Shown: positions 1 to 64,000, counted from the stretch's first letter. The stretch is 64,000 bases of DNA from an uncultured Alphaproteobacteria bacterium (GCA_902592345.1 CACJEE010000004.1:1957-65956); one strand, 5' to 3'. The notes: a model not told the origin generated them from the letters alone. Numbers and translations: made by a program.

Positions 1-285
1 TTCATTAGTGTATTTAAAAGTGAATGTTCCAAATAAAATACCAATAATAGAAGCAGGAATAATTATTTTTAAAATTTTATTTATCCATTTTTTCCAATAT
101 AAATAGATAGCAGAAAAATCCATTATAATTAAAAGAGGAAGAAGAATTCCAGCAGCTTGCAATGGGCTCATAGCAAAAGACATCACTGGTACAGCTAACA
201 TCGCTATAGGTCCAGGCACTCCACCTTTAGAAAGGCCAAAAACAAATACACCGAAGGATGCAAAAATTAAAAAAATAGGATCCAT
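1..285 (-). CDS. Sulfite exporter TauE/SafE family membrane protein (truncated at window edge; not in ORF track)
   Basis: Own translation from ATG at 285: MDPIFLIFASFGVFVFGLSKGGVPGPIAMLAVPVMSFAMSPLQAAGILLPLLIIMDFSAIYLYW...; GLSKGG and P..AAGILLPLL..MD are TauE/SafE-type motifs; starts 7 nt after metC stop. Confidence 0.85.
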   Translation of the reverse strand, partial: MDPIFLIFASFGVFVFGLSKGGVPGPIAMLAVPVMSFAMSPLQAAGILLPLLIIMDFSAIYLYWKKWINKILKIIIPASIIGILFGTFTFKYTNE

Positions 286-292
286 TTAATAA

Positions 293-1453
293 TTATTTAA
301 GAACTTTTAGTGCATTCAATATATCATTAATCTGATCTTGAGAGTCTTCTAATCCGCAGTAAACACGAATGAGATTTCCTTTTACTTCATTCTTAAATGA
401 TCTTTTACTAAGACGGGGGAAAGTAATTAAACTGTCAAATCCTCCCCAGCTATAACCTAGTTTAAATATTTTCAATTTATTATAAAATTTCTTAATAGAT
501 TTAAGAGAATGTTTTTTCTTTAAAGAGAATGCAAATAAGCCAGAGCTTCCTGTAAAATCTCTTTTCCAAATATTATGATTGGGAAAACTTGGAATAGCAG
601 GGTAATATACTTTATCAATAAGGGAATGTTCCAATAATTTATTAGCCATGTTTAAAGTATTTGTTTCAATTTGTTTCATTCTTAAATTTAGTGTAGGTAT
701 CCCTCTCAATGCTAAATATACCTCTTCTGAACCTGGACACATTCCTAATGTTTTGGCTGTAATTCTTATTTCTTTTGAATGTTTTTTATCAGTACTTACA
801 AATCCTATAAGAACATCAGAATGTCCATTTATATACTTTGTACCTGCATCAATAATAATATTTATCCCAAGTTTTATAGGATTGCAGAAAATAGGGGAAG
901 CCCAAGTATTATCCATGACAGTTGGTATTTTTTTCTTTTTTGCAATTTTTGTTATTTTAGGAATATCAAGTATCTCAAAAGTAGCAGTACCGGGAGATTC
1001 AAGATAAATTAATTTTGTTTTATTTGTAATTAATTTTTCAAATTTATTTATATCTTTTAAAGGGTGAAAATATTTAATTTTTACTCTGTAATTTTTAAGA
1101 ATTTTTTCACAAAATGTCCTAGTTGGACTGTAAACAGTATCATTAATTAATACTTCATCATCTTTTTTTAAATATGTTAAAAAAGGAATGATAAGTGCAG
1201 CCAGTCCAGAGGGAGCTATAATAGTATCATGGCATTTGTATAAACTTGAAATTGCTTTTTCTAATTGTTCAACTGAAGGATTTTTATTAATTCCATATAA
1301 AGTACTTCGGTCATCATCATTATTAATATCATTAATATAATCTTCAAAACTATTGAAGATCATTGTTGATCCTTTATAAATACCAGGATTAATAAAACCT
1401 TTTTGTTTTTTTACATCTCTTGAAACTTTTGTTAGTTTAGTATCTATTTTCAT
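293..1453 (-). CDS. metC: Cystathionine beta-lyase
   Basis: Cys/Met PLP family motifs PSGLAA, ESPGT, DNTWA, TKYINGHSD, GYSWGG; divergent from aapJ as in rhizobia. Confidence 0.85.
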   Translation of the reverse strand: MKIDTKLTKVSRDVKKQKGFINPGIYKGSTMIFNSFEDYINDINNDDDRSTLYGINKNPSVEQLEKAISSLYKCHDTIIAPSGLAALIIPFLTYLKKDDEVLINDTVYSPTRTFCEKILKNYRVKIKYFHPLKDINKFEKLITNKTKLIYLESPGTATFEILDIPKITKIAKKKKIPTVMDNTWASPIFCNPIKLGINIIIDAGTKYINGHSDVLIGFVSTDKKHSKEIRITAKTLGMCPGSEEVYLALRGIPTLNLRMKQIETNTLNMANKLLEHSLIDKVYYPAIPSFPNHNIWKRDFTGSSGLFAFSLKKKHSLKSIKKFYNKLKIFKLGYSWGGFDSLITFPRLSKRSFKNEVKGNLIRVYCGLEDSQDQINDILNALKVLK

Positions 1454-1611
1454 AAAACACTATATCTAGTATATATTTTGCAATTATGATACAATTTATG
1501 TTTATATCATTCTCTTAAAATTAGCTGTTTCTTAGATCAATTTATTTTGTTATTGGGGGGTAATCTTTGAAAAAAGATGTTTAAATAATTATTTAAAACA
1601 AAGGAAATAAT

Positions 1612-2616
1612 ATGAAAAAACTATTATCAATCTTTGCAGTTACTGTTTTTGCTTTTTCAGCAAATGCGGGAACTCTTGATGATGTTAAAAATAGAGGTTT
1701 TCTAAAATGTGGTGTAACAACTGGTTTAGCTGGTTTTGCTGCTCCTGACGATAGTGGAGAGTGGGCTGGTCTTGACGCAGATATGTGTCGTGCAGTTGCT
1801 GTAGCAGTTTTTGGAGACCGTTCAAAAGTAGAATTTATCACTACTACTGGTAAATCTCGTTTCCCTACATTAGCTTCTGGTGAGGTTGATATGTTAGCGA
1901 GAAATACAACTTGGACAATTAGCCGTGATGTTAATCTTGGCTTTGAGTTCGTAGGTGTTAACTTCTATGATGGACAAGGATTTATGATTCCTTCTTCACT
2001 AGGTGTATCAAGTGCAACTGAGTTAGATGGTGCTACTGTTTGTATTCAAACTGGTACTACTACTGAGTTAAACCTTGCTGACTTCTTTAGATTAAATGGA
2101 ATTAGCTACGAAGCTCTTCCAATTGAAACTAATGATGAAGGTAAAGAAAACTTATTCGCAGGAAGATGTGACGTATATACTACTGATGCATCAGGACTAT
2201 CTTCAACTAGAGCTGCAGCAGCAGATCCTGGTAAATGGTTAGTTCTACCTGAAATCATTTCAAAAGAACCTCTAGGACCACTAGTAAGACACGGTGATCA
2301 CCAATGGGGTGACGTAGTACGTTGGTCTTTAAATGCAATGATTATTGCTGAAGAGCTAGGCGTTTCTTCTGAAAACGTTGATGCTCAAAAAAGCTCAAAC
2401 GTTCCTGAAGTACTTAGACTTCTAGGTGTTGAAGGTTCATACGGTGAAATGCTTGAATTAGCTCCTGATTGGGCTTACCAAATTATTAAACAAATTGGTA
2501 ACTATTCAGAGTCTTACGAAGCTAACGTAGGTCCAGATACACCTCTTGAAATTGCAAGAGGACTTAACGCTCTTTGGACTCAAGGTGGTATTTTATACGC
2601 ACCTCCGTTCAGATAA
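1612..2616 (+). CDS. aapJ: General L-amino acid ABC transporter substrate-binding protein
   Basis: Signal peptide; LARNTTWTISRD, YDGQGF, SKEPLGP, C-terminal YAPPFR. Confidence 0.93.
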   Translation: MKKLLSIFAVTVFAFSANAGTLDDVKNRGFLKCGVTTGLAGFAAPDDSGEWAGLDADMCRAVAVAVFGDRSKVEFITTTGKSRFPTLASGEVDMLARNTTWTISRDVNLGFEFVGVNFYDGQGFMIPSSLGVSSATELDGATVCIQTGTTTELNLADFFRLNGISYEALPIETNDEGKENLFAGRCDVYTTDASGLSSTRAAAADPGKWLVLPEIISKEPLGPLVRHGDHQWGDVVRWSLNAMIIAEELGVSSENVDAQKSSNVPEVLRLLGVEGSYGEMLELAPDWAYQIIKQIGNYSESYEANVGPDTPLEIARGLNALWTQGGILYAPPFR

Positions 2617-2631
2617 ATCGTTAATTTTTTC

Positions 2632-2665
2632 AATTAGGGGGTTTTAAAACCCCCTAATTTTTTTT
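2632..2665 (+). terminator. Intercistronic hairpin with U-tract between aapJ and aapQ
   Basis: Perfect 28-bp palindrome AATTAGGGGGTTTT|AAAACCCCCTAATT (2632-2659) followed by T-run. Confidence 0.8.
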
Positions 2666-2676
2666 ATAGGAGTCTA

Positions 2677-3840
2677 ATGAGATCTAACTTAAATTTTTTT
2701 TCTGATGAAAAGTTTAGATCCATATTTTTTCAAACTTTAGTAATAGGACTTTTTGCACTTGGTATATATTTTATTGTCCAAACAACTGGTTATAATTTAG
2801 AAAAAAGAAATATTGCAACTGGTTGGCGATTTCTTTCAGATCCAGCAGGATTTGATATTAGTTTCTCTCCATTTATTAATTTTAAATCAACTGACACTCA
2901 CTTAGATGTATATTTTGTTGGTGTATTAAATACTTTATTAGTTTCTTTTTGTGGTTGTATTGCGGCAACTATTCTTGGTTTTCTAGTTGGAATTATTCGA
3001 CTTTCGTCAAATTGGTTACTTGTAAGAGTAGCTTACATTTATGTTGAATTTACTCGAAACGTTCCATTACTTTTACAAATTATTCTTTGGTATAGTATAT
3101 TAATTCAATTACCACGTGTAAAACAATCTCTAGAATTTTTAGATATTTTTTTTATTTCTAATAGAGGTATTTATTCTCCAAGACCTGTATTTGAAACTGG
3201 ATTTTCTTATGTTTTTATAGCTATTATTTTAGCTTTTATTTCAAGTTTTATAATAAGGAGATGGGCTAAAAAAAGACAGGATGAAACTGGTAAACAATTT
3301 CCTGTATTATCATCATCATTTGGCTTAATTATAATTTTACCACTTTTATTATTTTTTATAATAGGATCACCAATGTCATTTGACTACCCAGCTTTAAAAG
3401 GATTTAATTTTAAAGGAGGGATGGTAATAAGACCTGAATTCATTGCAATGTTTTTAGCTCTTACTATTTATACTGCAGCATTTATTTCAGAAACTGTAAG
3501 ATCTGGTATTTTATCAGTAACTAAAGGTCAAAGAGAAGCTTCAGCTTCATTAGGTTTAAAAAAAAGTTGGATTATGAGACTTATAATCATTCCGCAAGCT
3601 TTAAGAGTTATAGTACCACCATTAACAAGTCAGTATTTAAATTTAACAAAGAATTCTTCATTAGGTATTGCCGTAGGTTATGCTGATCTTGTCCACGGTT
3701 TTGGAGGAATTAGTTTAAACCAAACTGGTCAAGCAATTGAATGCATGGTTATAGTAATGGCAACGTATTTAACTATTAGTTTAACAATATCTGTTTTTAT
3801 GAATATTTATAACAGAAGTATACAATTTAAAGAGAAGTAA
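2677..3840 (+). CDS. aapQ: Amino acid ABC transporter permease
   Basis: YVEFTRNVPLLLQI, EAA-type loop GQREASASLGL, YLNLTKNSSL. Confidence 0.9.
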   Translation: MRSNLNFFSDEKFRSIFFQTLVIGLFALGIYFIVQTTGYNLEKRNIATGWRFLSDPAGFDISFSPFINFKSTDTHLDVYFVGVLNTLLVSFCGCIAATILGFLVGIIRLSSNWLLVRVAYIYVEFTRNVPLLLQIILWYSILIQLPRVKQSLEFLDIFFISNRGIYSPRPVFETGFSYVFIAIILAFISSFIIRRWAKKRQDETGKQFPVLSSSFGLIIILPLLLFFIIGSPMSFDYPALKGFNFKGGMVIRPEFIAMFLALTIYTAAFISETVRSGILSVTKGQREASASLGLKKSWIMRLIIIPQALRVIVPPLTSQYLNLTKNSSLGIAVGYADLVHGFGGISLNQTGQAIECMVIVMATYLTISLTISVFMNIYNRSIQFKEK

Positions 3841-3841
3841 A

Positions 3842-4975
3842 ATGAATGATATAACTGAATCAAGAAAACCTCCTGTTGCTACAACTGGTATTTTGGGTTG
3901 GTTAAGAATGAACCTTTTCTCAACCTGGGTAAATTCACTAATTTCTTTATTTGTTCTGTATATTTTATTTCAATTTATCCCTTGGATATTAAATTGGACA
4001 ATATTTGCAGCTGACTTCAAATATAATTTTAATGGTGAAGAGATCGTCAATAGAGAGATGTGTTCACGAGTTCTCGATCCTGAAAATGGGGGAGCTTGCT
4101 GGGCAATTATTTATGTTAGATTTTATCAGTTTATGTATGGTTTTTATCCAAGAGAGGAAGTGTGGAGAGTAAATCTTAGTTATTTAATGTTAGCAGTTGC
4201 TGTTGTCCCTCTGTTATTTGATAACTTTCCATTCAGAAAACATTTTTTAAAATTTACTTATATATTTCCAGTAATTGCTTTTTTTCTTTTAAATGGAGGT
4301 CTTGGACTTGAATCAGTTTCTACAAATAAATGGGGAGGTTTACTTGTTACTTTAGTTCTAGGTTGCACAGGTATTGCACTAGCTTTTCCTCTAGGTATTA
4401 TTTTAGCATTAGGTAGACGTTCCAATCTTCCAGTTATTAGCATGATGTGTACTTTATTTATTGAATTTATTAGGGGAGTACCACTAATTACACTTTTATT
4501 CTTTGGAATGGTTATGTTGCCATTATTTTTGCCTGAAGGTATTGATATGGATGGATTAGCTCGTGTTTTGGTTGCAGTAACTTTATTTCAGTCTGCATAT
4601 ATGGCTGAGGTTATTAGAGGTGGTTTGCAAGCAATTCCCCAAGGTCAATATGAGGCAGCGAGATCTATAGGGTTATCTTACTGGCAGATGAATTTAAAAG
4701 TTGTTTTACCTCAAGCAATTAGAATTTCAATCCCCTCTATTGTAAACACTTCAATAGGTTTATTCAAGGATACTACTTTGGTTATTATTGTAGGTTTATT
4801 AGATTTGCTTGGGATCGGAAGAGGGGCTTTAGCTGATACTACCTGGTTAGGTTTGGCCTATGAGGTTTATTTTTTTGTATCTTTAGTGTTCTTTATTTTC
4901 ACTTTTGCAATGTCTAGATACAGTTTATATTTGGAAAAAAAGCTTAAAACAGGTATTAACATGGGAGCAGATTAA
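3842..4975 (+). CDS. aapM: Amino acid ABC transporter permease
   Basis: [41 protein letters not shown]. Confidence 0.9.
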
Positions 4976-4976
4976 T

Positions 4977-5720
4977 ATGTCAGAAGATTCAATAATTTCA
5001 TTACAAAATGTAAATAAGTGGTTTGGAGATTTTCATGTACTTAAAGATGTGGATCTTGAAGTAAAAAAGAAAGAAAGAATTGTTGTTTGCGGACCTTCGG
5101 GTTCAGGTAAATCAACGATGATAAGATGCATTAATAGATTAGAAGAACACCAAGAAGGCACAATAATTGTTGATGGTATTGAACTTACAGGCAATTTAAA
5201 AAATATTGATAGTGTAAGAAAAGAAGTTGGAATGGTTTTTCAACAATTTAATCTTTTTCCACATTTATCTGTTAAAGAAAATATTACTCTTGCTCCAATC
5301 TGGGTAAAAAAAATGCCTAAAGCTGAAGCCGAAGAATTGGCAATGCAACAACTTGAAATTGTAAAGATACCTGAACAAGCTGATAAATACCCAGGGCAAC
5401 TATCTGGAGGTCAACAACAAAGAGTTGCCATAGCTAGATCTCTAGCAATGAAACCTAATATTATGCTTTTTGATGAACCTACATCCGCTCTTGATCCTGA
5501 AATGATTAAAGAAGTTTTAGATGTTATGATTGACTTAGCTGAAGGTGGAATGACTATGATAGTCGTAACTCATGAAATGGGTTTTGCTAAGACTGTAGCA
5601 GACAGAATGGTCTTTATGGACGAGGGGAGAATTGTTGAGCAAGCAGTACCAGATAAATTTTTTAATAATCCTGAAAGTGATAGAACTAAATTATTTTTAA
5701 GTCAAATTCTTAATCATTAA
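4977..5720 (+). CDS. aapP: Amino acid ABC transporter ATP-binding protein
   Basis: Walker [25 protein letters not shown]; start moved to ATG 4977 just after aapM stop. Confidence 0.93.
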
Positions 5721-6411
5721 TTAATATATTCACCCTGCGATTCATTTTACCTTTATTTTCAATTTTACCTATTTTAATTTCACCTATCTCTCTCGTACTT
5801 TTTACGTGAGTACCTCCACATGGTTGGAAGTCAATATTTCCTATTTTGACAAATCTTAATTTGCCTTCAATTTTAGGTGGTTTAACAGACATTGTTCTCA
5901 CAAGTTCTGGTTTACTCTCTAATATATTACTATCTATATACTCGTATATAATTTCATGATCTTGCTTCATTAATTCATTAATTTTTTTTTGAAGCTCATC
6001 TTTATTTATTTTCTTTTCTGGGTCATTAAAATCTAACCTACTTTTTTCATAGCCGATTTGACCACCAGTTACTCCAAGTGGTATTGATGCGCACATTAAA
6101 TGTAATGCGCTATGCATTCGCATATATTTGTATCTCTTATCCCAATTTATTCTTGCTGTTATTTTTTGATTTATGCTTAATACATTAATATTTTCTAATA
6201 TATTTTTTATATCACCTCCTGTTTTTATTGTCTCAATCACATCTATTTTTTGACCATCAGCTAATATTTCTCCTATATCTCCTGGCTGGCCACCACTTTT
6301 TCCATAAAATATTGTATCCTTCAATTCTATCGTATTATTTTCTGTATTTATTTCTATTATTTCTGTCTCTATTTCTTTTGTGTATGCATTTTCTTCAAAT
6401 ATTTTTGCCAT
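5710..6411 (-). CDS. AlaX-type free-standing alanyl-tRNA editing protein
   Basis: GGQPGD, HSALH (HxxxH) and CGGTH (CxxxH) zinc motifs. Confidence 0.88.
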
Positions 6412-6472
6412 AATTTTTTTTAGCAGATTTTCATATTATTATGTTGACTTTTTTATCAATCTAAATAAATTA

Positions 6473-6487
6473 GAACAAAACAAGAAC
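6473..6487. promoter_or_regulatory. Alphaproteobacterial LexA (SOS) box upstream of umuDC
   Basis: GAAC-AAAACAA-GAAC is an exact GAAC-N7-GAAC (GTTC-N7-GTTC) repeat, immediately 3' of TTGACT(6444)-N16-TAAATT(6466). Confidence 0.82.
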
Positions 6488-6551
6488 AATAATATATTTA
6501 TATTAAATATAAGTATTGTTTATCAATTATTTAAATAAATTTTTTAAAAAT

Positions 6552-6995
6552 ATGAATGAGAAAAATATATTATCTATTATCAATATAGAAAGCAGCAAAA
6601 AGGTTACTACGCCTTTATTTTTAGACTCTGTATCGGCAGGCTTTCCTTCTCCAGCAACTGATTATTTGGAAAATAAACTTGATTTAAATGAACACCTTGT
6701 AAAACATCCTGCGGCTACTTTTATTGTTAAAGCAAGCGGCCCTTCAATGGTAGAGGCGGGGATTTCATCAGGAGACTTACTGATTGTTGATAGGAGTGTT
6801 ACACCAAAAAATGATAATATTGTTATAGCCTCTGTACTTGGTGATCTAACAGTAAAAAAACTACGCAAGAAAGGGTCTGTGTTATTTTTAGTTTCAGCTA
6901 ATAACGAATATCCTAGTATTGAAGTGAAAGAAGAGATGGAGTGTTTTATATGGGGGGTTGTGACTTATGTCATACACAAAGCAATTACAAAATAA
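6552..6995 (+). CDS. umuD: DNA polymerase V accessory subunit (S24 peptidase)
   Basis: VSAGFPSPA cleavage site, GPSM serine, TVKK lysine, WGVVT; ATG 6552 preferred over upstream TTG. Confidence 0.92.
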   Translation: MNEKNILSIINIESSKKVTTPLFLDSVSAGFPSPATDYLENKLDLNEHLVKHPAATFIVKASGPSMVEAGISSGDLLIVDRSVTPKNDNIVIASVLGDLTVKKLRKKGSVLFLVSANNEYPSIEVKEEMECFIWGVVTYVIHKAITK

Positions 6996-8277
6996 TCACT
7001 CTTCTTTGGGCAATTCTATCGCTTTGATAGATTGCAATAATTTTTATGCATCTTGTGAGAGAATATTTAATCCAAAATTAATAAGCAAACCTATTGTTGT
7101 TCTATCAAATAACGATGGTTGTATAATCACAAGATCAGTGGAGGCTAAAAAATTAGGAATTAAAATGGGCGAACCATACTTCAAGGCAAAGAAAATTATT
7201 GATAAAAATAATGTAAAGGTTTTTTCTTCTAATTATTCCTTATATGGAGATATTTCTCAGCGAGTTATGGAAACCTTAGCAAGGTTTGCTCCAGATATAG
7301 AAATTTATTCTATAGATGAGGCTTTTTTGGGGTTAAATGGTTTTGAAAATTATGAGCTAAGTACGTATTGCAGTTACATACGTCGTATCATAAAACAATG
7401 GGTAGGTATTCCAGTCAGTATAGGGGTAAGTTCAACAAAGACACTTTCAAAAATTGCAAATAACTTGGCAAAAAAAAATAAAGAGTATGATGGTGTGTGC
7501 TTATTAAAAACTTGGTTTGACATAAATGAAGCCTTAAAATTAACTCCTATAGAAGACGTCTGGGGTATTGGAAGGCGACTGTCTTCTTTTTTACAAAGAT
7601 ATAATATCAACACTGCTTATGACTTTATTCAACTTGATAAAGGATGGGTAAGAAAAAATATGGGTGTAGTAGGGGAAAAAACATTTTTAGAACTTTGTGG
7701 AGTATCCTGCATTGAATTAGATTTAATTCCATCAGATAAAAAAAGTTGCTGTGTTTCACGTTCGTTTAGTAAGCCAATAGAAAAAATTTATGATTTAGAA
7801 GAATCTGTTTCAGCTTATGGAACAAGAGTTTCTGAAAAGATAAGAGAAGAGGGATTAGTAGCAGAATCAATGAGTGTATTTGTTCTTACAAATCATTTTA
7901 ATAGAAAAGAAAAACAGTATTCAAACTCCATTAAATTGCAACTACCTTTTCCAACTAATAACAGTATTAAAATTGTGAAACGGACATTGGAAGGAATAAG
8001 AAAAATATATCGTGAAGGATACCGTTATAAAAAAGCAGGGGTCATTTTATATGGTTTAAGTAAATCAGGTCAAAATAAAGGTCTTTTAGATTACGATAGA
8101 GAAAGCTCAGACATAATTATGAATACAATGGATAGAATTAATGAGCGTTATGGGAGTTCTACAATTAGATTAGCATCTGAGGGTATTGAAAAGTCATGGA
8201 AAATGAGAAGAGAGAGCGTGTCTCCGTGTTATACAACAAGCTTTAATGATTTAGTTGAGGTAAAAATTAATTTATAG
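6967..8277 (+). CDS. umuC: DNA polymerase V catalytic subunit (Y family)
   Basis: DCNNFYASCER, VLSNNDGC, YSIDEAF, C-terminal WKMRR..SPCYTT. Confidence 0.93.
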   Translation: MSYTKQLQNNHSSLGNSIALIDCNNFYASCERIFNPKLISKPIVVLSNNDGCIITRSVEAKKLGIKMGEPYFKAKKIIDKNNVKVFSSNYSLYGDISQRVMETLARFAPDIEIYSIDEAFLGLNGFENYELSTYCSYIRRIIKQWVGIPVSIGVSSTKTLSKIANNLAKKNKEYDGVCLLKTWFDINEALKLTPIEDVWGIGRRLSSFLQRYNINTAYDFIQLDKGWVRKNMGVVGEKTFLELCGVSCIELDLIPSDKKSCCVSRSFSKPIEKIYDLEESVSAYGTRVSEKIREEGLVAESMSVFVLTNHFNRKEKQYSNSIKLQLPFPTNNSIKIVKRTLEGIRKIYREGYRYKKAGVILYGLSKSGQNKGLLDYDRESSDIIMNTMDRINERYGSSTIRLASEGIEKSWKMRRESVSPCYTTSFNDLVEVKINL

Positions 8278-8279
8278 AA

Positions 8280-8354
8280 TGGCTCCCCGGGCCGGGCTCG
8301 AACCAGCGACCGATCGGTTAACAGCCGATTGCTCTACCACTGAGCTACCGAGGA
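8280..8354 (-). tRNA. tRNA-Asn (GTT)
   Basis: Minus strand TCCTCGGTAGCTCAGTGGTAGAGCAATCGGCTGTTAACCGATCGGTCGCTGGTTCGAGCCCGGCCCGGGGAGCCA; cloverleaf with encoded CCA. Confidence 0.97.
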
Positions 8355-8402
8355 ACACAATTTAGCTGTTAATAAAAAAAAGAAAAAAAAACAAGTAAAA
8401 TT

Positions 8403-8476
8403 TGGAGGCTCGGAGCGGAATCGAACCGCTGTGCAAGGCTTTGCAGGCCCCTACATCACCACTCTGCCACCGAGCC
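8403..8476 (-). tRNA. tRNA-Cys (GCA)
   Basis: Minus strand GGCTCGGTGGCAGAGTGGTGATGTAGGGGCCTGCAAAGCCTTGCACAGCGGTTCGATTCCGCTCCGAGCCTCCA; U73 discriminator, CCA. Confidence 0.97.
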
Positions 8477-8604
8477 AAATTTTTTGGACAATTAATCTGT
8501 TATTAACTTCAAGTCAATTAATGAAAATTAAAGAATGAAAAAAATAAAAATCATATCAATTTTTAATGTTATTATGTATATGAGTCTTTAAAAATTATCC
8601 TTTA

Positions 8605-9261
8605 ATGAATATTAATTTTAATAAAAATCGTGAGGTGATGATAGAAAATCAGCTCAGACCTAATAAAATAACAAATATTGTAATTCTAGATATTTTTAAT
8701 AAAGTCTCTAAAGAAAATTTTATATCTGAAGATAAATTGAATATTTGCTATTCAGATCAAGACATAACTGTAAAAGACTCTAGAGGATATCTTAAAAATC
8801 TTCATTTAGCTCAAATTTTAAACTTTTCAGAAATTCAAAATGATGAAAAGGTATTACATATTGGTGGCCTAACAGGATATCTTTCTGTCTTAATATCAAA
8901 ACTATGCAAAGAAATTTATGTAACTGATAATGATCAAGAATGCGTGGAAAATATAAATGCACATTTTATTGAAAATAAAATTACTAACGGATATGTTTTT
9001 AAAAATTTTTTTTCTGAAGGTTTGCCAGAAAAAGGGCCCTTTGATTTAATCATAATTGACTGTCCACAATATAATATTAATCTTGATTTACTAAACCAAA
9101 TAAATGTGGGAGGTAGGATAGTTTATATTGAAAAAATAAATGATGAACTATCTAAAGCTTATAAAATGACCAAATATAAAAATAATTACTCTAAAGATTT
9201 CTTATTTGATGTTTTTTCTCATTTATGTCTTACCAAAAAAATTGAAGGTTTTAATTTCTAA
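8605..9261 (+). CDS. Protein-L-isoaspartate O-methyltransferase-like protein (alpha-type paralogue upstream of tolC)
   Basis: R..MIENQLRPN, VLHIGGLTGY, GPFDLIII; conserved pcm-tolC-popZ-valS order. Confidence 0.75.
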   Translation: MNINFNKNREVMIENQLRPNKITNIVILDIFNKVSKENFISEDKLNICYSDQDITVKDSRGYLKNLHLAQILNFSEIQNDEKVLHIGGLTGYLSVLISKLCKEIYVTDNDQECVENINAHFIENKITNGYVFKNFFSEGLPEKGPFDLIIIDCPQYNINLDLLNQINVGGRIVYIEKINDELSKAYKMTKYKNNYSKDFLFDVFSHLCLTKKIEGFNF

Positions 9262-10544
9262 TGAAAAAATTATTATTCTGTATTTTTCTATTATTTTCTA
9301 AATCAGCATTTTCAATTGACATTGATGATGCAATAAAAAGCACAATTGAAAACAATCCTAAAGTTAAGATTGCATATGAAAAATTAACAGAATCAAAAGA
9401 ATTAATTGAAAATGCTTACAATCAAAAATTGCCTACTATAACTAGTACAATATCAGGAACATATTCAACATCTGATTCTTCAACATCAACTGCAACAACA
9501 ACACCTGAAACTTTTACAGATAAATATAAACTATCACTTAGTCAAAATTTATACGATGCTGGTGAAAAAAATTTAGAAATTGAAAGATCAAAATTGTTGT
9601 TTGACAAAGAAGTTGTAAATTTCAAAGTAACTATTCAAAATCTAATATTAAGTGCTATAGAAGGCTATCTTGCTGTTATTAATTATGAAAAATCTCTTGA
9701 AGCAAGTAAAAAGAATTTTGATTCAGTATCACGTTTCTTAGATGAAACTAAAACAAAATTTGATTTAGGTTCTGCTACTCTTTATGATCTTCAAAATGCA
9801 GAGTCAGCTTATGCGATTGCTGAGACTAATTTATTTATTTCACAGCAAAATTATGATGTGAGTAAAATTACATTTAATAGAATTGTTGGATTGGATCCTA
9901 TTAATTTAGAAGAAGTTGTTGATTTAAGTAAAGAAATTGACTTAAATAAATTTATTAAAAATATAGAAAAAAATAATTACACTTTAGCTCTTCTCGATAA
10001 TGACATTAGAAATACAAGCATACTTCTTTCAAAGGAGAAACTTAGTAATAAACCATCATTAGATTTATCAACTTCTGTTGAATATTCAGATTCTGGGCGA
10101 ATAGATTCTGGTACAGAAAAAACTAACGGAACTTTGGGTCTAACTTTAACAATACCAATTTTTCAGCAAAATAATGATAAGTCTGATATTAGAAAATATC
10201 AATCACAGCTTTTACAAGCCGAATTAAGCTTTGAAGATAAAAAACAAGATCTAATAATACAGGCATCAAACCTATATAAAGATTTTTTAATTAGTAAATC
10301 AAATATTGACTCAAACACTAAGCAGTTATTGTCAATTCAAACATCTTTGGAGAGCATAAAAGAAGAATATAATATTGGCACCAAGACAATAACTGATTTG
10401 ATTGATGCTGAAAGTGAGCTCCTTACTGTTAATGTAAATTATCATTCTGCAAACAAAGATATGATTTTAAATTATTTCAATATTATGGCTCTTGAAGGCT
10501 CTTTAATTTCTGCTTTTGAAAATTTTCTTCCTAGTTATAATTAG
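9261..10544 (+). CDS. tolC: TolC family outer membrane protein
   Basis: Signal peptide, AIENNP, QNLYDAG, G..T.YDL..AE and GTKTITDLIDAE repeats. Confidence 0.85.
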   Translation: MKKLLFCIFLLFSKSAFSIDIDDAIKSTIENNPKVKIAYEKLTESKELIENAYNQKLPTITSTISGTYSTSDSSTSTATTTPETFTDKYKLSLSQNLYDAGEKNLEIERSKLLFDKEVVNFKVTIQNLILSAIEGYLAVINYEKSLEASKKNFDSVSRFLDETKTKFDLGSATLYDLQNAESAYAIAETNLFISQQNYDVSKITFNRIVGLDPINLEEVVDLSKEIDLNKFIKNIEKNNYTLALLDNDIRNTSILLSKEKLSNKPSLDLSTSVEYSDSGRIDSGTEKTNGTLGLTLTIPIFQQNNDKSDIRKYQSQLLQAELSFEDKKQDLIIQASNLYKDFLISKSNIDSNTKQLLSIQTSLESIKEEYNIGTKTITDLIDAESELLTVNVNYHSANKDMILNYFNIMALEGSLISAFENFLPSYN

Positions 10545-10581
10545 TCTTTAGTATTTCCTTTACTTAATTTATAAGAGAATT

Positions 10582-10860
10582 ATGGCAAATAATGAATCCA
10601 TAAAAGATACACTAGAAGTAATTAGAAGAGCGTTACAAGACGAAAATAATTTTTCTGAAAAAAATGACAATGTACTGATTTTGAATAAAAAGATTAATGA
10701 TGATGGAACTGTAAAAATGTTAGGACAATCTAATGATATTGATGAAGTAAATAATATAATTGAAAAAAAATTAACTGATTTATTAGAAAAAAAAATGAGC
10801 AATATGCTTGAAAATCAATTACCAAATATTCTTGATAAATATTTTAAAAATAAAAAATAA
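10582..10860 (+). CDS. Short PopZ/DUF2497-like polar organizer
   Basis: N-terminal helix ESIKDTLEVIRRALQDE, VLILN..INDDGTV, C-terminal MLENQLPNILDKY; lies between tolC and valS. Confidence 0.65.
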   Translation: MANNESIKDTLEVIRRALQDENNFSEKNDNVLILNKKINDDGTVKMLGQSNDIDEVNNIIEKKLTDLLEKKMSNMLENQLPNILDKYFKNKK

Positions 10861-10861
10861 T

Positions 10862-13489
10862 ATGCAGCTTGAAAAGTTTTTTGATTTTTTAAAAGATGAA
10901 AAAAAAATATATTCTGATTGGGAATCATCAAATAGTTTTACATCAAAAAAAAATAAAGAATCATATGCAATTATGATGCCTCCCCCGAATGTTACTGGAA
11001 GTCTTCATATGGGTCATGCACTTACTTTTACTATTCAAGATATTTTAATTCGCTATCATCGTATGCAAGGTAAAGAAGTGTTATGGCAGGCTGGAACAGA
11101 CCATGCTGGTATTGCAACTCAAATGGTCGTTGAAAGAAAAATTGCTGATGAAGGTTTAGATCGCAGAATATTAGGAAGAGATAAATTTATTAAAAAAGTT
11201 TGGGAATGGAAAGAAGATTCTGGTGGAGCTATTAACAATCAATTAAGAAGATTGGGCGCATCTGCTGATTGGTCTCGAGAGCGATTTACAATGGACGAAG
11301 ATTTATCTAAAGCTGTAAGAAAAGTTTTTGTAGACTTATATAACGATGGAATTATTTATAGAGACAAAAGATTAGTTAACTGGGATCCTAAATTATTAAC
11401 TGCTATTTCTGATTTAGAAGTTGAGCAAAAAGAACAAGAAGGAAGTCTCTGGCACATTAAATATCCTATTGATAGAGATCACTTTATTATTGTTGCAACA
11501 ACAAGACCTGAGACAATGCTTGGAGACTCAGCTGTAGCTGTGCATCCTAAAGATTTAAAATATAAAGATTTAATTGGAAAAACTTGCACACTGCCAATTG
11601 TTGAAAAGCAAATTCCTATTATTGCCGATGAATATGCAGATCCTGAAAAAGGCTCAGGTGCAGTTAAAATAACTCCTGCACATGATTTTAATGATTTTGA
11701 AGTAGGCAAAAGACATAATTTAGAATTTGTTAATATTTTTGATGAATTTGCTAAAGTGAATCAAAATGCACCAACTAAATTTCAAGGTCTGGATAGGTAT
11801 GAAGCTAGAAATTTAATATTAGAAGAATTAATTAAATTAGATCTTCTCATAAAAGAAGAAAAACAAGAAATGGTTATCCCTTATGGTGACAGATCTGGAG
11901 TAGTAATTGAACCTTGGTTAACAGATCAATGGTTTTGTAATGCAAAAAAATTATCAATTGATCCCATTAATTCTGTAAAACAAAATAATACAAATTTTGT
12001 TCCAAAAATTTGGGAAAAAACTTTTTTTAATTGGATGGAAAATATTCAGCCATGGTGTATTTCAAGACAATTATGGTGGGGGCACCAAATACCTGCTTGG
12101 TATGGTCCAGATAATAAATCTTTTGTAGCATTATCAATAGAAGATGCAAAATTAATTGCAAATAAATATTATGGTAAAGATGTTGAGTTAAAACAAGATG
12201 AAGATGTTTTAGATACTTGGTTTTCTTCAGCACTTTGGACATTCTCAACATTAGATTGGCCTAATAAAACATATGAACTTGATCGATTTTATCCTGGGAA
12301 TGTCCTGGTAACGGGATTTGATATTATATTCTTCTGGGTAGCTAGAATGATGATGATGGGCTCATATTTTATGAAAGAGACACCTTTTAAGGATGTTTAT
12401 ATACACCCATTAATTAGAGATGAAAAAGGTCAGAAAATGTCTAAATCAAAGGGTAATATTATAGATCCATTAGTTTTATTAGATAAATACGGAGCTGATA
12501 CTCTCCGTTTTACCCTGACTGCATTATTAAACCCCGGAAGAGATGTTAAATTAGCTGAAGAGAGAGTGAAAGGTTATAAATCTTTTACCAACAAAATTTG
12601 GAATGCAGCAAATTTTTTAAACTTAAATAATGTTTCTTTTATAGATACTATTGATATTGAAAATATTAAATTAGATACTAGCAAATGGATATTAAAAGAG
12701 TTTGAAGAAATTCAAAAAAGATATTTTGATAATATTGAGAAATATCAATTTCATGAAATAGCAAGTTCTTTGTATCATTTTACATGGCATACATATTGTG
12801 ACTGGTATATTGAATTCATTAAATCTGATTTTAAAGATCCTGAAAAATCTGAAGAAACTATTCAAGTTTCAGGATGGGTTTTCGTTCAAATTTTAAAACT
12901 ACTTCATCCTGTAATGCCATTTATTACAGAAAAGCTTTGGCTTTCATTAGTAGATAAAAAAACTTTTTTAATGAATCAAGAATTCATTAAAGTTAATTTT
13001 GATCACTCTTATCAAGAAAGTAAGAAATATATTTTAAAAATTATTGAAATAATGACAGCCTTAAGGAATCTTAGAGCAGATCTAAACATATCATATAAAA
13101 ATGAAATTGATTTAATTATTGATGCTAAAAATCATTATTTAAAAAAATTTATTTCTAATTATGAAGAAGAATTTAAAAGACTTATAAAAACTAACACCAT
13201 ATCTTATGAAGAAAACACCAATAAAAAAAAATCAGCCTTTATAGTATTAAGTGAAATTACAATTTTAGTTCCTTTAGAAGGTATAGTAGATACAGAAAAA
13301 GAATTATCTAAGCTGGATGAAAAAAAACTTAATTACAATAAGAAACTAAATACAGTTCTGGAAAAACTAAAGAACAAAGCATTTATTGAAAAAGCTCCTG
13401 ATAATGTTATAGAAAATTTCAAAATGCAAGAACAAGAAATTAAATCTTCTATTGAAAAGATTAATGAAATAATGAATACTATTAATTAA
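10862..13489 (+). CDS. valS: Valine--tRNA ligase
   Basis: PPPNVTGSLHMGHA, WCISRQLWWGH, KMSKS, C-terminal coiled coil. Confidence 0.97.
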   Translation: MQLEKFFDFLKDEKKIYSDWESSNSFTSKKNKESYAIMMPPPNVTGSLHMGHALTFTIQDILIRYHRMQGKEVLWQAGTDHAGIATQMVVERKIADEGLDRRILGRDKFIKKVWEWKEDSGGAINNQLRRLGASADWSRERFTMDEDLSKAVRKVFVDLYNDGIIYRDKRLVNWDPKLLTAISDLEVEQKEQEGSLWHIKYPIDRDHFIIVATTRPETMLGDSAVAVHPKDLKYKDLIGKTCTLPIVEKQIPIIADEYADPEKGSGAVKITPAHDFNDFEVGKRHNLEFVNIFDEFAKVNQNAPTKFQGLDRYEARNLILEELIKLDLLIKEEKQEMVIPYGDRSGVVIEPWLTDQWFCNAKKLSIDPINSVKQNNTNFVPKIWEKTFFNWMENIQPWCISRQLWWGHQIPAWYGPDNKSFVALSIEDAKLIANKYYGKDVELKQDEDVLDTWFSSALWTFSTLDWPNKTYELDRFYPGNVLVTGFDIIFFWVARMMMMGSYFMKETPFKDVYIHPLIRDEKGQKMSKSKGNIIDPLVLLDKYGADTLRFTLTALLNPGRDVKLAEERVKGYKSFTNKIWNAANFLNLNNVSFIDTIDIENIKLDTSKWILKEFEEIQKRYFDNIEKYQFHEIASSLYHFTWHTYCDWYIEFIKSDFKDPEKSEETIQVSGWVFVQILKLLHPVMPFITEKLWLSLVDKKTFLMNQEFIKVNFDHSYQESKKYILKIIEIMTALRNLRADLNISYKNEIDLIIDAKNHYLKKFISNYEEEFKRLIKTNTISYEENTNKKKSAFIVLSEITILVPLEGIVDTEKELSKLDEKKLNYNKKLNTVLEKLKNKAFIEKAPDNVIENFKMQEQEIKSSIEKINEIMNTIN

Positions 13490-15217
13490 ATGACAGATAA
13501 AGGTTCAAATATTAAATCTAGACTTCCTAGTAGACATGTTAGTGTTGGCCCAAAAAGTGCTCCACATAGATCTATGTATTATGCAATGGGAATGACTGAG
13601 GAACAAATTTATCAACCTTTTGTTGGCGTTGCTACAACCTGGAATGAATCTGCACCATGTAACATTACATTAGGAAGACAGGCACAAGCTGTAAAAAAAG
13701 GAGTAAGTGAATTAAATGGCACACCTCGTGAATTTACAACTATAACTGTAACTGATGGAATCGCCATGGGCCATGAAGCAATGAAAGCTTCTTTAGTAAG
13801 TCGAGAAGTTATTGCTGACTCTGTAGAATTATCAGTTAGAGGTCACTGTTATGATGGTATCGTAGGACTTGCCGGTTGTGATAAATCACTTCCAGGTTTG
13901 ATGATGGCTATGGTAAGACTTAATATTCCTTCAGTTTTTATTTATGGTGGTTCTATATTACCAGGAAATTATAAAGGTAAAGATTTGACAATTATTGATG
14001 TTTTTGAAGCAGTTGGTAAACATGCATCAGGTGAAATAGATGAAAAAGAACTAAAAAATATTGAAAAAGTTGCATGTCCTACAGCTGGTTCATGTGGTGG
14101 TCAATTTACAGCAAATACAATGGCATGCATATCAGAGGCGCTTGGATTAGCTTTAACTAACTCTGCCATGACACCTGCAACTTATGAAGAAAGAGATAAT
14201 TATGGCTTTGAAAGTGGTAAGGCTGTAATGAGCCTTATAGAAAAGAATATAAGACCAAGAGATATAGTTACTTTAGAATCTTTAAAAAACGCTGCAGTCG
14301 TTGTTGCTGCTACTGGTGGATCTACTAATGCCGCATTGCATCTACCTGCAATTGCTAATGAGGCAGGTATCAAATTTACTTTAAATGATGTTGTTGAAAT
14401 TTACCAATCAACTCCTTACATCGGTGATATGTCCCCTGGTGGCAAATATGTTGCAAAAGATCTTTACGAAGTAGGGGGTGTTCCTATTGTAATTAAATCT
14501 CTCTTAGATGGTGGTTATATAAATGGAGATTGCATGACTGTTACAGGTAAAACAATTGCAGAAAACCATAAAAGTGTAATATTTCCTAAAGATCAAGATG
14601 TTGTTTATACATGTGATAACCCAATAAGTGATCATAGTTCAGTAGTTGGTTTGTGGGGAAATCTTGCTGAGGAAGGATCAATTTCTAAAATTGCTGGTTT
14701 AAAAAATCTTTCTTTTAAAGGTAAAGCAAAGTGTTTTGATTGTGAGGAAGATGCTTTAACAGCAGTTTTAACAAATGAAATTGTTGCGGGTGATGCAGTA
14801 ATTATTCGCTATGAAGGACCTAAAGGAGGTCCTGGAATGAGAGAGATGCTTTCAACTACAGGTGCAATTTATGGACAAGGACTTGGAGAAACAGTTGCCT
14901 TGATCACTGATGGCCGTTTTTCTGGAGGCACGAGAGGATTTTGCATTGGTCATGTAGGACCAGAAGCTGCAGTTGGCGGAATGATAGGTCTATTAAAAAA
15001 TGGTGATGAAATTGTAATTGATGCAATTAAAGGTGAGATAAATGTTTTATTAACTGATGAAGAAATTGCAAAAAGAAAAAAAGAATGGAAACCTAGAAGC
15101 ACTAATCACAACTCAGGTTCTATTTGGAAATATGCTCAAACAGTTGGTCCTGCTTATTCAGGTGCTGTTACACAACCTGGTGCAAAAGAAGAAACCCACA
15201 CATACGCTGATATTTAA
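13490..15217 (+). CDS. ilvD: Dihydroxy-acid dehydratase
   Basis: [39 protein letters not shown]. Confidence 0.95.
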
Positions 15218-15219
15218 TT

Positions 15220-15999
15220 CTATAGTGTAATTGTCACAGGCGTGTGGTCTGAAGCTTTCTCCCAGCCTCTAGGTTCACGATTTACTTCAACTTTTTTTAT
15301 TAAATCTGTAATATTTGCAGTAGTTAAAAAATGATCAATTCTAAGCCCATTTCCTTTTTGCCATCCTCCACCTCTGTAACCCCAGAAAGTCCAATTTGTT
15401 TTACCTTCAACAAAGTGTTTCACTAAGTCAGTAAAACCCATATTAATTAAAATTCTATATTGTTCTCTCGTTAAAGGATGAGCACATGCATCATTTTTGA
15501 AATTTTCAGGAGAATATACGTCATCATCTGAAGGAATAACATTGAAGTCACCAGAGATTATTATAGGTGTGTTTTTATTTTTTAATTCTTGAATATATTT
15601 ATTAAATTTTTTCATCCATTCAATTTTATAATTAAATTTTTCTGTTTCAATAGGATTACCGTTTGGGAGATAAATATTTATTAATTTAATGTGTTTTTTT
15701 ATTTTTTTTAATTGTATCTCAGTTTCAATAAATCTAGCGTTTGGATCATCATATTTAGGAATTGATGTATTTGTAATTTTTAATTTTTCTTTACTTAAAA
15801 TAGCAACACCATTCCAAGCTTTTTGTCCATTTACATAAGAGTGATAGCCTGCATTTTTTATTATTTCTTTAGGGAAACCATCTTCAATTGTTTTTAACTC
15901 TTGTAGTAAATAAATATCTGATTGATCTTTTTTTATAAATTTTTCTAAATGTTCAATTCTTGCATTAACTGAATTTACATTCCATGTTGATATTTTCAT
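15220..15999 (-). CDS. xth: Exodeoxyribonuclease III
   Basis: TWNVNS, LQELK, GDFNV, GLRIDH, SDHTP. Confidence 0.93.
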   Translation of the reverse strand: MKISTWNVNSVNARIEHLEKFIKKDQSDIYLLQELKTIEDGFPKEIIKNAGYHSYVNGQKAWNGVAILSKEKLKITNTSIPKYDDPNARFIETEIQLKKIKKHIKLINIYLPNGNPIETEKFNYKIEWMKKFNKYIQELKNKNTPIIISGDFNVIPSDDDVYSPENFKNDACAHPLTREQYRILINMGFTDLVKHFVEGKTNWTFWGYRGGGWQKGNGLRIDHFLTTANITDLIKKVEVNREPRGWEKASDHTPVTITL

Positions 16000-16322
16000 T
16001 AAATAGAAAAAGAGGTACCACAACCACAAGATGATGATGCTTGAGGATTGGTAATCTTAAAAGATGAACCAATTAACTCATGAACATAATCAATTTTTGA
16101 ATTTTGAATTAATTCCATTGAAGTTTCGTCTATAACGACATTTATCTTTTCTTCTTCAATTAATATATCATCATCATTTTTAAGATTTTCAAAATCAAAT
16201 TTATATTGAAAACCTGCACATCCTCCACCTAAGACAGTAATTCTGAAATAAGCGGCTGAATCTTTCTCTAAAATAGACGCTATATGATCTTGTGCATTGT
16301 TTGTTATTTCTATCTTATTCAT
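15999..16322 (-). CDS. erpA: Fe-S cluster insertion protein (A-type carrier)
   Basis: GGGCAGFQY and CGCGTSF; xth-erpA/dgt-argS synteny. Confidence 0.88.
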   Translation of the reverse strand: MNKIEITNNAQDHIASILEKDSAAYFRITVLGGGCAGFQYKFDFENLKNDDDILIEEEKINVVIDETSMELIQNSKIDYVHELIGSSFKITNPQASSSCGCGTSFSI

Positions 16323-16373
16323 AATAAATCAATATATACTTATTTATAAATAAAATTTATAGCAAAATTTGCA

Positions 16374-17495
16374 ATGTTTGATCATTTAGCTGCCACACCT
16401 GAGTTTAGTAGAGGCCGTTTATTTAAAGAGAATGACTCTGACGATACTAGAAGTCCATATGAAAGGGATAGATCAAGAGTAATCCATTCTAGTTCATTTC
16501 GTAAACTTAAATATAAAACCCAGGTTTTTATTGAAAGTGAAAGTGATTATTATAGGACAAGATTAACACATTCTTTAGAAGTCTCACAGATCTCTAGATC
16601 TATTTGTAGATTACTTAGATTAAATGAAGATTTAGGTGAGACAGTAGCCCTAGCACATGATCTGGGGCACCCTCCATTTGGTCATAATGGAGAAAAAGCT
16701 TTGAATATTGCAATGCAAGATCATGGAGGTTTTAATCATAATGATCAGACTCTTAGAGTCTTAACACATATTGAAAAAAGACACCCTGATTTTAGCGGTT
16801 TAAATCTTACATGGGAGAGTTTAGAGGGTATAGTAAAGCACAACGGAATAGTTATAAATAATACCCCCTTTCATACAAATATTTATAACAATAAACATGA
16901 TTTACTATTAAGTAAGCAGCCTTTTATGGAGTCTCAAATTGCTGCAATATCTGATGATGTAGCATATAATAATCATGATGTTGAAGATGCTATAAGAGCG
17001 GGATTATTATCTATTGATCAACTTCAAGAAAATATTTTTTTTAACAATATAATTAATGAATTAAAAAAAGAATATACTATTATTGATGATAAGTTATTAA
17101 TGTTTCAAGTCTTGAGAAAAAGTATGTCTTTAATGATTGATGATATTTATAATCAAACTAAAAAAAATATTCTTGATTTAGATATTAAAACAAAAGAAGA
17201 TCTTCAAAATTATAATAATTTTGTTGTTACATTTTCCTCTTCTATGCAATCAAAAGCAAAGGATATAAAATCATTTCTATTTGATAATGTTTATAATCAT
17301 CAAAATTTACTTGATAAAAGACAAAATGTTGAAAAAATTATTTCCGATTTATTTAAATACTTTTATAATTCTCCTAACAAACTTCCCAAAGATTGGCGAA
17401 GTATAAATGAACCTATAGAGAGGGTAATTTGTGATTACATTTCAGGTATGACAGATAGATATGCATCAAGACTCCATAAGGACTTATATGAATAA
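16374..17495 (+). CDS. dgt: Deoxyguanosinetriphosphate triphosphohydrolase-like HD protein
   Basis: KTQVF, RTRLTHSLEV, HDLGHPPFGH, DYISGMTD. Confidence 0.92.
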   Translation: MFDHLAATPEFSRGRLFKENDSDDTRSPYERDRSRVIHSSSFRKLKYKTQVFIESESDYYRTRLTHSLEVSQISRSICRLLRLNEDLGETVALAHDLGHPPFGHNGEKALNIAMQDHGGFNHNDQTLRVLTHIEKRHPDFSGLNLTWESLEGIVKHNGIVINNTPFHTNIYNNKHDLLLSKQPFMESQIAAISDDVAYNNHDVEDAIRAGLLSIDQLQENIFFNNIINELKKEYTIIDDKLLMFQVLRKSMSLMIDDIYNQTKKNILDLDIKTKEDLQNYNNFVVTFSSSMQSKAKDIKSFLFDNVYNHQNLLDKRQNVEKIISDLFKYFYNSPNKLPKDWRSINEPIERVICDYISGMTDRYASRLHKDLYE

Positions 17496-19227
17496 TCATA
17501 TCGATCTACTTTTTAATTATTTTAATAAATTTGCAGACACTTGTATCCAGAACAATTATCTTGATAATTTTAATAGGAAATCAATAAGTATAGATTTTTC
17601 ATCAAAGTCGAGACAGGGAGATATATCTTCCAATTTTTATCTAGTAACTATAAAAAAAATTTTAGACAAACAATTTAATTTAAAAGATGAGTTGCTCTCT
17701 GGAATTCATAATCTTGCTTTTATTGACAAGTGTGAAATTTCAAAAAATGGTTTTATAAATATAAATATTAAAAAAAAATTTTTAATAGAGCAAATTCAAT
17801 TTTTACTTAATGCACAAAATCAATTTGGTAAATCAAATGAAGGCAATGGTAAAAGGGTCAATGTTGAGTTTGTATCTGCCAATCCAACAGGCCCTGTTAC
17901 TGTGGCCCATATGCGTGGTGCAGTCTTGGGTGATGTTATATCCTCTTTACTTTCTAATACTGGACATCAAGTAACAAGAGAATACTATGTTAATAATGCG
18001 GGATCTCAAATAGATATATTGGGGAAATCTTTATTTAAAAGATATTTAGAGTTACACGGAGAAAAAGTGGAATTAAATAGTAATGAATATCCAGGTGAAT
18101 ATCTAATTGAAATTGCTAAATTAATTAAAAAAAAAGATGGAGATAAATGGTTAAATCATGACTCAATTGATAGAGAAGATTATTTTAAAGACTTTGCTGT
18201 CAAATATTTAATAGAATTTATTGAGAAGGATTTGATGTTATTAAATATCAAATTTGATAAGTTTTCTTTTGAAAAAGATATAGTTAATAGTAACATTATT
18301 AATGACTTATTTAATATATTAAATAAAAAAAACTTACTTTATAATGGCATTCTTGAAAAACCTAAAGGAGATGACTCTAAAGACTGGGAACCAAGAGAGC
18401 AATTACTTTTTAAATCATCTTCAATACTCGATGATCAAGACAGGGCGTTTAAAAAATCTAACGGAGAATGGACATATTTTGCTAATGATGCCGCATACCA
18501 CCTAGATAAATATAATAGAGAATTTAATAAGTTAATTAATATATGGGGCGCTGATCATGTTGGCTATATTCCACGAATGAAGTCTGTATTAAAAACAATT
18601 GCCAATAAAGACGATTATCTTGAAATAGTAACATGTCAAATAGTGAGACTTATCAAGAATAATAAAATATTAAAAATGTCGAAAAGAGAAGGAAATTTTA
18701 TCACTTTGCAGGAAGTTTTTAATCAAGTAGGAAAAGATCCTCTTAGATACTTTATGGTATCTACTAAAAGTGAAACTTCTATGGATTTTGATTTAAATAA
18801 AGTTATTGAAAAAAATAAAGATAACTCAGTTTTTTATTGTCAATATGCTTATGCAAGGGCATCTTCGGTTATTAACAAAGCGGAAGATTTAGGTATTGAT
18901 ATAAAATCATTTAATAATTTTGATGAAATTATTAAATATTTAACAAAAGATGAAATAGAAATAATATTAAAATTATTATCTTATCCATATATAGTAAAAT
19001 TAGCCTCTAACACAAGAGAACCTCATCGATTAACTAACTTTATTGAAGATATATCCGCATCTTTTCATTCATTCTGGAATAAAGGAAAGGAAAATGAATC
19101 CCTTCGTTTTATTGATGAAAATAACATAATAAAAACTCAAACAAAATTAATATGGATTCAATCCATGAGGTTGGTCTTTGAAAATATATTCAATATTATT
19201 GGTATTGATTATCACGAAACTATGTAA
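17488..19227 (+). CDS. argS: Arginine--tRNA ligase
   Basis: VEFVSANPTGP..AH.RG, WGADH, KMSKR, YCQYAYAR. Confidence 0.96.
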   Translation: MNNHIDLLFNYFNKFADTCIQNNYLDNFNRKSISIDFSSKSRQGDISSNFYLVTIKKILDKQFNLKDELLSGIHNLAFIDKCEISKNGFININIKKKFLIEQIQFLLNAQNQFGKSNEGNGKRVNVEFVSANPTGPVTVAHMRGAVLGDVISSLLSNTGHQVTREYYVNNAGSQIDILGKSLFKRYLELHGEKVELNSNEYPGEYLIEIAKLIKKKDGDKWLNHDSIDREDYFKDFAVKYLIEFIEKDLMLLNIKFDKFSFEKDIVNSNIINDLFNILNKKNLLYNGILEKPKGDDSKDWEPREQLLFKSSSILDDQDRAFKKSNGEWTYFANDAAYHLDKYNREFNKLINIWGADHVGYIPRMKSVLKTIANKDDYLEIVTCQIVRLIKNNKILKMSKREGNFITLQEVFNQVGKDPLRYFMVSTKSETSMDFDLNKVIEKNKDNSVFYCQYAYARASSVINKAEDLGIDIKSFNNFDEIIKYLTKDEIEIILKLLSYPYIVKLASNTREPHRLTNFIEDISASFHSFWNKGKENESLRFIDENNIIKTQTKLIWIQSMRLVFENIFNIIGIDYHETM

Positions 19228-19745
19228 TGAATGCAAGATATTTATTTAAGAAAAAAAAATCATACAGAAAGATAATAATTGTTTTATCTTGCCTAATTAT
19301 AGTATTTTTTTTTCTTTATTTTTTTTTACTATCAAATGAAAATAAATTTATAATCATTCCAGAAAATACTGATGTTTTTTATATTGTCCCTGAGGATAGA
19401 GGAGGGGAAAAGGTGGCAAATATTGATAAGAAAAGTCTTAATAAAACTACAAAAGAGATTGCTGAACATGAGATAGAAAAACCTGACGATTTATTATTTA
19501 GCATTCAATTTTTTACCGATAGTCAGATCATAAATGTTAATCAATATTTACAAAAAATAACTAACTCTGATGAATCAATATATAGTATAGATGATTTTTA
19601 CATCTTAGCTTTGACATCAGAGATAGGGATTGAATACTTTTTACTATATAAAAATTTTATGACTCGATTAGATGCTACAAATTATTGCATAAAATTTTTA
19701 CCTAAAATGAATAATTGTTTAGTAGTAGATACAACTAAATTTTAA
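19227..19745 (+). CDS. Bitopic SPOR-domain (FtsN-like) protein
   Basis: N-terminal TM, P.DRGG..V.N.DK motif, C-terminal A..YC......CLV; follows argS as in Alphaproteobacteria. Confidence 0.6.
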   Translation: MNARYLFKKKKSYRKIIIVLSCLIIVFFFLYFFLLSNENKFIIIPENTDVFYIVPEDRGGEKVANIDKKSLNKTTKEIAEHEIEKPDDLLFSIQFFTDSQIINVNQYLQKITNSDESIYSIDDFYILALTSEIGIEYFLLYKNFMTRLDATNYCIKFLPKMNNCLVVDTTKF

Positions 19746-19781
19746 ATTAGCCAGAATCACAAAAATTTATTATAAGAAAAT

Positions 19782-20552
19782 ATGCTTGATATTAATAATG
19801 AAATTGATAATTCTGCTCCTTCAAAACAATTTAATATTACCCTCAATGCATACGAAGGTCCTATTGACTTACTGTTAGAATTAGCACGAAAGCAAAAAGT
19901 AGATTTATCAGAAATATCTATTCTAGAATTAGCCGAACAATACATTAATTTTATTAATAAATATCAAGACATACACTTAGAAATTGCTGCAGATTATCTA
20001 GTAATGGCTGCCTGGCTTACGTATTTAAAGTCAAGACTACTTCTTCCAAAAGATGAGAAATCTGAAGATCATACACCTGAAGAATTGGAAGAGGCTCTTA
20101 AATTCCAACTCCAAAGATTAGAAGCTTTTCAATCAGTTTCAAAAAAATTATATTCTAGACCACTTATTGGAAGAGATTCATTTTATGGTGGCTCATCAGA
20201 AGGTGTTAAAGTAAAATATAATATTACATACTCATCATCTTTATTTGATTTACTTCGAGCTTATTCTGTTATTATTCAAAAAGATGAAAAAGCTAGTCAC
20301 CTAACTATAGCTTATTCTGAATTATATTCTGTAGATGATGCAATACAAAGATTGCAAAATATCTTTGGAGAAATAACTGAGTGGACAAATTTACTGAACT
20401 TAATCCCAAAACTTAATGGCAATAAAATAGTAAATAAATCAATTTTATCATCTAATTTTGTTGCTGCATTAGAATTAGCTAAAAATGGTTTTATCGATGT
20501 AAAACAAAATAATGCATTTGGAAATATATTTGTTAAATTAAGAAAGTTATGA
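19782..20552 (+). CDS. scpA: Segregation/condensation protein A
   Basis: YEGPIDLLLEL, AADYLVMAAWL..KSRLLLP. Confidence 0.93.
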   Translation: MLDINNEIDNSAPSKQFNITLNAYEGPIDLLLELARKQKVDLSEISILELAEQYINFINKYQDIHLEIAADYLVMAAWLTYLKSRLLLPKDEKSEDHTPEELEEALKFQLQRLEAFQSVSKKLYSRPLIGRDSFYGGSSEGVKVKYNITYSSSLFDLLRAYSVIIQKDEKASHLTIAYSELYSVDDAIQRLQNIFGEITEWTNLLNLIPKLNGNKIVNKSILSSNFVAALELAKNGFIDVKQNNAFGNIFVKLRKL

Positions 20553-21187
20553 CCATCAATAGAGATACAAAAATCTTAGAAGCAATATTGTTTGCATCAG
20601 GTAATCCTGTATTAGAGGAAGATTTGAAATCAAAAATGATGAATAAAAAAAATTTCAAACAAGAAATTGAAGATCTTAAAATGTTTTATGAAGATAGAGG
20701 AATTAATTTAATTAAAACTGGGAATAAATGGTCTTTTCGAACTTCAGAAACTATTAAAGACGAATTAACAATCTTTAAAAAACAAAAAAGAAAATTATCT
20801 AGAGCTGCAATTGAAACTTTATCAATCATTGCATATCAACAACCTATAACCAGATCTGAAATTGAAAATATAAGAGGTGTTCAAATGGGCAGAGGCTCAA
20901 TAGATCATTTAATGGAAATTGGATGGATTAAACCATCTGGAAGAAAAAATATTCCAGGAAAACCTGCTTTATGGGTTACTACAGATCTTTTTATTGAACA
21001 TTTTGGAATTGAAAGTATTTCAGATTTACCTAATAAAAATGAATTAAAAGCTAGTGGATTTCTTGAAAAGAGATCTGCAATTGCTACGATTACTGATATT
21101 GCCATTAATAATGACCCTACAGAAGACGCAGATGTTGAAGAAGAAGAAACTTTAGAAGATTTTATATCAAAAGAAAACCCTTCATAA
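20549..21187 (+). CDS. scpB: SMC-Scp complex subunit B
   Basis: LEAILFA, LSRAAIETLSIIAYQQPITRSEIE.IRGV. Confidence 0.93.
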   Translation: MTINRDTKILEAILFASGNPVLEEDLKSKMMNKKNFKQEIEDLKMFYEDRGINLIKTGNKWSFRTSETIKDELTIFKKQKRKLSRAAIETLSIIAYQQPITRSEIENIRGVQMGRGSIDHLMEIGWIKPSGRKNIPGKPALWVTTDLFIEHFGIESISDLPNKNELKASGFLEKRSAIATITDIAINNDPTEDADVEEEETLEDFISKENPS

Positions 21188-21282
21188 TTAAATAATCTTC
21201 AATTTTTTTTGATTTTATGTCGTTTATAGAGTTTTATTTTTTCAAATTTTACGTTATGAGCATTCAGAAAAGGAGATAATTT

Positions 21283-21468
21283 ATGACACCAAGCATTTGG
21301 CAGCTTTTAATTGTACTAGTAATTGTGTTATTATTATTTGGTAGAGGTAAAATACCTCAGCTCATGGGCGATATGGCTAAAGGAATTAAATCATTTAAAA
21401 AAGGTATGAGCGACGAAGATAAAAAAGAAGATAAAAATATAGAGAATAATTCAGATAACGAAAAGTAA
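21283..21468 (+). CDS. tatA: Twin-arginine translocase subunit A
   Basis: SIWQLLIV...LLFGRGK, FKKG; SD AAAGGAG. Confidence 0.93.
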
Positions 21469-21470
21469 TT

Positions 21471-21890
21471 ATGCTTACTTTTGGTTGGGGTGAAATTCTT
21501 CTAGTTCTTGTTATAGTCATTGTAGTTGTAGGCCCAAAAGATTTACCGAAATTAATTAAACAATTCTCTACATTCGCAAAATCTCTTAAAAAATTATCAA
21601 GAGAGTTTAAATATTCTTTAAATGAAATTGCTGATCAAGAGGAATTTAAAGAAATCAATAAAACTATAATGGAAGCAAAAAATATTAAAGATGATTTAAA
21701 TATTAAGGACAAGTTTAAATCTGAAGCTAAATCATTAAAAGAAACAGCTAATATAATTGAAAAAGAAGTTAAGGATCTAAAAAATTTAGAAAATGAAATT
21801 AATTCAACAAAGGAAACATCTACTTTAGATGAAAAAGATGTTCAGAATAAAAATAAAAATAAGACTCAAGATGAGGCTGATTTAATTTAG
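21471..21890 (+). CDS. tatB: Twin-arginine translocase subunit B
   Basis: GWGEIL...VVGPKDLP. Confidence 0.9.
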   Translation: MLTFGWGEILLVLVIVIVVVGPKDLPKLIKQFSTFAKSLKKLSREFKYSLNEIADQEEFKEINKTIMEAKNIKDDLNIKDKFKSEAKSLKETANIIEKEVKDLKNLENEINSTKETSTLDEKDVQNKNKNKTQDEADLI

Positions 21891-21898
21891 TAAATATT

Positions 21899-22657
21899 AT
21901 GACTAATCAAGAATTTAAAGAAATGTCATTAATTGATCATCTTACAGAATTACGCAAAAGGCTTTTGTGGAGTTTTATTTATATAATTATAATTTTTGTA
22001 ATTTGTTTTTATTTTGCGAGTGATTTATTTTATTTTCTTGCCAAACCTTTAGTTAATTTATTGCAAATTGATAAAGGGCAAGGCTTTATTTATACTGCTT
22101 TACAAGAGGCTTTTTTTACAGAATTAAAAATTGCATTTTTCTTTGCTTTGTTTTTTGCATTTCCATTAATTGCTATTCAAATATGGAAATTCATTGCTCC
22201 TGGTCTTTATAAACATGAAAAAAATGCTTTTTTACCCTTTTTAATAGCTACTCCCATATTATTTTTTGCTGGTGGTGCTATGGTATATTATTTGATTGCC
22301 CCACTTGCGTGGAATTTTTTTCTCTCATATCAAAACATGAGTGAATCAGGAGTGCCTATAAGATTAGAGGCTAAAATGGGTGAGTACCTCTCTTTAATGA
22401 TGCGATTTATTTTTGCATTTGGTTTAGCATTTCAACTGCCTGTTGTGTTAGGGTTGATGGCTAAAGTAGGGATAGTCACATATACGTCTCTTAAAAAGTT
22501 TAGAAAATACGCAATTGTTATTGCTTTTTTATCAGCAGCATTTTTAACCCCTCCTGATCCTTTTAGTCAAATTAGTCTAGCTTTACCAATTATAATACTT
22601 TATGAAATCTCTATTTACATTGCTAAAATTATTCAAAAAAATAAAAAAGATAACTAA
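21899..22657 (+). CDS. tatC: Twin-arginine translocase subunit C
   Basis: HLTELRKRL, FIAPGLY, TPPDPFSQ. Confidence 0.95.
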   Translation: MTNQEFKEMSLIDHLTELRKRLLWSFIYIIIIFVICFYFASDLFYFLAKPLVNLLQIDKGQGFIYTALQEAFFTELKIAFFFALFFAFPLIAIQIWKFIAPGLYKHEKNAFLPFLIATPILFFAGGAMVYYLIAPLAWNFFLSYQNMSESGVPIRLEAKMGEYLSLMMRFIFAFGLAFQLPVVLGLMAKVGIVTYTSLKKFRKYAIVIAFLSAAFLTPPDPFSQISLALPIIILYEISIYIAKIIQKNKKDN

Positions 22658-23919
22658 TGCATAACATTAATTATATTAGAGAAAATCCTACAGAGTTTGA
22701 TAACTTTATTAAAACAAGAGGTGAAAATCCCATAGCTAATAAAATTATTGAAATAGATAAGGTTAAAAGAGAAACACAAACAATTTTGCAAAATTTATTA
22801 GCTGAAAGAAATCAAATATCTAAATCTATAGGACAATTAAAGAATCAAAAAAAAGATACCACTCATGAAATGGAAAAAGTTGAAGATATAAAAAATAAAA
22901 TTAACACCCTGAAAGAATTAGAAACATTAAAAGACGATGAGTTAAAAGCAATTCTAAGTAGATTGCCAAATATACCAGACTCTAGTACTCCAGTAGGAGC
23001 TACTGAGACTGAAAATGTATTTTATAAAGATTGGGGTGATAAACCTACTTTTGATTTCAATCCTAAACTTCACTTTGAAATTGGTGAAAATGCTAATTCA
23101 ATGAATTTTGAAACTGCAACAAAATTATCAGGTTCAAGATTTGTTATTTTAAAAGGTCAACTTTCTAAATTAGAGAGAGCTATTACAAATTTTATGATTG
23201 ATAAACATACTTTAGTAAATGGATATGTTGAGATGCATGTTCCTTACTTGGTTAAAGAAGAGACATTATATGGCACTGGACAACTGCCAAAGTTTGCAGA
23301 CGATTTATTTACTGCCGGAGATGATCATTGGTTAATACCTACAGCTGAAATACCACTGACCGCACTTCATAGTAATGAAATATTAAATATAAATCAATTA
23401 CCTATGAGATTTACTTCTTATACACCTTGTTTTAGATCTGAGGCTGGGGCTGCTGGAAAAGATACTAGAGGTATGATTAGACAGCATCAATTTACTAAAG
23501 TTGAATTAGTTTCATTAGTAGAACCTCAACAATCAAAAGAGGAATTGGAGAGAATGCTTAATTGCGCTGAAGGAATTCTTCAAGATTTAGAGCTTCATTA
23601 TAGAGTAATTACATTATGCACGGGAGATATGGGTTTTAGCGCTAATAAAACTTATGATATAGAGGTGTGGCTTCCTGGGGAAGGTAAATATAGAGAAATA
23701 TCAAGTTGCTCTAATTGTGGAGATTTTCAAGCAAGAAGAATGAATACTAGATATAAACAAAATGACAAAAATATTTATATACATACCTTGAATGGTTCAG
23801 GCCTTGCAGTAGGAAGAACATTAATAGCTATATTGGAAAATTATCAAACTGCCGATGGTAATGTTAGGATTCCAAAAGTATTAAAAAAATATTTTGATAA
23901 TCAAGAACATCTTTTTTAG
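22657..23919 (+). CDS. serS: Serine--tRNA ligase
   Basis: LIPTAE, FRSEAG, RQHQF, EISSCSNC, TLNGSGLAVGR. Confidence 0.97.
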   Translation: MHNINYIRENPTEFDNFIKTRGENPIANKIIEIDKVKRETQTILQNLLAERNQISKSIGQLKNQKKDTTHEMEKVEDIKNKINTLKELETLKDDELKAILSRLPNIPDSSTPVGATETENVFYKDWGDKPTFDFNPKLHFEIGENANSMNFETATKLSGSRFVILKGQLSKLERAITNFMIDKHTLVNGYVEMHVPYLVKEETLYGTGQLPKFADDLFTAGDDHWLIPTAEIPLTALHSNEILNINQLPMRFTSYTPCFRSEAGAAGKDTRGMIRQHQFTKVELVSLVEPQQSKEELERMLNCAEGILQDLELHYRVITLCTGDMGFSANKTYDIEVWLPGEGKYREISSCSNCGDFQARRMNTRYKQNDKNIYIHTLNGSGLAVGRTLIAILENYQTADGNVRIPKVLKKYFDNQEHLF

Positions 23920-24545
23920 TGCTTGATGTTAAAAAAATTCGACTAATACTGGAATTAAGAGAGTCGGGTATTACAGATGCTAAAATCTTATCTGCTATTG
24001 AAAAAATCCCTCGTGAAAAATTTATACCTGAAAATTTTAGAAATCAAGCCTATGATAATTTAGCGCTACCTATTGGTGATAACCAAACAATTAGTCAGCC
24101 TTTCGTTGTAGCTAAAATGACTCAATTACTTGAACTTGAATCAAAACATAAGGTGTTAGAAGTAGGTACAGGTAGTGGTTATCAAAGTGCTGTTTTATCT
24201 AAATTAGCAAGAAGAGTTTACACTATAGAAAGAATAAAAAATCTATCAATAAAAGCTGAAAATATATTTAAGGAATTAAAAATTTCCAATATAGTTACAA
24301 AATATGCTGATGGTAACCTTGGTTGGAAAGAACAAATTCCATTTGATAGAATTATTATTACTGCAGCAACATCAAATATTTCTAAAGAAATATCCTCGCA
24401 AATAGATGAAGGGGGAATAATAGTTTCTCCAATTAATAGTAAAAATAAGCAAATAATTATTAAATATAAAAAGATAAATAATGTTTTGGAATCAGAAACC
24501 TATGATGATGTTCTTTTTGTACCTAATCTTTCTGGGACACAGTAG
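23919..24545 (+). CDS. pcm: Protein-L-isoaspartate(D-aspartate) O-methyltransferase (GTG start)
   Basis: QTISQP, VLEVGTGSGY, PFDRIIITAA. Confidence 0.92.
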   Translation: MLDVKKIRLILELRESGITDAKILSAIEKIPREKFIPENFRNQAYDNLALPIGDNQTISQPFVVAKMTQLLELESKHKVLEVGTGSGYQSAVLSKLARRVYTIERIKNLSIKAENIFKELKISNIVTKYADGNLGWKEQIPFDRIIITAATSNISKEISSQIDEGGIIVSPINSKNKQIIIKYKKINNVLESETYDDVLFVPNLSGTQ

Positions 24546-24548
24546 TTG

Positions 24549-25910
24549 TTAATTTAAAATATTTTTATATTTTTTATTACAGTAGTAAAAATATATTAAA
24601 CCTATTGTCCAGTGCATCACTGCTAAGGCAAAGAAAATAAAATTATAGTTTTCGCCAATTTGATAAAAAATTAAAGAAATCAAAATAAAAGGAATTAAAA
24701 CAAATCTCAAAATAGCCATATACATAACTATTATTGCTCTTTTTAAACCTTGAAATGTTGCATTACCAATAAAAAAAAATGGAAAAGCTGGAAACATTAA
24801 AGCAGAGATTTTTAAATAGTCTGAGCCATATTTTTTAACATCTTCATTATTGGTAAACAAATTCATAGCTATTTCTGCAGAGAAAAATATTAATAATCCA
24901 AATAAAGATAAAATTATTACTCCTACTTTGATTCCTTTTTTGTATGTCTCTATGACGCGTTGATATTGTTTTGCTCCAAAATTTTGTCCAACAATAGTTA
25001 CTGTTGCAGTACTTAAACCTAGAAGGGGTAGGAAGAATAATTGCTCATATCGTCCTGCAGAAGTGTAACCAGCAATTGCCTCTACTCCAAAAAAACCAAC
25101 AAAATAAATTAGTATATATGAACCTACTGCTATCATCATCATACCTATAGATGCCGGTATACCTTGAGATAAAATATTGTTCATGATTAAGAAATTTGGA
25201 ATAATTGTTAATTTAACATAGCTATAAATTGATGTTTTTGTTAATTTAATAAACAAATAAAATATTCCAACAAACTGGGAAATAATTGTTGCATAAGCAA
25301 TTCCTTGTATGCCAAGAGGTGATATTAATTGAAATGAAAATATTTTACCTGAAATTAAAATTGGATTTAAAAATATATTTAAAAAAAAACTAAAAATTAA
25401 AACATTTCTATAACTCTTTGTATCACCTTGAGCACTTAAGGATGAGTTGATTGACATTAAAATAAATATAAATATCGAACCAAAAAATATTATATGTATA
25501 TATTTTAATGATAGCTCAAGGGTTTCTTTATCATTATTTATAGAACTTATTATAGATGGACTAAAATATAAACCTAATGTAGTTATGACAATTGATACAA
25601 GAATTGAGAGAATAAAAGACTGAGAAAAGATTTTACCAGAATTTTCTATATTATTTTTACCTATACTATTAGCAATTAATGATGTTGTTCCAATACTTAA
25701 ACCAACACCCAAGGCTATTATTATAAAATAAATTGGAAATATTTGCCCAATTGCTGCTAATGCTGACTCTGAAATCATTTGCCCAGCAAAAATTGAATCA
25801 ATTACTGAATATAAATTTTGGAATATTGTTCCAATAGAAGAGGGGATAGCAATTTTAATAAAGAGGGAATAAATACCATCATTTTTAAGATTAATTTGTG
25901 ATTGATTCAT
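24549..25910 (-). CDS. MATE family efflux transporter
   Basis: About 12 TM; NLYSVIDSIF, QGDTK, GIQGIAYAT, VGQNFGA. Confidence 0.9.
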   Translation of the reverse strand: MNQSQINLKNDGIYSLFIKIAIPSSIGTIFQNLYSVIDSIFAGQMISESALAAIGQIFPIYFIIIALGVGLSIGTTSLIANSIGKNNIENSGKIFSQSFILSILVSIVITTLGLYFSPSIISSINNDKETLELSLKYIHIIFFGSIFIFILMSINSSLSAQGDTKSYRNVLIFSFFLNIFLNPILISGKIFSFQLISPLGIQGIAYATIISQFVGIFYLFIKLTKTSIYSYVKLTIIPNFLIMNNILSQGIPASIGMMMIAVGSYILIYFVGFFGVEAIAGYTSAGRYEQLFFLPLLGLSTATVTIVGQNFGAKQYQRVIETYKKGIKVGVIILSLFGLLIFFSAEIAMNLFTNNEDVKKYGSDYLKISALMFPAFPFFFIGNATFQGLKRAIIVMYMAILRFVLIPFILISLIFYQIGENYNFIFFALAVMHWTIGLIYFYYCNKKYKNILN

Positions 25911-26744
25911 TTATATTTTTTGTATTTTAGGTTTTATATTGCAATTTTCATCTTTAAAAATCTGATATAGTTCTTTTATGCATTCTTTCATATTATTTAT
26001 GAGAAATTTAGATCCATCAAATAAAATAATTCCACTACCTTTCATTTCAATATCTTCATTGTATTTTTTTAAAGGCAGTTCAATACGGGTAATTCTATTA
26101 GATCCAATTTTTCTAATATTTTCTATAAATAGATCATTATTCTCAACATTCAAAACTGGATACCAAATTAAAGCTGTTAAGTTTGCATATTCCTTATCTA
26201 ATATTCTTAGAGTATTTACCACTTTTTCAAAATCATCCTTTATTTCATAAGAAGGATCAATCAAGACAAGGGTTTTTTCATTTGAATTTATTTTTTGATT
26301 AGTAAAATCAAAACCATCTTTATTAAAAAATTTTGAATTAATTTGTTTTGATAAATTTTTTCTTAAAAGTATAAATTCGTTATTATGTAATTCATAAAAT
26401 GATAATTTGTCACTATTATCACTCAAGTGACTCATAATTAATGGTGAGCCAGGATAAAAAGATATTTTTTTAGAATTATTAATATTTCTTATAATTTTTA
26501 AATAAAATTTAATTGATTGATTTTCGTATTTGTAGTTTTCTAATATGCTGATCCCATTCTCGTATTCTTTGTTTTTTGACATATAATCACTCTCAAATTT
26601 ATAATCACCACTGCCTGCATGCGTATCAATGTAACTTATTGAATTATGATGCTTTTTTAAGCTTTTATATGCTTGTATTAAGCATATATGTTTAAGGACA
26701 TCGGCTTGATTACCAGCATGATATCCGTGTTTATAACTAAGCAT
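25911..26744 (-). CDS. rlmJ: 23S rRNA (adenine2030-N6)-methyltransferase
   Basis: MLSYKHGYHAGNQADVLKH, YIDTHAG, YPGSP, IDPSYE, WYP. Confidence 0.93.
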   Translation of the reverse strand: MLSYKHGYHAGNQADVLKHICLIQAYKSLKKHHNSISYIDTHAGSGDYKFESDYMSKNKEYENGISILENYKYENQSIKFYLKIIRNINNSKKISFYPGSPLIMSHLSDNSDKLSFYELHNNEFILLRKNLSKQINSKFFNKDGFDFTNQKINSNEKTLVLIDPSYEIKDDFEKVVNTLRILDKEYANLTALIWYPVLNVENNDLFIENIRKIGSNRITRIELPLKKYNEDIEMKGSGIILFDGSKFLINNMKECIKELYQIFKDENCNIKPKIQKI

Positions 26745-26890
26745 TATTTAACTCTTTCTATATTATTACTTGCAATTAATTGAATTATTGTTAGTTACAA
26801 TATTAATTAATTACCGACGAGATTTATACTTATATTTATTACTAAAATACAAATCTTATAAAACCCCATACATATTAAAAAGGAGATTAC

Positions 26891-27094
26891 ATGGCTACAG
26901 GTAAAATTAAATGGTTTAATCCAACCAAAGGATATGGATTTATTGAAAATGATGCAGGAGGAAAAGATGTATTTTTACATATTTCTGCTCTAGAAGAAGC
27001 TGGAATTGACCAGTTACAAGAAGGTGAAGCTGTTACATTTGAAATAGGTGAAAACAGAGGAAAAGAAAACGCTATTAACGTTAAAAAAGTATAA
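26891..27094 (+). CDS. cspA: Cold-shock protein (CspA family)
   Basis: KWFN..KGYGFI, DVFLHISA; SD AAGGAG. Confidence 0.93.
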   Translation: MATGKIKWFNPTKGYGFIENDAGGKDVFLHISALEEAGIDQLQEGEAVTFEIGENRGKENAINVKKV

Positions 27095-27103
27095 TACATT
27101 TAT

Positions 27104-27325
27104 TTGATTAAATTTTTAGAATGGGCTGGAGTGATTACAGCCATTTTATACTCTTTATTTGTTGCCCTAAACGCTGATTTAGAGTTCCTGGGCTTTGGTT
27201 TGTTGTTTATATCCGCAATTTTAATTGGAATGTGGGCATATAAACTAAAGTATAAGGGTATTTTATTATTACAAATATTCTATGCTAGCGCAGGAATTAT
27301 AGGTATGTTTAGATGGTTTGGTTAA
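27104..27325 (+). CDS. Small 3-TM hypothetical membrane protein (TTG start)
   Basis: 73 aa with three hydrophobic segments; fills gap between cspA and EF-hand gene. Confidence 0.6.
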   Translation: MIKFLEWAGVITAILYSLFVALNADLEFLGFGLLFISAILIGMWAYKLKYKGILLLQIFYASAGIIGMFRWFG

Positions 27326-27558
27326 AATTTACTATTTCTTTTTTTATTATATTCACTTCAGTTAATGCTTCAGAACTATCCAAAGAAGAAATTACTTATT
27401 TTAAAATTATTGATTTAAATAATGATGGATTTGTCTCCATTGATGAAATAAATCAATCAACAGGTATAATTTTTCAATTAATTGATACTAATAAAGATAA
27501 TAAAATTTCTTTATTAGAGTTAGAAGATTTAAAGGAAATAATTAATATTTTGAAATGA
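27313..27558 (+). CDS. Exported two-EF-hand calcium-binding protein
   Basis: Signal peptide ending SVNA; loops DLNNDGFVSIDE and DTNKDNKISLLE. Confidence 0.75.
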   Translation: MVWLKFTISFFIIFTSVNASELSKEEITYFKIIDLNNDGFVSIDEINQSTGIIFQLIDTNKDNKISLLELEDLKEIINILK

Positions 27559-28292
27559 GTATTTGGGGAAGATTACTTGGAGGTGCTGCAGGATTTGCAT
27601 TAGGTGGTCCTATAGGAGCTATAATAGGTGTAATGGCTGGTAGTGCCTTTGATAGAAAAAAACAAAAAAACTTTCATTATTCTCAAATATCTCAAGATCA
27701 AAAACAACAAATTTTTACAATTAGTTTTATTGTTTTAGCAGCTAAACTTGCAAAAAGTGATGGGCAAGTTACAGATGATGAAATTCAAGCTTTTAAGGAA
27801 AAATTTAATGTACCAAAAACTGAATTAGCTAAAGTTGCGAAAATATTTAATGAAGCTAAAAAAGATGTATATGGTTATAAACAAATAGCTGATCAGGTAG
27901 GCTTATTATTTACAGATAATAAAATATTGCTTGAGGAAATGCTAAATAATTTATTTTTTATTGCTGCATCAGATGGTCAAATTTCTTTAAATGAAGTTGA
28001 TTTATTAAGATCAATTTCTCAATCGTTTTCATTTAATGAAAAAACTTTTCAAAGAATATTTCAAATGAATTTAAACAATAATACTTCTGATCCTTATAAA
28101 ATTTTAGATGTCAGTAGAGAAGATACAGATCAGGCAATAAGAAAAAAGTGGATAAATTTAAATAAAGAACATCATCCTGATAATTTGATTGCTAAAGGCA
28201 TGCCAAAAGAATTCATCGAACAATCAAATAAAGAACTTGCCGCAATTAATCTTGCATATGATAAAATCAAAGAAATTAGAGCAAAATCTTGA
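27555..28292 (+). CDS. djlA: DjlA-type co-chaperone (TM, TerB-like and J domains)
   Basis: IWG..LGGAAGFALGGPIGA, AKSDGQV, C-terminal J domain with HPD. Confidence 0.88.
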   Translation: MSIWGRLLGGAAGFALGGPIGAIIGVMAGSAFDRKKQKNFHYSQISQDQKQQIFTISFIVLAAKLAKSDGQVTDDEIQAFKEKFNVPKTELAKVAKIFNEAKKDVYGYKQIADQVGLLFTDNKILLEEMLNNLFFIAASDGQISLNEVDLLRSISQSFSFNEKTFQRIFQMNLNNNTSDPYKILDVSREDTDQAIRKKWINLNKEHHPDNLIAKGMPKEFIEQSNKELAAINLAYDKIKEIRAKS

Positions 28293-29263
28293 TACCAGAA
28301 GAGTTATCAATACAATTAATTGAAAAAGTATATAAAAAAATTAAACCATTCATTAACGTTACCCCACTTATTAAAGCAAACCGAATTATTGATGACGATT
28401 TAAACACAAATGTTTATTTAAAATATGAGTGTTTTCAAAAAAGTGGATCATTTAAAGCTAGAGGAGCAATTAATAACATTCTTTCGGCCGATAAAAAAGA
28501 TCTTGCAAATGGAATTACAGCAGTTAGTGCTGGCAATCATGCAATTGCAGCATCTTATGCTGCAAATATTTTTAATCTTAAAAATAAAATATTTCTTTAT
28601 GAATCGGCAAATCCCTACAGAGTAATTCAGTGTAAAAATTATAATGCAAATATTTTATTTACAAATAAAAATAAAGCATTTGATGAAGTGAAAAGTGCTG
28701 AAAAAGAAGGTTATAAATTTGTTCATCCATTTGATGGAGTAAATACTTTACAAGGATCAGCCACACTTGGTTTGGAAATTATAAATCAAATGAAAAATAT
28801 TAATACAAAAATAGATAATGTATTAATATCAGTTGGTGGTGGAGGCTTGATAAGTGGTGTCGGCTCTGCTCTTAAACAGTTTTTTCCTGAAATTAAAATA
28901 TTTGGTGTTGAACCTGATAATGCAAAAGGAATGACAGAAAGTTTAAAAATAGGTAAGCCATTAGATAAGGTAGAAATAAATAGTATAGCTGATAGCCTAT
29001 GCGCACCTCTTCACATGCCTTATTCTTTTGATGTTGCTAAAAAAGTAATTTATCAAATGGTTAATGTATCTGATCAAGAAATGATAAATTATATGTTGTA
29101 TAACTTTAAAAATCTAAAACTTTTATTAGAACCTGCTTGCGTAGCTGGTTTTGCTGCTTTAAAAAAATTAAATTCTTCGAAATTTATAGGTCAAAATACT
29201 TTAATTATATTATGTGGATCTAATATTGATTATCAATCTTGGAATAAACTAGTTACAAATTAA
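28289..29263 (+). CDS. Serine/threonine dehydratase family PLP enzyme (no regulatory domain; TTG start)
   Basis: QKSGSFKARGA, SAGNHA, VGGGGLISG, CGSNID. Confidence 0.85.
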   Translation: MIPEELSIQLIEKVYKKIKPFINVTPLIKANRIIDDDLNTNVYLKYECFQKSGSFKARGAINNILSADKKDLANGITAVSAGNHAIAASYAANIFNLKNKIFLYESANPYRVIQCKNYNANILFTNKNKAFDEVKSAEKEGYKFVHPFDGVNTLQGSATLGLEIINQMKNINTKIDNVLISVGGGGLISGVGSALKQFFPEIKIFGVEPDNAKGMTESLKIGKPLDKVEINSIADSLCAPLHMPYSFDVAKKVIYQMVNVSDQEMINYMLYNFKNLKLLLEPACVAGFAALKKLNSSKFIGQNTLIILCGSNIDYQSWNKLVTN

Positions 29264-30354
29264 TAATATAAATTTCCACCTGTGATATTTTTTTTTACAC
29301 CTGTAGTATTTGGTGTACTTAAAATCAATTTTTTAAGAGATCTTATGCCAATATACGCAAACATTTGTGATTCAATTAAATCCCCATTTAATCCATAATC
29401 ATCAATTAAAGATATTTGTAATTGATGATTCAATTTTTTTATTTGTGATATTAAATATTTATTTTTTCTTCCACCACCAGTAAATATTATTTCATTAATA
29501 TCAGTGAAAATTTTATTGTTTATTAAATTAATTATAGAGAAAATTGTGAAATTTAGAGATGTTCTTAGTGCATTATGAACTTTAATTTTTTTCAATTCTT
29601 TAATTAAGTAATGAAAATTATTTCTATCTAGAGATTTTGGATATTTTTTTCTAAAAAATCTATCTTTTTTAAATAAATCAAAGATTTTTTTATTTACATT
29701 ACCTTTTGAAGCTAGTTTACCATCTTTGTCATATTTTCTATTAAAAAAATACATCATTAAATCATCTGATATTGCATTAGCTGGACCAATATCAGAAGAT
29801 ATAAAAATTTTTTTATATATTAATGAAAAATTTGCCACTCCTCCTAAATTTATTATTGCAGCATTTGTATTAATCTTCTTAATTAGAAATTTATGATAAA
29901 ATGCACCAATTGGAGCTCCTTGACCTCCATTTTTTATATCATTAATTCTAAAGTTACTAATTACTTGTATTTTAAAAAAATTTGATATTAATTTTGGATT
30001 ACCAAGTTGTAATGAAATATTTTTATTTGGAATATGTAATATTGTTTGTCCACTTAAGCTTATATAATCAATGTCTTTTTTTATTATAGTAAATTCCTTT
30101 AAAAATTTCTTTAAATATTTGATAATTAAATTTGTTATTTTAACATTATGAGAATTTATCAGATTTTTTTTACTAATATTTGTTATATTTATTTTTTTAA
30201 TTTTAATTTGTTCATAGAGTGAATACGGGTAACTTTTTTCTTTTAGTATTTTAACTTTATTAATTCCATCTGTTGAAATATAAGAAATATCAATCCCATC
30301 CATTGATGTCCCTGTCATGATACCTATGATATTAAATATTTTCTTTTTTTTCAT
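29260..30354 (-). CDS. anmK: Anhydro-N-acetylmuramic acid kinase
   Basis: GIMTGTSMDGID, GQT, GGQGAP, NLGGVAN, DIGPAN, PKSLDR, GGG.KN. Confidence 0.9.
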   Translation of the reverse strand: MKKKKIFNIIGIMTGTSMDGIDISYISTDGINKVKILKEKSYPYSLYEQIKIKKINITNISKKNLINSHNVKITNLIIKYLKKFLKEFTIIKKDIDYISLSGQTILHIPNKNISLQLGNPKLISNFFKIQVISNFRINDIKNGGQGAPIGAFYHKFLIKKINTNAAIINLGGVANFSLIYKKIFISSDIGPANAISDDLMMYFFNRKYDKDGKLASKGNVNKKIFDLFKKDRFFRKKYPKSLDRNNFHYLIKELKKIKVHNALRTSLNFTIFSIINLINNKIFTDINEIIFTGGGRKNKYLISQIKKLNHQLQISLIDDYGLNGDLIESQMFAYIGIRSLKKLILSTPNTTGVKKNITGGNLYY

Positions 30355-30383
30355 TAACAAAACTTTATAACATTCATAAATTT

Positions 30384-31334
30384 ATGATGTCACTAGATAA
30401 TAATATTAAAGCTATTTTTTTGATTATATTAGGCATGTTTGTTTTTTCAATTCAAGATACATTGATTAAATTAATGTCTGATCATATAAATATTTATGTA
30501 ATTTATATAGTAAGATCTATAGTTGGAATTTTAGTTATTTTTACTTATTGTTGGATCTATAAAATTCAACTAATTTTCAAAACTTATTATCCTTTTATTA
30601 CTATTTTGAGGGTATCCATATTTTTTCTTGGTTTTAGCTTGTATTATTTTTCTTTATCAAAAATTTCTTTACCTGAAGCAGTGACTTTATTTTTTATTAG
30701 CCCTTTTTTTGTAACTATAAGTTCAAAATTTATTATGGGTGAAAATATTGGCATGTATAGATGGAGTGCAATTTTAATCGGTTTTATTGGAGTGTACTTA
30801 GTTCTAGATCCAAATTTTAATGATTTTAATATTTATACTCTATTCCCAATCTTTTGTGCTTTTTTCTACGCAGTAACAGTTGTAATTCAGAAAAAAACAT
30901 CTGATAAAGACTCTCTATTTACACAAATATTACACACTTATTTATCAGCTATTGCTTTTTCAATTATAATTTATTTTTATGTAAATAATTTAACATTTAC
31001 TCCGTATCAATTGTTAGAATATAAATTTGTGCTTATGAGCTGGAATATTCCTAGTTTAAATTATTTTTTATTACTAATAATTATTGGTTTTACTGCAGTA
31101 ATTGGATTTTTTTCCATTTTTGGCGCCTATCGGATAGGATCACCTGCAACCATTGCTCCTTATGAATATAGTTTGATAATTTGGTCAATATTATTTGGTT
31201 ATTTAATATGGAATGATTATTTAACAATAAAAGGTATGGCAGGTCTTTCATTAATATTAATTGCTAGTTTTTTTACTTTATATAGAGAATATCATCTAAG
31301 TATTAAAGTTAGTACAGATAAACCAATAAGATAA
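30384..31334 (+). CDS. DMT/EamA family transporter
   Basis: About 10 TM; QDTLIK, LFFISP, GE.IG..RW.A..IGFIGV, APYEY. Confidence 0.87.
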   Translation: MMSLDNNIKAIFLIILGMFVFSIQDTLIKLMSDHINIYVIYIVRSIVGILVIFTYCWIYKIQLIFKTYYPFITILRVSIFFLGFSLYYFSLSKISLPEAVTLFFISPFFVTISSKFIMGENIGMYRWSAILIGFIGVYLVLDPNFNDFNIYTLFPIFCAFFYAVTVVIQKKTSDKDSLFTQILHTYLSAIAFSIIIYFYVNNLTFTPYQLLEYKFVLMSWNIPSLNYFLLLIIIGFTAVIGFFSIFGAYRIGSPATIAPYEYSLIIWSILFGYLIWNDYLTIKGMAGLSLILIASFFTLYREYHLSIKVSTDKPIR

Positions 31335-31393
31335 CTTTAAACAGCTTATCAACAAACATATGCACAGTAAAATTAATATTTTATCTTTTTTAT

Positions 31394-31422
31394 TTGATAA
31401 TCGATATTTCTAGAGTTAAATT
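31394..31422 (+). promoter_or_regulatory. Putative sigma70 promoter for the candidate ncRNA
   Basis: TTGATA(31394-31399)-N17-TAAATT(31417-31422); first hairpin starts 7 nt later. Confidence 0.55.
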
Positions 31423-31429
31423 ATAAATA

Positions 31430-31543
31430 CTTATTACACGCAAAGGTAGTAAGCAAATTAAATAAAGGAAACTTTATTTAGTTTGTATCGGGAGGAAATG
31501 CACGATACATGAAAAAGACCTAGCTTGCTGGGTCTTTTTTTTT
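31430..31543 (+). ncRNA. Candidate small RNA with four back-to-back stem-loops, family not recognised
   Basis: SL1 CTTATTAC/GTAGTAAG; SL2 14-bp stem with GAAA loop; SL3 TATCG/CGATA with loop GGAGGAAATGCA; SL4 terminator with G(CTTG)C loop and T9; G-U pairs favour the + strand. Confidence 0.7.
31512..31543 (+). terminator. Rho-independent terminator
   Basis: AAAAAGACCTAG-CTTG-CTGGGTCTTTTTTTTT. Confidence 0.88.
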
Positions 31544-31578
31544 GCCTAAAACTCACTATTTATTATAAGAGTTAATCA

Positions 31579-32160
31579 ATGGACTTTAAAAAATATAATA
31601 AAATTTTAGATATTTTTTTAAACGATCTTATACCAGAAACTAAAATCTCTGTTTCTAAAGGAAATAAAATATTTGGGGCCTTTGTATTAAATAAAATTGA
31701 TTTAAGTTTAGTCGTTACAGGTGTAAATAACGAAATAGAGAATCCAATATATCATGGAGAGATTTCTACTATAATAAATTTTTTTAAATTAAGAAATTTA
31801 AATCCAAAAGATTATTTATTTATTTCCTCTCATGAACCTTGCTCTTTATGTTTGTCTGCAATCACTTGGAGTGGTTTCGATAACTTCTATTATTTATTCC
31901 ATTATGAAGAAACTGAATCTAATTTTAATATTCCATATGATCTGAAAATTTTAAAAGAAGTCTTTAAGATTGATAAAGGTGCATATTCAAAAAATAACAC
32001 TTTCTGGCAAAGTTACTCAATTATAGAAGAAATTAAAAAACTACAAAATGCAGAAAACGATAAATTATTAGCAAAAATCAAAGAAATTAATAAACTTTAT
32101 GAGGATATATCAAATAATTATCAATCAGCAAAAAATTCAAACCATATTCCTCTAAAATAA
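31579..32160 (+). CDS. Nucleoside deaminase (cytidine/guanine deaminase superfamily)
   Basis: HGE and EPCSLC zinc motifs; GNKIFGA. Confidence 0.85.
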   Translation: MDFKKYNKILDIFLNDLIPETKISVSKGNKIFGAFVLNKIDLSLVVTGVNNEIENPIYHGEISTIINFFKLRNLNPKDYLFISSHEPCSLCLSAITWSGFDNFYYLFHYEETESNFNIPYDLKILKEVFKIDKGAYSKNNTFWQSYSIIEEIKKLQNAENDKLLAKIKEINKLYEDISNNYQSAKNSNHIPLK

Positions 32161-32193
32161 TTGAAAATATATAACAATAGTATAAATTATTAT

Positions 32194-32340
32194 TAACGGG
32201 AGATACTGTAATTTTACAGAGCCGAAGGAGCAACGACCCGGAAACTCTCAGGCAAAAAGGACCGTTAGAATAAAAAATCTGGAAAAGAGATTAATCTCTA
32301 CCGAAGGAGTAAAAACTCTCAGGTAAATATACAGAGAGGG
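32194..32340 (+). promoter_or_regulatory. Tandem glycine riboswitch
   Basis: Two aptamers, each GGARA...CCGAAGGAG...AACTCTCAGG; P1 TAACGG/CCGTTA and TCTG/CAGA; directly upstream of gcvT. Confidence 0.95.
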
Positions 32341-32356
32341 CTTAACAGGAGTCATT

Positions 32357-33469
32357 TTGACTGAAGAAGCTCTAAAAAATATTTATTTAAAAGATTTTCA
32401 TAAAAAAAATGATGCGAAGTTTGCTCCATTTGCTGGTTATGATATGCCAATTAATTACAAGAAAGGCATTATAAACGAGCACCTACATGTAAGAAATCAT
32501 ACTGGTATCTTTGATGTCTCTCATATGGGACAAATTCTTATTCCTTTTAATGAAGAAAATATTTTAGCTTTAGAAGCATACATACCTTTGAATATAAAAA
32601 AAATAATATCAAATAAATGTCACTATTCATTTATTTTAAATTCTAATGGAGGAATTGTTGATGATATTATGATTTCGAAAATTAAATTTGATAACAATGA
32701 ATTTGTATATATAGTTTATAATTCATCAAGAAAACAAATACTTAATAAAATCTTTAACGCAACTATTTCAAATTTTAAAATTTTTGAGGACAGATGTTTG
32801 ATTGCAATACAAGGACCTGAATCTTTTTCTTCTATTAATTCGATATTAAATCTACCTGCATCTATGAATTTTTTAAATATTCAAATTCTTCAATATGATG
32901 ATAACGATCTTTTTATTTCTAGATCTGGTTATACTGGTGAAGATGGTTTTGAGATATCGATATCAAATAATAAGGCAGAAAAATTAATTAGTGATATTCT
33001 TAATAATAATAATGTAATTTTATGCGGTCTAGGTTGTCGAGATTCATTAAGAGTAGAAGCTGGTCTAAGTTTGTATGGAAATGAAATAAACGAAGATATA
33101 AATCCTATACAAGCAGGTTTGTCATGGGCTTTAGATAAAAACAGATTGCAAGATCATAATTTAAATGGTTCTCAAATTTTATCAAAGGAATTAAGTTCAA
33201 TTCCATCAGTAAACAAAATAGGATTAAGTCCAATAAATAAAATCATGTTAAGAAATCAAATGACTATTCATAACAATAACAAAGAAGAAATTGGATTTAT
33301 TACGAGTGGATGTTACTCACCAATTTTAAAAAAATCCATTGGTATTGGCTATATAAATAAACTTTCAAATATTTCTGAAAAAAAATACGTTAATGTTCGT
33401 GATCAATATGAGGAAATTAAACTTGAGAAAATTCCATTTGTGAAAAAAAATTATAAAAAAGGAGATTAA
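32357..33469 (+). CDS. gcvT: Glycine cleavage system T protein (TTG start)
   Basis: FAGYDMP, FDVSHMGQ, RSGYTGEDGFEI, GLGCRDSLRVEAG. Confidence 0.95.
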   Translation: MTEEALKNIYLKDFHKKNDAKFAPFAGYDMPINYKKGIINEHLHVRNHTGIFDVSHMGQILIPFNEENILALEAYIPLNIKKIISNKCHYSFILNSNGGIVDDIMISKIKFDNNEFVYIVYNSSRKQILNKIFNATISNFKIFEDRCLIAIQGPESFSSINSILNLPASMNFLNIQILQYDDNDLFISRSGYTGEDGFEISISNNKAEKLISDILNNNNVILCGLGCRDSLRVEAGLSLYGNEINEDINPIQAGLSWALDKNRLQDHNLNGSQILSKELSSIPSVNKIGLSPINKIMLRNQMTIHNNNKEEIGFITSGCYSPILKKSIGIGYINKLSNISEKKYVNVRDQYEEIKLEKIPFVKKNYKKGD

Positions 33470-33470
33470 T

Positions 33471-33842
33471 ATGGGTGAAAAAAAATATACTGAAGAGCAT
33501 GAGTGGGTTCAGCTTAGTGGCGAAATTGCAACTGTTGGCATTACAAATCATGCTCAGGAAAGTTTAGGTGATATTGTTTTTGTGGATTTGCCCACTTTAG
33601 GTAAAGAAGTTAAAGCTAAAGAAGAATTATGTGTTATTGAATCTGTAAAAGCTGCTTCAGATATTTACTCACCTCTAGATGGTGAAGTTACAGAAATAAA
33701 TGATAATTTGTCAAACGATGCTTCTATAGTTAATCAAGATGCTGAAAATGAAGGTTGGATATTCAAAATAAAAGTATCTAATCCAGATCAATATAATACT
33801 TTGATGTCTTTAGATCAGTATTTAGAATTTTTGGATAAATAA
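33471..33842 (+). CDS. gcvH: Glycine cleavage system H protein
   Basis: HEW, GDIVFV, lipoyl ESVKAASD. Confidence 0.96.
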   Translation: MGEKKYTEEHEWVQLSGEIATVGITNHAQESLGDIVFVDLPTLGKEVKAKEELCVIESVKAASDIYSPLDGEVTEINDNLSNDASIVNQDAENEGWIFKIKVSNPDQYNTLMSLDQYLEFLDK

Positions 33843-36695
33843 ATGATCGATATAAATTCTTTTGCAAGTAGGCACATTGGACCTAGAAATGATGATATAG
33901 ACTCAATGTTAAAATTCATAAAATGTAAAAATCTTGATGAACTAATTCAAAAAACTGTCCCTGATCATATTTTATTTAAAGATAAATTAAAATTAAAACC
34001 AGGAATGTCAGAAGAATTTAATAAAGTTAATATGCAACTTTTATCATTAAAAAATAAATTTAAAAAAACATATATTGGTCTAGGTTATCATAATACTGTG
34101 ACACCAAGTGTTATTTTGAGAAATATTCTTGAAAATCCTGGTTGGTATACTGCATATACTCCATATCAGCCTGAAGTCTCTCAAGGCCGTTTAGAAATGC
34201 TAATCAACTTTCAACAAATGATAATCGATCTTACTGGATTAGATATTGCTAACGCATCTTTATTGGATGAGAGTACTGCTGCTGCAGAAGCTATGATGAT
34301 GGCATACAAGATAAAAAAAAATAAACATCATACTTTTTGTGTTCAAAATTCTTGCCACCCTCAAACTTTATCTGTTTTAAGAACAAGAGCTCATCCTCTT
34401 GGAATAAAAATTATAGAAGGCAACCCAAACGAAGATACTTTTGGTTGTTTAATACAAAATCCTGATACTTATGGAGAAATTGAAGATTTAGAAACACTTA
34501 TTAAAAGCAATAAATCTAAGGAAATTATATCCATTGTTGCCGCAGATATTATGAGTATGGTTATTATGAATTCTCCAGGTTCCTATGATGCTGATATTGT
34601 TATAGGCACTTCACAACGTTTCGGTGTTCCAATGGGATTGGGAGGACCTCATGCAGCATTTTTTGCAACTAAGGATGAATTTAAAAGATTAATGCCAGGT
34701 AGGTTAATAGGTGTATCAGTTGATAGAAACAATAAAAGATCATACAGAATGGCTCTTCAAACTCGTGAACAACACATAAGAAGAGAAAAAGCAACTAGCA
34801 ATATTTGTACTGCTCAAGCTTTATTAGCAATAATTGCCGCGGCTTATGCTATTTATCATGGACCGGAAAGGTTAATAAATATTGCGTCTACTATAAATTA
34901 CAATATTAGATATCTTAAAAAATCATTAGAAAAATTAAATTATAACATTAAATCTAATAAATATTTTGACACAATAGTCATTGAAGACTCTAAAGCTAAA
35001 GAGTGGTTTAATAAATCAGTGGAAGATGGAATTAATTTTAGACTAATTAACAACACTACATTTTCAATCACTATTGATGAAACTACAACTTTAGAAGATA
35101 TCGATAATCTAATTGCTTTTTTTAATATAACCAATAAAGAAATTGATGCTAACGAAATTGAAATGAATCTTGACCCTATTTTTAATGATGAAAAAATTCT
35201 TAGAAAAGATAAAATATTATCCCATCCAATATTTAATATTTATCATTCTGAGACAGAAATGATGCGTTATCTAAAAAAATTAGAAAATAAAGATATTGCA
35301 CTAAATAGATCAATGATTCCTCTTGGTTCATGTACTATGAAATTAAATGCAGCCTCAGAAATGTTACCAATAACGTTACCAGGATTTGCAAACGCCCATC
35401 CTTTTTTAGAAAAACAACAAAGAGAGGGTTATAATCAAATGATGAGAGAGTTAATATCTATGCTCAAAGATATAACAGGATTTGATGCAATATCATTGCA
35501 ACCAAATGCAGGAGCTCAAGGTGAATTTGCAGGATTACTTGCAATTAAAAAATTTCATGAATCTAATAATGAGTATGATAGAAATATATGTCTAATACCT
35601 AATAGTGCTCATGGTACTAATCCAGCAAGTGCACAGATGTGTGGTATGGAAGTATCTATTGTTAAATGTGATGATTTAGGAAACGTAGATTTAAATCACT
35701 TGGACCTCAAAATTAAAGAAGCTGGAAATAAATTAGCAGCTTTGATGATTACTTATCCATCTACACATGGAGTATTTGAAGAATCAATATCAATAATTTG
35801 TGAAGCTATTCATAATGCTGGTGGTCAAGTTTATATGGATGGTGCGAATTTAAATGCAATGGTAGGAATTGCAAAACCTGGAAAATTTGGTCCTGATGTT
35901 TCTCATATGAATCTTCATAAAACTTTTTGCATTCCGCATGGAGGAGGTGGTCCTGGCATGGGCCCTATTGGAGTCAAATCACATCTAGAGAATTTTTTAC
36001 CAGGACATCCGATTGTTAATAATGAACTTGGATTAACAGCACTTGACGCGGTTTCTGCCGCGCCATGGGGAAGCCCTTCAATTTTACCTATTTCTTATTC
36101 ATATATTTCAATGATGGGAGATGAAGGATTAAAATTAGCTACACAAATAGCTATTTTAAATGCCAATTATATAAAAGAAAAATTAAGTGATTACTTTACT
36201 CTTTTATATTCTGGTAAAAACGGAATGGTCGCTCATGAGTGCATAATTGATATTCGTCCAATCAAAGATGAATTAAATATATCTGAAGAAGATATTGCAA
36301 AAAGACTTATCGATTATGGTTTCCATGCTCCAACAATGTCCTTTCCTGTTCCAGGAACTTTAATGATCGAACCCACTGAAAGTGAATCAAAGGAAGAAAT
36401 TGATAGATTTTGTACAGCTATGATTTCTATACATGATGAAATTCAAAAAATTCGAGATGGCACTTATGATGCAGAAGATAATCCAATAAAAAACTCTCCA
36501 CACACAATAGAGGAAGTTTCAGCAGATGAATGGAGTCATAAATATACAAGAGCGGAGGCAGTTTATCCTCATTCTTACTTATACAATAATAAATATTGGC
36601 CACCTGTTGCAAGAATAGATAATGTATTTGGTGATAGAAATCTTTTTTGTGTATGCCCACCTATTGAAGAATATGAAGATGTATCCAATGCATAA
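33843..36695 (+). CDS. gcvP: Glycine dehydrogenase (single-chain P protein)
   Basis: [42 protein letters not shown]. Confidence 0.96.
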
Positions 36696-36699
36696 CTAA

Positions 36700-37728
36700 A
36701 TGATTTATTTAAATTTACTTTTAGTTTTTATATGTATTGTATTTATTCATGAATTTGGTCATTATCTTTTTGCAAGAATATTTAAAGCTGAAGTTACAGA
36801 CTTTTCCATTGGTTTTGGAAAACCATTATTACAATTCAAGGATAAAAATAATACTGTTTGGAAAATTTCACCTATCCCTCTTGGAGGTTATGTAAAAATC
36901 AAAGGCCTTGATTCAGTTTTTCAAAAAAATCAAAATCAGGAACCTGGCTCTTTTCAATCACTAAAACTTTATCAAAAAATATTTATTCTTCTCGCTGGTA
37001 GTTTTTTTAATATATTCTCTGCTTGGATAGCTTTATTTAGTATATTCTTTTTTTTTGGAATTGCTTCATTTGCTCCAATAATAGGTAAAGTTTTGGAAAA
37101 TTCTTCTGCTGAAGAAAATGATTTACGAGTTAATGATATTATTATTTCTGTTAATGATAGTCAAATATATGAGTTTAGTGATATTCCTAAAGCTTTAGGT
37201 AATAGCAAATATATCTCAATATTAATTCAAAGAAATAATGAACTCATAGAAAAGAATTTTGAACTAAATTTTAATAAAGAAATAAATAGATTTGTTATCG
37301 GAATATCAAGTAATAGTGAGCCTGTTGTTGATCAATTTAATTTATATGAATCAATCCAACAATCTTTATTATTCATTCCAACTTACTATTCTGCATCTAT
37401 AAATTTTTTAAGGCAATCTTATCAAGATAATACTCTACAGGAACAGTTAGCTGGACCAGTAGGAATTGTTAAAATGGCTGATCAAATGATGTTAGATAAA
37501 CTAAGAGGAGTAATATTTTTATTTATTGTAATTTCTTTATTTGTAGGTGTTTTTAATCTTTTACCCATTCCTCTTCTTGATGGAGGGCATATTGTTTACT
37601 TTATCATAAGTAAGATTTTTGCAAATTCCCTTCCTGAACTTGTAACTAGAATTTATATTACAACTGGATTAACAATTATATCTTTTTTATTTATTTTTGT
37701 TACATTTAACGATATTTTTTATAAATAA
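36700..37728 (+). CDS. rseP: M50 intramembrane metalloprotease with PDZ domain
   Basis: HEFGH, FSIGFG, PLGGYV, NLLPIPLLDGGH. Confidence 0.85.
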   Translation: MIYLNLLLVFICIVFIHEFGHYLFARIFKAEVTDFSIGFGKPLLQFKDKNNTVWKISPIPLGGYVKIKGLDSVFQKNQNQEPGSFQSLKLYQKIFILLAGSFFNIFSAWIALFSIFFFFGIASFAPIIGKVLENSSAEENDLRVNDIIISVNDSQIYEFSDIPKALGNSKYISILIQRNNELIEKNFELNFNKEINRFVIGISSNSEPVVDQFNLYESIQQSLLFIPTYYSASINFLRQSYQDNTLQEQLAGPVGIVKMADQMMLDKLRGVIFLFIVISLFVGVFNLLPIPLLDGGHIVYFIISKIFANSLPELVTRIYITTGLTIISFLFIFVTFNDIFYK

Positions 37729-37738
37729 TTTTAATGAA

Positions 37739-38125
37739 ATGAGTGATATGTCAAATTTTAATAAAGTAAAAACTTTTATGAATACCTATGGTCAGGAAGT
37801 AAAAAATACTCCCGAATTTCCTGACTCTAAAATTGTTCAATTAAGGATAGATTTAATTCAGGAAGAATTAAATGAATTAAAAGAAGCTATCAATAATAAC
37901 GATATTATTGAAGTAGCTGATGCTTTAACTGATATACTTTATGTTACATATGGAGCTGGGCATTCTTTTGGCGTTGATCTAGATAGTTGCTTTAATGAAG
38001 TTCAGAATTCAAATATGAGTAAATTAGGAGATGATGGAAAACCAATTTACAATGAGTCTGGTAAGGTAATGAAAGGACCAAATTATTTTAAACCAAACAT
38101 TAAAAAAATTATTGGATTAGAGTAA
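37739..38125 (+). CDS. MazG-like nucleoside triphosphate pyrophosphohydrolase family protein
   Basis: LIQEELNEL, EVADALTDILYV, SNMSK, GKVMKGPNY; start 37739 or 37748. Confidence 0.85.
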   Translation: MSDMSNFNKVKTFMNTYGQEVKNTPEFPDSKIVQLRIDLIQEELNELKEAINNNDIIEVADALTDILYVTYGAGHSFGVDLDSCFNEVQNSNMSKLGDDGKPIYNESGKVMKGPNYFKPNIKKIIGLE

Positions 38126-39277
38126 ATTTAAGGAATTCTCTAATGCAGTTTTTAAATCTTCTGGATCTTCAATACCAATTGACAATCTTACCAGAGAATC
38201 ACTAATTCCAAGCTCATCTCTTATATTTTTATTAATGGAAGCATGAGTCATTATTGCTGGATGTTCTATTAAACTTTCAACACCTCCCAGACTTTCGGCT
38301 AAAGTAAAAATTTCTATATTTTCTAAAAATTTGAGTGTGCTCTTTAAGTCTGTATCTAATTCAATAGATATAATACCTCCGTAACCATTCATCTGTGATG
38401 TTGCTAATTCATAATTAGGATCTGATTTTAAACCAGGGTATCTAACTGTTTTTATCTTTGGGTGATTTTGTAGAAATTCACTAATTAACATAGCATTTGA
38501 ATTGTGTCTCTCCATCCTAACACCTAGTGTTTTTATGCTACGAATTAATAAATAACAGTCAAAAGGAGAGGGGACTGAGCCAACAGCATTTTGTAAATAT
38601 TTAATTTTTTTAGTTAGCTGTAGGTCATCTTTAATAACTATTGCCCCACCAATTAAGTCTGAATGACCGCCAAGATATTTTGTTGACGAATGCAATACAA
38701 CATCAGCTCCCATAGTTAATGGTTGTTGATTATAAGGAGAAGCAAAAGTATTATCACAAACAATTTTTATATTTTCATTAGAAATTTCAGATTTTATTTT
38801 TTTTATATCAACGATTTTTAAGAGGGGATTTGAAGGCGTCTCAATCCAAATCATTTTTGTATTGTTTTTTATTAAACCAGGCCAATTATTTTCTTTATTA
38901 AAGTCAGTATAAGTGATTTCAATATTTTGATTTACACTTTTAACTTTATCAAAAATTCTTCTTGTCCCTCCGTAAACATCATCAGAACAAATAATATGAA
39001 AATCTTTATCTAATGCATCTGTTAAACAATTAATAGCAGCCATACCCGATGAAAAAGCAAATGCGTATTCGCCTTCTTCTATTTCGGCTAATAATTTTTC
39101 TAAAATTTCTCTAGTAGGATTGTTAGTCCTTGCATATTCATACTTAAAATCACCCGGACTTTTTTGCTTAAAAGTTGAAGATAAATGAATTGGCGGCATT
39201 ACTGCTCCAGTTTCTTTATCTTCTTTATGTCCACTATGGATAACTTTTGTATTAAATAATCTTTTCTTTTGAACCAT
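38117..39277 (-). CDS. Cystathionine gamma-lyase/synthase (MccB/MetB-like)
   Basis: YEYARTNNPTR, FSSGMAA, ETPSNP, HSSTKYLGGHSD, LAESLGGVESL. Confidence 0.85.
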   Translation of the reverse strand: MVQKKRLFNTKVIHSGHKEDKETGAVMPPIHLSSTFKQKSPGDFKYEYARTNNPTREILEKLLAEIEEGEYAFAFSSGMAAINCLTDALDKDFHIICSDDVYGGTRRIFDKVKSVNQNIEITYTDFNKENNWPGLIKNNTKMIWIETPSNPLLKIVDIKKIKSEISNENIKIVCDNTFASPYNQQPLTMGADVVLHSSTKYLGGHSDLIGGAIVIKDDLQLTKKIKYLQNAVGSVPSPFDCYLLIRSIKTLGVRMERHNSNAMLISEFLQNHPKIKTVRYPGLKSDPNYELATSQMNGYGGIISIELDTDLKSTLKFLENIEIFTLAESLGGVESLIEHPAIMTHASINKNIRDELGISDSLVRLSIGIEDPEDLKTALENSLNLL

Positions 39278-39279
39278 AT

Positions 39280-40278
39280 TTATAACCAATCTGGAATAGG
39301 TAAATTATTATCATTTAAAAAATCCTTATTAAACATTTTTTCATAATATTTATTTGCATCATCACATAGAATAGTGACTATTGTATTACCTGGACCTAAT
39401 TCTTTCGCCATTTTGATTGCACCCATTACATTTACCCCAGAACTAGTTCCAAGGAACAAACCATCAGTTTTTATTAATTTATAGAGTATTTCTAAACATT
39501 CTTTATCATCAACATAATATGACATATCTACTGAACAGTTTTCTAAATTTTTGGTAATTCTTGCTTGTCCTATACCCTCAGTAAATGAAGGTTCTCCTTT
39601 TTTTTCTAACTTACCTCTAGTAAAATAATTGTACATGGATGAACCTTGTGAGTCTGTGCAGGCTATTTTAATGTTTTTATTTTTTGATTTTAGACCAATT
39701 CCAACTCCTGTTAATGTTCCTCCAGTTCCAATAGAGCAAGTAAATCCATCAATTTTGCCATCAGTTTGATGAAAAATTTCAGAAGCAGTTGTGTTTTGAT
39801 GAAATTTATAATTCGATATATTTTCAAATTGTCCGGCCCAAAATGTTTTTACGCCTCTTTCTTTTTCTATTTCTTTTGCTAATTTTTCAGAGACTCTCTG
39901 ATAATTTCCTGGATCAGAAAAAGGTTTAGGGTCTACTAAATGTAGTTCCGCTCCCATATTTGTTAATATATCTCTTTTTGATGGAGCGGTTATATTTGGC
40001 ATAACTATAACAGTTTTGTAACCTTTAGCGTTGTTAACAAGAGTCAAGCCTATGCCAGTATTACCAAAAGTACCCTCTACGCATATTCCATTTGGTTCAA
40101 TTAAATTATTTTTTTCAGCATCTAAGATTATGCCAAGTGCAGTTCTGTCTTTAATAGATCCACCAGGATTAAGAAATTCAGCTTTTCCATAAATTTCGCA
40201 GTTTGTTATTTCAGATGGATATTTAAGTTTAATTAATGGAGTGTTGCCTATTAAATCAATAATATTATTTGTTAGCAT
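39280..40278 (-). CDS. Cysteine synthase / O-acetylserine-dependent cystathionine beta-synthase family PLP enzyme
   Basis: [29 protein letters not shown]; atypical EGTFGNTG loop. Confidence 0.85.
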
Positions 40279-40840
40279 CAATGTCTCTTACACCATAAGG
40301 TTTAAAACTCGTATCTGAATTTGTGCTTATATTTTTAGCAGGATTGCCGACCATTGTTGCGTTTTCAGGCACATCTTTTAAAATTACTGTATTAGCTCCT
40401 ATTCTTGAACCTTCTCCAACAGTAATAGGTCCTAATATTTGAGCACTTGAACCAACAATAACATTATTTAATAAAGTTGGATGTCTTTTACTATTTCTCT
40501 GGTCTTTTGAATTTTCTGCTGGTGATATACCTCCTAAAGTAACTCCATGGTAAAGTGTAACATTATCACCTATTTCAGAACTTTCTCCAATCACCACACC
40601 CATTCCATGGTCTATAAATAAATTTTTGCCAATTTTTGCACCTGGATGTATTTCTATTCCAGTTAAAAAACGACTAAATTGAGAAATTATTCTAGCAATT
40701 AAATAAAATTTATATTTCCATATTTTGTTAGCTAAATGATGAAAAAAAACTGCTTTTACACCTGGATAAGTTAATATTATGCTGAGTTTATCACGAGCAG
40801 CTGGATCTCTTTTAATTATTGAATCTAAAAAACTATTCAT
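40265..40840 (-). CDS. cysE: Serine O-acetyltransferase
   Basis: [37 protein letters not shown]. Confidence 0.93.
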
Positions 40841-41561
40841 ATTTTTTTATTGAGCGTCCCCAGCATATAACTGCAAAATATATAGAAGTTAATACCCAAA
40901 TTATAAAAATAATAGTGCTATCAAACATAAAAATTTTAGAGGAGGGTGTTGTAACTAATTTCAAAGTTGTTGCTGACCATATAATCGTAAAAAAGATTGT
41001 TAAATTTCTTAATTCCCTAACTCGTAAGGGATGAACAAATTTAATTGGAACAAACGTTAAAAATAAACAAATAATTATTACCGCAGCATTGATGTATTCA
41101 TTTGTTCCTAATATAAAAAAATATAATACTACTATATTCCATACAGCTGGAAATCCTCTAAAGTAATAATCTTCAGTTTTCATTTGAAGATTTGCAAAAG
41201 TAAAAAGAGATACTAAAAAAATAGCTGCGGGTAGAATGACTTCTAATATTCCAGGAACCATGCCAAACCAGTAAATCATTAGACTAGGAATGATCACATA
41301 ATTCAAATAGTCAATGACACTATCTAAAATTGTACCATCAATATTAGGTGTTTGCTCAGTGACATTAACTTTTCTAGCTAAAGTTCCATCTAAACCATCT
41401 ATTAATAAAGCTAATCCTAACCATAAAAATGCACCTACGGCATCACTGTTTAAAATAGCAATAATTGCTAAAAATCCCAAAACTGCGCCAGAACCTGTAA
41501 ATCCATGTACTGCCCAAGCTGCTATTTTGTTTTTATTTAATTTATCTAAATTTAGAAACAT
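40833..41561 (-). CDS. pcs: Phosphatidylcholine synthase
   Basis: [14 protein letters not shown]-alcohol motif DGLDGTLAR...[22 protein letters not shown]. Confidence 0.85.
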
Positions 41562-41639
41562 TAAAAATTTATATCATTATATACAAAAAATGTTTGATAA
41601 TTTTATATTTATTTGAAGAATCAAATGATATTTTAAATT

Positions 41640-42476
41640 ATGAATATTGTAACTGATGTAGTTTTACCTATTGCCTTGGCATTTATAATGTTTTCACTAG
41701 GACTTGGATTATCAATTTCTGATTTTACAAGAATATTTTTAAAACCAAAAGAATTCATTGTAGGGTTTATATCCCAGTTAATCCTTTTACCAATTGTAGC
41801 TTTAATACTTGTATATATTTGGCCATTATCTCCAGAGATAGCAATAGGTGTAATGATACTTGCTGCTGCACCAGGAGGAGCTACTTCAAATATTTTAACT
41901 TCTTTTGCTAAAGGTGACGTAGCGTTATCAATATCTTTAACAGCGGTTATAAGTATATTGAGTGTAATTACAATTCCATTAATCTTAGGTATTTCATTAT
42001 CTATTTTAGGTACTAATTTATTAAGTGAAGGAATTTCGCTTATTGATATCGCATTAAAAATGTTTTTAATAGTAACTATTCCAGTTTTAATAGGTATGTT
42101 ATTAAAAAACGTTTTTAGTTCCTTTGAAAATTTAGCAAAAAAAATATCAACTGTTTTGTTTTTCTTAGTATTATTAGGTGCTGTTTTAGCAGAAAGAGAA
42201 AATGTAGTTGCTTATTTTGCTGAAGCTGGATTAATCACACTCGTTTTAAATATAGTTATGATGCTTTTGGCTTATTATTTAAGTAAATCTTTTATTTCTG
42301 ATGTATCTCAACAAAAAGCTATCACACTTGAATGCGGCCTTCAAAATGGAACACTAGCAATTGTAGTTGCGAATGTTTTTTTTGATGGAGGTGCATATTT
42401 AATCCCTGCAGCAACCTACAGTTTAATTATGTATGCAACTTCACTTCCTTATATTTATTATTTAAGAAGAAATTAA
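41640..42476 (+). CDS. Bile acid:sodium symporter (BASS) family transporter
   Basis: MFSLGLGL, PGGATSN, GDVALS, ECGLQN. Confidence 0.9.
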   Translation: MNIVTDVVLPIALAFIMFSLGLGLSISDFTRIFLKPKEFIVGFISQLILLPIVALILVYIWPLSPEIAIGVMILAAAPGGATSNILTSFAKGDVALSISLTAVISILSVITIPLILGISLSILGTNLLSEGISLIDIALKMFLIVTIPVLIGMLLKNVFSSFENLAKKISTVLFFLVLLGAVLAERENVVAYFAEAGLITLVLNIVMMLLAYYLSKSFISDVSQQKAITLECGLQNGTLAIVVANVFFDGGAYLIPAATYSLIMYATSLPYIYYLRRN

Positions 42477-43256
42477 TACTGGAAAAGTTTGAGAGTCTAA
42501 AGGATCTCCATTTTTTAATTTTATATATGGAAAAGGGGGAGACATTTCACCTTTTCGCTTTATATAAGTAGCATCATCTCCAGTAAATCTAACAGAAAAA
42601 GCTCTACGTCTATTTTTTGAATTATTTTCTGGAGCACCGTGCACTGTAGAGAAATTAAAAACAACAGCGTCTCCAGGACTGACTTTCCAGCTTTTAATTT
42701 TATATTTTTTTCTATCTTTTTCTATATTTGGTATGTGCTCAAATTCTCCATCTTTTTGCTCATAACTATGTCCAAAGAATTTAGTAGGTAGAAATTTTTT
42801 GTTCCATTTATTAGAACCAATCACAAATTCAGGAGAAGATGATTTATTAACTTCATCTAATGGTATCCAAAAACTACAGTTATCTTTTCCATTTACGCAA
42901 TAATATGATTGATCTTGATGCCATGGGGTTCTTTTTTTTGAGCCAATTTCTTTAACTAGAACATGTTCATGAAATAAATTGACCTTTACAGATTGCATCA
43001 GTTCTTTGGCAACCTTAGGGATGTTCGATTCAAATATAAATTCTTTGTATTCTTTAATTCTATTCCAATTACAATAATCATCATAAAAAATTTCTTTTTG
43101 ATTATTTTTTTCATAAACACATTTATATTTACTTGGATTTTCAAAATTTTTTTTTACACCATTTTTAAGAATGTTTATCCATTTTTTACTAATAATATCA
43201 CGTAAAACTACAACACCATTTTTTTTGTAGTCTTTAATAATAGAGTTTTTAATCAT
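42462..43256 (-). CDS. Phytanoyl-CoA dioxygenase family Fe(II)/2-oxoglutarate enzyme
   Basis: TPWHQD (HxD), WIPLD, GDAVVF...VHGA, RRAFS. Confidence 0.87.
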   Translation of the reverse strand: MIKNSIIKDYKKNGVVVLRDIISKKWINILKNGVKKNFENPSKYKCVYEKNNQKEIFYDDYCNWNRIKEYKEFIFESNIPKVAKELMQSVKVNLFHEHVLVKEIGSKKRTPWHQDQSYYCVNGKDNCSFWIPLDEVNKSSSPEFVIGSNKWNKKFLPTKFFGHSYEQKDGEFEHIPNIEKDRKKYKIKSWKVSPGDAVVFNFSTVHGAPENNSKNRRRAFSVRFTGDDATYIKRKGEMSPPFPYIKLKNGDPLDSQTFPVLISS

Positions 43257-43268
43257 AATCTGAAATGA

Positions 43269-44030
43269 CTAATTTTTAATTTTATATCCTTTTGCAAAAG
43301 TATAACTTATTATTAATACGCATGAAAATAAAAAAAATAAAATTGTTATTAAACTTGTTATTATACTTACATCAGCAATTTCATAAAAGCTCCATCTAAA
43401 GCCGCTAACAAGATACAACACTGGATTAAGAAGTGAGATTTTTTGCCAAAACTCAGGTAACATATTAATGCTATAAAAACTTCCACCGAGGAATACTAAT
43501 GGAGTAATAATTAAAATAGGAATAAGTTGTAGTTTCTCAAAATTATCTGCCCAAATACCTATAAGAAAACCAAATAATGCAAATGTTACAGATGTAAGAA
43601 TTAAAAAGAACATCATGATAAAAGGATGTTCAATATGAAGATCAACAAAAAGACCTGCTGTGCATATTATAATAGTCCCAATAATCAATGATTTAGTTGC
43701 CGCTGCTCCAACAAAGCCTAAGATAATTTCTATGCTTGAGAGAGGCGCAGCTAATAACTCATAAACAGTATTTGTAAATTTTGGAAAAAAAATTCCAAAT
43801 GATGCATTAGATATAGATTGAGTAAGAATAGTTAACATTATCATACCAGGAACAATAAATGATCCATAACTTATTCCTTCAATTTCTGTAATTCTAGATC
43901 CTATTGCAGATCCAAAAACAACAAAATATAATGAAGTAGAAATAAACGGAGATATAAGACTTTGAAATAATGTCCTTCTCATTCTATCCATTTCATGTAG
44001 GTATATTGATTTAACCCCGATCCAATTCAT
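43269..44030 (-). CDS. ABC-2 type transporter permease (YadH-like)
   Basis: LYFVVFG, FIVPG, FLGGSFYS, NPVLY..SGFR. Confidence 0.88.
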   Translation of the reverse strand: MNWIGVKSIYLHEMDRMRRTLFQSLISPFISTSLYFVVFGSAIGSRITEIEGISYGSFIVPGMIMLTILTQSISNASFGIFFPKFTNTVYELLAAPLSSIEIILGFVGAAATKSLIIGTIIICTAGLFVDLHIEHPFIMMFFLILTSVTFALFGFLIGIWADNFEKLQLIPILIITPLVFLGGSFYSINMLPEFWQKISLLNPVLYLVSGFRWSFYEIADVSIITSLITILFFLFSCVLIISYTFAKGYKIKN

Positions 44031-44955
44031 TTTCAGACTCCTTTACTAAATTTAAAAAAATTGATTCAAGTGAACTTTGTTCTGTACTAATATCTTTTAG
44101 TTGTATCCCTAAATTCTTAATCTCTGATAGTAACGATGTTATGCCTGTATTTTTACCCTTAGTATCATATATATAAGTTAATGAATTCTTCTCTTGATTT
44201 AATTCTAAATTAAAATTTTTAAGATCTGTTGGTATTTCTTTTATCGAATTAACTAATTCAATTTTTAAAATTTTTTGACCTAATTTTTTAATCAAATTCT
44301 CTTTTTCATCTACAAGAATTATTTTACCATTGTTTATAATTCCGACTCTATCAGCAATTTCTTCTGCTTCTTCAATGTAATGTGTTGTTAATATAATGGT
44401 AACACCATTCTTTTTTAAACGTTTAACAACTTCCCACATATCTTTTCTTAATTCTACATCCACAGAAGCTGTTGGCTCATCCAAAAAAAGTATTTTTGGT
44501 TCATGAGACAATGCTTTTGCAATTAAAACTCTTCTCTTCATTCCTCCTGATAATTCTCGTAATTTATTATCTTTCTTCTCCCATAATGAGAGTTCTTTTA
44601 ATAATTTTTCGATATACTCATGATTAGATGGTTTGCCATAAAGACCTCTTGAATAATTAACATTATTCCAAACTGTTTCAAAAGCCTCTAAATTTAATTC
44701 TTGAGGAACTATACCAATTAATGATCTTGCCTCACGGTATTGTTTTTTAATATCAAAATTATTAACTGTAATATCACCATTATCAAAATTTAAAATACCA
44801 CAGATTGTATTAATTAATGTTGATTTACCTGCACCATTTGGTCCTAATAAAGCAAATATCTCACCTTCATTAATACTTAAGGTTAAATTATCTAATGCTT
44901 GAAACTTATTTTTATATATTTTTGATACTTTTGATATTTGTAAAATTTCAGACAT
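44011..44955 (-). CDS. ABC transporter ATP-binding protein (YadG-like)
   Basis: GPNGAGKS, LSGGMKRR, DEPT, LTTHY. Confidence 0.9.
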   Translation of the reverse strand: MSEILQISKVSKIYKNKFQALDNLTLSINEGEIFALLGPNGAGKSTLINTICGILNFDNGDITVNNFDIKKQYREARSLIGIVPQELNLEAFETVWNNVNYSRGLYGKPSNHEYIEKLLKELSLWEKKDNKLRELSGGMKRRVLIAKALSHEPKILFLDEPTASVDVELRKDMWEVVKRLKKNGVTIILTTHYIEEAEEIADRVGIINNGKIILVDEKENLIKKLGQKILKIELVNSIKEIPTDLKNFNLELNQEKNSLTYIYDTKGKNTGITSLLSEIKNLGIQLKDISTEQSSLESIFLNLVKESENELDRG

Positions 44956-45077
44956 TTTATAATATAGTTATCAGATTAGGATTATTTTTTTTAAAATTAA
45001 AAAAGAATATTTTTTGAAAACTGTTAATCTTATTTATCATATTTTTTACATAAATGCACAAAATTAAGAAAAATTAT

Positions 45078-45446
45078 CTAATTAAAATTTTGATTATCTT
45101 TTTTTAATAAATGTTTGTTTTTATAAAATAAAAGTAATGCAAAAAATTCATATATCAAATAACCTATATGGTAAATTACAGGTAATTTGGCAAAATTAGA
45201 TAATAATTTATATTTTGGCATCTCTTCCCAAACTATTAGAAAAGCATCTAATCCTTTATATAATTTTTTATTTTTAATAATATGTAATCTTCTTATAAGA
45301 TCTTTTGATGATAGTTTTGTTTCATTTAATGCATCTTTATTATTAATCACATCTACCCAATCAATGCTGTTATTAATTTTTTTATAGTGATTAATTTCAG
45401 CACGACATATGCTACAAGATTCATTAAAATATCCCTTAATAGTCAT
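45078..45446 (-). CDS. DCC1-like thiol-disulfide oxidoreductase (DUF393)
   Basis: FNESCSICRAEI (CxxC), RLH, G.DAF..W. Confidence 0.8.
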   Translation of the reverse strand: MTIKGYFNESCSICRAEINHYKKINNSIDWVDVINNKDALNETKLSSKDLIRRLHIIKNKKLYKGLDAFLIVWEEMPKYKLLSNFAKLPVIYHIGYLIYEFFALLLFYKNKHLLKKDNQNFN

Positions 45447-45460
45447 AATTATTATCTAGT

Positions 45461-46258
45461 TTAATTATATAGAAATTCAATTTTACCTATTTTACCAAAA
45501 TCTGCACTTACTTCGGTCTCAGCAACTAGTTCATGAGCTTTTGTGCATGTTCCAGTTGAAATAAATTGCCCTTTTAATAGTGTTTCTCCTTTTTTTGAAA
45601 TCTTATTTATAAGCCACAAAGCTGAGTTTAGTGGATTGCCCATTACATTTTTTGTATTACCTTCACCAATAATTTTTTTATTATATGATATATTAATAGA
45701 ATGATCTTCAAAATTAATTTTATTTAATTTAAATACTTCCGAATTCCTTATCCAAAATTCTGATGCACCATTAGTGGCTATTAAATTTAAAGCACCAATT
45801 TCTTTTAATGACTTATTAAATCTAAAGTCAACAATCTCTAATGAACAAACAAATCCATCAAATAAATCATCAATATTATTAATTGAGAACGGAGCTTTTG
45901 ATATATCTATATCTTCTTTGACTCTTAATGCAATTTCAGGTTCTATAAATGGTTTGCTAAATTTTTTAGATGATAATTTTGTTGGTTCAATTGAATAAAA
46001 TCTAGAAAATAAGTTTCCATAGAATGGTTCATTAATATCAAGTTGTTTTTGTGCATCTAAACTAGTACATCCTACTTTTTTTCCTATAGAAATATTTTCT
46101 TTAAGATTAAAATATAGTAGTTTTAATTCTTCTTGAATTAAATAAGCTTCATTTTTTGTTTTAGGTGTTATATGTTTTGGTAAATTATTAATATTTGATT
46201 TGTTAAGTCTATGTTCAAATAAAAATTTAGCTGCTTCTTGTATGTGAATATTTAGCAT
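45461..46258 (-). CDS. 2-keto-4-pentenoate hydratase / FAH superfamily protein
   Basis: AY.IQ, GKKVGCTS, IEPEIA, LEIVD.R, GNPL.S..WL, STGT. Confidence 0.85.
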   Translation of the reverse strand: MLNIHIQEAAKFLFEHRLNKSNINNLPKHITPKTKNEAYLIQEELKLLYFNLKENISIGKKVGCTSLDAQKQLDINEPFYGNLFSRFYSIEPTKLSSKKFSKPFIEPEIALRVKEDIDISKAPFSINNIDDLFDGFVCSLEIVDFRFNKSLKEIGALNLIATNGASEFWIRNSEVFKLNKINFEDHSINISYNKKIIGEGNTKNVMGNPLNSALWLINKISKKGETLLKGQFISTGTCTKAHELVAETEVSADFGKIGKIEFLYN

Positions 46259-46968
46259 TAAATTGAGTATTGATTCATTTCATTATAATATTTCAGAGAC
46301 TCCTCATATATTTTCTTATATTTTTTTGGAACATTAATTTTTTCTTTTCTGTACTTCGAAAAAGTATTCGATAATTCAACATTTTTATACCAAACTTTTG
46401 ACCATATTCCATCAGAAGATCTTTTGCCCTTAGGCCAAGATAGCATTTTTTTTGAAAATCTTATTTTTAATTCTCTACACAATTTTTTTATTGTTTTATT
46501 TGGATTTATCAAAATATTATCAGCATTAATAACAATAAAATTTAAATTATTTTTTTTAACTTTATTAAATATTTTAAATTGTTTTTTAAAACCTATGTCA
46601 TCAATATTGCGCAGTGAATTTTTTTTAATATATGAATTTATTACTTTTGCAGGGTGTCTTATAAGAAAACAGTTATATCCTTTTGTTATCCAATCTAAAT
46701 TTGTATTTTTTATAATATGTTGGGTCATGTGCTTTTGATAGAAAATTTTATTATTTCCTGGCTTTGATGTTATTAATTTTATAATTTTGTTTTGTGAGAC
46801 AGAATAATGATTAATAATTTCTTTTTTCATTGGATGATTTAAGCGAGTTTTTTTAAGATAATAAGCATAAAAAGGTTCATCTAGAACATATGTATCCTTC
46901 CTATTTTCAAAAGATCTCATTAAAGCAGTACTAAGATTGCGAGGTCCAGACCACATAAAAATAATCAT
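46258..46968 (-). CDS. Sulfotransferase-like P-loop protein
   Basis: MWSGPRNLSTALMRSF, DEPFY, YQKHM, LIRHP, W...WY; family that pairs or fuses with BCAT-like proteins. Confidence 0.75.
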   Translation of the reverse strand: MIIFMWSGPRNLSTALMRSFENRKDTYVLDEPFYAYYLKKTRLNHPMKKEIINHYSVSQNKIIKLITSKPGNNKIFYQKHMTQHIIKNTNLDWITKGYNCFLIRHPAKVINSYIKKNSLRNIDDIGFKKQFKIFNKVKKNNLNFIVINADNILINPNKTIKKLCRELKIRFSKKMLSWPKGKRSSDGIWSKVWYKNVELSNTFSKYRKEKINVPKKYKKIYEESLKYYNEMNQYSI

Positions 46969-47864
46969 TATCTTTCCATTAATTCTAAATATAAATTTCT
47001 TAATTTAATGGTTATTTGATTATTTCTTATATTAAATTTTGTACTATTGATTTTTTTTACTGGGATTATATTAGCAAATGTACCAGTGACAAAAGCTTCA
47101 TCTGCTTTTAGCACATCTTTAAGTTTAAAATTTCTTTGGTAAACTTTAATTTTATTTTTTTTACATAAGTCTATAACTTTTTGTCTAGTAATACCTTTGA
47201 CGCAATATTTTCCTGTAGAAGTGTAGACACAATTATTTTTAACATAGAAAAAATGAGTACTATTATTTGTTGCAATATTTCCATTTATATCAAACATAAG
47301 AGCTTCATCTGCTTTTTGTTTTTTTGCTTCAATACAAGCTATTATACAATTGAGTTTGCTTAATGAATTTATTCTTGGATCTTGAACATTATGTGGCCCT
47401 CTAATAGTTTTGACTGTTTTCAAAACTAAACCTTTCCTGTAAATATTATCCTGAGGTTGTTTGTACTCAGGTATAACAATTATGGTTGGTTTTGAAATTG
47501 TGAATGCTGGATCTTGATAAGGAGTACTTTTAATTCCTCTAGATACAACAAGCCTTAAGTGCACATCTGTTTTCATTTTATTTATATTAATTGTATCATG
47601 TAATATTTTTGAAATTTGTTTTTTTGATAAATGAATTTTCAAACTAATTTTTTTAGCATCATCATACAATCTATCTAAATGATCTTTTAAGAATAAAAAT
47701 TTATTATTATGAAATCGTATACCCGACCAGATTCCATCACCAAGAATCACACTAGAGTCAAAAACAGATACTTTTGCTTTATCTCTTGAATAAAATTTAT
47801 TGTTAATAAATATTTTTATTTTCTTATTTCTTTTATCTTTAATGTAATCATGACTTGATGGCAT
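46968..47864 (-). CDS. Aminotransferase class IV-like protein with atypical active site
   Basis: SVFDS...GDG, HLDRL, GITR, ADEAFVTGT; PRINSLSKLN in place of PRIKSLNYLN. Confidence 0.8.
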   Translation of the reverse strand: MPSSHDYIKDKRNKKIKIFINNKFYSRDKAKVSVFDSSVILGDGIWSGIRFHNNKFLFLKDHLDRLYDDAKKISLKIHLSKKQISKILHDTININKMKTDVHLRLVVSRGIKSTPYQDPAFTISKPTIIVIPEYKQPQDNIYRKGLVLKTVKTIRGPHNVQDPRINSLSKLNCIIACIEAKKQKADEALMFDINGNIATNNSTHFFYVKNNCVYTSTGKYCVKGITRQKVIDLCKKNKIKVYQRNFKLKDVLKADEAFVTGTFANIIPVKKINSTKFNIRNNQITIKLRNLYLELMER

Positions 47865-47874
47865 AAATGTACTA

Positions 47875-47909
47875 ATAATAAAATAAAGGGTAGAAATCTA
47901 CCCTTTATT
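47875..47909 (-). terminator. Hairpin downstream of metY (putative terminator)
   Basis: AATAAAGGGTAG-AAAT-CTACCCTTTATT (47882-47909), T-rich 3' on minus strand. Confidence 0.7.
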
Positions 47910-47940
47910 CATAAGAACGATATATTACAATACAAGGACT

Positions 47941-49266
47941 CTATGCTACGTTCTTAACTTTATTTTCAAGCTTATTAATAGCTTGATCAATATCATTGAT
48001 AATGTCATCAATATGCTCAATACCAATAGATAACCTTATATAACCTGGTGTTACACCAGCTCTAAGTTGATCTTCCGAACTTAACTGGGAATGTGTTGTT
48101 GAAGCAGGATGAATAGCCAATGTTCTTGCATCACCTATATTTGCTACATGATATATTAATTCAAGGCTATCAATGAATTTTTTACCAGCTTCTACACCAC
48201 CTTCTAATTCAAATCCAACCAATGGACCGAAACCATCTTCCATGTATTTTTCTGCTCTTTTTTTATAAATATCTTTTTTGTATTTAGGATAAATTACACG
48301 ATTTACATTTTTTCTACCCTTAAGATATTCTGCAACTTTTTCAGCATTTTCTTGATGTTTCTTGAAACGTATTGGCAAGGTCTCTAAACCTTGTATAAAA
48401 TTAAATGCGTTAATCGGTGAAAGTGCAGATCCTAAATCGCGTAATAATACAAATCTTGCCCTAACAGCAAAAGTAATATTTGCGCCTAGAACTTCTGGCA
48501 CAACATTACCTAAAACCCAACCCCAATAACTTGGCTCTGGTTGATTGAAATTAGGTTGTCTTTGAGGTTTTTTTGTCCAATCAAAATTACCTCCATCAAC
48601 TATTATTCCACCTATTGAGTTACCATGACCACCAATCCATTTAGTTAAGGAATGAACAACTATAGCAGCTCCATGTTTAATAGGCTTACAAGTAATTGGT
48701 GCAGCTGTATTATCTACTATAAGAGGAATTCCTAATTCTTTACCTAATGAAGCAACTTCTTCAATAGGAAAAACATTTAGTTTTGGATTTGGAAGTGTTT
48801 CTGCAAAAAAAGCTCTTGTTTTTGAATCTGATAATTTAACAAATGTCATTGGATCTTCAGGATTGGCAAATCTAACTTCTATACCTAATTTTTTAAAAGT
48901 ATTTTCAAATTGATTCCAAGTTCCTCCATATAAATCAGTTGAAGAAACTATATTATCTCCAGCTTGACATAAATTTTGAATAGCAAATGCAGAAGCAGCT
49001 TGACCAGAAGAAACAGCAACTGCAGCTAATCCACCTTCTAATTGAGCAATTCTTTCTTCTAGAACTGCTGTTGTAGGGTTCATTATGCGAGTATAAATAT
49101 TACCAAGTTCCTTTAATGAAAATAAGTTACTTGCATGTTCTTGACTATTAAATTGATAACTTGTGGTTTGATAGATAGGTACAGCAACTGAATTTGTAGA
49201 TTCATCTTTTCTATAAGAGCCACCATGAAGAGCTATTGTTTCAGGATGTAAAGATTTAGTAGTCAT
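47941..49266 (-). CDS. metY: O-acetylhomoserine aminocarboxypropyltransferase (sulfhydrylase)
   Basis: PIYQTTSY, GNIYTRIMNPT, HSLTKWIGGHG, LRDLG, ANIGDARTL.IHPASTTH. Confidence 0.92.
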   Translation of the reverse strand: MTTKSLHPETIALHGGSYRKDESTNSVAVPIYQTTSYQFNSQEHASNLFSLKELGNIYTRIMNPTTAVLEERIAQLEGGLAAVAVSSGQAASAFAIQNLCQAGDNIVSSTDLYGGTWNQFENTFKKLGIEVRFANPEDPMTFVKLSDSKTRAFFAETLPNPKLNVFPIEEVASLGKELGIPLIVDNTAAPITCKPIKHGAAIVVHSLTKWIGGHGNSIGGIIVDGGNFDWTKKPQRQPNFNQPEPSYWGWVLGNVVPEVLGANITFAVRARFVLLRDLGSALSPINAFNFIQGLETLPIRFKKHQENAEKVAEYLKGRKNVNRVIYPKYKKDIYKKRAEKYMEDGFGPLVGFELEGGVEAGKKFIDSLELIYHVANIGDARTLAIHPASTTHSQLSSEDQLRAGVTPGYIRLSIGIEHIDDIINDIDQAINKLENKVKNVA

Positions 49267-49278
49267 TTTAGTCCTTTC

Positions 49279-49331
49279 TCTTTAGTACTAATTTTATTAA
49301 ACGGTGCACAATCTGAAAATCAAATACCGTT
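49279..49331 (-). promoter_or_regulatory. SAM-V riboswitch
   Basis: Minus strand AACGGU-AUUUGA...UUGUGC-ACCGUU-UAAU(AAA)AUUA-GUACUAAA then SD AAAGGA; P1, pseudoknot GUGC/GUAC and AUUUGA/CUAAA hallmarks; upstream of metY. Confidence 0.88.
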
Positions 49332-49342
49332 ACATTACTTTT

Positions 49343-49426
49343 AGAATAATTTTTTAAAAAATATATAATAATAGTATATTTTTCTTAAATTTTCTTTTAT
49401 ATACAATAAAAAAAGAATAATATTCT
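49343..49426. promoter_or_regulatory. Phased Lrp/AsnC-type binding sites between metY and the lrp-like gene
   Basis: AGAATAATATTCT (49414-49426), AGTATATTTTTCT (49373-49385), weaker AGAATAATTTTTT (49343-49355); spacing 30 and 41 bp. Confidence 0.55.
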
Positions 49427-49431
49427 AAATT

Positions 49432-49896
49432 ATGGATAATATTGATAAAAAAATACTTGAGGAACTACAAAAAAATTCTTCTCAACCTCTTTCTGAACTT
49501 TCAAAAAAAGTCGGTTTATCTAACACCCCTTGTTGGAATAGAATAAAGAAATTAGAAGAAGAAAAAATCATAAAATCTAAATCTATTATTATAGATAATA
49601 AAAAAATTAATTTGTCTATTACTGTTTTTTTATCCATATCTATACAAAATCATTCACCAGAATGGTTAAAAAATTTTCAAAAAGTAGTAAATAAGTATGA
49701 TCAAATTATTGAAGTACATCGTTTAACAGGGAGTAATAGTGATTATCAAATTACTATTTTATCTCCATCAATAGAAGAATATGATAAATTTCAACAACGA
49801 TTAATTAAAGAAATTGAATGCACTAATATGTCTTCACATATTTCATTACAAACAATTAAGAAAAATTACAAATATCCATTAGATTTTATTTTATAA
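49432..49896 (+). CDS. Lrp/AsnC family transcriptional regulator (DecR-like)
   Basis: MD.IDKKIL..LQ, VGLSNTPCWNRIKKLE, VHRLTG..DY. Confidence 0.9.
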   Translation: MDNIDKKILEELQKNSSQPLSELSKKVGLSNTPCWNRIKKLEEEKIIKSKSIIIDNKKINLSITVFLSISIQNHSPEWLKNFQKVVNKYDQIIEVHRLTGSNSDYQITILSPSIEEYDKFQQRLIKEIECTNMSSHISLQTIKKNYKYPLDFIL

Positions 49897-49936
49897 ATTT
49901 ATTTGTTTAATTTCTTATAAAATATAAGAAGAGTGC

Positions 49937-51106
49937 ATGTTAAATAAAAATTTATTTATTTTATCTGTTGGTCAGATATTTTCTTTTACATCACCTGTTG
50001 TTAGCGTTTTGTTAAGTGGAATTATAGGATCTGCCATGACAGATATTAATTATTTAGCAACTCTTCCAACTGCGTTAATGATAGTAGGTACTGCATTTGG
50101 CTCATTAATTGCTTCTAAAATAATGAAAATGAAGGGTAGGAAATTTGGTTTTTCTCTAGCTTCCATAATAAATAGTTTATTTTCTTTATTCTGTGCTTAT
50201 GCAATTTTAATTAATAGCTTTGAATTATTTTGTTTAGGAAATTTAATTATTGGTCTTTCTGTTGCTTTTGCTCAGCAATATCGTTTTGCAGCTAGTGAAT
50301 CTGTAGAAAAATCAAATATACCTAAGGCTATATCTTTAATACTTCTGTTAGGCATAGTAGCTTCATTACTAGGTGCTAACATTGTCTCAGTCACCAAAGA
50401 TTTTCATCAGACAACATATGTAGGTTCTTATATCTCAATGTCTCTTCTAACTATTATCCCATTTTTCTTTTTTATATTTTATAAAAATGAAGAAAAGATT
50501 GAATCAAAAATAATAAAATCACAAAAATCAATATTTGAATTATTATCGAATAAAAATATACAATTATCAATTTTAAGTGCTGGAATAGGGTATACTACAA
50601 TGAGTACTTTAATGACGGCTACACCTATTTCAATGAATATGATGCATGGTTTTAGTCTTTTTTCTACAGGAATAGTTCTTCAAATACATGTCGTAGGAAT
50701 GTTCTTACCATCCTTAATAACTGGAGACTTAATAAAAATTTTTGGACATAAAAAAATGATTTATTCTGGTATAATTATATTATTAATCACTATTATAATT
50801 CATTTTAATTTTGAAACCTATTATGGCTACATGATAGGTTTATTATTGCTTGGTATAGGTTGGAATTTTTTATTTGTATCAGGAACAAGTCTTTTAGTTG
50901 TATCTTATAATAAAGAGGACAAATTTTTAGCTCAAGGAATTAATGATTTCGTTGTTTTTTCATCACAAGCTTTAGGTTCTTTATCTGCTGGTATAATATT
51001 ATTTTCTACAAGTTGGCAGACTCTTAATTTAATATGTTTACCGTTGTTAATTATTCTTTTATTATTTTCTTTATTTAATAAAAACAAATTAAAAAATGAG
51101 CAATAA
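49937..51106 (+). CDS. MFS transporter
   Basis: About 12 TM; GRK.GF, QYRFAA.E, H..GMF.PS..TG, GWNF. Confidence 0.87.
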   Translation: MLNKNLFILSVGQIFSFTSPVVSVLLSGIIGSAMTDINYLATLPTALMIVGTAFGSLIASKIMKMKGRKFGFSLASIINSLFSLFCAYAILINSFELFCLGNLIIGLSVAFAQQYRFAASESVEKSNIPKAISLILLLGIVASLLGANIVSVTKDFHQTTYVGSYISMSLLTIIPFFFFIFYKNEEKIESKIIKSQKSIFELLSNKNIQLSILSAGIGYTTMSTLMTATPISMNMMHGFSLFSTGIVLQIHVVGMFLPSLITGDLIKIFGHKKMIYSGIIILLITIIIHFNFETYYGYMIGLLLLGIGWNFLFVSGTSLLVVSYNKEDKFLAQGINDFVVFSSQALGSLSAGIILFSTSWQTLNLICLPLLIILLLFSLFNKNKLKNEQ

Positions 51107-51959
51107 AAAAGTAGGTTTTATAGGTGCTGGTTATATGGGTTATGGTATGGCTAAAAACCTTATCAAAGATTTTGATGTATATGTAATTGCTCATAAAAAT
51201 AGAAAACCAATTGATAAGCTTATAAAAGATGGTGCAACAGAAGTTTTTACTTATGAAGAATTATTAAATCTAAATCTGGATTGTTTAATGATGTGCGTAA
51301 CCAATACACCTATTGCTATTAATATTGCTGAAGAATTAGTCTCTTTCATTAGTAATGAATTACATATCATTGATTTAACAACGCATAATAAAAATGGTAC
51401 AACAAAAATGAAAAATATTTTTAATTCTCCAAATATTAAATACACAGTTAACCCAGTAATGGGAGGCCCAGTTCAAAGTGAAGAAGGTGTACTTGGTGGT
51501 ATTTGGGGTGGAGATATTAAAGACTTTGATAATTCAAAAATTTTTCTTCAATCATTTTGTAAAGATGTTTTTAATTTTGGTTCAGCTGAGAAAGCTGCAC
51601 AGGCAAAATTATTATCTAATTTTTTATCTTTACTAACTACAACAACTGTAATTGAGTTTTTTAGATCTGCGAAAATGCTTGATATAGATATTAATCTTTT
51701 ATGCGATGTAGCTAAGTTAGGTTCTGGTAATTCAGGTGCTTTAAATAGAATTGCTGATAAAGCTCTTGAAGGAAATTATAAAGGTTATGTATTTTCAGTA
51801 AATAATACTCTTAAGGACTTAACTTATATTAATGAATTAATGCAAGACTCAAATAATGCAGAACAATTATCAAAATTAGCGATGAATTTTTATCAATCTG
51901 CTAAAGATAAAGGAATGGGAGACCTGCTTGTTAGTGAACTTATTCAAAAAGAATACTAA
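51096..51959 (+). CDS. NAD(P)-dependent beta-hydroxyacid dehydrogenase family protein
   Basis: GFIGAGYMG.GMA.NL, PVMGGP, catalytic AKLLSN, KDL. Confidence 0.82.
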   Translation: MSNKKVGFIGAGYMGYGMAKNLIKDFDVYVIAHKNRKPIDKLIKDGATEVFTYEELLNLNLDCLMMCVTNTPIAINIAEELVSFISNELHIIDLTTHNKNGTTKMKNIFNSPNIKYTVNPVMGGPVQSEEGVLGGIWGGDIKDFDNSKIFLQSFCKDVFNFGSAEKAAQAKLLSNFLSLLTTTTVIEFFRSAKMLDIDINLLCDVAKLGSGNSGALNRIADKALEGNYKGYVFSVNNTLKDLTYINELMQDSNNAEQLSKLAMNFYQSAKDKGMGDLLVSELIQKEY

Positions 51960-51968
51960 GTTATATTT

Positions 51969-52139
51969 ATGAGTAAATTAATTCCTATCATATACATGAT
52001 TGGCGTACTTTTATTAGTTCTTCCAAGTTTTATTAAATCTAATCAGAATTTAAAAACATTTTTAACTAATCTTAGTTTATGGGTTGCATTAATATTAGTA
52101 ATATTTTCATTATATTATTTTTTTAAATTAATTGCTTAA
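51969..52139 (+). CDS. 56-aa two-TM small membrane protein (below ORF-track cutoff)
   Basis: Own translation MSKLIPIIYMIGVLLLVLPSFIKSNQNLKTFLTNLSLWVALILVIFSLYYFFKLIA; fills gap with 9-10 nt spacers on both sides. Confidence 0.7.
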   Translation: MSKLIPIIYMIGVLLLVLPSFIKSNQNLKTFLTNLSLWVALILVIFSLYYFFKLIA

Positions 52140-52149
52140 CTTATAAAGT

Positions 52150-53205
52150 ATGAACAAGATTATTCAGAATACACTTTTTTACATTGTTGTATTTTGTGTG
52201 ACTTATTTTATTTACATTTATCCAGTTGAGATTCTAAACGAACTTCTTCTTAACGAACAAGTAAATAGAAGAAGTTCATTTTATTATACAATTATTATTT
52301 CAATTCTCATTATTTTTTATTTTCGATCTTATACATCCTTAAAGCCACTTAAAATATTTATCTATGAAGGAATGGGTATTGGTTTTATAAGTTTTTGGAT
52401 AGTAACTATTGCTATTATTATTGACGGAATTTTTAATATTAATTCATATTACTTAGGATTATTGAGTTTATTTTTTATTTTAATATTATCTATAATTTCT
52501 TTTTATTTTGGATCTAAAATATTTATAAAAAATATAAATATTAAGTCAAATAAAATCAAATCTGATGTTTCATTTGTTTTTATGAGTGATGTCCATATGG
52601 GCTCAAATAGCATTAAGCATTTAAATAAAATAATTTTACAATTAAAAAATAAATCATATGATTTTCTTTTAATAGGAGGTGACTTAATTGATTCTTCATC
52701 TTTTAATTTATCAAATTTAAAAATTATTAAAGAAAATATTAGTTGTCCTATATATTTTGTTACTGGTAATCACGAATATTATTTAAAAGATTCAAATACC
52801 AAAATAAAAGAAATTAATAATTACGGAATAAATCATATTTGTAACAATAATATAGAAGTAAATAATATTAACCTTATTGGGATTGATGATAATATATCTA
52901 AAAGCCAACAAATAGAAATAATAAAAGATAAATATTCAAAGGAAAAATTTAACTTAACCTTAATTCATAAACCATCAATTTGGGATCAAGTACATAAAGA
53001 GTGTGATTTAATGTTATCTGGACATACTCATAATGGACAAATTTTTCCCTTTAACTTTTTTGTAAGAATGCAATTTAAATTTAAATACGGTCTATATGAT
53101 TCTAATAATTCAAAATTGTATGTATCTTCTGGATCCGGTACATGGGGGCCTAAAATGAGATTAGGCACATTTAATGAAATTATTTTGATTCATTTGAGCA
53201 AATAA
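52150..53205 (+). CDS. Membrane-anchored metallophosphoesterase (YkuE/YaeI-like)
   Basis: SDVH, GDLID, GNHE, H, SGHTH.GQ after N-terminal TMs. Confidence 0.88.
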   Translation: MNKIIQNTLFYIVVFCVTYFIYIYPVEILNELLLNEQVNRRSSFYYTIIISILIIFYFRSYTSLKPLKIFIYEGMGIGFISFWIVTIAIIIDGIFNINSYYLGLLSLFFILILSIISFYFGSKIFIKNINIKSNKIKSDVSFVFMSDVHMGSNSIKHLNKIILQLKNKSYDFLLIGGDLIDSSSFNLSNLKIIKENISCPIYFVTGNHEYYLKDSNTKIKEINNYGINHICNNNIEVNNINLIGIDDNISKSQQIEIIKDKYSKEKFNLTLIHKPSIWDQVHKECDLMLSGHTHNGQIFPFNFFVRMQFKFKYGLYDSNNSKLYVSSGSGTWGPKMRLGTFNEIILIHLSK

Positions 53206-53209
53206 ATTA

Positions 53210-54133
53210 ATGAAATTAGAAAATAAAAATTATTTAGGAATTTTTCTAGGTTTTTTAGGTTATGTTATTTTTGTTTTATTAGATTCAATTATTAAAAAAT
53301 ATCTTGTTAATTATTACCCTGTAATTGAAATTAATTTTTTTATTTGTCTTTTTAGTCTGATCCCAATATCAATTTCTTTACATTTTATTAGTGGTTGGAA
53401 AGTCTTAATTAATAATAAAATACATATTCAATTATTTAGAGGTGTCTTAGGTCTTATTTGTGCAGCTATAATAATTAACTCTTTTAAAAATCATGCCTTT
53501 AGTGAAATATATCCTATTCTTTTTAGTGCACCTTTAATTATAACTGCTCTTTCATTCTTTGTATTAAAAGAAAAAATTGGTCCAAAAAGATTATTGGCTG
53601 TAATAATTGGATTTGTTGGGGTTTTAATAGTTGCTAGACCAGGAACTATTCATTTTACCTTTAGTTTATTTTTACTTTTTATAGGAGCAATTATTTTAGC
53701 AGTTAATGTTATTTTAATAAGAAGTTATGCAAGTAATCAATCTTCAATAGCTTTTGCTTTTTATGGATTTTTAGTAGGATTAATTATTAGTGCTATTATA
53801 ACAACACAAATTTATGTTCCTTTAATTGATGGTGACATTTATGTATTTGTTTTATGTGGAATTATTGCTGGTACAGGAGGATTATGTATTAGTGCAGCAT
53901 CTAAGATGCTTGAATCAAGTTTATTTGCACCTTTGCAGTATTTTCAATTAATAGCAGGTTTTGTATTTGGGTATCTTTTTTTCGGTGATGTGCCAGATTA
54001 TTATGAAATTGTAGGATCATTAGTAATTTCTATCAGTGGGTTATTTATTATTTATAGAGATTATCAGACAGGTATCAGGTCTTTTACTAGTAAAGTTAGT
54101 GGATCTAGTGATATTATTAATAGAGATCATTAA
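53210..54133 (+). CDS. DMT/EamA family transporter
   Basis: About 10 TM; FSAPL, LKE.IG..R..A..IGFVGV...RPG, APLQY. Confidence 0.87.
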   Translation: MKLENKNYLGIFLGFLGYVIFVLLDSIIKKYLVNYYPVIEINFFICLFSLIPISISLHFISGWKVLINNKIHIQLFRGVLGLICAAIIINSFKNHAFSEIYPILFSAPLIITALSFFVLKEKIGPKRLLAVIIGFVGVLIVARPGTIHFTFSLFLLFIGAIILAVNVILIRSYASNQSSIAFAFYGFLVGLIISAIITTQIYVPLIDGDIYVFVLCGIIAGTGGLCISAASKMLESSLFAPLQYFQLIAGFVFGYLFFGDVPDYYEIVGSLVISISGLFIIYRDYQTGIRSFTSKVSGSSDIINRDH

Positions 54134-54182
54134 ATTATAAATATTAAAAATTAGCTACTATTATTTTAAATTTATTGATTAA

Positions 54183-54668
54183 TTAATCTGTAATGTCATT
54201 TTCAATACCTTTCGTAATAGCACATAATGAAATAAATGATATTCCGAAAACTACATAAGGATGACCTGCTGCTGCAAATATTTCTTTATAATTAGATAAA
54301 TTTGTATCTATTAAGATCGACTTTGGAGAATTTTTATGTGCAACTGGAGAAACACCTCCAATACTGAAACCTGTAAATTTTTTACATTCATCAGCATTAG
54401 CTTTTGTAGTTAGAGAATTGTATATTTTTGATATTTTTTCTAAAGAAACGAATTTATTTCCTGAGACTAAACAAAGATGAAAATTATTTTCTAAGTCTTT
54501 AAACAAAAGACTTTTTACAATAGATCCCACTTCTGTATTAAGTGATTTGGCAGCATCAATAGCTGTTCTGGCAGTTTCATCTAATGCAATTAATTTTATA
54601 TTATGATCATATTTTTTGAGAAATGACTTAACTTTTTTAACATTTTTTTTTTCTAATAAATTATTCAT
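54183..54668 (-). CDS. YbaK/EbsC family aminoacyl-tRNA deacylase
   Basis: TA.DAA..L, IVKSL, TGFSIGGVSP, AAG. Confidence 0.87.
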   Translation of the reverse strand: MNNLLEKKNVKKVKSFLKKYDHNIKLIALDETARTAIDAAKSLNTEVGSIVKSLLFKDLENNFHLCLVSGNKFVSLEKISKIYNSLTTKANADECKKFTGFSIGGVSPVAHKNSPKSILIDTNLSNYKEIFAAAGHPYVVFGISFISLCAITKGIENDITD

Positions 54669-54678
54669 GATTATTTTC

Positions 54679-55119
54679 TTAAAATTTTTCACAAATTAAA
54701 AAATCATCCTCAAGCCAATGATTTTTTAAATAAGAATTATTTTTTTTATAATTCTGTAAATAAATTTGTATAAAAAACTTAATAGAAGATTTAAATTCTT
54801 CAATATGTTTTTTATAAGACTCTTCTTCATTTGTATTATAAATTTTAATATCTTCTAGAACAGCTGATTGTAAAAAAATTTTATATCTATTTTCATATTC
54901 TTTACTATTTGCATCCGATGGATTGATAAAATATAATGCTCCATATATTGCTGCACATCTATTCATAGTAATTAAGGAATTTATATCAGATGAATGATTT
55001 GAATTTAATATTTCATTCAAAGGTTTCAATTCGTTCGCATTGATATTTTTCAAAAAGAACAATATTAATAAAAAAATTATTAGATTAATTAATTTATTAT
55101 TAGATAATAATTTTATCAT
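54679..55119 (-). CDS. Hypothetical exported protein
   Basis: N-terminal hydrophobic segment, two cysteines (RCAA, ICEK); in operon. Confidence 0.6.
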   Translation of the reverse strand: MIKLLSNNKLINLIIFLLILFFLKNINANELKPLNEILNSNHSSDINSLITMNRCAAIYGALYFINPSDANSKEYENRYKIFLQSAVLEDIKIYNTNEEESYKKHIEEFKSSIKFFIQIYLQNYKKNNSYLKNHWLEDDFLICEKF

Positions 55120-55870
55120 TAATGTTTATTATACCACTTTCTAAAGGTTTTAAATAAACTCCCATATCTGAATGTTTATAAATTTTGTTAATTTCTAAAG
55201 GAAGATTAATAGTGTTAATATCTGTTTGAGGTTTTAAATTTGTTGCACTACATCTTGGTATATGCATATCTACTTTAAATTTAATATCATTAATAGATAT
55301 TATTTTACCTACCCACTTTCTTTCTTCCCATGGTTCAATATTATCAATATATATATTTCCTCTAAATCTCTGAAATTCAATTACAGTATTTATTTTATCC
55401 GAAAATTCTTTAATGCTGTTTAAATTTATTAAAGATATTGTATTATGAGTTTCTTTTGAGTGTGTTGTATCAAAAAAAGGGAACTCTTTATTTTGCAACA
55501 AAAATGTGGGTTCTTTTATTGAATTTTCAAGCTCTATTAATCTCTTACATAATAGATTACGTTCATTTTTATTATCTAAATTTATTGTTAAAATTTTAGA
55601 ATCTTTTGAAGATAGTATTAGTTTTCTTCCATCTAAATAAAATGAATATTTATTTAATGATACTGTGTTTTTTAATGATAAAAAATCTTTATGATTTCTT
55701 GAAACAGAATTTTGTTCTAATATTTTTGCAGTTTTTAAATCTGCATTTCTTGTAAAAGCTATTAATCTATCATTTTTAATTCCAACATTTTTTATGATTT
55801 CACATTCGCTAGTATTTTGAAAAGAGAGAGATTTAACAGGACTAAAAAATAATTTTTTAATAATAGCCAT
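55100..55870 (-). CDS. MOSC domain protein
   Basis: PVKS, DR, RFRGNI, PWEE..W, RCSAT, MGVY. Confidence 0.87.
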   Translation of the reverse strand: MAIIKKLFFSPVKSLSFQNTSECEIIKNVGIKNDRLIAFTRNADLKTAKILEQNSVSRNHKDFLSLKNTVSLNKYSFYLDGRKLILSSKDSKILTINLDNKNERNLLCKRLIELENSIKEPTFLLQNKEFPFFDTTHSKETHNTISLINLNSIKEFSDKINTVIEFQRFRGNIYIDNIEPWEERKWVGKIISINDIKFKVDMHIPRCSATNLKPQTDINTINLPLEINKIYKHSDMGVYLKPLESGIININDKIII

Positions 55871-55880
55871 ATAAATATCT

Positions 55881-57935
55881 TTAGCGTAATGCTGCCTGGA
55901 TATTACCTCCGTCGACCGTCATAATATCTCCTGTTGTTTTTTTAGCTAACGAAAGAAACAAAAAAGCTTTTGCAACATCTTCTGCTAAAACTTCTTCTTT
56001 CAATAGATTTCCTGACATATATTCTTTTTCTGAGACATTTCTTGCTTTGGCTCTAGAAGAGATCATATTTTTAGTTAGAAGTCCTGATCTAATTCTATCC
56101 GCATTCACTCCATTTGATCTTATTCCAAATTTTCCATACTCTATAGTATAATGTCTCATCAGTGACAAAGTTGCTGCTTTTGGTATACCGTAAGGACCAA
56201 AATTATTTCCTGGATTAATAGCTTGTTTAGAAATATTAAATAAAAGAACTCCACCTGTGTTTTGTTTTAACATTACATTAATACATGATTGAGAGAGATA
56301 CTGATGAGCATAAAAATTTAAATCAAAACTTTCTTTTAAAATTTTATTACTAACTTTTGCCATTTCTCCTTGCCAAGCTGCACCAGCACTAGAAATCATA
56401 ATATCTATTCCACCATACATATTAACAACTTTAGCAATTGCATTCTTTACATCACTTTTATTTGTAACATCGCATTTTATAATTGATGCTAATTTAGTTA
56501 TATCTTGAGGAGTTTTATTTATATTATTAATATTATTTTCTAAAAGAACAACTTCTGAACCATTTTTAAGAAATTCTCTTGCGATTGACAAACCAATAGC
56601 ACCACAACCACCACTTATCACTGTAACATTCCCAGTTAAAATAGCTCTTGTAGCATTTTTTAGCTTTGCTTGTTCTAACGGCCAGTACTCAACTTTAAAA
56701 ATTTCTTTATCAGGTATGGATGTAAACTTTCCTAATGATTCAGCCTTGGAAATAATTTCGACTGTTGCTTCTGCTAAGTCACCAGCTATTATAGCTTCTT
56801 TTTTTGATCGACCAATTGCAACAATGCCAAATTTTGGAATATAAATTAATCTAGGATTTCCATCAAGTTCAATAGTATTTTTAACAAATTTTTTATTTTT
56901 TAAATAATATTTTTTGTAATTATTTTTATATTTTTTTATTTCTTTATTTATAAAATTATCAAGATTTCTTTCCTCCATATTTTTAATTTTAAGTATAAGA
57001 GGTTTTGCTTTAGTTCTTATAACATGATCTGGAGTAACAGTTCCTTTACTTGTAAATATTTTAAGATTTGAATGATCTAAATAATTTAATATCTTTTGAT
57101 TAACTCGTATATCAAATATCCATTTTGTATATGTACCGTCCGAATTCTTTGTAGACAAGTTTTTTCTAATTAATGGTAAAATAATTTCATGATTAAAATT
57201 ATTATTTTTTTTAATATTTTTTTTTCTATTTATTATATTATTTTTATATTTACTTAGTTTTTTTTCAGCAATTGTTACATATTTTATCATACGGTCATAA
57301 CTTTCTTTTGCTGTATTACCAAAGGTAAATATACCGTGATTTAGTAAAATTAGACCTTCGACCTTTTCATTCTTTTTAAAAATTTTATATGCTAATTTTG
57401 CTAAATCAAAACCAGGAATAACATATGGAACAATTCCCATTTTATTGCCAAATATTTTTTTACAAATTTCAATATCATTAGGTTGATCAATTAAACTTAG
57501 AATTGCATTAGCGTGAGTATGGTCAATAAACTTAAATGGAAGAAATGCATGAAGTAATGTTTCAACTGAAGGGTTTGGTGATTTAGAGTCTAAAAGATAT
57601 TTTCTTTGAAGGTTGACCATATCAAAATCATTTAACTTAGATAATTTTTTTGTTTTTAATAATGGCTCTAATTCAACTGCTGGCAAACCTGGAGAGTCAA
57701 TTGATCCCATATCCCATCCACTGCCTTTAACATGCATAATATTAATTCTTTCATTAAAAATATTTTTTGTTGTTGTTTTTAATGATGTATTGCCACCACC
57801 ATGGAGAACTAATTTATTATTTTTACCTAGGAGTTGTGTAGTATAAATTCTTAATGCTAAATCTTTTGAAATATTTTTTTGTTTATATTTTCTGATATAA
57901 TTATTTGCTTCAATATTGTTCCAGTCATTTTTCAT
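55881..57935 (-). CDS. Bifunctional class II aldolase / short-chain dehydrogenase
   Basis: VLHGGGNTS, VKGSGWD, PSVETLLH, HTH, NHG, TPDH; SDR GGCGAIG and YGIPK. Confidence 0.88.
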   Translation of the reverse strand: MKNDWNNIEANNYIRKYKQKNISKDLALRIYTTQLLGKNNKLVLHGGGNTSLKTTTKNIFNERINIMHVKGSGWDMGSIDSPGLPAVELEPLLKTKKLSKLNDFDMVNLQRKYLLDSKSPNPSVETLLHAFLPFKFIDHTHANAILSLIDQPNDIEICKKIFGNKMGIVPYVIPGFDLAKLAYKIFKKNEKVEGLILLNHGIFTFGNTAKESYDRMIKYVTIAEKKLSKYKNNIINRKKNIKKNNNFNHEIILPLIRKNLSTKNSDGTYTKWIFDIRVNQKILNYLDHSNLKIFTSKGTVTPDHVIRTKAKPLILKIKNMEERNLDNFINKEIKKYKNNYKKYYLKNKKFVKNTIELDGNPRLIYIPKFGIVAIGRSKKEAIIAGDLAEATVEIISKAESLGKFTSIPDKEIFKVEYWPLEQAKLKNATRAILTGNVTVISGGCGAIGLSIAREFLKNGSEVVLLENNINNINKTPQDITKLASIIKCDVTNKSDVKNAIAKVVNMYGGIDIMISSAGAAWQGEMAKVSNKILKESFDLNFYAHQYLSQSCINVMLKQNTGGVLLFNISKQAINPGNNFGPYGIPKAATLSLMRHYTIEYGKFGIRSNGVNADRIRSGLLTKNMISSRAKARNVSEKEYMSGNLLKEEVLAEDVAKAFLFLSLAKKTTGDIMTVDGGNIQAALR

Positions 57936-57998
57936 AATGTTTTAGTTATATTATTTTTTAATAAAAAAACTAATAAATTATTTTTATATTTATAAAAA

Positions 57999-58946
57999 TT
58001 AATTTTTAATTTTAAAACTATTCATCTTATCTATACAATCATCAAAATTTATAATGCCTGCATCAGAACCTAATCCAGTTGCAACTAGACCTGATGTAAT
58101 TGTTGCAAATTTAAGAGAAGTTTCGATATCCATTTCTTTAATCAATGCAACTATCATTCCTGCATCAAATGCATCACCACAGCCTGTCGTATCAACTACT
58201 TTAATATCAAAAGCTGGTGTCATTATTTTGTTTTCTTTATTCATAAATAAGGATCCTTCACCACCCATAGTAAGTACACAATTTTTAACACCTCTATCTA
58301 GGTAATATTTTGCAATATCTTCAGGATTATCCAATCCACACATTATACTTGCTTCTTCAATACTTGGCATAAAATAATCTATATGGGGAAGAAGCGGTTC
58401 AACAATAGTTGCAGTTTCCTCAGTTGCTCCAATTAAATCCCACGTAGTAATACAATTTCTGTTTTGAGCTTCTTTTAAAATATCTACTGAAATTGGGCCA
58501 TCAAGTTTTTTGAGTAAACCAGTACCACCAAGATGAAAAACTTTACAATCATAAATATCTACTTTTTCTTTTTTAGGTGGAAGAAAATAATCACAAGCGC
58601 CTCTTAAGTGTAAAGCTGGTCTTTCTCCGTTAGGTCTTATATTTAAAATTGTTGATGATGTTGGCACGCCTTTTAGTCTTTCAAAGCCAATAGTATCAAC
58701 ACCAAATTTCTCAAGTGTTGATAATACAAAATCTGCTTTTTCATCATCCCCAACTGCACCTACCCCTAAAGTAGAAACTCCAAGTTTAGCGCAGTCTATT
58801 ACTGTACCTCCAGCTGTACCGGCAACAGTTAATCTTAATTCATCAATATAAGCTAGATTACCTCCATCGGGAATTTTTGAAACAGGTCTTCCTAATATAT
58901 CTAAAACAACTAACCCTAAAACTGTTGTATCGTATTTCTTTTGCAT
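57999..58946 (-). CDS. PfkB family carbohydrate kinase
   Basis: AGTAGG, GAVGDD, DTTGCGDAF. Confidence 0.9.
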   Translation of the reverse strand: MQKKYDTTVLGLVVLDILGRPVSKIPDGGNLAYIDELRLTVAGTAGGTVIDCAKLGVSTLGVGAVGDDEKADFVLSTLEKFGVDTIGFERLKGVPTSSTILNIRPNGERPALHLRGACDYFLPPKKEKVDIYDCKVFHLGGTGLLKKLDGPISVDILKEAQNRNCITTWDLIGATEETATIVEPLLPHIDYFMPSIEEASIMCGLDNPEDIAKYYLDRGVKNCVLTMGGEGSLFMNKENKIMTPAFDIKVVDTTGCGDAFDAGMIVALIKEMDIETSLKFATITSGLVATGLGSDAGIINFDDCIDKMNSFKIKN

Positions 58947-58951
58947 ATTAA

Positions 58952-59788
58952 TTATTCAAGATCTTTCTCAATACTTTTTAAATGATTAATTGATTGTTCA
59001 GTGTAATTATCTTTAAACTCTTCAGCTCTCCCACCTCTAACGCAAGCAAAAGGATCTGATACTGGAGGGATAAGTTCCATCGTTATATAATTATTAAAAT
59101 TTATATCTTTTAATGCTTGAAGAATTGGTTTGAAATCTGTGTGTCCAGTACCTGGTGCAGCACGATTAGAGTCAGCGATATGACAATGGTTTAATTTAGA
59201 TCCAATTTTTCTATAGGCGTTTGCAATATTAACTTCTTCAATAGACATATGAAATGTATCACCATGAATACCTGCATTTGTTAACTCCAATGCATCCAAA
59301 ATTTTTTCAGCCTGCTCTAATCTATTTATAAAATATGTTTCATATCTATTCCAAGGTTCTATGGATATACTAATGCCAGCTTTTTGTGCATACTCGCCAA
59401 CTTGCTGGATGGACTCAATTGCATATTTCATTTCTTCCTCTTCAGATTTCAATGATTCTATTTTGCCAACAGGGGAGGGCGCTACAATCATTGTAGTAGA
59501 ATTAATTTCCGCACCCATATCTGCAATTTCTTTGCAATAATCTATTGCTTTTATTCGCATTGATTTTTCAGGATTAATTAAATCTCTCTCACTTGTAAAT
59601 ATTGAACATATAGAATTTACTTTAATATTGTATTCTTCATTTAGTTTATTTACTTCATTGAAGTTGTACCAACTTGGCTCTCCAACAAGTTCAATGCCAT
59701 TATAACCAAATTTATTTAATCTTTTGACTTGAGTAAGGTAATCTTCACCTGAATAAACAATTGTATTATAAGAATATTTAAAAGACAT
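58952..59788 (-). CDS. TIM-barrel sugar isomerase/epimerase (ketose 3-epimerase-like)
   Basis: EPWNRYE, DTFHMSIEE, HIADSNR..PG.G, ME. Confidence 0.85.
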   Translation of the reverse strand: MSFKYSYNTIVYSGEDYLTQVKRLNKFGYNGIELVGEPSWYNFNEVNKLNEEYNIKVNSICSIFTSERDLINPEKSMRIKAIDYCKEIADMGAEINSTTMIVAPSPVGKIESLKSEEEEMKYAIESIQQVGEYAQKAGISISIEPWNRYETYFINRLEQAEKILDALELTNAGIHGDTFHMSIEEVNIANAYRKIGSKLNHCHIADSNRAAPGTGHTDFKPILQALKDINFNNYITMELIPPVSDPFACVRGGRAEEFKDNYTEQSINHLKSIEKDLE

Positions 59789-59802
59789 TTTGTTTTTTCC
59801 TC

Positions 59803-60951
59803 CTAAAGTTCAACATTAGTTTTTAGCCATTGTTTAGTATTTCCAGAATTAATTACTGCTTCACAAACTTTTTGTGTTTGTAATGCATTTCTAAAATCTG
59901 GTTGTGCTTTATTTTCACTGTCTACAGAAGCTAAGAAATCAGCCACTCCGTGAGTAAAAGAATGTTCAAATCCTATATTAAGTCCAGGCACCCACCATTT
60001 ATCCATATAGGGCTGATCTCCATCTGTTACGTGTATATCTCTCCAACCGCGCACAATAGATTCATCACTATGATCGAAATACTTTAAACGATGAAGATCA
60101 TGTAGATCCCATGCAATTGATGAATTTTCTCCATTAATTTCAAATGTATATAAAGCCTTATGGCCACGAGCATATCGTGTTGACTCAAATATTGCTAATG
60201 ATCCATTTTTAAATTTAGCAAGAAAGGCACATGCGTCATCAATTCCAACTTTTTGAACTTTTCCGGTAAGGCTATGCGTTCTTTCTTTTATAAATGTTTC
60301 AGTCATTGCGCTTACTTCAGTTATCGCACCATTTAACCACATAGCAGTATCAATACAATGTGCTAACAAATCTCCAGTTACACCACTTCCTGCAACATCT
60401 ACATCTAATCTCCATAAGCCTTCTCCACCTTGAGGTAAATCAGAAGAAATTGTCCAATCTTGAAGAAAATTAGCTCGATAATGAAATATTCTTCCTAACG
60501 ATCCTCTATCGATAATATTTTTTGCTAGAGTTACAGAAGGTATTCGCCTGTAGTTGTACCATACCATATTAGGTACGCCTGCTTTTTCAACAGCTGCAAC
60601 CATCTCTTCTCCTTCTGCAACATTAAGTGAAAGAGGTTTTTCTGTTAAAATCCACTTACCATTTTCCGCTGCTGCAATAGCAATGTCACGGTGCATATTA
60701 TTGGGAGCACAAATGTCTATTACATCTATTTCTTTACTCTCAACAACTTCTTTCCAGTCAGTAACAACTTTTTCATATCCCCAATTAGAGGCAAAACTTT
60801 TTGCACGTTCTTCATTTCGTGCACAAAACATTTTTAATTCAGGTTCATATGGAAGATCTGGAAAAAATTTTGCAGCTTGACGAAAAGCATTTGTATGAGC
60901 TTTTCCCATAAAGCCATAACCTATCATACCAACTCTTAATTTCTTTTTCAT
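59803..60951 (-). CDS. Gfo/Idh/MocA oxidoreductase
   Basis: [27 protein letters not shown]. Confidence 0.9.
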
Positions 60952-60965
60952 TTTATCCTCCTATA

Positions 60966-62108
60966 TTAAAATTTTAACCACTTACTTCCACCCAAACCAG
61001 ACTCAACAACCTTTGAAATAAACTTTACACCCTTTAAACCATCTTCAATTGATGGAACTAAAAGTAATTCATCTTCTATTTTTTGATTTTTTTTGAAAGC
61101 GATTATTTGTTTAGCAAAATCTGAATAAATATTTGCAAATCCCTCTAAATAACCTTCTGGATGCCCTGGCGGTATTCTGGTTACTCTTCCAGCGACATCT
61201 ATAGTTTCATTACCTGCTCGACGAATTATTTTTTTTGCTTCACCAAATATATCAACTCTCAAATAATTTGGATTTTCTTGTTCCCACTCCAAACCACCTT
61301 TATCTCCATAAATTCTGATTTTTAAAGCATTTTCATTTCCTGGCGCAACTTGAGATGACCATAGCATTCCTTTTACACCATTTTCATACCTCAACAGTAC
61401 GTGAGCGTTATCATCATTTTTTCTTCCTTCAACGAAACTACTAATGTCTGCACATAATTCTGTAAGTTTTGCACCAGTAATAAAGTCTGCTAAATTAAAT
61501 GCATGACTCCCAATATCTCCAATAGAACCGCCCATTCCAGCTTTTGATGGGTCAGTTCTCCATGATGCTTGTTTTTGACCTTCATTTTCAATAGGTAATG
61601 TCAGCCAATCTTGAGCATATTCAACTTGTATGACTCTTAAATTTCCAATTGATCCATTGTGACACATTTCTCTTGCTTGTCTTACCATTGGATAGCCAGT
61701 GTAATTATGTGTTAACGCGAACAAAGCGCTAGAATTTTTTACACATTCAAAAAATTTTTCAGCATCTTCTAGATTATGTGTAAGTGGCTTATCACAAATA
61801 ACATGTATGCCTTTCATTATAAAAGCTTCAGCAATTGGGTAATGAAGATGATTAGGTGTAACAATAGCAACAACATCTATTCCATTTTCTAAGTTCGACT
61901 CTTTTTCTGCCATTTCTAGATATGTCGAATAAGATCTATCTTCTGCAATTCCCAATTCTTTGGCAGATGAATGTGCAACTTCAGGATTGCTAGCTAGAGA
62001 TCCAGCTACTAACTCATAGTGATCATCAATTCTTGATGCTATACGGTGGACAGAACCAATAAAAGCACCTTGCCCTCCACCTACCATACCTAATTTTAAT
62101 TTACTCAA
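60966..62108 (-). CDS. Gfo/Idh/MocA oxidoreductase (TTG start)
   Basis: GMVGGG.GAFIG.VHR, CDKP, GDIGSH, GHPEGYLE; SD GGAGG. Confidence 0.9.
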   Translation of the reverse strand: MSKLKLGMVGGGQGAFIGSVHRIASRIDDHYELVAGSLASNPEVAHSSAKELGIAEDRSYSTYLEMAEKESNLENGIDVVAIVTPNHLHYPIAEAFIMKGIHVICDKPLTHNLEDAEKFFECVKNSSALFALTHNYTGYPMVRQAREMCHNGSIGNLRVIQVEYAQDWLTLPIENEGQKQASWRTDPSKAGMGGSIGDIGSHAFNLADFITGAKLTELCADISSFVEGRKNDDNAHVLLRYENGVKGMLWSSQVAPGNENALKIRIYGDKGGLEWEQENPNYLRVDIFGEAKKIIRRAGNETIDVAGRVTRIPPGHPEGYLEGFANIYSDFAKQIIAFKKNQKIEDELLLVPSIEDGLKGVKFISKVVESGLGGSKWLKF

Positions 62109-62201
62109 ATTTCCTCCAAGTTTAAATTAACTTGAAGTATAGGATTATTTGATTGAAATTAAAAACCAATAAAGTTTTTTTATATATTTTTTTTTGTAGA
62201 T

Positions 62202-62651
62202 TTATAATTGATCAAGATTATTTATCTTTTCAACTTTTTTAGCTGATCCACCACCTTGAAATTCATTCGAAAGCCAAATATCAACTAGTTTTTTTGCTAC
62301 CTCTGGACCAGTTATTAGAGTGCCCATTGTAACTACTTGGGCATTATTAGAGGCAATTGCTCTTTCCGCTGTATAAGGGTCATTTATACAAACTGCTCTT
62401 ACTCCTTTAACTTTATTGGCAACTATAGCCATTCCAGCTCCAGTTCCACAAAAGAGAATACCTCTCTGAAATTTTGAACTCGCAATCTCTTTGGCTAATT
62501 TTTCCCCTATATCAGGATAATCTATCGGATTATTTTCATTAACTCCAATATCTTCAACTTCGTAATTATTATTCATCAAATGTTCTTTAATTGAATTTTT
62601 TAATGGAAGACCTAAATGATCAGCACCTAAAATTACTTTTATTTTGTTCAT
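62202..62651 (-). CDS. RpiB/LacAB family sugar-phosphate isomerase (possibly D-erythrulose-4-P isomerase, EryI/DerI-type)
   Basis: GADH, DYP, CGTGAG, ANKV.G.RA, SNNAQV; specificity inferred from neighbours. Confidence 0.85.
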   Translation of the reverse strand: MNKIKVILGADHLGLPLKNSIKEHLMNNNYEVEDIGVNENNPIDYPDIGEKLAKEIASSKFQRGILFCGTGAGMAIVANKVKGVRAVCINDPYTAERAIASNNAQVVTMGTLITGPEVAKKLVDIWLSNEFQGGGSAKKVEKINNLDQL

Positions 62652-62708
62652 TGAAATTTATTATACATTATTATTGATATTTTGAATAAAAAAATGTTTA
62701 ATGTAGAT

Positions 62709-63707
62709 ATGGCTTTTAAAAAAATTATTAATGATCCCTATCAAGTTGTTGATGAAATGGTTGAGGGTATAGTTCTTGCTCACAGTGGTTTGTTAAAATT
62801 TGCAAATAATAACAAAAGAGCAGTTGTTAGAAAAGATGCACCTATAAAAGACAAAGTTGGCGTATTGATTGGTGGAGGCTCAGGTCATGAACCTGCATTT
62901 TTAGGATATGTAGGAAAAGGTTTAGCTGATGGAGCAGCAATTGGAAATGTTTTTGCATCACCTTCACCAGACCCTATTGTTGATGCAACAAAAGCGATAA
63001 ATGGAGGAAAGGGAGTTGTCTACATGTATGGTAATTACGCAGGTGATATAATGAATTTTGATATGGCTGCAGAAATGTGCCAGATGGAAGACATACCTGT
63101 TAAGACCGTTTTAGTTACTGATGATATAGCTTCATCACCACTCGAAAAAAAATCTGAAAGAAGAGGCGTTGCAGGAGATTTTTATGTATTCAAAATTGCT
63201 GGCGCTGCTGCTGATATGGGAATGGAATTAGATGATGTATGTCGTCTAGCTGAAAAAGCAAATGATATGACTATATCTATGGGAGTTGCATTAGGTCCAT
63301 GCTCTCTGCCACATACATTAGAGCCTAGTTTTGTATTAGAAGATAATGAAATGGAAATAGGTCTAGGAATTCATGGTGAAGCAGGTGTTAGGAAGGGTCC
63401 ACTACAGTCAGCTGATGAAATCACTACTGAATTAATGGATAAAATACTTAATGAAATGGATGGATCAAAAAAAGTTAGTGTTTTAGTCAATGGTTTAGGT
63501 TCCACACCACTTATGGAACTTTATATTATGTACCGAAAAACTTATGAAATATTAAAGAAAAACCAAATTGAAATACATTCATCATTTGTTGGTGAATATG
63601 TTACATCTTTAGAAATGAACGGAGCATCTATAACATTAATGAAGTTAGATGATGAGTTGCAACCATTATTAGAGCGTGAAACTTTATGCTCTATGTTTAG
63701 AGTTTAG
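62709..63707 (+). CDS. Dihydroxyacetone kinase DhaK-type subunit (possibly tetrulose kinase)
   Basis: GGGSGHEP, GNVFASP, NYAGD.MNF, GIHGE.G; no DhaL domain. Confidence 0.88.
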   Translation: MAFKKIINDPYQVVDEMVEGIVLAHSGLLKFANNNKRAVVRKDAPIKDKVGVLIGGGSGHEPAFLGYVGKGLADGAAIGNVFASPSPDPIVDATKAINGGKGVVYMYGNYAGDIMNFDMAAEMCQMEDIPVKTVLVTDDIASSPLEKKSERRGVAGDFYVFKIAGAAADMGMELDDVCRLAEKANDMTISMGVALGPCSLPHTLEPSFVLEDNEMEIGLGIHGEAGVRKGPLQSADEITTELMDKILNEMDGSKKVSVLVNGLGSTPLMELYIMYRKTYEILKKNQIEIHSSFVGEYVTSLEMNGASITLMKLDDELQPLLERETLCSMFRV

Positions 63708-63715
63708 TATAATTT

Positions 63716-64000
63716 ATGAAGTGGATTGGCACTAGTTGGAAAATGAATAATGATATTAGGCAAACCCAGCAGTATATTAACACTCTAGTAAAAAATAAAA
63801 GATATCTTAAAAAAAAAAGTTTAAATTTTTTATAATACCCCCTTACACATCTTTAACTTCATTTCAAAAATATTTAAGAGATTTACCAATCATACTTGGG
63901 GCACAAAATATTCATCATCAAGATTCCGGACCCTTTACAGGTGAAGTATCTGCTTCTATGGTCAAGTCTTGCGGTTGTAAAATAGTAGAAATCGGTCATG
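63716..64000 (+). pseudogene. Triosephosphate-isomerase-family gene of EryH/LerI type, frameshifted near 63809-63833 and truncated at window edge
   Basis: MKWIGTSWKMN... meets TAA at 63833-63835; the -1 frame continues FFIIPPYT...GAQN...GPFTGEVS..M......VEIGH. Confidence 0.75.

Follow-up and report, generated by a model that had tools for sequence, protein, structure and literature searches.

The orphan ocean RNA IMES-4 is a stand-alone gene of one alphaproteobacterial family and possibly a mimic of ribosome binding sites

The question raised by this locus is what a run of four contiguous stem-loops is doing in the spacer between an EamA-type transporter gene and a cytidine-deaminase-fold gene, whether it represents a new kind of RNA, and what such an RNA might bind. 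The window, by which we mean the whole 64,000-nt stretch of DNA that was analysed, belongs to an alphaproteobacterial genome of 1.33 Mb that is 76% complete. On a crude map of open reading frames (ORFs) of at least 100 aa, the 244-nt spacer ranks seventh among the ORF-free gaps of the window, or fifth if both window ends are set aside, in keeping with an earlier account made from the sequence (hereafter the preliminary description), which had placed it among the longest non-coding spacers. The longest window stretch free of such ORFs lies elsewhere and contains one GGAGGAAA, at 26957-26964 (Table 1).

The RNA family turns out to be already known. A scan of the window with Rfam 15 returned four matches above curated thresholds, one of which is a match to RF02037 (IMES-4) at 103 bits against a cut-off of 48 (E = 3e-16), running over model positions 1-80 of 80. 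All three loops of the model, CACGCAAAGG, GGAAAC and CGGGAGGAAAUGCACG, are reproduced in the window copy letter for letter. A permissive scan of 31300-31620 added only seven matches of 17-22 bits against cut-offs of 42-111, and the IMES-4 model matched 0 of 14 control genomes. The preliminary description had presented the RNA as unannotated and novel; that claim falls because of the full-length RF02037 match, an outcome it had itself named as contrary, and the element as filed is no new kind of thing. It is, as we can say with near certainty, the IMES-4 gene at 31430-31543 (+): a small RNA of about 114 nt with three hairpins and its own terminator, driven by its own sigma-70-type promoter, present as a single copy per genome, and inherited vertically at a fixed locus within one family of HIMB59/AEGEAN-169-type alphaproteobacteria. 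The fourth hairpin and the U9 run lie outside the RF02037 model.

Of the orphan RNAs of the surface ocean, IMES-4 is one of the abundant ones. Weinberg et al., in Nature in 2009, reportedly described the motif on the basis of marine metagenomes, and Shi et al., in Nature in the same year, are said to have found it as an abundant RNA of metatranscriptomes; to our knowledge, it had no cultivated host in these 2009 descriptions. Our literature search on IMES-4 and on IMES-1/2/3 yielded no relevant paper, the 2009 Nature papers being outside its reach.

Table 1. Positions of the features discussed, in window coordinates except where a contig is named.
Feature	Position	Strand	Description
tRNA gene (RF00005)	8283-8354	-	65.3 bits
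tRNA gene (RF00005)	8406-8476	-	55.7 bits
Longest stretch without ORF of at least 100 aa	26745-27554		810 nt
EamA-type transporter gene	30384-31334		5' flank of spacer; Pfam
Intergenic spacer	31335-31578		244 nt; contains IMES-4 (+)
Upstream box TTATCAACAAACATATGCACA	31346-31366	+	about 65-85 nt 5' of RNA start; TTAT(C/T)AACAAACATAT at same distance in both main clades
Promoter	31394-31422	+	-35 TTGATA, N17, -10 TAAATT; 9/12 consensus positions; ends 7 nt before SL1
RF02037 (IMES-4) match	31430-31509	+	Rfam 15 scan
IMES-4 hairpin 1 (SL1)	31430-31437 with 31446-31453	+	8 bp, loop ACGCAAAG; Rfam alignment
IMES-4 hairpin 2 (SL2)	31455-31467 with 31472-31484	+	13 bp, GAAA tetraloop; Rfam alignment and fold
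IMES-4 hairpin 3 (SL3)	31485-31490 with 31503-31508	+	6 bp, 12-nt loop GGAGGAAAUGCA; Rfam alignment
Motif GGGAGGAAA of hairpin 3	31490-31498	+	from loop and closing G
Intrinsic terminator (SL4)	31512-31523 with 31528-31539	+	stem AAAAAGACCUAG / CUGGGUCUUUUU, loop CUUG; fold
T run of terminator	31535-31543	+	9 T (U9)
Cytidine-deaminase-fold gene	31579-32160		3' flank of spacer; Pfam
Glycine riboswitch aptamer (RF00504)	32187-32274	+	64 bits; precedes gcvT, gcvH, gcvP
gcvT	32357-33469
GGAGGAAA before sugar-catabolic gene	59796-59803	-	directly 5' of likely start codon
GGAGGAAA before sugar-catabolic gene	62110-62117	-	directly 5' of likely start codon
CCUCCC-loop RNA	contig C10 of the window's genome (G000), 18962-19064	+	outside window; hairpin and terminator
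Intergenic UUUCCUCCC	contig C10, 19008-19016		between minus-strand ETF-QO and acyltransferase genes
CCUCCC-loop RNA, form of window's clade			hairpin GAUUUAAUAUU[UUUCCUCCCAAUU]... (loop bracketed)
CCUCCC-loop RNA, form of main clade			hairpin CAUC[AUUCCUCCCA(A/U)UU]GAUG (loop bracketed)
CCUCCC-loop RNA, form of genus g4			hairpin GAUUUA[AUUUUCCUCCCAAAAAA]UAAAUC (loop bracketed)

As regards the structure, all four stem-loops first proposed are present, with the corrections that SL2 has 13 rather than 14 bp and that SL3 is one base longer on each side. By hand count, the four helices comprise 39 pairs, of which 36 are Watson-Crick and 3 are G-U, with no mismatch, so that every non-Watson-Crick position is indeed a G-U pair, as had been stated. 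The + strand folds at -40.3 kcal/mol compared with -20.1 +/- 3.3 for shuffled sequences (z = -6.2, a value that 0 of 200 shuffles equal), and the - strand at -28.9 kcal/mol (z = -3.8). Comparative evidence comes from 107 copies at 101 loci (some genomes being represented twice), which reduce to 54 distinct sequences of 119 nt. Among these, the four-helix structure is paired in 95.2% of cells against 88.4% after shuffling (0 of 500 shuffles as high), both sides change in 23 of 39 pairs against 10.2 in shuffles and 3-9 for slid partners, and covariation scores 0.248, compared with 0.05-0.09 when the partners are slid. Both-side changes are found in 4 of the 8 pairs of hairpin 1 (98.8% of cells paired), 11 of 13 in hairpin 2, 2 of 6 in hairpin 3 (100% of cells paired) and 6 of 12 in the terminator stem, whereas loops 1-3 are invariant across all 54 sequences. 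The covariation that the preliminary description had proposed to look for is therefore there.

The promoter claimed for this RNA has to be judged by conservation, since sites of its kind are no rarer than chance in the window (12 against 9.0 +/- 2.5 expected from shuffles). Among 72 distinct upstream sequences, a T-rich stretch, TTGAT(A/T)-N17-TA..TT and a distance of 7 nt to hairpin 1 are kept across clades, and it is this that supports the site as first proposed. Further upstream, at about 75 nt from the RNA start, the box TTATCAACAAACATATGCACA recurs among the same 72 otherwise diverged sequences and also precedes the second tandem copy found in some genomes, and by its conservation might be a regulator site. 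A simple terminator scan found no site in 31000-32400; the terminator of IMES-4 rests on the fold, the hand count and the covariation, and one stands behind every IMES-4 copy examined.

Transcripts of the region are found in marine RNA libraries, in which 19 RNA rows from 14 studies matched part of 31300-31700, each covering a small share of the 401-nt query. Four runs (X1, X3, X4 and X5) were mapped to 31200-31800 as assembled contigs, which attest presence and give a weak hint of ends, carry no information on strand or level, and whose uncovered parts are not to be read as absence. X4 contributed 28 contigs with depth confined to bins 31410-31556 (from 31431 on the word depth is 435-5360; it is 0 elsewhere in 31200-31800); they cover 31431-31542, and those listed end at or before 31542. 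X5 covers 31429-31521, X3 holds a 459-nt contig of a relative that spans the IMES-4 gene neighbourhood including its flanks, and X1, an oligo-dT library, holds one contig of depth 3.9 that reaches from 31464 to 31733 and crosses the terminator into the deaminase gene. RNA of the gene is thus present in marine samples, and X4 and X5 cover nothing else.

Where this gene occurs was assessed in a sample of 151 genomes of the order. The window's genome has one IMES-4 copy; without it, IMES-4 is found in 62 of 79 genomes of the same family (f1), across all 8 genera, and in 0 of 71 genomes of the sister family (f2). Among the genomes that are at least 90% complete, 11 of 22 have IMES-4, and all 11 belong to f1. 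Species representatives scanned for the exact motif yielded 74 IMES-4 contigs, including uncultured Alphaproteobacteria single-cell genomes, Pelagibacterales, Pelagibacteraceae AG-337-I02, MarineAlpha5 and HIMB59-LRMED-199, the last being the nearest titled relative of the window, with neighbouring proteins 97-99% identical. The HIMB59 order consists of two families according to sections of one genome paper (PMC10734472), and the terms 'sRNA' and 'small RNA' do not occur in the main text, as far as available, of two papers on HIMB59/AEGEAN-169 genomes (PMC10308909, PMC10734472).

The usual order at the locus is a PALP enzyme gene, anmK (-), [EamA], IMES-4, [deaminase], a glycine riboswitch, gcvT and gcvH. 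This arrangement bears on the first rival explanation, namely that IMES-4 is a cis-acting leader, a riboswitch or attenuator for the deaminase and glycine-cleavage genes. The RNA is co-oriented with the deaminase gene and gcvTH at loci of genera g1, g3-g6 and g8, 35 nt separate the end of its terminator from the start of the deaminase gene, and the X1 contig bridges that terminator. On the other hand, a conserved promoter serves IMES-4 itself, reading the sequence brought up no alternative anti-terminator pairing, gcvT has its own glycine riboswitch, and Rfam types RF02037 as 'Gene'. The exceptions at the locus likewise argue against a role in cis. In two genomes (G004 and G029), two tandem copies lie 218 nt apart, each with a terminator, and the deaminase gene is absent; in three species (L069, L076 and L099), about 800 nt are inserted ahead of the deaminase gene; and in genera g7 and g9, IMES-4 is found away from the usual locus, in g7 between an alcohol-dehydrogenase gene and umuDC. 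A leader function is thus highly improbable. IMES-4 is a real, selected, stand-alone gene, and the preliminary description had been right to favour a stand-alone + strand RNA over a deaminase leader, given the promoter, the terminator and the tandem loci that have no deaminase gene.

Two side observations on these loci may be recorded. At the tandem loci (L020/L026 of G029 and L025/L027 of G004), and also at L094 and L031, the stems of the upstream copy are variant, and so is its terminator loop, CCUAGCAAUAGG. In three genomes of the sister family (G037, G038 and G040), the closest counterparts of the window's GcvT are paralogue-like proteins of only about 25% identity; besides IMES-4, f2 may also be without this glycine-cleavage locus.

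The most conserved feature is the loop motif singled out in the preliminary description, GGGAGGAAA (= G-GGAGGAAA): together with the GAAA tetraloop, it is kept in 54 of 54 sequences and in 11 of 11 divergent copies from other genera (51-93 bits). In these divergent copies, loop 1 varies (UUGCAAAA, UCUUCAAAAG), as does the 3' part of loop 3 (GGAGGAAACAAC, GGGAGGAAAUGUCU, GGAGGAAAUGCU). The AUG of loop 3 is lost in genera g7 and g9, and because it is not kept, loop 3 is no start site. A mini-ORF, AUG-CAC-GAU-ACA-UGA, was rejected, with four codons here, other lengths in relatives and the same loss of the AUG.

The motif recurs at ribosome binding sites (RBSs). Against an expectation of 1.85, the window holds 6 GGAGGAAA sites, two of which directly precede the likely starts of two sugar-catabolic genes, as had been noticed at the outset. 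On either strand of the whole genome, the 9-mer GGGAGGAAA/UUUCCUCCC has nine sites: IMES-4 itself, one RBS (TTGGGAGGAAAAATG, of a Peripla_BP_4 sugar-binding-protein gene whose leader lies around 123431-123444 of contig C1 of G000), six sites inside ORFs, all six with GGGAGGAAA as the sense strand, and one intergenic site. The 8-mer of loop 1 has seven sites in the genome. The anti-Shine-Dalgarno (anti-SD) sequence of 16S rRNA was considered as a partner of loop 3 and set aside: the 16S 3' end CACCUCCUUUCU pairs only with GGAGG plus one G-U and accounts for that part of the motif, not for the conserved AAA.

Our best guess, held tentatively, is that IMES-4 is a decoy that mimics an RBS. It would act in trans through its invariant loops, with hairpin 3 exposing GGGAGGAAA, which equals the Shine-Dalgarno-plus-A-tract of the genome's sugar-binding-protein gene; the form that precedes the two sugar-catabolic genes, GGAGGAAA, is one base shorter. 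Having no usable start codon in loop 3, IMES-4 would be an abundant mimic that rivals genuine RBSs for their ligand. For this ligand, the only candidate found is the CCUCCC-loop RNA described below, and an RBS-binding protein or the 30S subunit would be no less likely.

A different reading of the same loops gives IMES-4 a dedicated protein, for which it would serve either as the RNA component of a housekeeping-type ribonucleoprotein or as a sponge, a CsrB-like titrator, and takes its likeness to a Shine-Dalgarno sequence as incidental. Invariant loops over freely covarying stems would fit such a partner, as would the very high word depth in an RNA library next to flanks with none, the single-copy, family-wide occurrence, and the GGA-type motifs that, on inspection of the sequence, occupy or adjoin each of the three loops. 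The obvious proteins were, however, not found: Hfq (PF17209), CsrA (PF02599), ProQ and RRM_1 each gave 0 matches among 61 genomes, a set that includes 10 of at least 90% completeness, whereas control genomes were positive for each of them (5 of 14 for Hfq, 3 of 14 for CsrA). The hfq gene that the preliminary description had proposed to search for was therefore not found in this set. Nor is any protein gene consistently linked to IMES-4, synteny with anmK, EamA, deaminase and gcvT being lost in g7 and g9, and a universal housekeeping RNA is at odds with the absence of IMES-4 from all 71 sister-family genomes. On balance, we consider a dedicated protein partner somewhat unlikely.

To return to the RBS-mimic decoy, its candidate ligand emerged from the search of the genome for a small RNA bearing UUUCCUCCC, another step proposed in the preliminary description and one that bore fruit: the one intergenic site lies in the loop of a conserved hairpin-plus-terminator RNA. 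Read along the + strand, this locus consists of a palindrome ATATGCAATATTTGCATAT (ATGCA-N5/6-TGCAT), TATACT, a hairpin with the 13-nt loop UUUCCUCCCAAUU, and a terminator GGAGCC...GGCUCC-U8, and the loop displays UUCCUCCC(A), i.e. UU(U)CCUCCCA. The region has no Rfam match. RF00519 (suhB), which we take to be the Rfam family of the alphaR8 small RNAs, has 0 matches in the window's genome, at 76% completeness. The CCUCCC-loop RNA is thus an uncatalogued small RNA, conserved in the genus. Of 104 genus genomes, 81 gave a match to a covariance model of it (R1), as did the window's own; a second model (R2) found it in 61 of 69 genus genomes and in the single genome of genus g4, and the homologues keep the core UUCCUCCCA. 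These models overturned the view that the RNA was restricted to a clade, which had rested on an 18-mer present in 15 of 105 genus genomes and on the 9-mer UUUCCUCCC, which led to no such RNA in G112, G129 and G133. Its hairpin takes a different form in each of the groups compared (Table 1), and in G061 a likely orthologue carries CCCUCU instead.

Outside these groups, model R2 found the CCUCCC-loop RNA in 0 of 9 genomes of g3 and g5-g9, all but one of which have IMES-4, and gave 11 weak matches among the 71 sister-family genomes, of which the 5 examined are terminators without the hairpin. The 39 motif sites in G112, G129, G131, G133 and G168 are ORF-internal or RBS-like, and none resembles the CCUCCC-loop RNA. 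In G112, the CCUCCC-loop RNA is flanked by the genes of RNase HII and of a CcrM-like methylase, and further loci of this RNA are L102/L103/L197. In other genus members (L111-L122), the same palindrome-plus-TATACT promoter precedes a protein gene whose product starts MINVFNFFNKVYEDL...; the shared architecture of these promoters suggests a common regulator and a small regulon.

How well do the two RNAs fit each other? Between IMES-4 and the CCUCCC-loop RNA, the predicted pairing amounts to 9 nt for the window's clade, to 8 nt for the main clade, and extends on neither side; it shows no covariation, both sides being invariant. The conserved CCCAAUU tail of the CCUCCC-loop RNA is unmatched in IMES-4. 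A pairing of loop 1 with the terminator loop or the 5' part of the CCUCCC-loop RNA was also tried and rejected, with only 4 bp found by eye. In order to rank possible targets, 40-nt windows of the genome (5839 in all) were ordered by their duplex energy with the 17-nt loop of the CCUCCC-loop RNA. Its own antisense aside, the top predicted site is the RBS of the Peripla_BP_4 sugar-binding-protein gene (-22.0 kcal/mol, 14 contiguous pairs), other RBS-like AAUUGGGAGGA sites rank next, and IMES-4 comes 64th of 5839 with a predicted -16.3 kcal/mol. Among the 15 exact-loop genomes, only 3 have a second site for the 14-mer of the CCUCCC-loop RNA, and a BLAST comparison of the sugar-binding-protein leader with 5 relatives gave weak AT-rich matches only. 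Because RBS sites outrank IMES-4 in these energies, the CCUCCC-loop RNA has the look of a common anti-SD repressor acting on a small number of strong RBSs, for which IMES-4 would be one of many possible contacts, and one that could matter if IMES-4 is abundant. As a candidate partner, it keeps the idea of a sponge alive short of demonstrating it.

The apparent presence of a classical anti-SD small RNA in these genomes makes chaperone-free RNA regulation plausible, and this favours a further rival, in which IMES-4 is itself a base-pairing regulator that uses loops 1 (ACGCAAAG) and 3 as seeds on mRNAs and alters their translation or decay. Its build, with a promoter, exposed conserved loops and a terminator, is typical of such RNAs. 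An SD-like loop would nonetheless need CCUCC-type sites in its targets, and UUUCCUCCC reads in the sense direction in 0 of the 6 ORF sites of the genome; moreover, 9-12 nt that stay invariant over 8 genera, in which neighbouring proteins are 45-60% identical, exceed what is usual for mRNA seeds. We regard this regulator as somewhat unlikely.

In its most specific version, the RBS-mimic decoy would make IMES-4 and the CCUCCC-loop RNA an Hfq-independent counterpart of the CrfA/SisA-D circuit, in which the CCUCCC-loop RNA blocks sugar-uptake RBSs and IMES-4 soaks it up via GGGAGGAAA; this is decidedly improbable as matters stand. If it were true, the sponge pairing would set the amount of a sugar transporter in streamlined ocean bacteria, and an RNA that has been an orphan since 2009 would gain a function, in a lineage credited with very little regulation. 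What this study adds is that IMES-4 is tied to one family, that it has nine untouchable nucleotides, that the usual small-RNA proteins were not found in the genomes searched, and that a complementary, conserved RNA exists with a plausible sugar-transporter target. The lead is testable with synthetic RNAs.

Comparison with known systems helps to place the gene. Against riboswitches and attenuators, IMES-4 stands as its own promoter-to-terminator unit, and in several lineages the gene downstream of it is missing, displaced or another one. With the CsrB/RsmZ sponges it shares its abundance and the GGA-containing hairpin loops that resemble RBSs, but CsrA was found in none of the 61 genomes and, in place of many repeats, IMES-4 has a single clear SD-like loop. 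IMES-1 (RF02034), a sister RNA among those 'identified in marine environmental sequences', differs from it in structure and family. The closest parallel is the CrfA circuit. According to passages of PMC12559287, alphaR8 small RNAs combine a terminator with the single-stranded 10-mer UUUCCUCCCU, and in Caulobacter CrfA sponges them (SisA-D) via a G/A-rich stem-loop in an Hfq-dependent manner, which confirms both the motif and the sponging that the preliminary description had cited. The loop motif of IMES-4 complements 9 of the 10 nt of UUUCCUCCCU as given in those passages. The circuits differ in that no sequence relation between them was found (RF00519 being without matches here and the partner RNA without an Rfam family), and in that Hfq, needed there, was found in none of the 61 genomes, while the pairing here is 8-9 nt and predicted only. 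They are alike in that IMES-4, too, has a hairpin with a G/A-rich loop able to complement the UUUCCUCCC core, in that the CCUCCC-loop RNA, like the alphaR8 RNAs, consists of a weak hairpin, a single-stranded core (UUUCCUCCCA) and a terminator, and in a link to sugar and carbon, the best predicted target of the CCUCCC-loop RNA being a sugar-binding-protein RBS. Finally, compared with RF02037 itself, the window copy has the same three hairpins, loop sequences and length, with no difference in the core; to that model we add a terminator outside it, a promoter, a host family and a fixed locus.
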